A stretch of DNA of 28,257 nucleotides, from IMG/VR virus record IMGVR_UViG_3300037524_001161, positions 1-28,257 of that record. The stretch is one strand, 5' to 3'. Of this stretch, positions 1 to 28,257 are shown piece by piece; the first letter of the stretch is position 1; each line of letters starts with the position of its first letter. A program made the translations under genes and the position numbers. The notes beneath the pieces are model-generated. The model was not told where the DNA came from, made no database searches, and saw nothing but the letters and a program-made list of their open reading frames with translations. The stretch comes from a virus. Lineage: Duplodnaviria > Caudoviricetes.

Positions 1-254
1 AGTGGCAGGATGGTTTTGGATTTGACGGATGAGGTGAGGGCCTCGTTGTCCAGGATGGCGCTGAGATCCGCAGTGAGCTTGCGCAGCACGTTCGCGTGAT
101 CGGCGGCCGGGTATTTGCCGAGGCGCACGCGATACCAGACGGTCTGGGAGACGCTGAGCTGCTCGGCGAATTGCTGATCGTTCTGGTTGCCCTGGAGTTC
201 GATGAGGCGGGAGACGACGGGATGGGATGGATCGAGTTGGATGGTGGGGTTCAT
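1..254 (-). CDS. MuB-like transposition ATPase, N-terminal HTH part only (runs off the window)
   Basis: Manual translation from ATG 254: MNPTIQLDPSHPVVSRLIELQGNQNDQQFAEQLSVSQTVWYRVRLGKYP..., an XRE-like HTH directly downstream of the transposase. The Walker motifs are not in the window. Confidence 0.7.
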   Translation of the reverse strand, partial: MNPTIQLDPSHPVVSRLIELQGNQNDQQFAEQLSVSQTVWYRVRLGKYPAADHANVLRKLTADLSAILDNEALTSSVKSKTILP

Positions 255-264
255 GGAGGTAAAA

Positions 265-288
265 GCTGAAATGCTGAAATGCTGAGAT
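265..288. repeat. Octamer tandem repeat (GCTGAAAT x2, GCTGAGAT) in the leader of the MuB-like gene
   Basis: Read directly from the sequence. Confidence 0.8.
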
Positions 289-299
289 GATAGATTGGA

Positions 300-1040
300 T
301 TAAAACGGGCACTGCGCCTCGCGGGTGCGGCGGCGGACGATGTCTGAGGGAGTGCCGGCGGCTTTCTCGCGGGAGACGCGGATGGAGGTCTCACGGGTGA
401 TCTCCGCAATGGCCTCGCCGTGGGTGCTGCGGTGGGGCTGCACAGGGTTTGCAGCATCGCTGCCTGGGGCGGGCAGAGTCTGGACGATGCGCTGCATCTC
501 GCGGGAATTGGCGGCGAGGGTATCGAGCGCCTCGCGGGTATCCTCCGCGTGGAGGGACTGGAGGCGTGAGGCGGCGCGGTTGAGGATGGCCTTGTTCTGG
601 CGGAGCTGCTCGGTCTGCGCCTCGGTGTCCAGGACGGCGGGGCGCTCGCGCAGTGGCAGGGACTCGATGTAACATCCCGTCTCGTCTAACAAGTGCAGCA
701 CCTCCGGGGTCTGGCGGTTGATGACGTAGTAGAATTTTTTCTCACGGCTGGTGAAATCGTTGAGGATGACGCTGTGCTCGTGGAAATAGACATATCTGCC
801 GCCGATGTCCTTGCGATCCACGGTGACACCCTTGTTGCCGATGACGGCGCGGCCCTTCATGCTGAGGATGGCGGCGGCGAGCTCGTTGGAGATGGGCCGG
901 ACCTCGCCGGGCCGGAGCCTGTATTCCTCGGCGGGCGAGACGGTGACGGCGCGGGTGCGGAGGGTGGTTTCCTCGGCGGCGGCGGAAGATGCGGGCGAGA
1001 CGCCCGCGCTCCCCTGGTCGAATGTGATGTTGCGGATCAT
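300..1040 (-). CDS. Transposase C-terminal part (MuA C-terminal beta-barrel-like domain plus helical tail) as a separate ORF
   Basis: SPAEEY helix followed by beta-rich AVIGNKGVTV..YVYF..YYVINRQTPEVLHLLDETGCYI, which is the pattern following the DDE core in Mu-type transposases. Lies between the DDE ORF and the MuB-like gene. Confidence 0.72.
   Translation of the reverse strand: MIRNITFDQGSAGVSPASSAAAEETTLRTRAVTVSPAEEYRLRPGEVRPISNELAAAILSMKGRAVIGNKGVTVDRKDIGGRYVYFHEHSVILNDFTSREKKFYYVINRQTPEVLHLLDETGCYIESLPLRERPAVLDTEAQTEQLRQNKAILNRAASRLQSLHAEDTREALDTLAANSREMQRIVQTLPAPGSDAANPVQPHRSTHGEAIAEITRETSIRVSREKAAGTPSDIVRRRTREAQCPF
985..1013. repeat. REP-like hairpin, copy 1 (GAAGATGCGGGCGAGACGCCCGCGCTCCC), inside a CDS
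   Basis: 29/29 identical to 8029-8057; stem GCGGGC-GAGAC-GCCCGC. Confidence 0.85.
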
Positions 1041-1050
1041 GGTGAGTTAG

Positions 1051-1078
1051 CAGTGAGCAGTGATCAGTGAGCAGTGGT
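1051..1078. repeat. Heptamer array (CAGTGAG/CAGTGAT, 4 units) between the two transposase ORFs
   Basis: cagtgag cagtgat cagtgag cagtggt; 1058-1077 is the exact reverse complement of 17913-17932. Confidence 0.9.
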
Positions 1079-2466
1079 CAGAGTGTTTCAACCTCTCGCC
1101 AGACGCCTGGACCGATTTCAGCTTCGAGGAGGGTGTGGAAGCCCTGCATGGTATGGCCACGGGTGGCATTGTGATCCCGGACGGCGGCAGCGACGGCGGC
1201 GGCTCCCTGGGAGGTGGTGAGGAGCGGCAGCTTGAGCTTGGCATCCGCGCCGGCGGCCAGCGCGGTGAGCTTGAACTGGGCGAGCTTCTCGGCCTGGGCG
1301 CGCAGCGTTTCCCGGCCGGAGCGGGAGGCGTCCTTGACGAGGGAATCCCCCACGCCGAGGTTGGCGGGTTGGTTGCCGAAGTTGTTGCCGCGCTGGCCGG
1401 GCTGGTGGCCGAGGCGGCGGTGGAGATTGCGGTTGAAGCTCTCGATGACAGCCTTGCCGGCGGAGTGGCCGGATGACTTGTCTGCGGGTGCGCCGATCCA
1501 GCGCACGCCGCCATCCATGGAGGTGCGGTGGATCTTGAGAGCGCCATCGGAGAATGCTTCCAGGACTTTTTGAGCGGCCTCGCTGCAGGCGACGGTGCCG
1601 CGCTCAAACCAGATGTGGGTGGTGTAGCCGACGCCGAGGCCGTAGCCATCCGCCTGCAAGGTGGCGGCGATGAGTTCGTCCACATCCTCCGCCCGGATGG
1701 CATCCACCGGCTTGACGAGGAAGGCGGGTATGGAGCGGGATGAGACCTCCATCATGAGATAGGCCATCATTTCCACGACGCGGCCGGAGAGCTCATCCAG
1801 GCAGACGAAATCAAGCCGGACGTCGTCGAGCGTGTAGAGCTCGCACTTGCGCAGCTTGCTGTAATCACGGTCGATGGATGGCAGGTGCTTGAGGGCGGCG
1901 GCGGTGCCGAGATTGCCCATGCGGGAGATGGCCTTGGGCGGCATCTTGCGAGTGATGGTCTTGTAGGACCATGGGAAGTCCGGCGGGTGGTTCGGCAGGG
2001 CGAGGGCGGGGTGCGCAATGGCCCACCAATCCTGCCAGGTGCCGATGCCGGGGAGGCTGCCGCCGGATTTCCAGAGGGAGATGAGGCGCTTGTAAATCTG
2101 CGCGGCCTCCATGCCGTTTTGGTGCTTGTCCCGGCCGCCGTTGTTGTTGGAGGCGAGGCGCTGGATCTCGTTGGCGAGGAGATCGGGGATGATGTGGGGT
2201 TTGTTGGGTGCGTAGGATGGCAGCAGCGAGGTGCATTTGCGGCCAGATTTTTCCCAGGCATACCAGAGACGAGTGAGGGTCTTGAGAGTGGCCTTGAGCG
2301 TGCGCTTGCCGCCATCGAGCGGCCGGCCGTGGATGCGTGACTCGATTGAGATGAGGCCGGCGACGAGTGGGGCGCACTCGGCATCCATGCGGTGCGCGAG
2401 GGAGCGGAACTCCTCATCAATGATGGAGACGCGTTGGCGTTGCCAGGCTGGGATTTTGCGGCTCAT
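1078..2466 (-). CDS. Mu-like DDE transposase (DNA-binding domains plus catalytic core), 462 aa from MSRKIPAW
   Basis: RNase H-fold motifs LYTLDDVRLDF, LMMEVSSRSI, IWFERGT, GKAVIESFNRNLH and a later HN..R.H motif. Confidence 0.88.
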   Translation of the reverse strand: MSRKIPAWQRQRVSIIDEEFRSLAHRMDAECAPLVAGLISIESRIHGRPLDGGKRTLKATLKTLTRLWYAWEKSGRKCTSLLPSYAPNKPHIIPDLLANEIQRLASNNNGGRDKHQNGMEAAQIYKRLISLWKSGGSLPGIGTWQDWWAIAHPALALPNHPPDFPWSYKTITRKMPPKAISRMGNLGTAAALKHLPSIDRDYSKLRKCELYTLDDVRLDFVCLDELSGRVVEMMAYLMMEVSSRSIPAFLVKPVDAIRAEDVDELIAATLQADGYGLGVGYTTHIWFERGTVACSEAAQKVLEAFSDGALKIHRTSMDGGVRWIGAPADKSSGHSAGKAVIESFNRNLHRRLGHQPGQRGNNFGNQPANLGVGDSLVKDASRSGRETLRAQAEKLAQFKLTALAAGADAKLKLPLLTTSQGAAAVAAAVRDHNATRGHTMQGFHTLLEAEIGPGVWREVETL

Positions 2467-2474
2467 GACGGGAT

Positions 2475-3173
2475 TCAGATGGTGATGGAATCCGGATCGA
2501 CGTGTGCGAGGGCGTCCGCTTCGTCGCTGGGCGTCCAATGGGTGCCGGTGAGTTCCCAGAGCATGGAGTAAACCCTGGCGGTGGCGGCGCGCTGGAAATC
2601 CGGATAGGCGGCGAGCTGGGACTTGAGCTGGCAGATTTTTTCCGACTGGACGCGGAAGTCCGAGAGGTTCTGGCGGAGGAAGTCGAATTCCTGCTGCTCG
2701 TGGGTGGGTGGTGGCGGCCCAGCGGGTGCAACCGGATCCAAGGTGGCATCGCAGAGGGCCTTGATGGTAGTGATGCCGCGGGCGGCGAGGGCGGAATCGA
2801 TGTCCTCCTCGGCAGCAGTATCGTCCAAGCCCAGGCCGCGCACGGCGGTCATGTATTTGTAGGCGGCACCCTTTTTGAGGTAGGGCGCGGCGGTGGAAAG
2901 CCAGCCTTCGAAGCTGTGGGCTTCGAGCTCGTCACGGCGTGACGAGCTTTTCCGGCCTTTCATTGCTCCGCGCTTTTTCGGGTCTTGAACAGCAAACGCG
3001 CAGTGGGCTTTGAGACAGTGCAGACCCTGCTTGAGGAGGTAGGGAATGATCTCCATTTGGTAGCGGCGCTCGCTTTCGAGACGGGATTCTTCGAGGGCGG
3101 CGAGGCGCTCGTGGGCGGTGCCGATGATGGTTTTGATATCTGGCAGGACGGTGATGGCGGTGGTTTTGGACAT
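2475..3173 (-). CDS. Early protein, DUF3102-like (upstream of the transposase)
   Basis: G..LKA...FEGWL......AYKYM pattern and position. Start taken at ATG 3173 behind a heptamer leader. Confidence 0.55.
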   Translation of the reverse strand: MSKTTAITVLPDIKTIIGTAHERLAALEESRLESERRYQMEIIPYLLKQGLHCLKAHCAFAVQDPKKRGAMKGRKSSSRRDELEAHSFEGWLSTAAPYLKKGAAYKYMTAVRGLGLDDTAAEEDIDSALAARGITTIKALCDATLDPVAPAGPPPPTHEQQEFDFLRQNLSDFRVQSEKICQLKSQLAAYPDFQRAATARVYSMLWELTGTHWTPSDEADALAHVDPDSITI

Positions 3174-3182
3174 GGGAGTTGA

Positions 3183-3221
3183 GAGTGATCGGTGATCAGT
3201 GTTCAGTGAGCAGTGGAAGAG
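3183..3221. repeat. Heptamer array (5 degenerate CAGTGAN units)
   Basis: gagtgat cggtgat cagtgtt cagtgag cagtgga; 3203-3221 is the exact reverse complement of 17908-17926. Confidence 0.85.
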
Positions 3222-3421
3222 AAAATTCCTGCGGGGTCTTGGAACTCGGCGACCTGCTCGATGGCGAGGTGTAAGCCGAAGCGGCGGTTGAATTTTTTTA
3301 CGGCCTTGTTCTTGGCTGCCTGGAAGGTGCGGGCGTTTTCCGGGTAGGTGGCGCGGCCTTTGTGTGGGCGGCCCTCCTCCGCCTTGCGGCGAGTCCAGTG
3401 GATGTTGATGAGGTAGAGCAT
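3203..3421 (-). CDS. Small basic hypothetical early protein (72 aa, MLYLINIHW...)
   Basis: Fits operon packing; ATG 3421 follows a C-rich leader. Confidence 0.6.
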   Translation of the reverse strand: MLYLINIHWTRRKAEEGRPHKGRATYPENARTFQAAKNKAVKKFNRRFGLHLAIEQVAEFQDPAGIFSSTAH

Positions 3422-3426
3422 GGAGG

Positions 3427-3654
3427 TTAGCAGTGAGCGGTGGATGGATATTGATCCGGGTCTCCGGGGATGTGGTTGTCGGCGAAAACCGACGGAGTGG
3501 ATGACCAGGACTGCATGAGGCCGTTGCATGGTGGGCCGGTAAGCTCGCAATCGTGGCCGATGACGCGGTCCTCATCGACGAGCACGACGCGCATTTGCTT
3601 GCCGGTTTTGCGGGGTCTCCAGATGGAGCCGGGTTGTGGGAGTTCTGAGATCAT
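3427..3654 (-). CDS. Small hypothetical early protein (75 aa, PQPGSIWRPRKTGKQMRVVLV, small beta-barrel-like)
   Basis: ATG 3654, operon packing, PG..W...K.G...V pattern common in small phage proteins. Confidence 0.6.
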   Translation of the reverse strand: MISELPQPGSIWRPRKTGKQMRVVLVDEDRVIGHDCELTGPPCNGLMQSWSSTPSVFADNHIPGDPDQYPSTAHC

Positions 3655-3670
3655 GGTTTTGGAGAGAGGC

Positions 3671-3734
3671 GGGGCGGATGCTAGTGCGGCTTTCCAAGAC
3701 CGAGCCCGGCGTTGCCGTGCGGGCCATCCGCCCC
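3671..3734 (-). other. Intergenic three-way-junction RNA-like structure
   Basis: 10-bp closing stem GGGGCGGATG/CATCCGCCCC with two internal hairpins, one with a GCAA tetraloop on the minus strand. Confidence 0.5.
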
Positions 3735-3743
3735 ATTGGTGGG

Positions 3744-3914
3744 TCAGGGTTTGAGGTCGGGGTGTTGCCAGGCGAAGTCCCGGCCGGCGTTCCAACCGCG
3801 GTTGTATTGGCCGCGGCTCTTGCCTACTCCTAACAGGGCTGCGGCGAAGAAGCCGATGGACGCGGCGATGACGGCGACGAGGATGCTGATGAGGATGACG
3901 GATTCGATGGTCAT
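3744..3914 (-). CDS. Small single-pass membrane protein (56 aa, not in the ORF track)
   Basis: Manual translation MTIESVILISILVAVIAASIGFFAAALLGVGKSRGQYNRGWNAGRDFAWQHPDLKP. Confidence 0.7.
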   Translation of the reverse strand: MTIESVILISILVAVIAASIGFFAAALLGVGKSRGQYNRGWNAGRDFAWQHPDLKP

Positions 3915-3924
3915 GATGGGGTTT

Positions 3925-3966
3925 GGTTGATGGTGGATGGTGGATGGTGGATGGTTGATGGTTGAT
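3925..3966. repeat. Heptamer array GGT(T/G)GAT x6
   Basis: Read directly; fills the intergenic gap upstream of ATG 3914. Confidence 0.9.
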
Positions 3967-3977
3967 GGCAGAGAGAT

Positions 3978-4391
3978 TCAGAGAGGGACGGGCACGCTGG
4001 CGCGCATGACGGTGTGGCCGTGGCCTTGTCCGCAATCGGGAAACACGCCGTAGTCATGACCGCTGCCGCAATCGACGCGGCGCTCTGCTCCGGCGTGCGG
4101 CTCCGGAAACGATCCGGTGATCTGGTGGATGCGGACGCGGCCGAGCTCGCCGAGGGAGAGCCAGACCTCGCGGCGGTCCCGCAGGATATCGTGGCGGCGG
4201 TCTGCGACGTGGATGAGGTGCTTGGCGATGAGGCGCTTGCCGGCGTGGCTGATGGCGGCCTGGGTGAGGCCGATACGCTCGGCGAGGGCAGAGATGTCGA
4301 GCGGGCCGTGCTCTGCGAGCAGCAGCAGGATCTGGAGATCGGTGAGGCCGATGCCGTGATAGCGTGCGGTGTTGAGTTCGGTGAGGTTCAT
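3978..4391 (-). CDS. MarR-like winged-helix regulator (137 aa)
   Basis: GLTDLQILLLLAEHGPLDISALAERIGLTQAAISHAGKRL...DRREVWLSL. Confidence 0.8.
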   Translation of the reverse strand: MNLTELNTARYHGIGLTDLQILLLLAEHGPLDISALAERIGLTQAAISHAGKRLIAKHLIHVADRRHDILRDRREVWLSLGELGRVRIHQITGSFPEPHAGAERRVDCGSGHDYGVFPDCGQGHGHTVMRASVPVPL

Positions 4392-4413
4392 GGGAGTGGA
4401 GAGTTGGAAGTGA

Positions 4414-4707
4414 TCAGTGGGAAAGTGCGGCGGCGCGTTTGCGCGTGGCGTGGATGACGGGGGTGCCGATGGTCTCGCGGGCGATGGCTTGGAACTTCTG
4501 ATAGGACCAGCCGAGGGGTTGATCATTGAGGCCTGCGGGCGGGCAGCGGTCGTAGCCAGGGATGGCATTGCCGGGGTTGCCATCCTGCCAGAGTGTCCAG
4601 CGCAGGATGAGGCCGCGATGGAGGCGGCGCACGGAGGTGAAGTGCTGGCTGAGGATGTAGCCCTTGAGCCAGGAGACGAAGGCGGCGGGTAGCGGATCGG
4701 TTTTCAT
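4414..4707 (-). CDS. Stand-alone protein resembling a DNA-binding domain of the transposase (97 aa)
   Basis: LILRW..G...IPGY..PP...GWSY..AAAL parallels transposase LISLWKSGGSLPGI..PPDFPWSY..AAAL. Confidence 0.6.
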   Translation of the reverse strand: MKTDPLPAAFVSWLKGYILSQHFTSVRRLHRGLILRWTLWQDGNPGNAIPGYDRCPPAGLNDQPLGWSYQKFQAIARETIGTPVIHATRKRAAALSH

Positions 4708-4726
4708 GGAGTGGGGATTGGAGAGG

Positions 4727-5011
4727 TTAGAGTTCGGAAGGCGGGGCGGAGTAGAGGTCACGGAGGATGCGCAGCCAGTTGGGATCGTGGCGGAAGCGGG
4801 TGAGGAGGTCGGCCTGGATCTGGCGGAGGCGGCGCTCGGTGAGGCCGTGCTCGGCGGCGAGCTCGGCAGCGCTCATCGCGGCGGGCTCCTTGGCGAGACC
4901 GGCGGCGCGCAGCGCGAGCCGGCGGAGCTTGGCGTCCGACACGGCGCGCTCGATCCAGGCATCGGCAAGGGCCTCGGCCAGGGAGTCGTCGTCGTGGAGG
5001 TGGGCGGACAT
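4727..5011 (-). CDS. HTH protein, sigma region 4-like (possible middle/late activator)
   Basis: MSAAELAAEHGLTERRLRQIQADLLTRFR. Confidence 0.65.
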   Translation of the reverse strand: MSAHLHDDDSLAEALADAWIERAVSDAKLRRLALRAAGLAKEPAAMSAAELAAEHGLTERRLRQIQADLLTRFRHDPNWLRILRDLYSAPPSEL

Positions 5012-5014
5012 GGG

Positions 5015-5215
5015 TCAGGCAGTGGCTTTGGTTTTGCGCATGGACTGCTCAAGGGCGCGGAATCGCCGCGTCAGGGAGGCGCTTTGACGGTGGCCGTGGA
5101 GCACGCGGGAAAGGTGCTCGCGAGTGACGCCTAACTGGATCGCCGCATCCTTCAGCGGGATATGGTTTGACGCCCTCGGGCGGCGCGTGTCTGATTTGAG
5201 CTTGTGACGGGTCAC
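5015..5215 (-). CDS. Ner/Cro-like HTH, first gene of the early operon (probable GTG start at 5215)
   Basis: LKDAAIQLGVTREHLSRVLHGHRQS; divergent from the repressor. Confidence 0.75.
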   Translation of the reverse strand: MTRHKLKSDTRRPRASNHIPLKDAAIQLGVTREHLSRVLHGHRQSASLTRRFRALEQSMRKTKATA

Positions 5216-5282
5216 ACGCGCAGAATTACAGTTTTCGCAGTCGATGCAACCTAAATTTTGCAGTCCATCGCAGTTTTCGCAG
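5216..5282. promoter_or_regulatory. Lysis/lysogeny switch region with repeated operator-like motif CAGTTTTCGCAG
   Basis: Exact 12-mer at 5229-5240 and 5271-5282; AT-richer than the surroundings; possible leftward TTGCAT-N15-TAATTC promoter (weak). Confidence 0.6.
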
Positions 5283-5672
5283 CGGACTGATGATTTAGCC
5301 TCTGCTCTAGGCTGCAACCTCAAGGAATTGCCTGAAAAAATGGGAATTTCCGAACGGGCGATGTACGGCTACAGGTCTGGAAAATATCCAGTGACTGCGA
5401 AAGCACTGCGAAAATTGGCAGCGGCCGAAGTAGCGGCTGGAATGAATCAGCGATCGGGAGCGTTTGTAGAAAGCTCCGCGGAGCTTAAGGAAAATCCCGC
5501 ATATCCAAGTGCGGATTTGCTGTGCGACGGGCCAACACATTATCGGGCGAAGGACAAAGCCGCCGGCGGACATGAGCCGCCCCTGCAGGATGATCCGATT
5601 TCCGCGGCGTTTTCCAAGATCCGAGAGGGTCTTGATATGTTGGAACAACTCATGAAAAAAATGCCTCAATAA
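5244..5672 (+). CDS. Prophage repressor, XRE-family HTH (no recognisable S24 peptidase domain)
   Basis: FSQR..L...LGCNLKELPEKMGISERAMYGYRSGK; divergent position; exact start uncertain. Confidence 0.78.
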   Translation: MQPKFCSPSQFSQRTDDLASALGCNLKELPEKMGISERAMYGYRSGKYPVTAKALRKLAAAEVAAGMNQRSGAFVESSAELKENPAYPSADLLCDGPTHYRAKDKAAGGHEPPLQDDPISAAFSKIREGLDMLEQLMKKMPQ

Positions 5673-5676
5673 AGCC

Positions 5677-6003
5677 ATGAAAAGACCCTCAGGAATGCCG
5701 AAATGGAAGTGGGAGCGAAGAAATGACCCGCCAAGCCGGGAAGAGACGACTCGTGAATCCGTAGCCAGGTTAGAGCAACTGAAAGCCTCCGGGGTGAAGT
5801 GGGTGGAATGGATCACGGCCGGTACCGGCGATGAATGCCCACACTGCCTGGCGATGAGCGGCAAGGTGATGAAAATCGAAAACGTTCCTTTCGTGGAGCA
5901 TCCGGATTGTGAGCATGAGATGGGCTGCCGCTGCCTCTTGATTGCGGTTGCAGCACCGGATGGAGAGGAAGATGATGAGTGCGAAGACGATCTTGAACCA
6001 TGA
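5677..6003 (+). CDS. Stand-alone MuF (SPP1 gp7-like) C-terminal Cys/His domain protein
   Basis: GVKWVEWITAG..ECPHC..HPDC..GCRC; aligns to 13820-14083 of the portal-MuF fusion. Confidence 0.78.
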   Translation: MKRPSGMPKWKWERRNDPPSREETTRESVARLEQLKASGVKWVEWITAGTGDECPHCLAMSGKVMKIENVPFVEHPDCEHEMGCRCLLIAVAAPDGEEDDECEDDLEP

Positions 6004-6287
6004 AAACGGACTCGCTCCCATGGCCCGTAATCCGCTGGATGGCGGCGGGTGTTTTTTATCTGCTCACAGTGGCGATCGCGTTCGACCAGGTGCGTATCCG
6101 GGAAGAAAGGATCAGCGAAATGAAAGCCGCGGCCAAAGAGATCCAGGAGGGACTCAACCGGATCATGCAAACGACGGATCAGAACATTCTGGAAACGGAG
6201 GAATTGATCGGGAGGTTGGAAGCCGAGGAGCAGCGCAAGAATGAAGAGGTGATCCGCACTTTGCGGCGATTCAGCGGCGAGCGGTGA
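6000..6287 (+). CDS. Membrane-anchored coiled-coil protein
   Basis: N-terminal TM segment (WMAAGVFYLLTVAIAF) then an E/K/R-rich helix; ATGA overlap with the upstream gene. Confidence 0.7.
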   Translation: MKTDSLPWPVIRWMAAGVFYLLTVAIAFDQVRIREERISEMKAAAKEIQEGLNRIMQTTDQNILETEELIGRLEAEEQRKNEEVIRTLRRFSGER

Positions 6288-6317
6288 AGCGCTTCCGGGC
6301 CGCCATTTCCGCCCCCA

Positions 6318-6326
6318 TGCTAGAGT
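6318..6326 (+). promoter_or_regulatory. Candidate extended -10 (TGcTAGAGT) giving a leaderless transcript
   Basis: 6 nt upstream of ATG 6333; no canonical -35. Confidence 0.4.
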
Positions 6327-6332
6327 GCGTGC

Positions 6333-6629
6333 ATGGCCAGCCAGTTGATGTTGTTCGAGACAGTGCAGACGGCGAATGCGGACGGATCGTTCACGGTGAG
6401 GCCGAAGGCGATCGCGGTGACGCGTGAGATCGGCGCTGGGCGTGCGGCCAAGATTCTGGGCCTGCACGTGGAGACGGTTTACCGGCTGTGTGAGCTGGGT
6501 GAGGAGCACGGCGGACTCAAAGCCTGGAAGCTGCCAAGCGCGCGCGGCAATGCGAAATGGAGGATTGATTGGGAGAGCGTCGCAGGCTACAAGCAGCGGC
6601 GGCAGCGCCAGATGGGCGCGGCATCTTGA
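6333..6629 (+). CDS. Excisionase/MerR-type (HTH_17-like) DNA-binding protein, candidate late regulator
   Basis: IGAGRAAKILGLHVETVYRL...LKAWK....KWRIDWESV; located just before the lysis genes. Confidence 0.75.
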   Translation: MASQLMLFETVQTANADGSFTVRPKAIAVTREIGAGRAAKILGLHVETVYRLCELGEEHGGLKAWKLPSARGNAKWRIDWESVAGYKQRRQRQMGAAS

Positions 6630-6641
6630 AAACAAGGCGCT

Positions 6642-6687
6642 GGACAGGATGTCCCGGCCACGGTCTGGAACTGCAAGTTCCAGCCAC
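6642..6687 (-). repeat. Two tandem GTGG-headed REP-like hairpins
   Basis: Minus strand GTGG-CTGGAACT-TGC-AGTTCCAG and GTGG-CCG-GGACA-TCC-TGTCC. Confidence 0.55.
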
Positions 6688-6810
6688 TATCAAGAAAATG
6701 TGAGGGGGCGTGCGGGGTGGTGACGGGGGGTGATTACCGGGTTTGAGCGGGCTGTGGTTAGGTCTTGGGCGTCCGAGCGAAAGCTCATTGCCCACCATGA
6801 AACCAAGACC

Positions 6811-7233
6811 ATGAACCTCGCATCCCAAGTCCGACATTTCCTGACCTTTCTCGCCGGTCTCGGCGGGTTGTTTTTGTCCTGGAACCTCATCGCGCCCGAG
6901 CAGGTGGCGGAGGTCAACAAGGCCGGCGCGGATCTGATTGATCCGATCATGATTCTCATCGGCGCGGTGGCGGCGGGCGTGGCCCGCCTGGTCATCGGCT
7001 GGATCAGTTCTCTCATCGGCCGGGGGGCCGGTGGGATTGGAGAGAAGCTGCGCGGGATTCCCGTATGGCTCGGCTTGATCGGCACGGCAGTGGCGCTGGG
7101 GACGGTGCTGCCGTCGTGCTCGGTTGGCGAGTATCCGATCACGGGCAGCATCACCTACCGGGACGAGGCCACCGGCGCGAAGGCCGGGCTGACGTTTTAT
7201 CCGCCGGTGCGCAAGGTGCGCACGGAGAAGTGA
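6811..7233 (+). CDS. Holin-like multi-pass membrane protein with C-terminal lipobox-like LPSC and beta-rich tail
   Basis: Three hydrophobic segments; first gene of the late block; ATG 6811. Confidence 0.55.
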   Translation: MNLASQVRHFLTFLAGLGGLFLSWNLIAPEQVAEVNKAGADLIDPIMILIGAVAAGVARLVIGWISSLIGRGAGGIGEKLRGIPVWLGLIGTAVALGTVLPSCSVGEYPITGSITYRDEATGAKAGLTFYPPVRKVRTEK

Positions 7234-7331
7234 TTTCAATGGCGGCCGAGGCCCATCCAAAGGGAAGCCGCGCGTGCGGCGCAACGAGGCCCGAAGGCCG
7301 CCACCCACTCTAACAAAAATAACACCACACG

Positions 7332-7538
7332 ATGAACAACGCGCTTCTCATCCCGCTCATGCTGGCACTCTCCGCCATTTCGATGGTGGTGATCGCCGGT
7401 GTGGCACGGAGCATCTGGCGCGAGATGAATGACGCTCCGGGAGATGCGGAAGGTGAGACCCGGAGCGAGCGGCGGACGGAAGAGCGCAAGAACGAGCGGA
7501 TCCGCCGGGAGATCGAGCAATGGAGGGAAGAGAAATGA
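7332..7538 (+). CDS. Small membrane-anchored protein with charged tail (lysis cassette)
   Basis: N-terminal TM segment, E/R-rich C-terminus, ATGA coupling to the next gene. Confidence 0.6.
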   Translation: MNNALLIPLMLALSAISMVVIAGVARSIWREMNDAPGDAEGETRSERRTEERKNERIRREIEQWREEK

Positions 7539-7921
7539 GGGTTTCGCTGACATGGCTGGCGTTGGCTGGCGTTATGGCGGCGGCCGGCATCAATCTTGCA
7601 TGGACGCCGAACCCGACTGCCGAGAACATCACTTTCTATGAGGTGACAGCCAAGACGCCGAACACCGAGCTGGCGTTGGAAAACCTCAAGCCTGGCGTGC
7701 CTTACTTCTTCTCGCTGCGCGCGGAGAATGCGGCGGGCGTGAGCGATTTCTCCCCGGTGATCACCGGCATCCCGCTGCCTCGCTACAAGGTGACGATCCA
7801 GAAAAGCGCCAGCCTCGGCGTTTGGTCGGACACCACCACGGTGCTAACAGGCACGGCGAATGGCGCGGAGTTTTTCCGGTTGAAGATCGAGCTGGATGAT
7901 TACCAGGGGGTGGAGCCATGA
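7535..7921 (+). CDS. Secreted fibronectin type III-like protein
   Basis: Signal-like N-terminus; LAWTPN..ITFYEV..LENLKPGVPYFFSLRAENAAGVSDFS; C-terminal IQKS.SL..W...FFRLKIE. Confidence 0.75.
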   Translation: MRVSLTWLALAGVMAAAGINLAWTPNPTAENITFYEVTAKTPNTELALENLKPGVPYFFSLRAENAAGVSDFSPVITGIPLPRYKVTIQKSASLGVWSDTTTVLTGTANGAEFFRLKIELDDYQGVEP

Positions 7922-8532
7922 GCCTGGTGGCAGACATCAAGACGATCCAGCGTGCGGTGGGCGCGGATCCGGACGGAGTGTTCGGGCCGCGGACTGCGGC
8001 GGCGGTGCTGCGGGAGTTGAGGATGGGTGAAGATGCGGGCGAGACGCCCGCGCTCCCTTTGGACGCGCGGACGCTGGCGACACTGGCGACACTGGACCCG
8101 AAGGCGCGGGATGAATTCGAGATTTTCATGCTGCACGCCAAGGCGATTGCGGCGACTCTGGGCTGCGATTACATGGCGATCTCTGGCACGCGCACCTGGG
8201 AAGAGCAGGCCGAGCTTTACCGGAAATACAAGGCCGGCGGACCGAAGGCAGCGCCTGCTGGCGGCTCCTGGCACAACTACGGCACGGCGATCGACTGCGG
8301 GGTATTCCGGCAGACCCGCGGCGGGCAGATTTACTGTGACGATTCCAAGCCTGAGCTTGCGATGAAAGTTCATGCGGCGTGCAGCACGCTTGTTAATGAT
8401 TTCACGCTGGAATGGGGCGGCGCATGGAAAGGCAAGTCCTGCGACCCGCCACACTATCAGATCAATCTCGGCCGCTCGTCTCCGAACGCGGCGGACCGGG
8501 CAAAGTTCAAACAGGAAGGGAGCGTGCTGTGA
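7918..8532 (+). CDS. Endolysin: peptidoglycan-binding domain plus M15-family peptidase
   Basis: IQRAVGADPDGVFGPRT; SGTRTWEEQAELY, SWHNYGTAID, WGGAW, DPPHYQ. Confidence 0.9.
   Translation: MSLVADIKTIQRAVGADPDGVFGPRTAAAVLRELRMGEDAGETPALPLDARTLATLATLDPKARDEFEIFMLHAKAIAATLGCDYMAISGTRTWEEQAELYRKYKAGGPKAAPAGGSWHNYGTAIDCGVFRQTRGGQIYCDDSKPELAMKVHAACSTLVNDFTLEWGGAWKGKSCDPPHYQINLGRSSPNAADRAKFKQEGSVL
8029..8057. repeat. REP-like hairpin, copy 2, in frame in the endolysin linker
   Basis: Identical to 985-1013; encodes EDAGETPALP. Confidence 0.85.
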
Positions 8533-8765
8533 AAGCCTCCCGCAAACATTACGACGAGCTGCTGGGGATGAGCGACGGCGAGCAGCTCGCGCGCGTCAAG
8601 TCCCTGAAAGGCGCGGAGCTGGCGGCGCTGATGCACTACGCGCTGGGGCGCGAGGCCGGAGAGCGGCGCGACGCAGTGCTCTCCCTGGTGCTGGCAGTGG
8701 CCGGCCAACGGTATCTCACCAAGCAGGCGGCGAAGGCCAGAAAGACAGCGAAACGGATCTTATGA
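8529..8765 (+). CDS. Hypothetical protein (78 aa, GTG start)
   Basis: GTGA and ATGA overlaps with both neighbours. Confidence 0.6.
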   Translation: MKASRKHYDELLGMSDGEQLARVKSLKGAELAALMHYALGREAGERRDAVLSLVLAVAGQRYLTKQAAKARKTAKRIL

Positions 8766-9292
8766 TGATGACTTATTTGGCAGAGGCATCGGCGGCCAAC
8801 GGATTGAGTCCGGAGGCTGTGGGGATTTTGATCGGCGGCATCATCACGGCGCTGGTGGGTGGCGGCTTGCTGGGCAAGCGGGCGGGCAAGACCGAGGGCA
8901 AGGCGGAGGCGCTGCAGGTGGGGCCGCAGCCGTTCATGGTGGAACTCAAGGAGACCTTCGTGACGCGGCGCGAGCATGACCGGCTGGAGGCGATGGTGGC
9001 GGTGAACGCGACGCGGGTGGAAGGCATGTTCCGCGAGACGATGAACGAAGTGAAGACGCTCAACTCCCAGACGAACTCCGCATTGATCCGCCAGGGCGAG
9101 AGGCTGAGCGAGGAAATCGAGAAGGTGGCCAAGGCGGCATACGACGGCCGCCAGCGGCTGCACAATCACGTGAACTCCCATGGCGAGAAGATCGCGGCGC
9201 TGAGCGTGAACAACGACGTGGCCACGGAGCTGGCGCGAGTGTCGGAAGTGATCGTCGAGGCGATCAAGGAAACCAAGAAACCCAACGGCTAA
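8762..9292 (+). CDS. Membrane-anchored coiled-coil protein, Mu gp25-like position
   Basis: TM segment VGILIGGIITALVGGGLLG, FVTRREH, coiled coil; synteny. Confidence 0.65.
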   Translation: MMMTYLAEASAANGLSPEAVGILIGGIITALVGGGLLGKRAGKTEGKAEALQVGPQPFMVELKETFVTRREHDRLEAMVAVNATRVEGMFRETMNEVKTLNSQTNSALIRQGERLSEEIEKVAKAAYDGRQRLHNHVNSHGEKIAALSVNNDVATELARVSEVIVEAIKETKKPNG

Positions 9293-9296
9293 GATC

Positions 9297-9566
9297 ATGG
9301 CAGGAAAATCACGAGTCTCACCCGGGCGAGTCCGCAAGGCGGTGCGCGATGTGCTGAAGTTCCAGGAAGGTGAGCCGCTCAATGAGGATCCGATGCTGGA
9401 TGCTGTGAACGAGCTGGTGGGCGGCGGCGTGGGCCTCACGGAGCTGCGCGACGCGCTGGAATGGAATCACAGCGAGGCGTTCGTGCGCACCGAATACATC
9501 GACGAGCTCGAACTCGACGGCTGGGTAATCACCAAGGCCGGCATCAATCACGATAGAATCAAGTGA
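9297..9566 (+). CDS. Mu gp26-like winged-helix protein
   Basis: ELRDALEW....FV....WVITKAG pattern and synteny. Confidence 0.6.
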   Translation: MAGKSRVSPGRVRKAVRDVLKFQEGEPLNEDPMLDAVNELVGGGVGLTELRDALEWNHSEAFVRTEYIDELELDGWVITKAGINHDRIK

Positions 9567-10202
9567 ATGGAAACGCTCAAAGACCCGCGAGTGGATGCGA
9601 TCCTGCCCAACAAGGCGGAGAGCGATCCGCAGTTTGCCGAGGACATGTGGCGCTTGCGGCACCCGGAAAAGGACGGCAAGAAGCTGAGCCTGGCCGAGGT
9701 GCTGGTGGAATTGCAGGCAAGCCATGGCATCGAGGTCTCCATGTCCACGCTCTGTGCGTTTTACAAATGGCTCTCGGTGCGGCGGGACTTCAAGGCGACC
9801 AACGATGTGATCCGCCAGGTGAAGGCCGAGATGCGTGCCGATCCGGACTTCACGGAGGAAGAGGTGGAGAAGGCCGGGCGCATGATGTTTGCCACGCGTG
9901 GCATGGCCATCAAAGACCCGAAGATGTTCCAGGCGGCCATCAAGCTGGGCCACGGCCGCACGGCCCTGGACCAGCGGGACAAGCAGCTCAAGCAGCGGGA
10001 CAAGGAGCTGACGCAGCGCGAGAAGCTCGTGGAGCAGAGCGAGCGGAAGCTGGCGATGCTGGAAGCCAAGGCGGCGCGACTGGATGCGCTGGAGGCCAAG
10101 GCGAAGGAAATCCACGGCGACGCCACCCTCACTCCGGAAGAGCAGCGCCAGGCGCTGCTGGACAAGATGGACGATTTCTTCGGCCTCAAGAAAACCGCGT
10201 AA
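9567..10202 (+). CDS. Mu gp27-like (DUF3486-like) putative small terminase subunit
   Basis: SLAEVLVELQASHGIEVSMSTL HTH plus coiled coil, directly upstream of the large terminase. Confidence 0.7.
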   Translation: METLKDPRVDAILPNKAESDPQFAEDMWRLRHPEKDGKKLSLAEVLVELQASHGIEVSMSTLCAFYKWLSVRRDFKATNDVIRQVKAEMRADPDFTEEEVEKAGRMMFATRGMAIKDPKMFQAAIKLGHGRTALDQRDKQLKQRDKELTQREKLVEQSERKLAMLEAKAARLDALEAKAKEIHGDATLTPEEQRQALLDKMDDFFGLKKTA

Positions 10203-11701
10203 TGGCAGCAATCCTTCCAGGCATCAACATCGATAGCGACTCCGTGCTGGCGCGCTATTTCATGCGGCACCAGCTCGAATGGATCGAAGACGACTCATCC
10301 ATGCGGCTTGCGGAGAAAAGCGTGCGCATCGGCTGGACCTATGGCGACGGTTTCAAAAACGTGCGCAAGCGCCTGCGGCACAAGAACCGGGATTACCTCT
10401 TTGCCACAAAGGATCAGCAGAGCGCGGTGGAGTATCTGCAAACCTGCGTCCGCTTCGCCGAGATGTTCGACTACACCAAGAGCATCATTTCCCACGGCAT
10501 GGATGAGATGAAAGTCCAGGCCAAGGATGAGAACGGCAAGAGCTTCATGGAGGATGTGAAGTTCGGATACATCAAGTTCGACAACGGCTCCCGGATCATC
10601 GGCTTTTCCGCCAACCCCTACGCGATGGCCGTGTTCGGCGGAGACGTGGGTCTCGACGAGTTCGCGAAGCACGCCAACGCCGAAAAGCTGTGGGAAACGG
10701 CGCAAGGCCGGATCACCTGGGGTTATGACATCGGCGTGTGGTCCGCCCATGACGGCACGGACACCCTGTTCTATCAATTCAGCCGCGAGGCACAGGCCGG
10801 CAAAGGCGGCTGGAGCCACTACCGCGTTACGATGGAGGATGCGGTGGAGATGGGCCTGGTGGAGAAGATCAACGCGGTGTCCGGCAAGAACATGACGCGC
10901 GAGCAGTTCATCCAGGACTGCAAGAACCGCGCGCGGCTGCCGGAGATTTACGAACAGGCCTACAACTGCAACCCGAGCGGATCGGCGAGCGCCATCGTTC
11001 CCTGGGCGCAGATCGTGCAGTGCCGGGTGGATCGCAAGATCGAGCGGATGCACATGGAGGAGGCGCAGATCACCGAGATGTTCGGAGACTTCGACAAGGC
11101 CACGGAAAAGGCGCGGCAAAAGCGCATCGCGGATTTCATCAAGAGCGGTTTCGCCAAAGTGCTCAACGATCCGCAGAAATACCGGCTGGGATTCGACGTG
11201 GCGGCGAGCGGCCAGGGCGACCTGGCATCCATCTACATCGACCGCAAGGAGACGGCTCAGTTCAAGCTCGACGCACTCTTCACCTGCCGGACCAAGGACT
11301 GGGACTTCCTGGAAACCGTGCTCTGGACCTTCATGAGCCATCTGAGCGCCGTGCAGGGCGCGGGCGACGAGACCGGCCTGGGCCGCCAAGTGTGCTGGCG
11401 GACCTGTCAGCAGTTTCCAGGGCAGTTCGCGGGCATCAACTTTTCCAGCAAGAAGCACGAGATGGGATTCTCCCTGATGAACCAGCTCAGCACGGCGGAG
11501 AAGATCATCCCGACGGATCATGATGACATCGCCCAGGACTATTACTCGCTGCGCAAAACCTATACCGGCGGCCGGTGGGTTTTCAGCGCCGGGCGGAACA
11601 ATCTGAACCCTAACAGCCACGGGGACATCGCCTGGAGCGGCGCGCTGGCCACCCATGCCGACCTCGGCACCACCCGCGACATCCAATGCATCCTCTGCTA
11701 G
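10202..11701 (+). CDS. Terminase large subunit, Mu gp28-like (499 aa)
   Basis: EKSVRIGWTY (Mu-type Walker A variant), VGLDEFA (Walker B), GFDVA and HGDIAWSGALA nuclease motifs. Confidence 0.92.
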   Translation: MAAILPGINIDSDSVLARYFMRHQLEWIEDDSSMRLAEKSVRIGWTYGDGFKNVRKRLRHKNRDYLFATKDQQSAVEYLQTCVRFAEMFDYTKSIISHGMDEMKVQAKDENGKSFMEDVKFGYIKFDNGSRIIGFSANPYAMAVFGGDVGLDEFAKHANAEKLWETAQGRITWGYDIGVWSAHDGTDTLFYQFSREAQAGKGGWSHYRVTMEDAVEMGLVEKINAVSGKNMTREQFIQDCKNRARLPEIYEQAYNCNPSGSASAIVPWAQIVQCRVDRKIERMHMEEAQITEMFGDFDKATEKARQKRIADFIKSGFAKVLNDPQKYRLGFDVAASGQGDLASIYIDRKETAQFKLDALFTCRTKDWDFLETVLWTFMSHLSAVQGAGDETGLGRQVCWRTCQQFPGQFAGINFSSKKHEMGFSLMNQLSTAEKIIPTDHDDIAQDYYSLRKTYTGGRWVFSAGRNNLNPNSHGDIAWSGALATHADLGTTRDIQCILC

Positions 11702-11905
11702 GCCCGCCATGATCCACAAACACCCCATTTCCGACCGGATGTTGAAAAGGCCGCCAGAATCGATTTTACGCCCGGCATGCCGCGCGGACGGGCCATTGCG
11801 CCCGGATCGGGCTGCGAGGGCTGCAAACCGGCTGCACGGGCCTGCACGGGCCGGTTTCACGGCGCGCGGGAATGCTCCCGGCTCCATGATGACAGGAGGT
11901 GGCCG

Positions 11906-14083
11906 GTGAATGTGAAATCGATGATTTCGAGGCTGCCGGGCATCGGCGGGATTTTGGCGCGCAGCCTGGGCTGGCAGAATGCCATGTTCGGCGATCTGTT
12001 AGGCGGCGGCAGCGGCACCACCGGAGACCTGACCAGGGCGTATGCGCGCAGCGCCTGGGTGCGCAGCGCGATCGGATTCGTGGCGGCTCCCATCGCGATG
12101 CGGCCGTTGATCTTCTCACGCGACAAACGGGGCGGCGACGTGGTGATCGACGACGCGGCGCTCACGGCATTCTGGGAGCGGCCGGCGCGGGACTGCACCG
12201 GGTCGATGAACCGGCAGGATTTCTTTGAGGCCACGGTGGGCCTGCTCAAGCTCAAGGGCCAGTGCTTCTGGATCATGGATGACACTTGGCTCACGCCGCG
12301 CGCCCGCAAGAACCCGCTGATCCTGGCCAAGCCGGACTCGATGCATGCGGTGATGGATGGCGGCGAGCTGATCGGCTGGAGCTACAGCGACAAGCGCGGT
12401 GGCAAGTCCGCGCTGATCCCCGAGCAGGTGATCCATCAGAAATTCTGGAACCCGTATCACGACTGGATGGGCCTCTCGGAATGGGAGGGAGCGATGATCG
12501 CGGCGGAGAGCGATTACGCCGGCGGCGTGTTCGCGCGCAACCTGGCGAAAAACAACGGCGACCGCGGGCCGTTCGTCATTGGGCGCGGCGGGCAATTTTC
12601 CGACGATCAAATCAAACAGGTCTCCGCGCAACTGAGGCAGAAGCGCGAACTCGGACGGCGCGGCGAATTCCGCGCGGCCTTCCTGCCCGCCGATGTGGAC
12701 GTGAAGGAACCCGGAGTAAATGCGGTGGACTCCGCGTTCGTGACGCAGCGCCTGGAGAACCGCAAGGAGATCTACGCGGCGTTCGGTGTGCCGCAGAGTT
12801 TCGCGGATGCGCAGGCGAGTTACAGCATCGGCTCGGCGAGCGATCGCTTCCGTCTGATCGAGGACACCTGCATGCCGCTGGCCGCCAAGATTGCGGACGG
12901 CATGGAAGTGGTGAGCCAGCGCTTCCTTGGCACGCGCGAGACGGTGTTCGTGGAGTTCGACTGGGACAGCCACTCGACGATGCAGCAGGTGCGCGCCGAG
13001 CGTTTCGAAACGGCGGCCAAGGCCGTGAACATGGGCATGCCCTGGAAAACGGCGGGCGAGTATTTCCGGCTGCGGCTGCCAAGGTTCCCTGGGGACTCGG
13101 TGGGCAGGATTCCGTTCAACCTGCAGGAGATCGAGGAACCAGGGGTCAGAGATCGGGAGTCCGAGGTCAGTGAAGAGGAAGAGGATGACCCGGTGGCGGA
13201 CTTGGAAAAGGTGTTTGCAGCCTACACGCAAGCGCCGTGCAAGGGCCATGCCGGCGCTGTGCAACCGAAGGCGGTGAGTGCGAAGGCGATGGCGACCTGG
13301 AAGCGGGTGCGCGCCCGGCGCGAGGCGTGGGAAAAGAAGTATGCCAGCCGCATCCGCAGGCACCTGATGGATGCGCGCGGCGAGACGCTGCGCAAGATCG
13401 CGGCAGCCGGGGAAGGCAAGGCGGTGGGCAAGAGCGTGGATGTGCTCTCGCTGATCTTCGATCTGGATGCCTGGCTCAAGGATTGGATCAAGGGCCTCGG
13501 CGCTACGGCGCGCGCGGCGATCGAGGCGGCGGGCGCGGAGCTGTGGAGCGAGGAGCTACAGCGCGATGATCCGCTCACGATGCCTGCGGCGGAAACGCTG
13601 GAAGTGTTACGGGTGCGTGAGAACCGCATCAAGGATGCCGGAACCAAGGTCTGGGACGCGATCAAGAGCGAACTGGAAACCGGCATCAACGGCGGCGAGA
13701 CCATGGACGAACTCGCGGAACGCGTGCGCCGGAAGTTCGGCGGCATGGAGAAGGGCCGCGCGATGGTGATCGCCAAGACCGAAACCACGGCGGTCTATGA
13801 AGGCGGGCGGGACATCGTTTTCAAAGCGGCCGGCGTGCAATGGACGCAGTGGATCACCAGCGGCCTGGGCAACGAGCGTCTGACGCATTTGGCAGCCAAC
13901 GAGCAGATCCAGGCCATCGAAGACAAGTTCCTCGTGGGCGGCTATGAGCTGGCCTATCCCGGGGATCCGGACGGACCGCCACAGGAAGTGATCAACTGCA
14001 ACTGCGTGCGCATCGCCGTCGGCAGCCCTGAAGGCGGCGACGATGGCGAGGATTTCAACAACGACGACACGATCCCCTATTAA
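11906..14083 (+). CDS. HK97-family portal protein fused to a MuF (SPP1 gp7-like) minor head domain
   Basis: AYARSAWV..I, GQCFW, EQVIH....P....GLS, IYAAFGVP; C-terminal GINGGE..EL..RV..RAMVIAKTE..W..R..H..PGDP..EVINCNC; AGGAGGT then GTG at 11906. Confidence 0.88.
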   Translation: MNVKSMISRLPGIGGILARSLGWQNAMFGDLLGGGSGTTGDLTRAYARSAWVRSAIGFVAAPIAMRPLIFSRDKRGGDVVIDDAALTAFWERPARDCTGSMNRQDFFEATVGLLKLKGQCFWIMDDTWLTPRARKNPLILAKPDSMHAVMDGGELIGWSYSDKRGGKSALIPEQVIHQKFWNPYHDWMGLSEWEGAMIAAESDYAGGVFARNLAKNNGDRGPFVIGRGGQFSDDQIKQVSAQLRQKRELGRRGEFRAAFLPADVDVKEPGVNAVDSAFVTQRLENRKEIYAAFGVPQSFADAQASYSIGSASDRFRLIEDTCMPLAAKIADGMEVVSQRFLGTRETVFVEFDWDSHSTMQQVRAERFETAAKAVNMGMPWKTAGEYFRLRLPRFPGDSVGRIPFNLQEIEEPGVRDRESEVSEEEEDDPVADLEKVFAAYTQAPCKGHAGAVQPKAVSAKAMATWKRVRARREAWEKKYASRIRRHLMDARGETLRKIAAAGEGKAVGKSVDVLSLIFDLDAWLKDWIKGLGATARAAIEAAGAELWSEELQRDDPLTMPAAETLEVLRVRENRIKDAGTKVWDAIKSELETGINGGETMDELAERVRRKFGGMEKGRAMVIAKTETTAVYEGGRDIVFKAAGVQWTQWITSGLGNERLTHLAANEQIQAIEDKFLVGGYELAYPGDPDGPPQEVINCNCVRIAVGSPEGGDDGEDFNNDDTIPY

Positions 14084-14087
14084 TCAG

Positions 14088-14110
14088 CGACGGTCACAGA
14101 CCGCCGCTAC
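14088..14110 (-). repeat. GTAG-family REP-like hairpin
   Basis: Minus strand GTAGCGGCGGTCTGTGACCGTCG; relative at 19051-19073. Confidence 0.75.
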
Positions 14111-14122
14111 AAATCAAAAATC

Positions 14123-14944
14123 ATGAGCACCAACACACTCCGCCGCGCGTTCGACGTGGAAGTCAAAATCATCGACAAGGACGCTGGCCTTGTGGACTAC
14201 GTCGCCAGCAACGAAACGCTCGATTGTTACAACGAGGTGGTTTCCGCGCGCGGCTGGCGCTTCACCCGGTTCCAGAAAAACGCGCCCTTCGTCAACAGCC
14301 ACAACTACTCCTCGATCGACAACCAGCTCGGCAAGGTGGTGAGCGCCACGCTGCAGGGGCGGGACCTGGTGGAACGCGTGCAATGGGCCAAGGACATCCC
14401 GGAAAACACCCTCGCTCAGCTAGGTTGGAAGATGACGCTGGGCGGTTTCCTCAAGGCGGTTTCCGTGGGCTTCATTCCGGTGCGCTACGTGCGCAACGGT
14501 GCGGACGGATGGACGCAGGCACTCACGGAGCTGGGCATCAAGCCGGAGGATGGCGCGGCCATCCGATACATCTACCTGGAGCACGAGCAGATCGAGCTGA
14601 GCGCCTGCATCATCGGTGCGAACCCGGATGCCTTGGCCAAGAGCTACAGCGCCGGCTGCGTGAAGGACGCGGACTTGGCGAGCGTAGGCTTCACGGATGA
14701 CGACATGAGTTTTCTCACCATCGCAGGCAAGGCGCTCGACAAGCCCGATCTCGATGACCTGACCCGCAGCCTGATCGCGCGGGAGATGGGCCGGATCACC
14801 GGCCGCAACAACCATTCTCAGGACAGCACGAAGCACCACACCAGCAACTCCGCAGGCAAGCCCGGCGGCGCGGAGATTGCCGAGCGCCAGGCAGCGGAGC
14901 GAAAGGCATTCCTGGGAGATCTACAAAAAGCCCTCAGCCTCTGA
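14123..14944 (+). CDS. HK97-family prohead protease
   Basis: ASNETLDCYNEVV, NSHNY, LKAVSVGF, IELSACIIGANPDAL. Confidence 0.88.
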   Translation: MSTNTLRRAFDVEVKIIDKDAGLVDYVASNETLDCYNEVVSARGWRFTRFQKNAPFVNSHNYSSIDNQLGKVVSATLQGRDLVERVQWAKDIPENTLAQLGWKMTLGGFLKAVSVGFIPVRYVRNGADGWTQALTELGIKPEDGAAIRYIYLEHEQIELSACIIGANPDALAKSYSAGCVKDADLASVGFTDDDMSFLTIAGKALDKPDLDDLTRSLIAREMGRITGRNNHSQDSTKHHTSNSAGKPGGAEIAERQAAERKAFLGDLQKALSL

Positions 14945-14973
14945 GGCACTGTTTCACATCAACACACACCATC

Positions 14974-16428
14974 ATGAACAAATACAAAAATCACGTGGCC
15001 AAGCGCCGCGCATTCGAATCCTCCATCGGCCGCTGGGTCTTTGGCTTGCTGGGCCTCATCGGCGTTCTTTCCCTCTGTGGTGCCTTTGGCGATTCCACCC
15101 ATGGCGGCGTGGCGATGGCCGCCCTGCCATTCCTCGGCATCCGGCCGATGATCTGCGAGGAGTTCGGCGACGGCGGATCGGGCGGCGGTGCCGCGCTTTC
15201 CACCAAAGACTTCCAAGACAAGGTGCTCACGAGCGTGAAAACGATCAAGACCGACCAGGAGAAGCTGCTCACCAACTACGACAACCTCGACAAGGAAACC
15301 AAGAAAACCTTCGACGAGCTGACCAAGGTGAAGAACCAGTTCGAAGGCTACGATGCGCAGTTCAAACAGATCGACCTGCTCGTCAAGAAGCTGCAGGTGC
15401 AGCTCGCCCTGGAAAGCCGCATGGCCAACGGGGGCAATACCCTGACCTGCGGACAGCGCCTGATCCGCGACAAGGATGCCGCGAAGCAGGTGTTCGCGCA
15501 GGTGGCCCGCGCGATCAACATGCCGAGCGCCGCCCAGCGCGCGATCGGCGAGGACACCTCGCCCGGCAGCACGATGATCAATGACGAGCTGAGCCGCGAG
15601 ATCTATGACTCGCTGCTGCGCTACGGTGCATGGTCCACCCTCGGCGTGCGTGCCGTGGGCACCAAGACCCACAAGCTGCCCATCAAGACGGTGCGTGCCT
15701 CCGCAGGCGTGATCCTCACGGAAGGCGGCACCATCCCGCAAGACACCGCCAAGGCCGGCACCTCCGTCTCCCTGGAGATGGAAATCTATGCCGCGCTAAT
15801 CAACGTGAGCCTCCAGCTCATCGAAGACGGCGAGGTGGACGTGGTGGGCGATGTGATCGATGACCTGATCGAGGCCCTGAACTATCGCCTGGATTACTGC
15901 GCGTTCTCCGGTACCGGCGCGGCCGATGCCACCAACGGCGGAGTGACCGGCCTGTTCAACTTCGGCACGGCCGCCACCGCAGTGGCCACGCACACCACCA
16001 TCGCCACGACCGATTACAACGACTGGCTCAAGTGCCTCACCACGGTGGACGCGGCGGTCTTGTCCCGCCCGGCACGCTGGTGGATGCACCCGACGCTCTG
16101 CGCCGCGGCCATCGGAGTGAAAGACGGCAACGGCCGGCCGATCTTCCAGACGGCGCAGGAAAGCCCGATGGGCGGCATCCTCAACATGTTCGGCTTCCCG
16201 GTGACCATGGTGGGTGCCGCGCCGAGCACCAACGCGGCCTCCGCCAAGGTGGCGGCCTTCGGTGATCCGCGTGCCTTCGCCGTGGGGGTGCGTAAGCAGT
16301 TCGTGATCGAGGAAAGCGACCACATCGGATGGAACGAGCTGCAACGCTCATTCCGTGGCCACGGCCGCGCCGATGCGGTGGGCGTGAAAGCCTCCGCCCT
16401 CGCCGTGCTCACCCTGCCGGCCGCATGA
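14974..16428 (+). CDS. Major capsid protein, HK97 fold, with coiled-coil delta domain
   Basis: EGGTIP, VSLQLIED, GTG, WWMHP, KDGNGRPIF, FGFPV, FGD. Confidence 0.92.
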   Translation: MNKYKNHVAKRRAFESSIGRWVFGLLGLIGVLSLCGAFGDSTHGGVAMAALPFLGIRPMICEEFGDGGSGGGAALSTKDFQDKVLTSVKTIKTDQEKLLTNYDNLDKETKKTFDELTKVKNQFEGYDAQFKQIDLLVKKLQVQLALESRMANGGNTLTCGQRLIRDKDAAKQVFAQVARAINMPSAAQRAIGEDTSPGSTMINDELSREIYDSLLRYGAWSTLGVRAVGTKTHKLPIKTVRASAGVILTEGGTIPQDTAKAGTSVSLEMEIYAALINVSLQLIEDGEVDVVGDVIDDLIEALNYRLDYCAFSGTGAADATNGGVTGLFNFGTAATAVATHTTIATTDYNDWLKCLTTVDAAVLSRPARWWMHPTLCAAAIGVKDGNGRPIFQTAQESPMGGILNMFGFPVTMVGAAPSTNAASAKVAAFGDPRAFAVGVRKQFVIEESDHIGWNELQRSFRGHGRADAVGVKASALAVLTLPAA

Positions 16429-16434
16429 TCCAAC

Positions 16435-16474
16435 TGATGGCACGGCGAGAGTCCGACCCTCCGCCGCGCCATCA
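16435..16474 (+). other. Hairpin after the capsid gene (12/13-bp stem), possible mRNA stabiliser or partial terminator
   Basis: TGATGGCACGGCG / CGCCGCGCCATCA; no U-tract on the plus strand. Confidence 0.5.
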
Positions 16475-16503
16475 CCACCCCAAATAAAAACAGAGAAATC
16501 ATC

Positions 16504-16677
16504 ATGGCCAAGAAAACCAACACCGTGTTCGTCAAAGTCACCGGGCAACCCGTGGGCGAAGACGGCAACCACTACGCGAAGGGGGAAGTCTTCGAGACCA
16601 CTCCGGAGCGCGCTGAAGCCCTCGGCACCCTGGTGGAAATCACCACCGCACCGGCCGCCACTGAAAAGGACGGCTGA
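16504..16677 (+). CDS. Small post-capsid protein (57 aa, not in the ORF track)
   Basis: MAKKTNTVFVKVTGQPVGEDGNHYAKGEVFETTPERAEALGTLVE..., typical DG..Y..G...E....A..L small head-associated protein. Confidence 0.75.
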   Translation: MAKKTNTVFVKVTGQPVGEDGNHYAKGEVFETTPERAEALGTLVEITTAPAATEKDG

Positions 16678-16699
16678 TAACCGCTAAGCGGCCACACCC

Positions 16700-17308
16700 A
16701 TGCTCGACGCCGGACTCTGCACCCTCGCCCATTTGAAAAGCCGCATCCTACCGGAAGCGGCGAGGATGGATACGGAATATGATGCCGCGCTGGGCAAACT
16801 CGGCCTCGCCATTGCCGGGCGGATGGAAGGGCACTGCGCCCGGAGGTTCGCCCGGCTCTCCGGCGCGGTGGATGAGTTTTCCGCTCTCACACTTTCCGTC
16901 TGCCTCCGCCGCCAGCCGCTGGAAACCATTTCCTCCATCCAGATCCGCACCTTCACGGGAGTGCCGGAGGATTATGATGGAGACTACCAGTTAGACCCGA
17001 CCGCCGGGCTCATTTCCTTTGCCGCCATCCCCGGCCACTCCACCGAGCGCATCATCGTCACCTACACCGGCGGCTATTGGTTGGATGACGAAAACGGCAC
17101 GGCCATGCCATCCGGTGCCACGCCGCTGCCGGACGATTTGTTGGATACCTTTGTTTCCGAGGTGCAGCTCCACGCCGAGACGCGCGGGATCTTCGCCGCC
17201 GTGGGCCTGCGCTCCGGCAGTGAGAAAGACAAGGCCCGCCTCATCAACGGACTCTCGGACGACACCATCGAAGCCCTCCGCCCTTACCGCCGCTTTTCCG
17301 GCGAATGA
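16700..17308 (+). CDS. Head-tail connector/adaptor
   Basis: LCTLAHLK, EGHCARRF, IVTYTGGY, LPDDL, LRPYRR. Confidence 0.8.
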   Translation: MLDAGLCTLAHLKSRILPEAARMDTEYDAALGKLGLAIAGRMEGHCARRFARLSGAVDEFSALTLSVCLRRQPLETISSIQIRTFTGVPEDYDGDYQLDPTAGLISFAAIPGHSTERIIVTYTGGYWLDDENGTAMPSGATPLPDDLLDTFVSEVQLHAETRGIFAAVGLRSGSEKDKARLINGLSDDTIEALRPYRRFSGE

Positions 17309-17312
17309 AACC

Positions 17313-17906
17313 ATGATCAATCTCTCCATCCGCGTCACCAAAGACCAGAGCGCCGCATTGCTGGCGCTGCGGGGTGGCACGGCGCGGTTGCTGGCCCCGC
17401 TGGCACGGGCCTTCGGCAGTGGCGCGCAGGAAGTGTTGGGCCGCGCGGTGAAGAACCGCTTCACCGGCAAGGGGCCGTTTCCGGTGGCGGAAAACCGCCT
17501 CGGCGTCCGCACCAACCGCCTGCGGAAATCAATGCGTGCAACGCCCTTGCAGATCGATGGCAGCACCGGTGCAGCGAGCATTTCGATGGGTTCGAACGTC
17601 TCTTACTACCGCGGCCATGAGTTCGGCTTCCGGGGCCGTGTCCAGGTCAAGGGCCACAGCCGCCGCACCGTCGCCAACAACCAGCGCACCACTCGCGGAC
17701 GCCTCACCCGCGCCAACATCAACGCCGAGAAGAACCGCATCAAGAGCCGTGGCCGCGCGGGTTTCTCCTACGTCAAGCCGCACAGCCGCCGCATGGTGAT
17801 CCCGGCCCGCCGCCCCCTGGGCACGGAACTGGCGAGCCTACAGACCCGCCTCACCTTCTATCAAAAGTTCAACGCCGCGCTCCGCCGCATCCTCAAAATC
17901 TCCTGA
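17313..17906 (+). CDS. Virion morphogenesis/tail completion protein (Mu G-like)
   Basis: LGVRTNRLRKS, GSNVSY...HEFG, IPARRPLG. Confidence 0.78.
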   Translation: MINLSIRVTKDQSAALLALRGGTARLLAPLARAFGSGAQEVLGRAVKNRFTGKGPFPVAENRLGVRTNRLRKSMRATPLQIDGSTGAASISMGSNVSYYRGHEFGFRGRVQVKGHSRRTVANNQRTTRGRLTRANINAEKNRIKSRGRAGFSYVKPHSRRMVIPARRPLGTELASLQTRLTFYQKFNAALRRILKIS

Positions 17907-17907
17907 A

Positions 17908-17940
17908 CTCTTCCACTGCTCACTGATCACTGATCACTCA
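17908..17940 (+). repeat. Heptamer array CACTGCT/CACTGAT upstream of ATG 17945
   Basis: ctcttc cactgct cactgat cactgat cactca. Confidence 0.9.
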
Positions 17941-17944
17941 CCCC

Positions 17945-18448
17945 ATGCCCGCCGCCCCACCAGTTGTCACCACCGGCACCGTCTCTCCCGGCGAGATCGA
18001 TCCCATGCTGGATGCGATCCGCCAGGCGATCATCGACAGCGACACCGGTGCGCTCGTCGAGTTCGGCGCGCGGCAGGTGGTCGTCGTCTCTCCCCAGGAC
18101 ACCGAGCAAACCATCGATGCCGCCATCAAGCAGGCAATCGCCATGAACAAGGGCCTGTGCCTCCTGCTCATCGGCGGCAGCGCCACCAACCCGAACAAGG
18201 ACGAGGAGGGGCCGGTGCTCAATCTCGAACTCGAAGCCCAGCTCTACGTTTCCACCCGGATCCGCGGCAAGGCTGCGCGGCCCGTGATGCAACTCATCAC
18301 CGAGCTGGCGAAGTTCCTGCATCACGCCCGCATCCGGCCATCCTCGGCACACTGGATGGAGCGCATTTACTGCATCGGATTCGATCCCTTTCCAGATCCC
18401 GACTACACCGCCTACAGCATCCGCTTCGAGCGGGAAATCACCCTCTGA
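17945..18448 (+). CDS. Putative tail terminator
   Basis: Size, alpha/beta pattern and position before the tail tube gene. Confidence 0.55.
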   Translation: MPAAPPVVTTGTVSPGEIDPMLDAIRQAIIDSDTGALVEFGARQVVVVSPQDTEQTIDAAIKQAIAMNKGLCLLLIGGSATNPNKDEEGPVLNLELEAQLYVSTRIRGKAARPVMQLITELAKFLHHARIRPSSAHWMERIYCIGFDPFPDPDYTAYSIRFEREITL

Positions 18449-18481
18449 TAGACCACCAACAACCAATAGAAAAACAAGACC

Positions 18482-19042
18482 ATGGCCGCATACACCACCA
18501 TCCGCCGCGAGCTGCTCAATGCCCGCGTTTATTTCATCCCCGCAGGGGAAGTCGTCGATGCCAATCCGGCACTCTCCGCCATCACAACATGGCCGGATAA
18601 CAGCCCCACCACGAACTACACCGCCTTCCAACTCCAGGATACGGAGACGCTCAAGGTGGAGCGCGAGTTCGAGGAGGAAACCTTCAAGATCCCCAAAGCC
18701 GCCGGCGGCTACATGGACGATGTGGAGAGCACACTCAAGAAGGTCACCTACACCGGCAGCACCGCCAAGACCAACAGCCTGCTCAAGCAGTTGGAACACG
18801 GCCTCGCATCGCAGCCCGTCGTCGGCACCGCGCAATCGCCCTTCGCCCGCAACGATGACTTCGTGGAAGGCCTCGCGTTCATCGAGCTCCAGAACAAGAC
18901 CGGAGTCGTCACCGAGCGCATCCAGGTCTGGAGCCGCATCCGCCTCACCGATCCCGGCGAGGTGGGACCGAACACCAAGAAGCTCACCTACACCCTGGAA
19001 GTGCGCGACTCCACCCAGAACAGCTACCTGCTCGTTGCCTGA
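18482..19042 (+). CDS. Putative major tail (tube) protein
   Basis: 186 aa, beta-rich, strong codon bias, synteny; no sheath gene present. Confidence 0.65.
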   Translation: MAAYTTIRRELLNARVYFIPAGEVVDANPALSAITTWPDNSPTTNYTAFQLQDTETLKVEREFEEETFKIPKAAGGYMDDVESTLKKVTYTGSTAKTNSLLKQLEHGLASQPVVGTAQSPFARNDDFVEGLAFIELQNKTGVVTERIQVWSRIRLTDPGEVGPNTKKLTYTLEVRDSTQNSYLLVA

Positions 19043-19048
19043 GCCAAC

Positions 19049-19097
19049 TTGTAGCGGCGGTCTGCGACCTTCGCAGGTTTCCAGACCGCCGCCACAA
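19049..19097. repeat. Inverted pair of GTAG-family REP-like units (REPIN-like hairpin)
   Basis: TTGTAGCGGCGGTCTG ... CAGACCGCCGCCACAA (15/16 stem). Confidence 0.75.
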
Positions 19098-19111
19098 CAT
19101 CACCCACCGCC

Positions 19112-19513
19112 ATGCCTGCCAACCCGCCCGTCGTTTACGTCCCGCCATCCGCCGGTGGGCCGCCCGCCGCGCCCAATGCCGTCTTCGCGCCAGCTCCCGC
19201 TGGCAAGGCCGTGCTCTCCATCTCCGGCGTGGCCACCGCCGGCATCAACGGCAATGTCATCTACTGCGGCCTGATCAATAACAAGCCGGCCTGGAGCACG
19301 GACGGCACCAAGACGCCGGGCGCATCCAACACCATCGTGGAATACATTTCCGGCACGAGTTGGAAAGTCAGCCGCGGCAGCAGCTACAGCGCCACCAAAG
19401 TGAGTGCCGCCGCCAGCCCGGACGGCCTCACCTCGTGGACCGTGGGCACCGGCAGCGGCAGCCCCGTCATCGCCGCCTTCGCCGTGCCAACTCCGCCCGT
19501 GATCACTCCTTAA
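19112..19513 (+). CDS. Pro-rich-armed small beta protein, paralogue 1 (possible tail decoration)
   Basis: MPANPP..., ISG, NNKPAW, PTPPVI. Confidence 0.7.
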   Translation: MPANPPVVYVPPSAGGPPAAPNAVFAPAPAGKAVLSISGVATAGINGNVIYCGLINNKPAWSTDGTKTPGASNTIVEYISGTSWKVSRGSSYSATKVSAAASPDGLTSWTVGTGSGSPVIAAFAVPTPPVITP

Positions 19514-19519
19514 AGTGCC

Positions 19520-19594
19520 GAGTGAGCAGTAAGCAGTGAGCAGAAAAGACCAACCACACACCTCTTCCACTGATCACTGATCACTGATCACTTT
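19520..19594. repeat. Inverted pair of heptamer arrays (CAGTRAG x3 ... CACTGAT x3)
   Basis: 19520-19540 and 19568-19588. Confidence 0.85.
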
Positions 19595-19608
19595 CAACTG
19601 CCACCACC

Positions 19609-20124
19609 ATGCCTGCCAACCCGCCCGCCATCCACACGCCGCCCAGCCCGAGCCCATCGGCTCCGGGCGCGGTGCATGTGGTGCCAGTGGCGGGAGGGAG
19701 TGGCATCATGATTTCTGGCGCGGGATACGCTCCGGTCGAGGGACTGGTTTTACCCGCCCCGGACTTTTCGTCCAAGCCGGCATGGACGAGCACGGGAGAA
19801 GATTTCGCCGCCCTGGTGGTGGGTAGCATCTCATTCAGTGCCGTGGTCTTCTATTCCGCCGCCTGGCGCGTGGTGCGTGTCACGCCGGGATTCCCATTCG
19901 TTTACGATGCCTATGCAATATCGGAAGGAGATACCCCCTTGGGCCTGACCTATGAAATGTCCATGGAAAGCGTCGGCGTGCCACCCACTCTGACGGCTGC
20001 AGGAGGCATTCCCACCCCGCCCACCATCGTCACCGGCGCTCCTGCCGCCGCGCCCGCCACACCCGGCGCCATCCACGCCGCGCCCACGCCAAGCCCCGGC
20101 ACGCCGCCCGCCATCATGCCATGA
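19609..20124 (+). CDS. Pro-rich-armed small beta protein, paralogue 2
   Basis: MPANPP..., ISG, SKPAW, PTPPTI; first 19 coding nt identical to paralogue 1. Confidence 0.7.
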   Translation: MPANPPAIHTPPSPSPSAPGAVHVVPVAGGSGIMISGAGYAPVEGLVLPAPDFSSKPAWTSTGEDFAALVVGSISFSAVVFYSAAWRVVRVTPGFPFVYDAYAISEGDTPLGLTYEMSMESVGVPPTLTAAGGIPTPPTIVTGAPAAAPATPGAIHAAPTPSPGTPPAIMP

Positions 20125-20555
20125 TCCAGTCGCTTTGGAAACTCACGCTCGATCCATCCGGCACTCCTCTGGTGATCCTCAACACCGGCGACGCGCTGGA
20201 TGACGAGTTGCGGTTTTCAATCCGCAAGGGGCTGGAGGTGGTGGACCTGGAAAACTCGGAATCGCCGTTTCTGAGGCCGCGCAAGAATGTCGTCTATCAG
20301 TTCACCTTCGAGCGCCGGATCATCGTGGCCTCGGATGCCGCCGCCCGCTCCGCCTTGATCGACTGGCTCATCACTCTGGCACCCTACGGCAAGAAGCCCC
20401 TCAAGGTGGAGTTCACCGGCGAGAATGATTTCTGGACCTTCGCCAACTCATTCGTGACCGGAGTCGATACGGTGCGGAAGATCACGGACAAGAACCCGGC
20501 CTATCTCTTGTCCATCACCATCAACGCCACCGGCCTCACCAAAACCGTCGTCTGA
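20121..20555 (+). CDS. Tail protein, possibly distal-tail-like
   Basis: 144 aa alpha/beta protein in the tail operon. Confidence 0.5.
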   Translation: MIQSLWKLTLDPSGTPLVILNTGDALDDELRFSIRKGLEVVDLENSESPFLRPRKNVVYQFTFERRIIVASDAAARSALIDWLITLAPYGKKPLKVEFTGENDFWTFANSFVTGVDTVRKITDKNPAYLLSITINATGLTKTVV

Positions 20556-20557
20556 CC

Positions 20558-22213
20558 ATGGCAGAGGAAAAGTTCCAATACACGCTCACCCTCGCCACGC
20601 AGGCCACCGGCAACGGGGCCAAGCAAACGGCGGATGATCTGCTGCGAGTTGGCGGAGCCACCCGCCAAGTGCGCGAGGGCATGGATGCCCTCGGACAGCA
20701 GGCCGTCCGCACCGCCCGCCAGACCGATCAGTTGGCTGACTCCACCCGCCAGATGGGCACCAGTGGTGCCTACAACAAGGGCGGGGCGAACGCCGGCACG
20801 GCCATCCTTGAAGCATCGCGTGCCCTGGAGGACCTCCAATTCGGCCTTCGAGGCGTACTTAATAACATCCCCTCGCTCATCTTCGCCCTGGGCGGCAGTG
20901 CGGGCCTCGCCGGTGTGATCTCCGTGGCGGCCGTGAGTGCCAGCGTACTATGGACGAAATTTTCCGGCGGGGCCAAGAAGGCGAAGGAGGATACCGGCGA
21001 CTTGTTGGATACCTTCAAGCAACTCGTGGAGGTTTACACCGAGCTGGACCAGACCAATGCCGAGGACCGGCAGAAGGCTGCGGAGACCGCTGCAAAGGGT
21101 CTGCAAACGGCCATCAACTCCATCAGCCTGGGCCAACTCATCACCGGCAACCGTGCCGGTCTAACCGCCGCGCGCGAGGTGGCTGCCGCCTCGCTGCAAC
21201 TCGCCCAAGACCGCAACCGCCTCGCGGAAGTGGAGAAGGCCGTCACCCTCGCCAGCGGGCAGGATGCCGTGCGACTTGCCAAAGAACGCGAGGCCATCGT
21301 CGCGCGCATCTTCGACAGCGAGCGAGCCATCACCGAGGCCGGCCGCCAGCGTGAGCTATCCGACGCTGGCGGCAAAGTGGCAGGAGCCCAGGCCAAGGTG
21401 GATGCCACCAAACAATCCGACGCTGTGCTCGCAGAACAAGCTCGCCTTTTACAGGCTCAATACACCGAGCTGCGCACCGCCGCCGAAGAGGAAACCCGCA
21501 TCCGGGTGGCGGCATCCCTGAGATACAACGAGGAGCTTGATGCCGCCCGCGCCGCGCTTGCCGCCCGCAGCAAGGAACTGGAACTCGATCCCAACCGCAT
21601 CGACATCCTCGCCCCCTTTGAAGCTGCGGTGGATCGCTTGCAAGCCACCGTCAACGCCCTTGCCGCGCCTACGGCTGAGGAGACCAGGAAATTCGCCGAG
21701 GCTGATAGACCGTTCAAGGCGCTCAATGATCTCCAGCCCAAGCTCGACGCCAGCGCCGAAGCCCAGCGCGAGGCAGCCCGTGCGATGACCGAGGCATCCC
21801 TCGCGCTTGCCAACCTCCGCCAGTCCCAGGACATCAGTCGCACGAGCGAGGCGGAACTCAAAGCCACCGAGGAGATCGGCCGCGTGGGGCAGGATGTGAC
21901 GCAGGCCGCGCGCGATGCCATCGCCGCCATCCTCGCCAATGCCGCGCAGCAAGGCCGCGCACCCAACGCCGGCGAGCAGGAAGCCATCGGCCGCGCACAG
22001 CAACTCCTCACCGACACCACGCCGGACGCACAGCAGGGCAGCCAGCTTGCAGGCCTCTTGCAAAGCCTCGGCAACAACCTCAGCGCAAAGGACGCCGTGC
22101 TCTCCAGCGGCATCAACCAGATCATCACCACCACCAAGGGCCTTGCGACGAAATACCAGGGCCTCGCGGATCGCTTGAGCGACCTGCAAAACCAGGTGAA
22201 CCAAATCAAATGA
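20558..22213 (+). CDS. Tape measure protein (551 aa)
   Basis: Ala/Gln/Glu-rich helical sequence with LEDLQFGLRGVLNNIP and a hydrophobic stretch. Confidence 0.85.
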   Translation: MAEEKFQYTLTLATQATGNGAKQTADDLLRVGGATRQVREGMDALGQQAVRTARQTDQLADSTRQMGTSGAYNKGGANAGTAILEASRALEDLQFGLRGVLNNIPSLIFALGGSAGLAGVISVAAVSASVLWTKFSGGAKKAKEDTGDLLDTFKQLVEVYTELDQTNAEDRQKAAETAAKGLQTAINSISLGQLITGNRAGLTAAREVAAASLQLAQDRNRLAEVEKAVTLASGQDAVRLAKEREAIVARIFDSERAITEAGRQRELSDAGGKVAGAQAKVDATKQSDAVLAEQARLLQAQYTELRTAAEEETRIRVAASLRYNEELDAARAALAARSKELELDPNRIDILAPFEAAVDRLQATVNALAAPTAEETRKFAEADRPFKALNDLQPKLDASAEAQREAARAMTEASLALANLRQSQDISRTSEAELKATEEIGRVGQDVTQAARDAIAAILANAAQQGRAPNAGEQEAIGRAQQLLTDTTPDAQQGSQLAGLLQSLGNNLSAKDAVLSSGINQIITTTKGLATKYQGLADRLSDLQNQVNQIK

Positions 22214-23955
22214 GTTGGACCATCAAAGGCGAGGCAGGAGCCGCGTTGGACGCCACAGTCCGCACGCTGGCCAGCCTCAACGTGTCCGAGGCCAAGCTCA
22301 CACTCACCTCGCTTGATGCCGACAAGTTCGAGTGGACGGCCGCCACCTCAGATCCCACCGGGGCGGGCACCATCGTGCCGGACGCCGGCCAGCTCGTGGA
22401 GGTCTTCTACTCCGGCACCCGGCGCTTCCGGGGTCATGTCACCATCCCGCGAGTGACCACCGGCCAAGTGATCGTGACGGTTGAAGGCCCATGGTGGTGG
22501 ATGACCCGAATCCCGCTCACCCAGATCCAGGCGGACGATACCGCCGCCACCGCCGAGCGGCCGAGTTATGTCTTCCCCACTCAATCGCTCAAGACCAGCA
22601 TCGAGGCACTCATCGACCGCGCCATCGCCAATGGCGTGCCCATCATCCGCGGCAGCGTGGCCGCGATGTTCGACTTCCCGCGCATCACACTGAGCGAGAA
22701 ATCCTGCGCCCAGGCACTCGCGGATCTCATGAGCATCTGCCCGGATGCCGTCGCCTATTTCGATTACAGCTCGGCCAGCGGATTTCCCACGCTCAACATC
22801 ACCCGGCGCGGTGTCATGACCGACACGACGCTCACCCTTGGCACTGATGATATCGAGCGGATCGATCTATCCCCCAGGCTGGATCTGGAAGTTTCGCAGG
22901 TCAAGATCGGCAGCGTCACCCGCAATGTGACCACCGGTGCCAACACCTGGGCCACCCAGACGAGCGGCACCAGCGTGCCAGGCAAAAACCAGATCCTCGT
23001 GACAAGCGGCCCCGAGGTGGCGGACTTCCTGCCCAAGGACCGCTTCGACCAGGTGGCCATCCAAACCTTCACGATGCCCACCGGCGGTATCCCCATCGGC
23101 ATCCTCACGACCAGCTCGCCACACAGCGCCACCGGCGTCACCGGCGCGGCCAAGGATTTCGCGCTCCAGAACGACGAGAACCTCGCCACGATGATCCGCG
23201 AGTTCGGGACGTCGTTTTCCTCCTACCTCATCCTCAGCAACGGCGGGCGCTATCTCGTCAGCCTTTTCACCACCGGCAACCTCAATGGCGCACCCGGCGT
23301 ATTTCTCGACAAACCGAACCTCATCTCCAAAGCGGCAACCGCCGGACTCTTCGTCGTCAACAGCGCCGATCCCATCCCGGACTGGCTCAAATGGGAAAAC
23401 GGCTACACCGTCCAGGACGCTACCTTCACGGCCTATGTTCGCTACACGCGCGGCGCGTTGACCGCCGCGCCGTCGTGGTGGGATGAGGCGATCCGCCGTG
23501 CGGAAAGTGTGTTGGTGGGCTATCCCGCCAACACCGGAGGATCAACCGGGCAGCAGCAATACAACGCTTTTTTCCCGATCAACATCCCCTGCAAACTTGT
23601 AAGCGTCTCGCACCCTGCGCTCACCACCATCTATCGGCAGTGGGATTACGATTACGTCAACCCGCCAGCCGGACTGGCCACCGCGCTGCTCGGCACGCAA
23701 AACTGGATTCCTTACGAGGGGCAGATCCGCCTAGTGGCCGATGCCGTCGATGGCATCCAAGACCTGTATCGGAAATACAACGTCAGCGGCAGCCTCGCCG
23801 CCCATGCCGCGATGGGCGCGCTACCCAAGCGCCTGCAATACGACATCACCCAAGGCCGGAAAACCATCGAGCTGGGAGCCCCTGCCCGCACTGACTTCGG
23901 CAGCCTTGCCAGCCGATTCCGCCGCAGCCCCAAGGACAACATCATTTACATCTGA
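22210..23955 (+). CDS. Baseplate hub/tail tip protein
   Basis: RRFRGHV, VTVEGPWWWM, hub-like C-terminus TIELGAP; follows the tape measure gene. Confidence 0.7.
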   Translation: MSWTIKGEAGAALDATVRTLASLNVSEAKLTLTSLDADKFEWTAATSDPTGAGTIVPDAGQLVEVFYSGTRRFRGHVTIPRVTTGQVIVTVEGPWWWMTRIPLTQIQADDTAATAERPSYVFPTQSLKTSIEALIDRAIANGVPIIRGSVAAMFDFPRITLSEKSCAQALADLMSICPDAVAYFDYSSASGFPTLNITRRGVMTDTTLTLGTDDIERIDLSPRLDLEVSQVKIGSVTRNVTTGANTWATQTSGTSVPGKNQILVTSGPEVADFLPKDRFDQVAIQTFTMPTGGIPIGILTTSSPHSATGVTGAAKDFALQNDENLATMIREFGTSFSSYLILSNGGRYLVSLFTTGNLNGAPGVFLDKPNLISKAATAGLFVVNSADPIPDWLKWENGYTVQDATFTAYVRYTRGALTAAPSWWDEAIRRAESVLVGYPANTGGSTGQQQYNAFFPINIPCKLVSVSHPALTTIYRQWDYDYVNPPAGLATALLGTQNWIPYEGQIRLVADAVDGIQDLYRKYNVSGSLAAHAAMGALPKRLQYDITQGRKTIELGAPARTDFGSLASRFRRSPKDNIIYI

Positions 23956-23956
23956 C

Positions 23957-24946
23957 ATGCAGTTCCAGGTTTACAGAGACAACCTCGGCGACCTCTACAT
24001 GAGGGCCGGATACGTCTGGCAGATTTCCACCGGTGCCATCACCGCCCTCACCGAGCGCGGACTTCCGGTCACAGTGCTCACCACTGTGGGCAATGTGATC
24101 GGCCAACCCTCACCAAGCGACGAGTCACTCATCCCCGCAAGCGGGCCGCTCAAAGTCATCCATGCCGGCGGCAGCGGACGCAACCTCATCCTCAATGCCG
24201 ATGACGCCGCCGTCTGCCTCGAATGGAAACGCCTGCCGCGCGTCTTCCAACCCGCCGGAGCGGACACATGGGTCTCCGGATACTGGACGATCCTCAAAAC
24301 CTCCGCCAGCACCGCCGAGCTACGCGACCAATCGGAAGTCATCGCCGAGATGGCCACCGGCACCGCCCCATTCGGCACCTTCGAATCCTTCGAGTCCGGC
24401 GAGTTCCAATACAATGCGGAAGACCCTTGGTCGGTGGATGCCATTGAGGAACCGGGCGCACCTGGCAACTACCCCCAGGCCAACATCCGCATCGATACCG
24501 GCACCTTTCCGGTCGATGAAATCTTTGCCAGCTCAGACGGGGAAACCTGGACCTTCCCGGATGAAGATGCCGTCCATGTCGTCATCGATCCCTCTGACGG
24601 CAGCGCTGAGCTGAAATACTCCACCAACGTCGTCGCCACGCGTGCCGCAGGAGGAGATCCCACATCGCCCGCCGGAACCTACACCGCCACCAGCTATGGC
24701 GAGACCGAATACAACTCCGGCGACACTTGGACGGCCGTCATCCGCATCCTCTCCACGCCGCCTATGGTCGGCTGGATCTACCTCAAGCTCGCGCTCTCAT
24801 CCGGAGAAATCACCGAACTCGCCGGCCCCTACTTCGCCGCCACCATTCCCACCGACACCGCAGACCTCAAACACGTCCCCATCGCCCATAGCTACGGCCT
24901 CGGCCAACTCACTCAATATCACGCCGGACTCCTCATTTACCCCTGA
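23957..24946 (+). CDS. Acidic tail tip protein with an internal duplication
   Basis: TAELRD..VIA...P.GTF....GE.QYN..D.W and SAELKY..VVA...P.GTY....GE.EYN..D.W. Confidence 0.65.
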   Translation: MQFQVYRDNLGDLYMRAGYVWQISTGAITALTERGLPVTVLTTVGNVIGQPSPSDESLIPASGPLKVIHAGGSGRNLILNADDAAVCLEWKRLPRVFQPAGADTWVSGYWTILKTSASTAELRDQSEVIAEMATGTAPFGTFESFESGEFQYNAEDPWSVDAIEEPGAPGNYPQANIRIDTGTFPVDEIFASSDGETWTFPDEDAVHVVIDPSDGSAELKYSTNVVATRAAGGDPTSPAGTYTATSYGETEYNSGDTWTAVIRILSTPPMVGWIYLKLALSSGEITELAGPYFAATIPTDTADLKHVPIAHSYGLGQLTQYHAGLLIYP

Positions 24947-24951
24947 ATCCC

Positions 24952-25311
24952 ATGACCCCAAAAACACTCCAACTCGAACCCTTCACCGCGGGCGATGCAT
25001 GGTCGGGCATCCCGTCCATCTCCATCACCGAGGGGCCGGAAGGTGGCCCATTCGCCCCGCCTGCCAGCGACCTGGCCACCGTCACCATGCGCTTCCAAAA
25101 AGCCGACGGCTCGGATGAAATCGTGGAGCTATCCAGCGCCGACTCCGAGATCACCATCACCAGCGCCAACGGCTGGACCTTCGCCATCCCGGCCCAAGTG
25201 GTGCCCGGTCTCACCACGGGCCGCTGGAACTGGAACCTCCGCTGCGTCAATGCCGCCGGCATGCCCACCACCTACCTCGTGGGCCAGATCAACGTCCTAC
25301 CCACCATCTAA
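24952..25311 (+). CDS. BppU-N-like baseplate/fibre attachment protein
   Basis: GDAW..I...DL..V.M.F...LSS....ITI...G.W.WNL......TYLVG.I.V pattern. Confidence 0.65.
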   Translation: MTPKTLQLEPFTAGDAWSGIPSISITEGPEGGPFAPPASDLATVTMRFQKADGSDEIVELSSADSEITITSANGWTFAIPAQVVPGLTTGRWNWNLRCVNAAGMPTTYLVGQINVLPTI

Positions 25312-25317
25312 CCCGCC

Positions 25318-25572
25318 ATGGCCAGCAACGTCATTGTGCAAGTGAGCCTGGGCATCAAGGGTGATCCCGGCGATCCCGGCCCGCAGGGCGCTCCCGGCAT
25401 CCAGGGTGAGCCCGGCCCGCCCGGCGCCGACGCCCCGGACAATGCCATCGTCTCGGATACGGCCGCCGTGTTTGATTCCGACGCCGTCACCAACATCGTG
25501 AGCCTGACGGCCGACGCCTACGCGAACCTTGCCAGCATCCATCCCACCACCCTCTACATCATCACCGAATGA
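25318..25572 (+). CDS. Short collagen-like fibre adaptor 1
   Basis: About 9 Gly-X-Y triplets; C-terminal IVSLTADAYANL....TLYII. Confidence 0.8.
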   Translation: MASNVIVQVSLGIKGDPGDPGPQGAPGIQGEPGPPGADAPDNAIVSDTAAVFDSDAVTNIVSLTADAYANLASIHPTTLYIITE

Positions 25573-26327
25573 TCAACCTCGGGTCATCCCCCATCGCCAG
25601 CCTCAAACTCGGCAGCACCGACGTGACCAAGGTCATGCTCGGCTCCACCGAGGTCTGGAGTTCGTGGAGCCCGCTGGATCTGGCACCCGCGCTGTGGCTC
25701 TCCGATACCGGGAGCGATCCCGGTGTGTGGCCGGATATTTCCGGAAATGGACGAAACGCGACTCAAGGCACGCCCGCAAATCAACCAGCGATCATCTCCG
25801 GCGGCTTGAATGGCAAGCAGGTGCGACGGTTCGATGGGTCAAACCACTGGTTCAACATCTCCAAATTTATGACGGGTTCAGCTACGGCGCTTTTTGTGTG
25901 CAAAAGGACCACCGACCCGGCGACCACAACGGCCACCACCGGGCCAGTGTTGGGGGACTGGGGAACTGTCACCTCACAAGGCGTACACTTCCCGTGGACG
26001 GATGGGGCAATTTACGATCATTTTGGCAGCAACGTAAGGAAGACGGTTGGAAACCCGGCATCACCCTTAACAAACTGGCGCATGATTTCCAAAGTATCCG
26101 CCCCTAATGACTGGAGATATTACATCGACGGGGCGTTGTTCTATTCGACGGCTAGTAATACTGTTGCTTGGGGAAACAACCCAAGGATCGGAGCTAGTTA
26201 TTTTAACAGCTACAAATACTACGGGGACATCGCTGAAATCCTCGTCTTTCCCTCCGCACTCTCCAACACCGACCGCCTCGCAGTAGAAACCTACCTCGCC
26301 ACCAAATGGGGCATCACTTTAACCTGA
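25569..26327 (+). CDS. Receptor-binding protein with LamG/ConA-like domain
   Basis: WSPLDL...LWL, WPDISGNGRNATQ, NGKQVRRFDG, YIDG, GDIAEILVFPSALS. Confidence 0.8.
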   Translation: MINLGSSPIASLKLGSTDVTKVMLGSTEVWSSWSPLDLAPALWLSDTGSDPGVWPDISGNGRNATQGTPANQPAIISGGLNGKQVRRFDGSNHWFNISKFMTGSATALFVCKRTTDPATTTATTGPVLGDWGTVTSQGVHFPWTDGAIYDHFGSNVRKTVGNPASPLTNWRMISKVSAPNDWRYYIDGALFYSTASNTVAWGNNPRIGASYFNSYKYYGDIAEILVFPSALSNTDRLAVETYLATKWGITLT

Positions 26328-26330
26328 TCC

Positions 26331-26600
26331 ATGCCCGACGACGACCATATCCACCTGAGTGTGGTGACGAGCCCGCAGGAGGTGACGGTGGCGGCCGTGG
26401 CCGCTGCCGCGCAGCCGGTGGCGGTGGCGGTGGAGACCTTGGCCCAGCCGGTGGCGGTGGTTGTCAGCCAGGGTGCGCCCGGCGCACCCGGCCCGCCCGG
26501 ATCCAATCCCGAATTCGTCATCCTCACGCTCGCCGAATATCTCGCGCTGGCCCCGGAAGTCCAAATGGACGGGCGCTGGTATCTCATCCCCAAAACCTGA
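26331..26600 (+). CDS. Short collagen-like fibre adaptor 2
   Basis: GAPGAPGPPG; C-terminal VILTLAEYLAL.....WYLI. Confidence 0.75.
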   Translation: MPDDDHIHLSVVTSPQEVTVAAVAAAAQPVAVAVETLAQPVAVVVSQGAPGAPGPPGSNPEFVILTLAEYLALAPEVQMDGRWYLIPKT

Positions 26601-26605
26601 GCGCC

Positions 26606-27466
26606 ATGCCCGACGTCGCATTCGAGCGGGCCACCCGCACCCAGGGGCAGGAGATCGGCAAGGTCTTCATCGGCGGCGAGGAAGCGGAGTTCATCTTCGG
26701 GCGCGGCACGCAGCTTTTCCCAAACCTGCCTGTGCCGATCTGGGGGATGCTGGACACCCGCACCTTGCTCGATGCCGATGAGAGATGGTTTGAGTTCGGT
26801 TTCCGCATCAATACCGAGCTTTCCGGCAACGCCGCCGCCGGCTGGACGGATGCCGGAAACTACCTCCGCATCGAGCCGGAATGGAGCCTCGATCTGGCCA
26901 CCTGGCACGCCGGGAAATTCATCCCGGCGCCGGTGCCGGTCATCAACAACGGCGACGGCACCTGGAGTTATTGGAGCCGCTGCATCCACCCCACGGATTC
27001 CGCCGTCAAGAGCGGCCAACTCCAGGCATCGTCGGGCGATGGCTACGGCGGATTCCAAGCCCTCGGCGGCATCAACGGCGACGCGCGCAACAACCCATTC
27101 ACCGCGCTGGTCATTCTCGGAGTCGTCCGCAACCTCGGCGGCTTCCCCTACACGATGCCGGCAGACGCCGCTCGCATGCAAACCGACCTCGCCGCCATCT
27201 TCCCCGGTGCCACCGTCGAGGCCAGCACGAATGTGGATTGGCGCATCATCATCCCCAACATCACCACCAGCGCCTTTAACCAAGCCAACAAGGTTTCCTG
27301 GCCGGGATACCTGGTGCCGGATTTCTTCGGCGATCTCACCAATACAATCGACGGCGGGTTTTTGGCCGGAAATTTCGTCAATGCGCTCGGTGTGCTGATT
27401 TATCAAAAAGGCTTCGCCCGGCTCAAAATCACCGGCGGCAGCCGCTACGACCCCTTCCTACCATGA
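26606..27466 (+). CDS. Second putative fibre head/receptor-binding protein
   Basis: N-terminal IGKVFIGGEEAEFIFGRGTQLF parallels IASLKLGSTDVTKVMLGSTEVW of 25569. Confidence 0.6.
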   Translation: MPDVAFERATRTQGQEIGKVFIGGEEAEFIFGRGTQLFPNLPVPIWGMLDTRTLLDADERWFEFGFRINTELSGNAAAGWTDAGNYLRIEPEWSLDLATWHAGKFIPAPVPVINNGDGTWSYWSRCIHPTDSAVKSGQLQASSGDGYGGFQALGGINGDARNNPFTALVILGVVRNLGGFPYTMPADAARMQTDLAAIFPGATVEASTNVDWRIIIPNITTSAFNQANKVSWPGYLVPDFFGDLTNTIDGGFLAGNFVNALGVLIYQKGFARLKITGGSRYDPFLP

Positions 27467-28083
27467 TTCCCCAAACCATCACCCTGCCCCACCCCGTCAC
27501 GCTCGACCTACGCCAAACGCCAGGCCCGCGCCCGCGCGTCGTTAACCCGGAGTCCACCACCCCACTGCCGGACGATCCGGCGCACGAGCCGGTATGGCAG
27601 GAGTTCACGGAGTTTCCCGCCTGGGTCACCGTGGATGCCAATGCCCGCGAGATCCGCGCCCAGCTCCCGCCCATGCCCCAGATGCTGCCGCTCTACGGCC
27701 CGGCAGACTTCGCCGCCGCCGCAGCGGACACCATGGAAGACCACGCCGCGCGCGTCCTGCACCTGCTTGGCAAGGACCCTGCAAGCGTCCTGCAAGCCCT
27801 CTGCGACGGCACCGAACTGCCGCCCCTGCCGCCCCGCGTGCCGCGTGAGATCCCGAACTGGCGGGCCAAGGTTATCCTGGCTCAGATGGGTTTGCTGGCC
27901 AGCGTCGAGGCCGCCATCGCCGCCCTGCCTGAGCCCGACCATACCGTGGCCAGGCTCGCCTGGGGCGGCGACGCCAAGCTCGCCCGGCGCGGCAATACAG
28001 TCCTCCGTCTCGCCGCCGCCCTCGGTCTCTCGCCCGACCAGATCGATCAGCTTTTCATTGCGGCCGAGGCGTTGGAGGTGTGA
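27463..28083 (+). CDS. Tail-fibre-associated protein (assembly chaperone-like C-terminal domain)
   Basis: VP..I...RAK..L...GLL..VEAAI.........W.....R.......LGLS..QID.LF..A, common after phage fibre genes. Confidence 0.7.
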   Translation: MIPQTITLPHPVTLDLRQTPGPRPRVVNPESTTPLPDDPAHEPVWQEFTEFPAWVTVDANAREIRAQLPPMPQMLPLYGPADFAAAAADTMEDHAARVLHLLGKDPASVLQALCDGTELPPLPPRVPREIPNWRAKVILAQMGLLASVEAAIAALPEPDHTVARLAWGGDAKLARRGNTVLRLAAALGLSPDQIDQLFIAAEALEV

Positions 28084-28131
28084 TTTTTCTCAAATCACTG
28101 TCCATTTTTCTCATTTCGAATGTCCCTTACA
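28083..28131. repeat. Prophage right end: two tandem putative transposase-binding sites plus terminal CA
   Basis: ATTTTTCTCA-aatcac-TGTCC (28083-28103), ATTTTTCTCA-tttcgaa-TGTCC (28104-28125), then CTTACA. Confidence 0.8.
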
Positions 28132-28186
28132 TCTGCTAGGAAGCAAACGTCAAGCAAGCGCGGCCATGCCGCGTTTTTCAGGCCGC

Positions 28187-28257
28187 ATGAACGCGCAGGA
28201 ATACCACATCCCGGAGCCGGACGTCATCGTGATCGGCGGCGGTCCGGCGGGATCGAC
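28187..28257 (+). CDS. Host FAD-dependent oxidoreductase (halogenase/geranylgeranyl reductase-like), N-terminus only
   Basis: MNAQEYHIPEPDVIVIGGGPAGS, Rossmann GxGxxG; alternative in-frame ATG at 28166. Confidence 0.8.
   Translation, partial: MNAQEYHIPEPDVIVIGGGPAGS

Follow-up and report, generated by a model that had tools for sequence, protein, structure and literature searches.

A stand-alone MuF-C-like protein encoded behind a presumed phage repressor: a separate MuF branch with a possible role in inter-phage interference

MuF is among the commonest of phage head proteins, and its function is poorly understood. Jamet et al. (2017, PMC5576092) counted 614 muf genes across 611 phages, from which it follows that few phages have a second gene of the MuF type. 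The window, by which we mean the whole 28,257-bp IMG/VR record analysed here (linear ends, two divergent arms), contains exactly such a second gene. Why should a phage with a MuF domain already fused to its portal protein encode another, smaller MuF-like piece, and why directly behind the regulator of its switch region? The question is framed by the following features.

5015-5323, minus strand: divergently oriented ORF that opens the leftward arm and has an HTH-like stretch (PF22083, weak, E 0.002)
Within 5229-5417: operator-like 12-mer CAGTTTTCGCAG, exact at 5229 and 5271, with a one-mismatch copy at 5406 on the minus strand
5244-5672, plus strand: 142-aa regulator of the XRE-like HTH type, with which the rightward unit begins (PHROG phrog_8, transcriptional regulator, E 9e-4)
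5677-6003, plus strand: stand-alone MuF-C-like cysteine-rich protein, 108 aa (ATG at 5677, stop at 6001-6003)
11777-14083, plus strand: resident portal-MuF fusion, 768 aa (PF04860 at residues 95-421, PF04233 at residues 628-744)

The 108-aa ORF begins 4 nt past the stop codon of the HTH gene, exactly as the initial annotation had placed it. That annotation also called the upstream gene a repressor, which can be upheld in part: the phrog_8 match and a homologue in the related phage L008, whose first rightward gene is 53% identical over 38 aa (E 3e-12), are in favour, whereas the product has no Pfam match, and we refer to it as the presumed lysogeny repressor. The longest form of the divergent leftward ORF overlaps positions 5244-5323, making its start uncertain; a similar leftward HTH ORF was recognised by eye in L008. 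Two exact copies of CAGTTTTCGCAG, 42 bp apart, straddle the start of the HTH gene. With four occurrences in the whole window against 2.4 expected, the 12-mer is not significantly enriched and only its clustering is notable; the repeats are candidate operators. The GC content dips to 0.55-0.57 at 5001-6500.

The small protein had been likened to the C-terminal MuF domain of the resident fusion on the strength of two ungapped stretches. Both of these fall within a BLASTP alignment to fusion residues 682-767 (29/86 identical, 34%; E 8e-12), and a six-frame search of the record with the small protein recovered the resident MuF at E 1.5e-9. The part of the fusion that is resembled is the C-terminal half of the MuF domain, at approximately 13820-14083. 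PF04233 matches the small protein at E 1.3e-4 and 23.1 bits (curated cut-off 29.6) over profile positions 41-112 of 112, while TIGR01641 scores 22.3 bits against a cut-off of 39.65, so that neither profile gives a full-length MuF domain match above its curated cut-off. The start of the Pfam match at profile position 41 bears out the earlier observation that the N-terminal helical region of MuF is missing. The PHROGs matches of the small protein are head-morphogenesis families. An AlphaFold2 model based on a 71-row alignment has a mean pLDDT of 81.1, and a Foldseek search of BFVD with this model, in which both sides of the comparison are predicted, returned 11 rows at E <= 1e-3, every named one being a minor capsid or head morphogenesis protein. 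On the basis of this model the small protein probably shares the MuF fold. Among solved structures, a PDB sequence search with the small protein gave chance rows only and a Foldseek search of the PDB with the model gave none at E <= 1e-3; the best Z from VIA-align wide was 3.9, with no fold assignment past 'MuF-like'.

The small protein carries a cysteine motif of the form C-x-H-C ... H-x2-C-x-H-x3-C-x-C. Its close homologues are few: three proteins of 83%, 77% and 75% identity, and one of 67% in L007, a contig of a Luteolibacter MAG. Residues C54, H56, C57, H75, C78, H80, C84 and C86 are invariant in these four, and the C54/C57 and C84/C86 pairs (CxxC ... CxC) are at least 90% conserved across 54 short relatives. 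The eight residues are candidate zinc ligands and the protein may be a zinc-binding one. An ImmA-type metalloprotease was considered and rejected: there is no HExxH, the histidines lie within CPHC and HPDCEH, and no ImmA/IrrE Pfam family matches.

Is the small protein, then, a copy of the MuF domain that this phage already has? The initial annotation described it as a mimic of the phage's own MuF, and here the evidence points the other way. The small protein is 52% identical to other short proteins as against 34% to the resident domain; it keeps a CxxC pair that is missing from the resident domain, which has the C-x-C only; and the two belong to separate clades of the domain tree described below. 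With both clade and cysteine pattern differing, a recent duplicate of the resident MuF was rejected as well. The acidic tail, once counted as common to the two proteins, is dispensed with in the L007 homologue and in the relative P0004, which stop directly past the CRC..IAV motif.

The cysteine pair is missing from most resident MuF domains of these phages. No CxxC is found in 10 of the 11 records assessed, the window and L007 included, the exception being G402; in 8 related records besides these two, the resident MuF has a V-R-x-x-H stretch in its place. Portal and resident MuF form a single fusion protein in 9/11 carrier records. In addition to the window and L007, where the same is true, seven of nine further records have the canonical MuF in a portal-fusion frame of 763-825 aa, and the remaining two are one with a separate 348-aa MuF frame and one 15-kb fragment without MuF. 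The idea that the cassette is strictly tied to a resident MuF without the Cys pair was rejected, since G402 keeps its CxxC, and L008 has neither the Cys pair nor the cassette. The portal-MuF protein is fused both in G402 and in L008, so the link between fusion, cysteine loss and cassette is loose.

If the small protein is not a copy of the resident domain, it should have relatives of its own. An exhaustive HMMER search gave 132 representative clusters (50% identity) at E <= 1e-3. Fifty-one of these are 135 aa or shorter, and nearly all of the short ones start with Met and end just past the C-x-C...IA motif. Of the 81 longer relatives, 31 have SAP or SAP_new25 on the N-terminal side of the match according to Pfam, four have GYF_2 (one also with FtsK_gamma), one has MlaD and one a Zeta-toxin cargo; a full-length PF04233 (profile start <= 12) is present in 10, one of them with an ADP-ribosyltransferase cargo. 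In a set of 54 short sequences, 19 touch PF04233, five have GYF_2 and no other family is recurrent. The five-cysteine pattern occurs in 111 of the 132 relatives, including 5 of 12 full-length MuFs. Wherever the source names a family member, the name is 'hypothetical protein'. One metagenomic relative of 223 aa, P0086, joins FtsK_gamma and GYF_2 to a MuF-C-like end. SAP and FtsK_gamma are DNA-binding modules, and the FtsK gamma domain reads chromosome polarity motifs.

A midpoint-rooted FastTree analysis of the domain took in 170 of 177 sequences, the other seven being resident portal-fused domains that fell below the domain filter. It resolves the three groups listed here, with a domain of only ~65 residues and weak deeper nodes (0.52, 0.10).

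SAP-type group, 76 tips, support 0.91: SAP-fused and related forms
Short/GYF-fused group, 48 tips, support 0.81: the window protein together with all ten of the other locus proteins that are short or GYF-fused, from nine phage loci and the bacterial island L012
Virion MuF group, 42 tips, support 0.90: canonical and resident MuFs

Judged by this comparison of sequences, the short or SAP-/GYF_2-fused MuF-C proteins are shown here to form a broad, unannotated clade distinct from the virion MuFs. A tblastn search of 50,697 records of cultured phages with the window protein and the SAP-fused P0154 gave no match, a metagenome profile scan gave only two canonical MuFs and one false match, and an IMG/VR profile scan gave 17 matches, every one a long canonical MuF (283-723 aa, with one frame truncated at the end of a contig). 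Among 401 genomes of the order to which the Luteolibacter MAG belongs, only 2 had matches. In the bacterial genome G260 (L012, 9609-13483) a GYF_2-fused MuF-C gene lies 1.6 kb from tRNA-Met and is followed downstream by a 515-aa SAP-domain protein and then a 549-aa protein that matches no Pfam family and in which a Walker-A-like motif can be seen by eye. No virion gene families were found near this gene, and L012 looks like a small integrated element without virion genes.

These relatives also bear on whether the small ORF could be the decaying, functionless fragment of a duplicated muf gene. It does correspond to no more than the final two thirds of the Pfam domain, with a score below the curated cut-off. 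Decay, which had been named at the outset as an outcome that would overturn a functional reading, is nevertheless contradicted by a dN/dS of 0.21 against the L007 homologue (pS 0.65, near saturation; 0.25 in the portal comparison) and by the invariance of all eight Cys and His residues. The small gene is under purifying selection, in line with the earlier proposal that conservation is at the protein level. In addition, an intact homologue, 67% identical, occupies the same position in L007, the 51 clusters of short relatives are intact, and their clade is separate from the resident MuF. We regard decay as very improbable.

The gene is followed by three further features which define its immediate setting.

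6000-6287, plus strand: second cassette gene, 95 aa, with an N-terminal hydrophobic anchor and a charged helical remainder (from sequence and hydropathy)
6030-6060, plus strand: terminator-like hairpin and T-run (weak evidence), 27 nt past the MuF-C stop, where it falls within the 5' part of the next ORF
6333-6629, plus strand: HTH_17/excisionase-like gene, right border of the cassette (PF12728, E 1.9e-5)

The start of the second gene overlaps the MuF-C stop (ATGA), and its product reaches a maximum Kyte-Doolittle 19-mer score of 1.90 at residue 10. A scan for terminator-like patterns over 4500-10000 gave 9 sites compared with 4.1 +/- 2.1 in shuffles. The gene at the right border has a homologue in L008 (38% identity, E 5e-9) that lies directly past the XRE gene. 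In that phage, whose portal is 59% identical, both flanking genes are therefore adjacent and neither cassette gene is present: the two-gene cassette is accessory, missing in a related phage. No homology was found between the downstream proteins of the window and L007, and a conserved two-protein pair with the downstream gene was rejected on account of their dissimilarity. Lipoprotein-like, signal-peptide or membrane proteins nonetheless adjoin the MuF-like gene in 8 loci (by eye and hydropathy scan). A search for sequencing runs that contain the stretch gave eight, all of them DNA and mostly from wetland metagenomes, with none of RNA among them. The cassette stretch is unchanged in contigs of three of the four DNA runs compared, and no contig of the four joins across it.

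Does the position behind a regulator recur? Loci were retrieved via the MuF-like protein alone, with neighbours unselected, which gave 11 phage loci. In 10 of them the MuF-like gene is preceded, on its own strand, by a gene for a DNA-binding regulator (none was recognised in L035), so the recurrent linkage to switch regulators that had been anticipated is indeed found. Seven of the regulators are Pfam-supported at E <= 0.005, and three have weaker support.

L007: RHH_1
L030: HTH_3
L031: HTH_3 and Peptidase_S24, a CI/LexA-type repressor architecture
L032: HTH_31
L033, L034 and L038: HTH_3
L036: BLASTP match to the L007 RHH protein, E 8.5e-8 (weaker support)
L037: BLASTP match, E 0.003, and an HTH recognised by eye (weaker support)
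Window: PHROG match, E 9e-4 (weaker support)

The partner regulators have at least three unrelated architectures (XRE-HTH, RHH and CI-type with S24). Where regulator and MuF-like gene are directly adjacent the gap between them is 4-57 nt; one ORF intervenes in L031, L033 and L036, and L034 has a gap of 537 nt. The 11 loci share a genome layout and so are not independent, which means that the linkage may be largely inherited; counter to pure inheritance, the regulators themselves have been exchanged among the carrier phages.

The linkage could be explained if MuF-C were a zinc-dependent DNA- or DNA-end-binding domain that is not aimed at other phages. Together with the regulator beside it, the protein would then act on the genome or decision circuit of its own phage, perhaps as a nucleoid-type protein, a co-regulator or an anti-repressor-like factor. 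A DNA-binding regulator next door in 10/11 loci is what such an accessory factor would lead one to expect, and the operator-like repeats of the region fit it too, as does the finding that this domain is joined to SAP in 31/81 longer relatives and, once, to FtsK_gamma. The MuF protein of SPP1, gp7, is moreover called a DNA-binding protein in the title of Stiege 2003 (cited in PMC5576092 and PMC6316719). The same regulators, however, come in three unrelated folds, making a specific protein-protein partnership unlikely, and L008 has a homologous regulator but no MuF-C gene, so the switch does not require MuF-C; nor was any solved structure matched. We consider an accessory role of this kind possible but doubtful.

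The remainder of the record shows where the unit stands relative to the late genes.

~5323 down to 1, minus strand: leftward arm, genes mostly without a family
4727-5011, minus strand: 94-aa protein that weakly resembles sigma-70 region 4 (RpoS models, E 7.8e-5, well short of the cut-off) and a PHROG family of late activators
Rightward arm, plus strand, in order: XRE-like HTH gene, lysis genes, large terminase, portal-MuF fusion, capsid gene
7520-7921, plus strand: protein with a fibronectin type III domain (PF00041, E 2.8e-9), flanked by small membrane ORFs on one side and the M15 endolysin on the other
7918-8532, plus strand: M15 peptidase (lysis; endolysin)
9563-11701, plus strand: large terminase, 712 aa, in which the Terminase_6N match begins only at residue 333

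The late start of the Terminase_6N match leaves the first ~330 N-terminal residues of the terminase unexplained. A class-3 lipase gene (PF01764, E ~5e-32) lies just upstream of the terminase in L034 (7092-7841) and L035 (4945-5694). In the other arm, the 94-aa protein has a homologue at the same place in L008, judged by eye, and the window stretch 300-3575 (minus strand) is conserved in L007 (4346-8960, minus strand), with a 486-aa ORF 74% identical and a 246-aa ORF 77% identical; the L007 arm continues into an AAA_22/TniB-like ATPase. The large ORF of the leftward arm matches no family, and the arm may be a replication module of the transposition type or the loader type. CheckV puts the completeness of the record at 27%, although switch region, lysis, head and part of the tail genes are present, and that of related records (13-36 kb) at 12-39%; the reference genomes of the lineage may be much larger, or the CheckV estimate may be poor.

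With this layout in hand, a second, free MuF-like piece might be thought to serve the phage's own virion, in capsids or at packaging, where it might supply the Cys/zinc site missing in the fused MuF. The small protein is, after all, homologous to a virion protein; its gene lies on the same strand as the terminase and 2-5 kb upstream of it in the window, L032, L034 and L035; and it has the CxxC that the resident MuF lacks in 10/11 records. Yet the gene is missing from L008, which has the same Cys-less fused MuF, and it is located outside the head module, 5.8 kb from the portal gene (start 11777), the portal-adjacent place being taken by the resident fused MuF. Opposite-strand ORFs stand between the MuF-like unit and the late genes in L032, L033, L035 and L036, the L031 gene follows a CI-type repressor and reads to the contig end, away from structural genes, and relatives occur in the bacterial island L012, in which no virion genes were found. 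A virion or packaging component is accordingly a distinctly unlikely answer in our estimation.

Our leading guess, to which we assign a probability of about 0.35, is that a MuF-like module made by the lysogen interferes with incoming phages at the portal/MuF/DNA step. The regulator would be the lysogeny repressor and the small gene, judging from the spacing alone, would be co-transcribed with it in lysogens. The free module would then bind the portal, or the MuF-bound DNA, of other phages, and this binding would block DNA delivery or packaging of the incoming phages. As a refinement, the covalent joining of MuF and portal in the carrier phages may be what spares them. This is a modified form of the decoy proposed in the initial annotation, in favour of which the regulator linkage, the purifying selection and the accessory cassette can be cited; the mimicry of the phage's own MuF is not upheld.

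Three considerations place interference first. Exclusion genes co-transcribed with phage repressors are known in lambda (rexAB), P22 (sieB) and HK022 (nun), and exported, lipoprotein or membrane neighbours are typical of prophage exclusion cassettes (Ltp, Llp, Cor). In its position, accessory distribution and neighbours, the present cassette resembles such lysogen-expressed exclusion cassettes beside repressors: in common with rexAB, sieB, nun and the Ltp-type lipoproteins it has a place beside the immunity regulator, a patchy accessory distribution and exported or lipoprotein neighbours. No sequence relationship of the small protein to these exclusion genes was found, and it matches no PADLOC family; the 5027 PADLOC models run against 22 proteins of this and related cassettes gave no match, the only rows being two at chance level for other proteins. 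The second consideration is homology to MuF, from which the target would be whatever MuF touches. SPP1 gp7 binds strongly to the portal, binds DNA and supports the start of infection (PMC6316719). The third is the precedent of Tab, the tail assembly blocker of a Pseudomonas prophage (Patel et al. 2024, PMC10884400), in which a prophage protein blocks the assembly of an invader and the carrier escapes; Tab differs in that its targets are tail assembly and the tape measure protein, and in that its description there does not present it as copied from a structural domain.

Other observations count against interference. SPP1 can be assembled without gp7, and 25% of the particles that lack it retain infectivity (PMC6316719), so blocking MuF may cost a rival little. 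The window's regulator could be Cro-like instead of CI-like. In the majority of loci the lysis and terminase genes lie ahead of the unit in its reading direction, so that late expression is possible. The small ORF appears, by its profile match, to be without the first 40 profile positions and the whole N-terminal MuF region, and the SAP and FtsK_gamma fusions mean that a DNA-directed role fits at least as well. A wider extension of the interference reading is more tentative still, and we think it unlikely: the stand-alone and SAP-/GYF-fused MuF-C proteins would together constitute a widespread, undescribed inter-phage interference module, in which a free portal/DNA-contacting MuF end, made from the immunity operon, obstructs packaging or DNA delivery in rivals that recruit a separate MuF, and the carriers are self-immune through their portal-welded MuF.

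Whatever its function, the protein differs from the MuF systems described to date. With SPP1 gp7 and Mu gpF (MuF; PF04233, TIGR01641) it shares the C-terminal half, the CxxC...CxC motif and the predicted fold, but it corresponds to profile positions 41-112 only, at a sub-cut-off score and without the N-terminal helical region, it is encoded in a switch operon instead of beside the portal, and it has a fifth conserved Cys (C78), extra His residues and a clade of its own. MuF polymorphic toxins and MuF-fused effectors (PMC5576092; Iyer et al. 2017, PMC5512222) likewise represent modular reuse of MuF in phage conflict. In those proteins a full N-terminal MuF brings a C-terminal cargo into the capsid, whereas in the family described here the C-terminal MuF piece stands alone or behind SAP, GYF_2 or zinc-ribbon modules, and the parts of the two papers that were covered contain no MuF-C-only architecture. 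The arrangement had been thought undescribed, and our literature search agrees in that it found, in the passages covered, neither stand-alone or C-terminally placed MuF-C modules nor their linkage to regulators; short forms may be listed in the supplementary architecture tables of PMC5576092.

The analysis defines a separate, unannotated branch of MuF with 132 clusters, of which ~10 are of the full-length virion type. The branch has left the head module and, in at least 10 phage loci, lies beside lysis-lysogeny regulators, usually with exported proteins. Should it serve for exclusion, it would clearly exemplify the use by a phage of part of a structural protein against its rivals, and cysteine mutants together with fused and free MuF would offer a handle on the role of MuF at the portal. 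Were it instead a DNA-binding accessory, a biochemical role would be identified for the conserved zinc end of MuF. Either way the family merits a profile of its own, which would end its annotation as a 'minor capsid protein' fragment.
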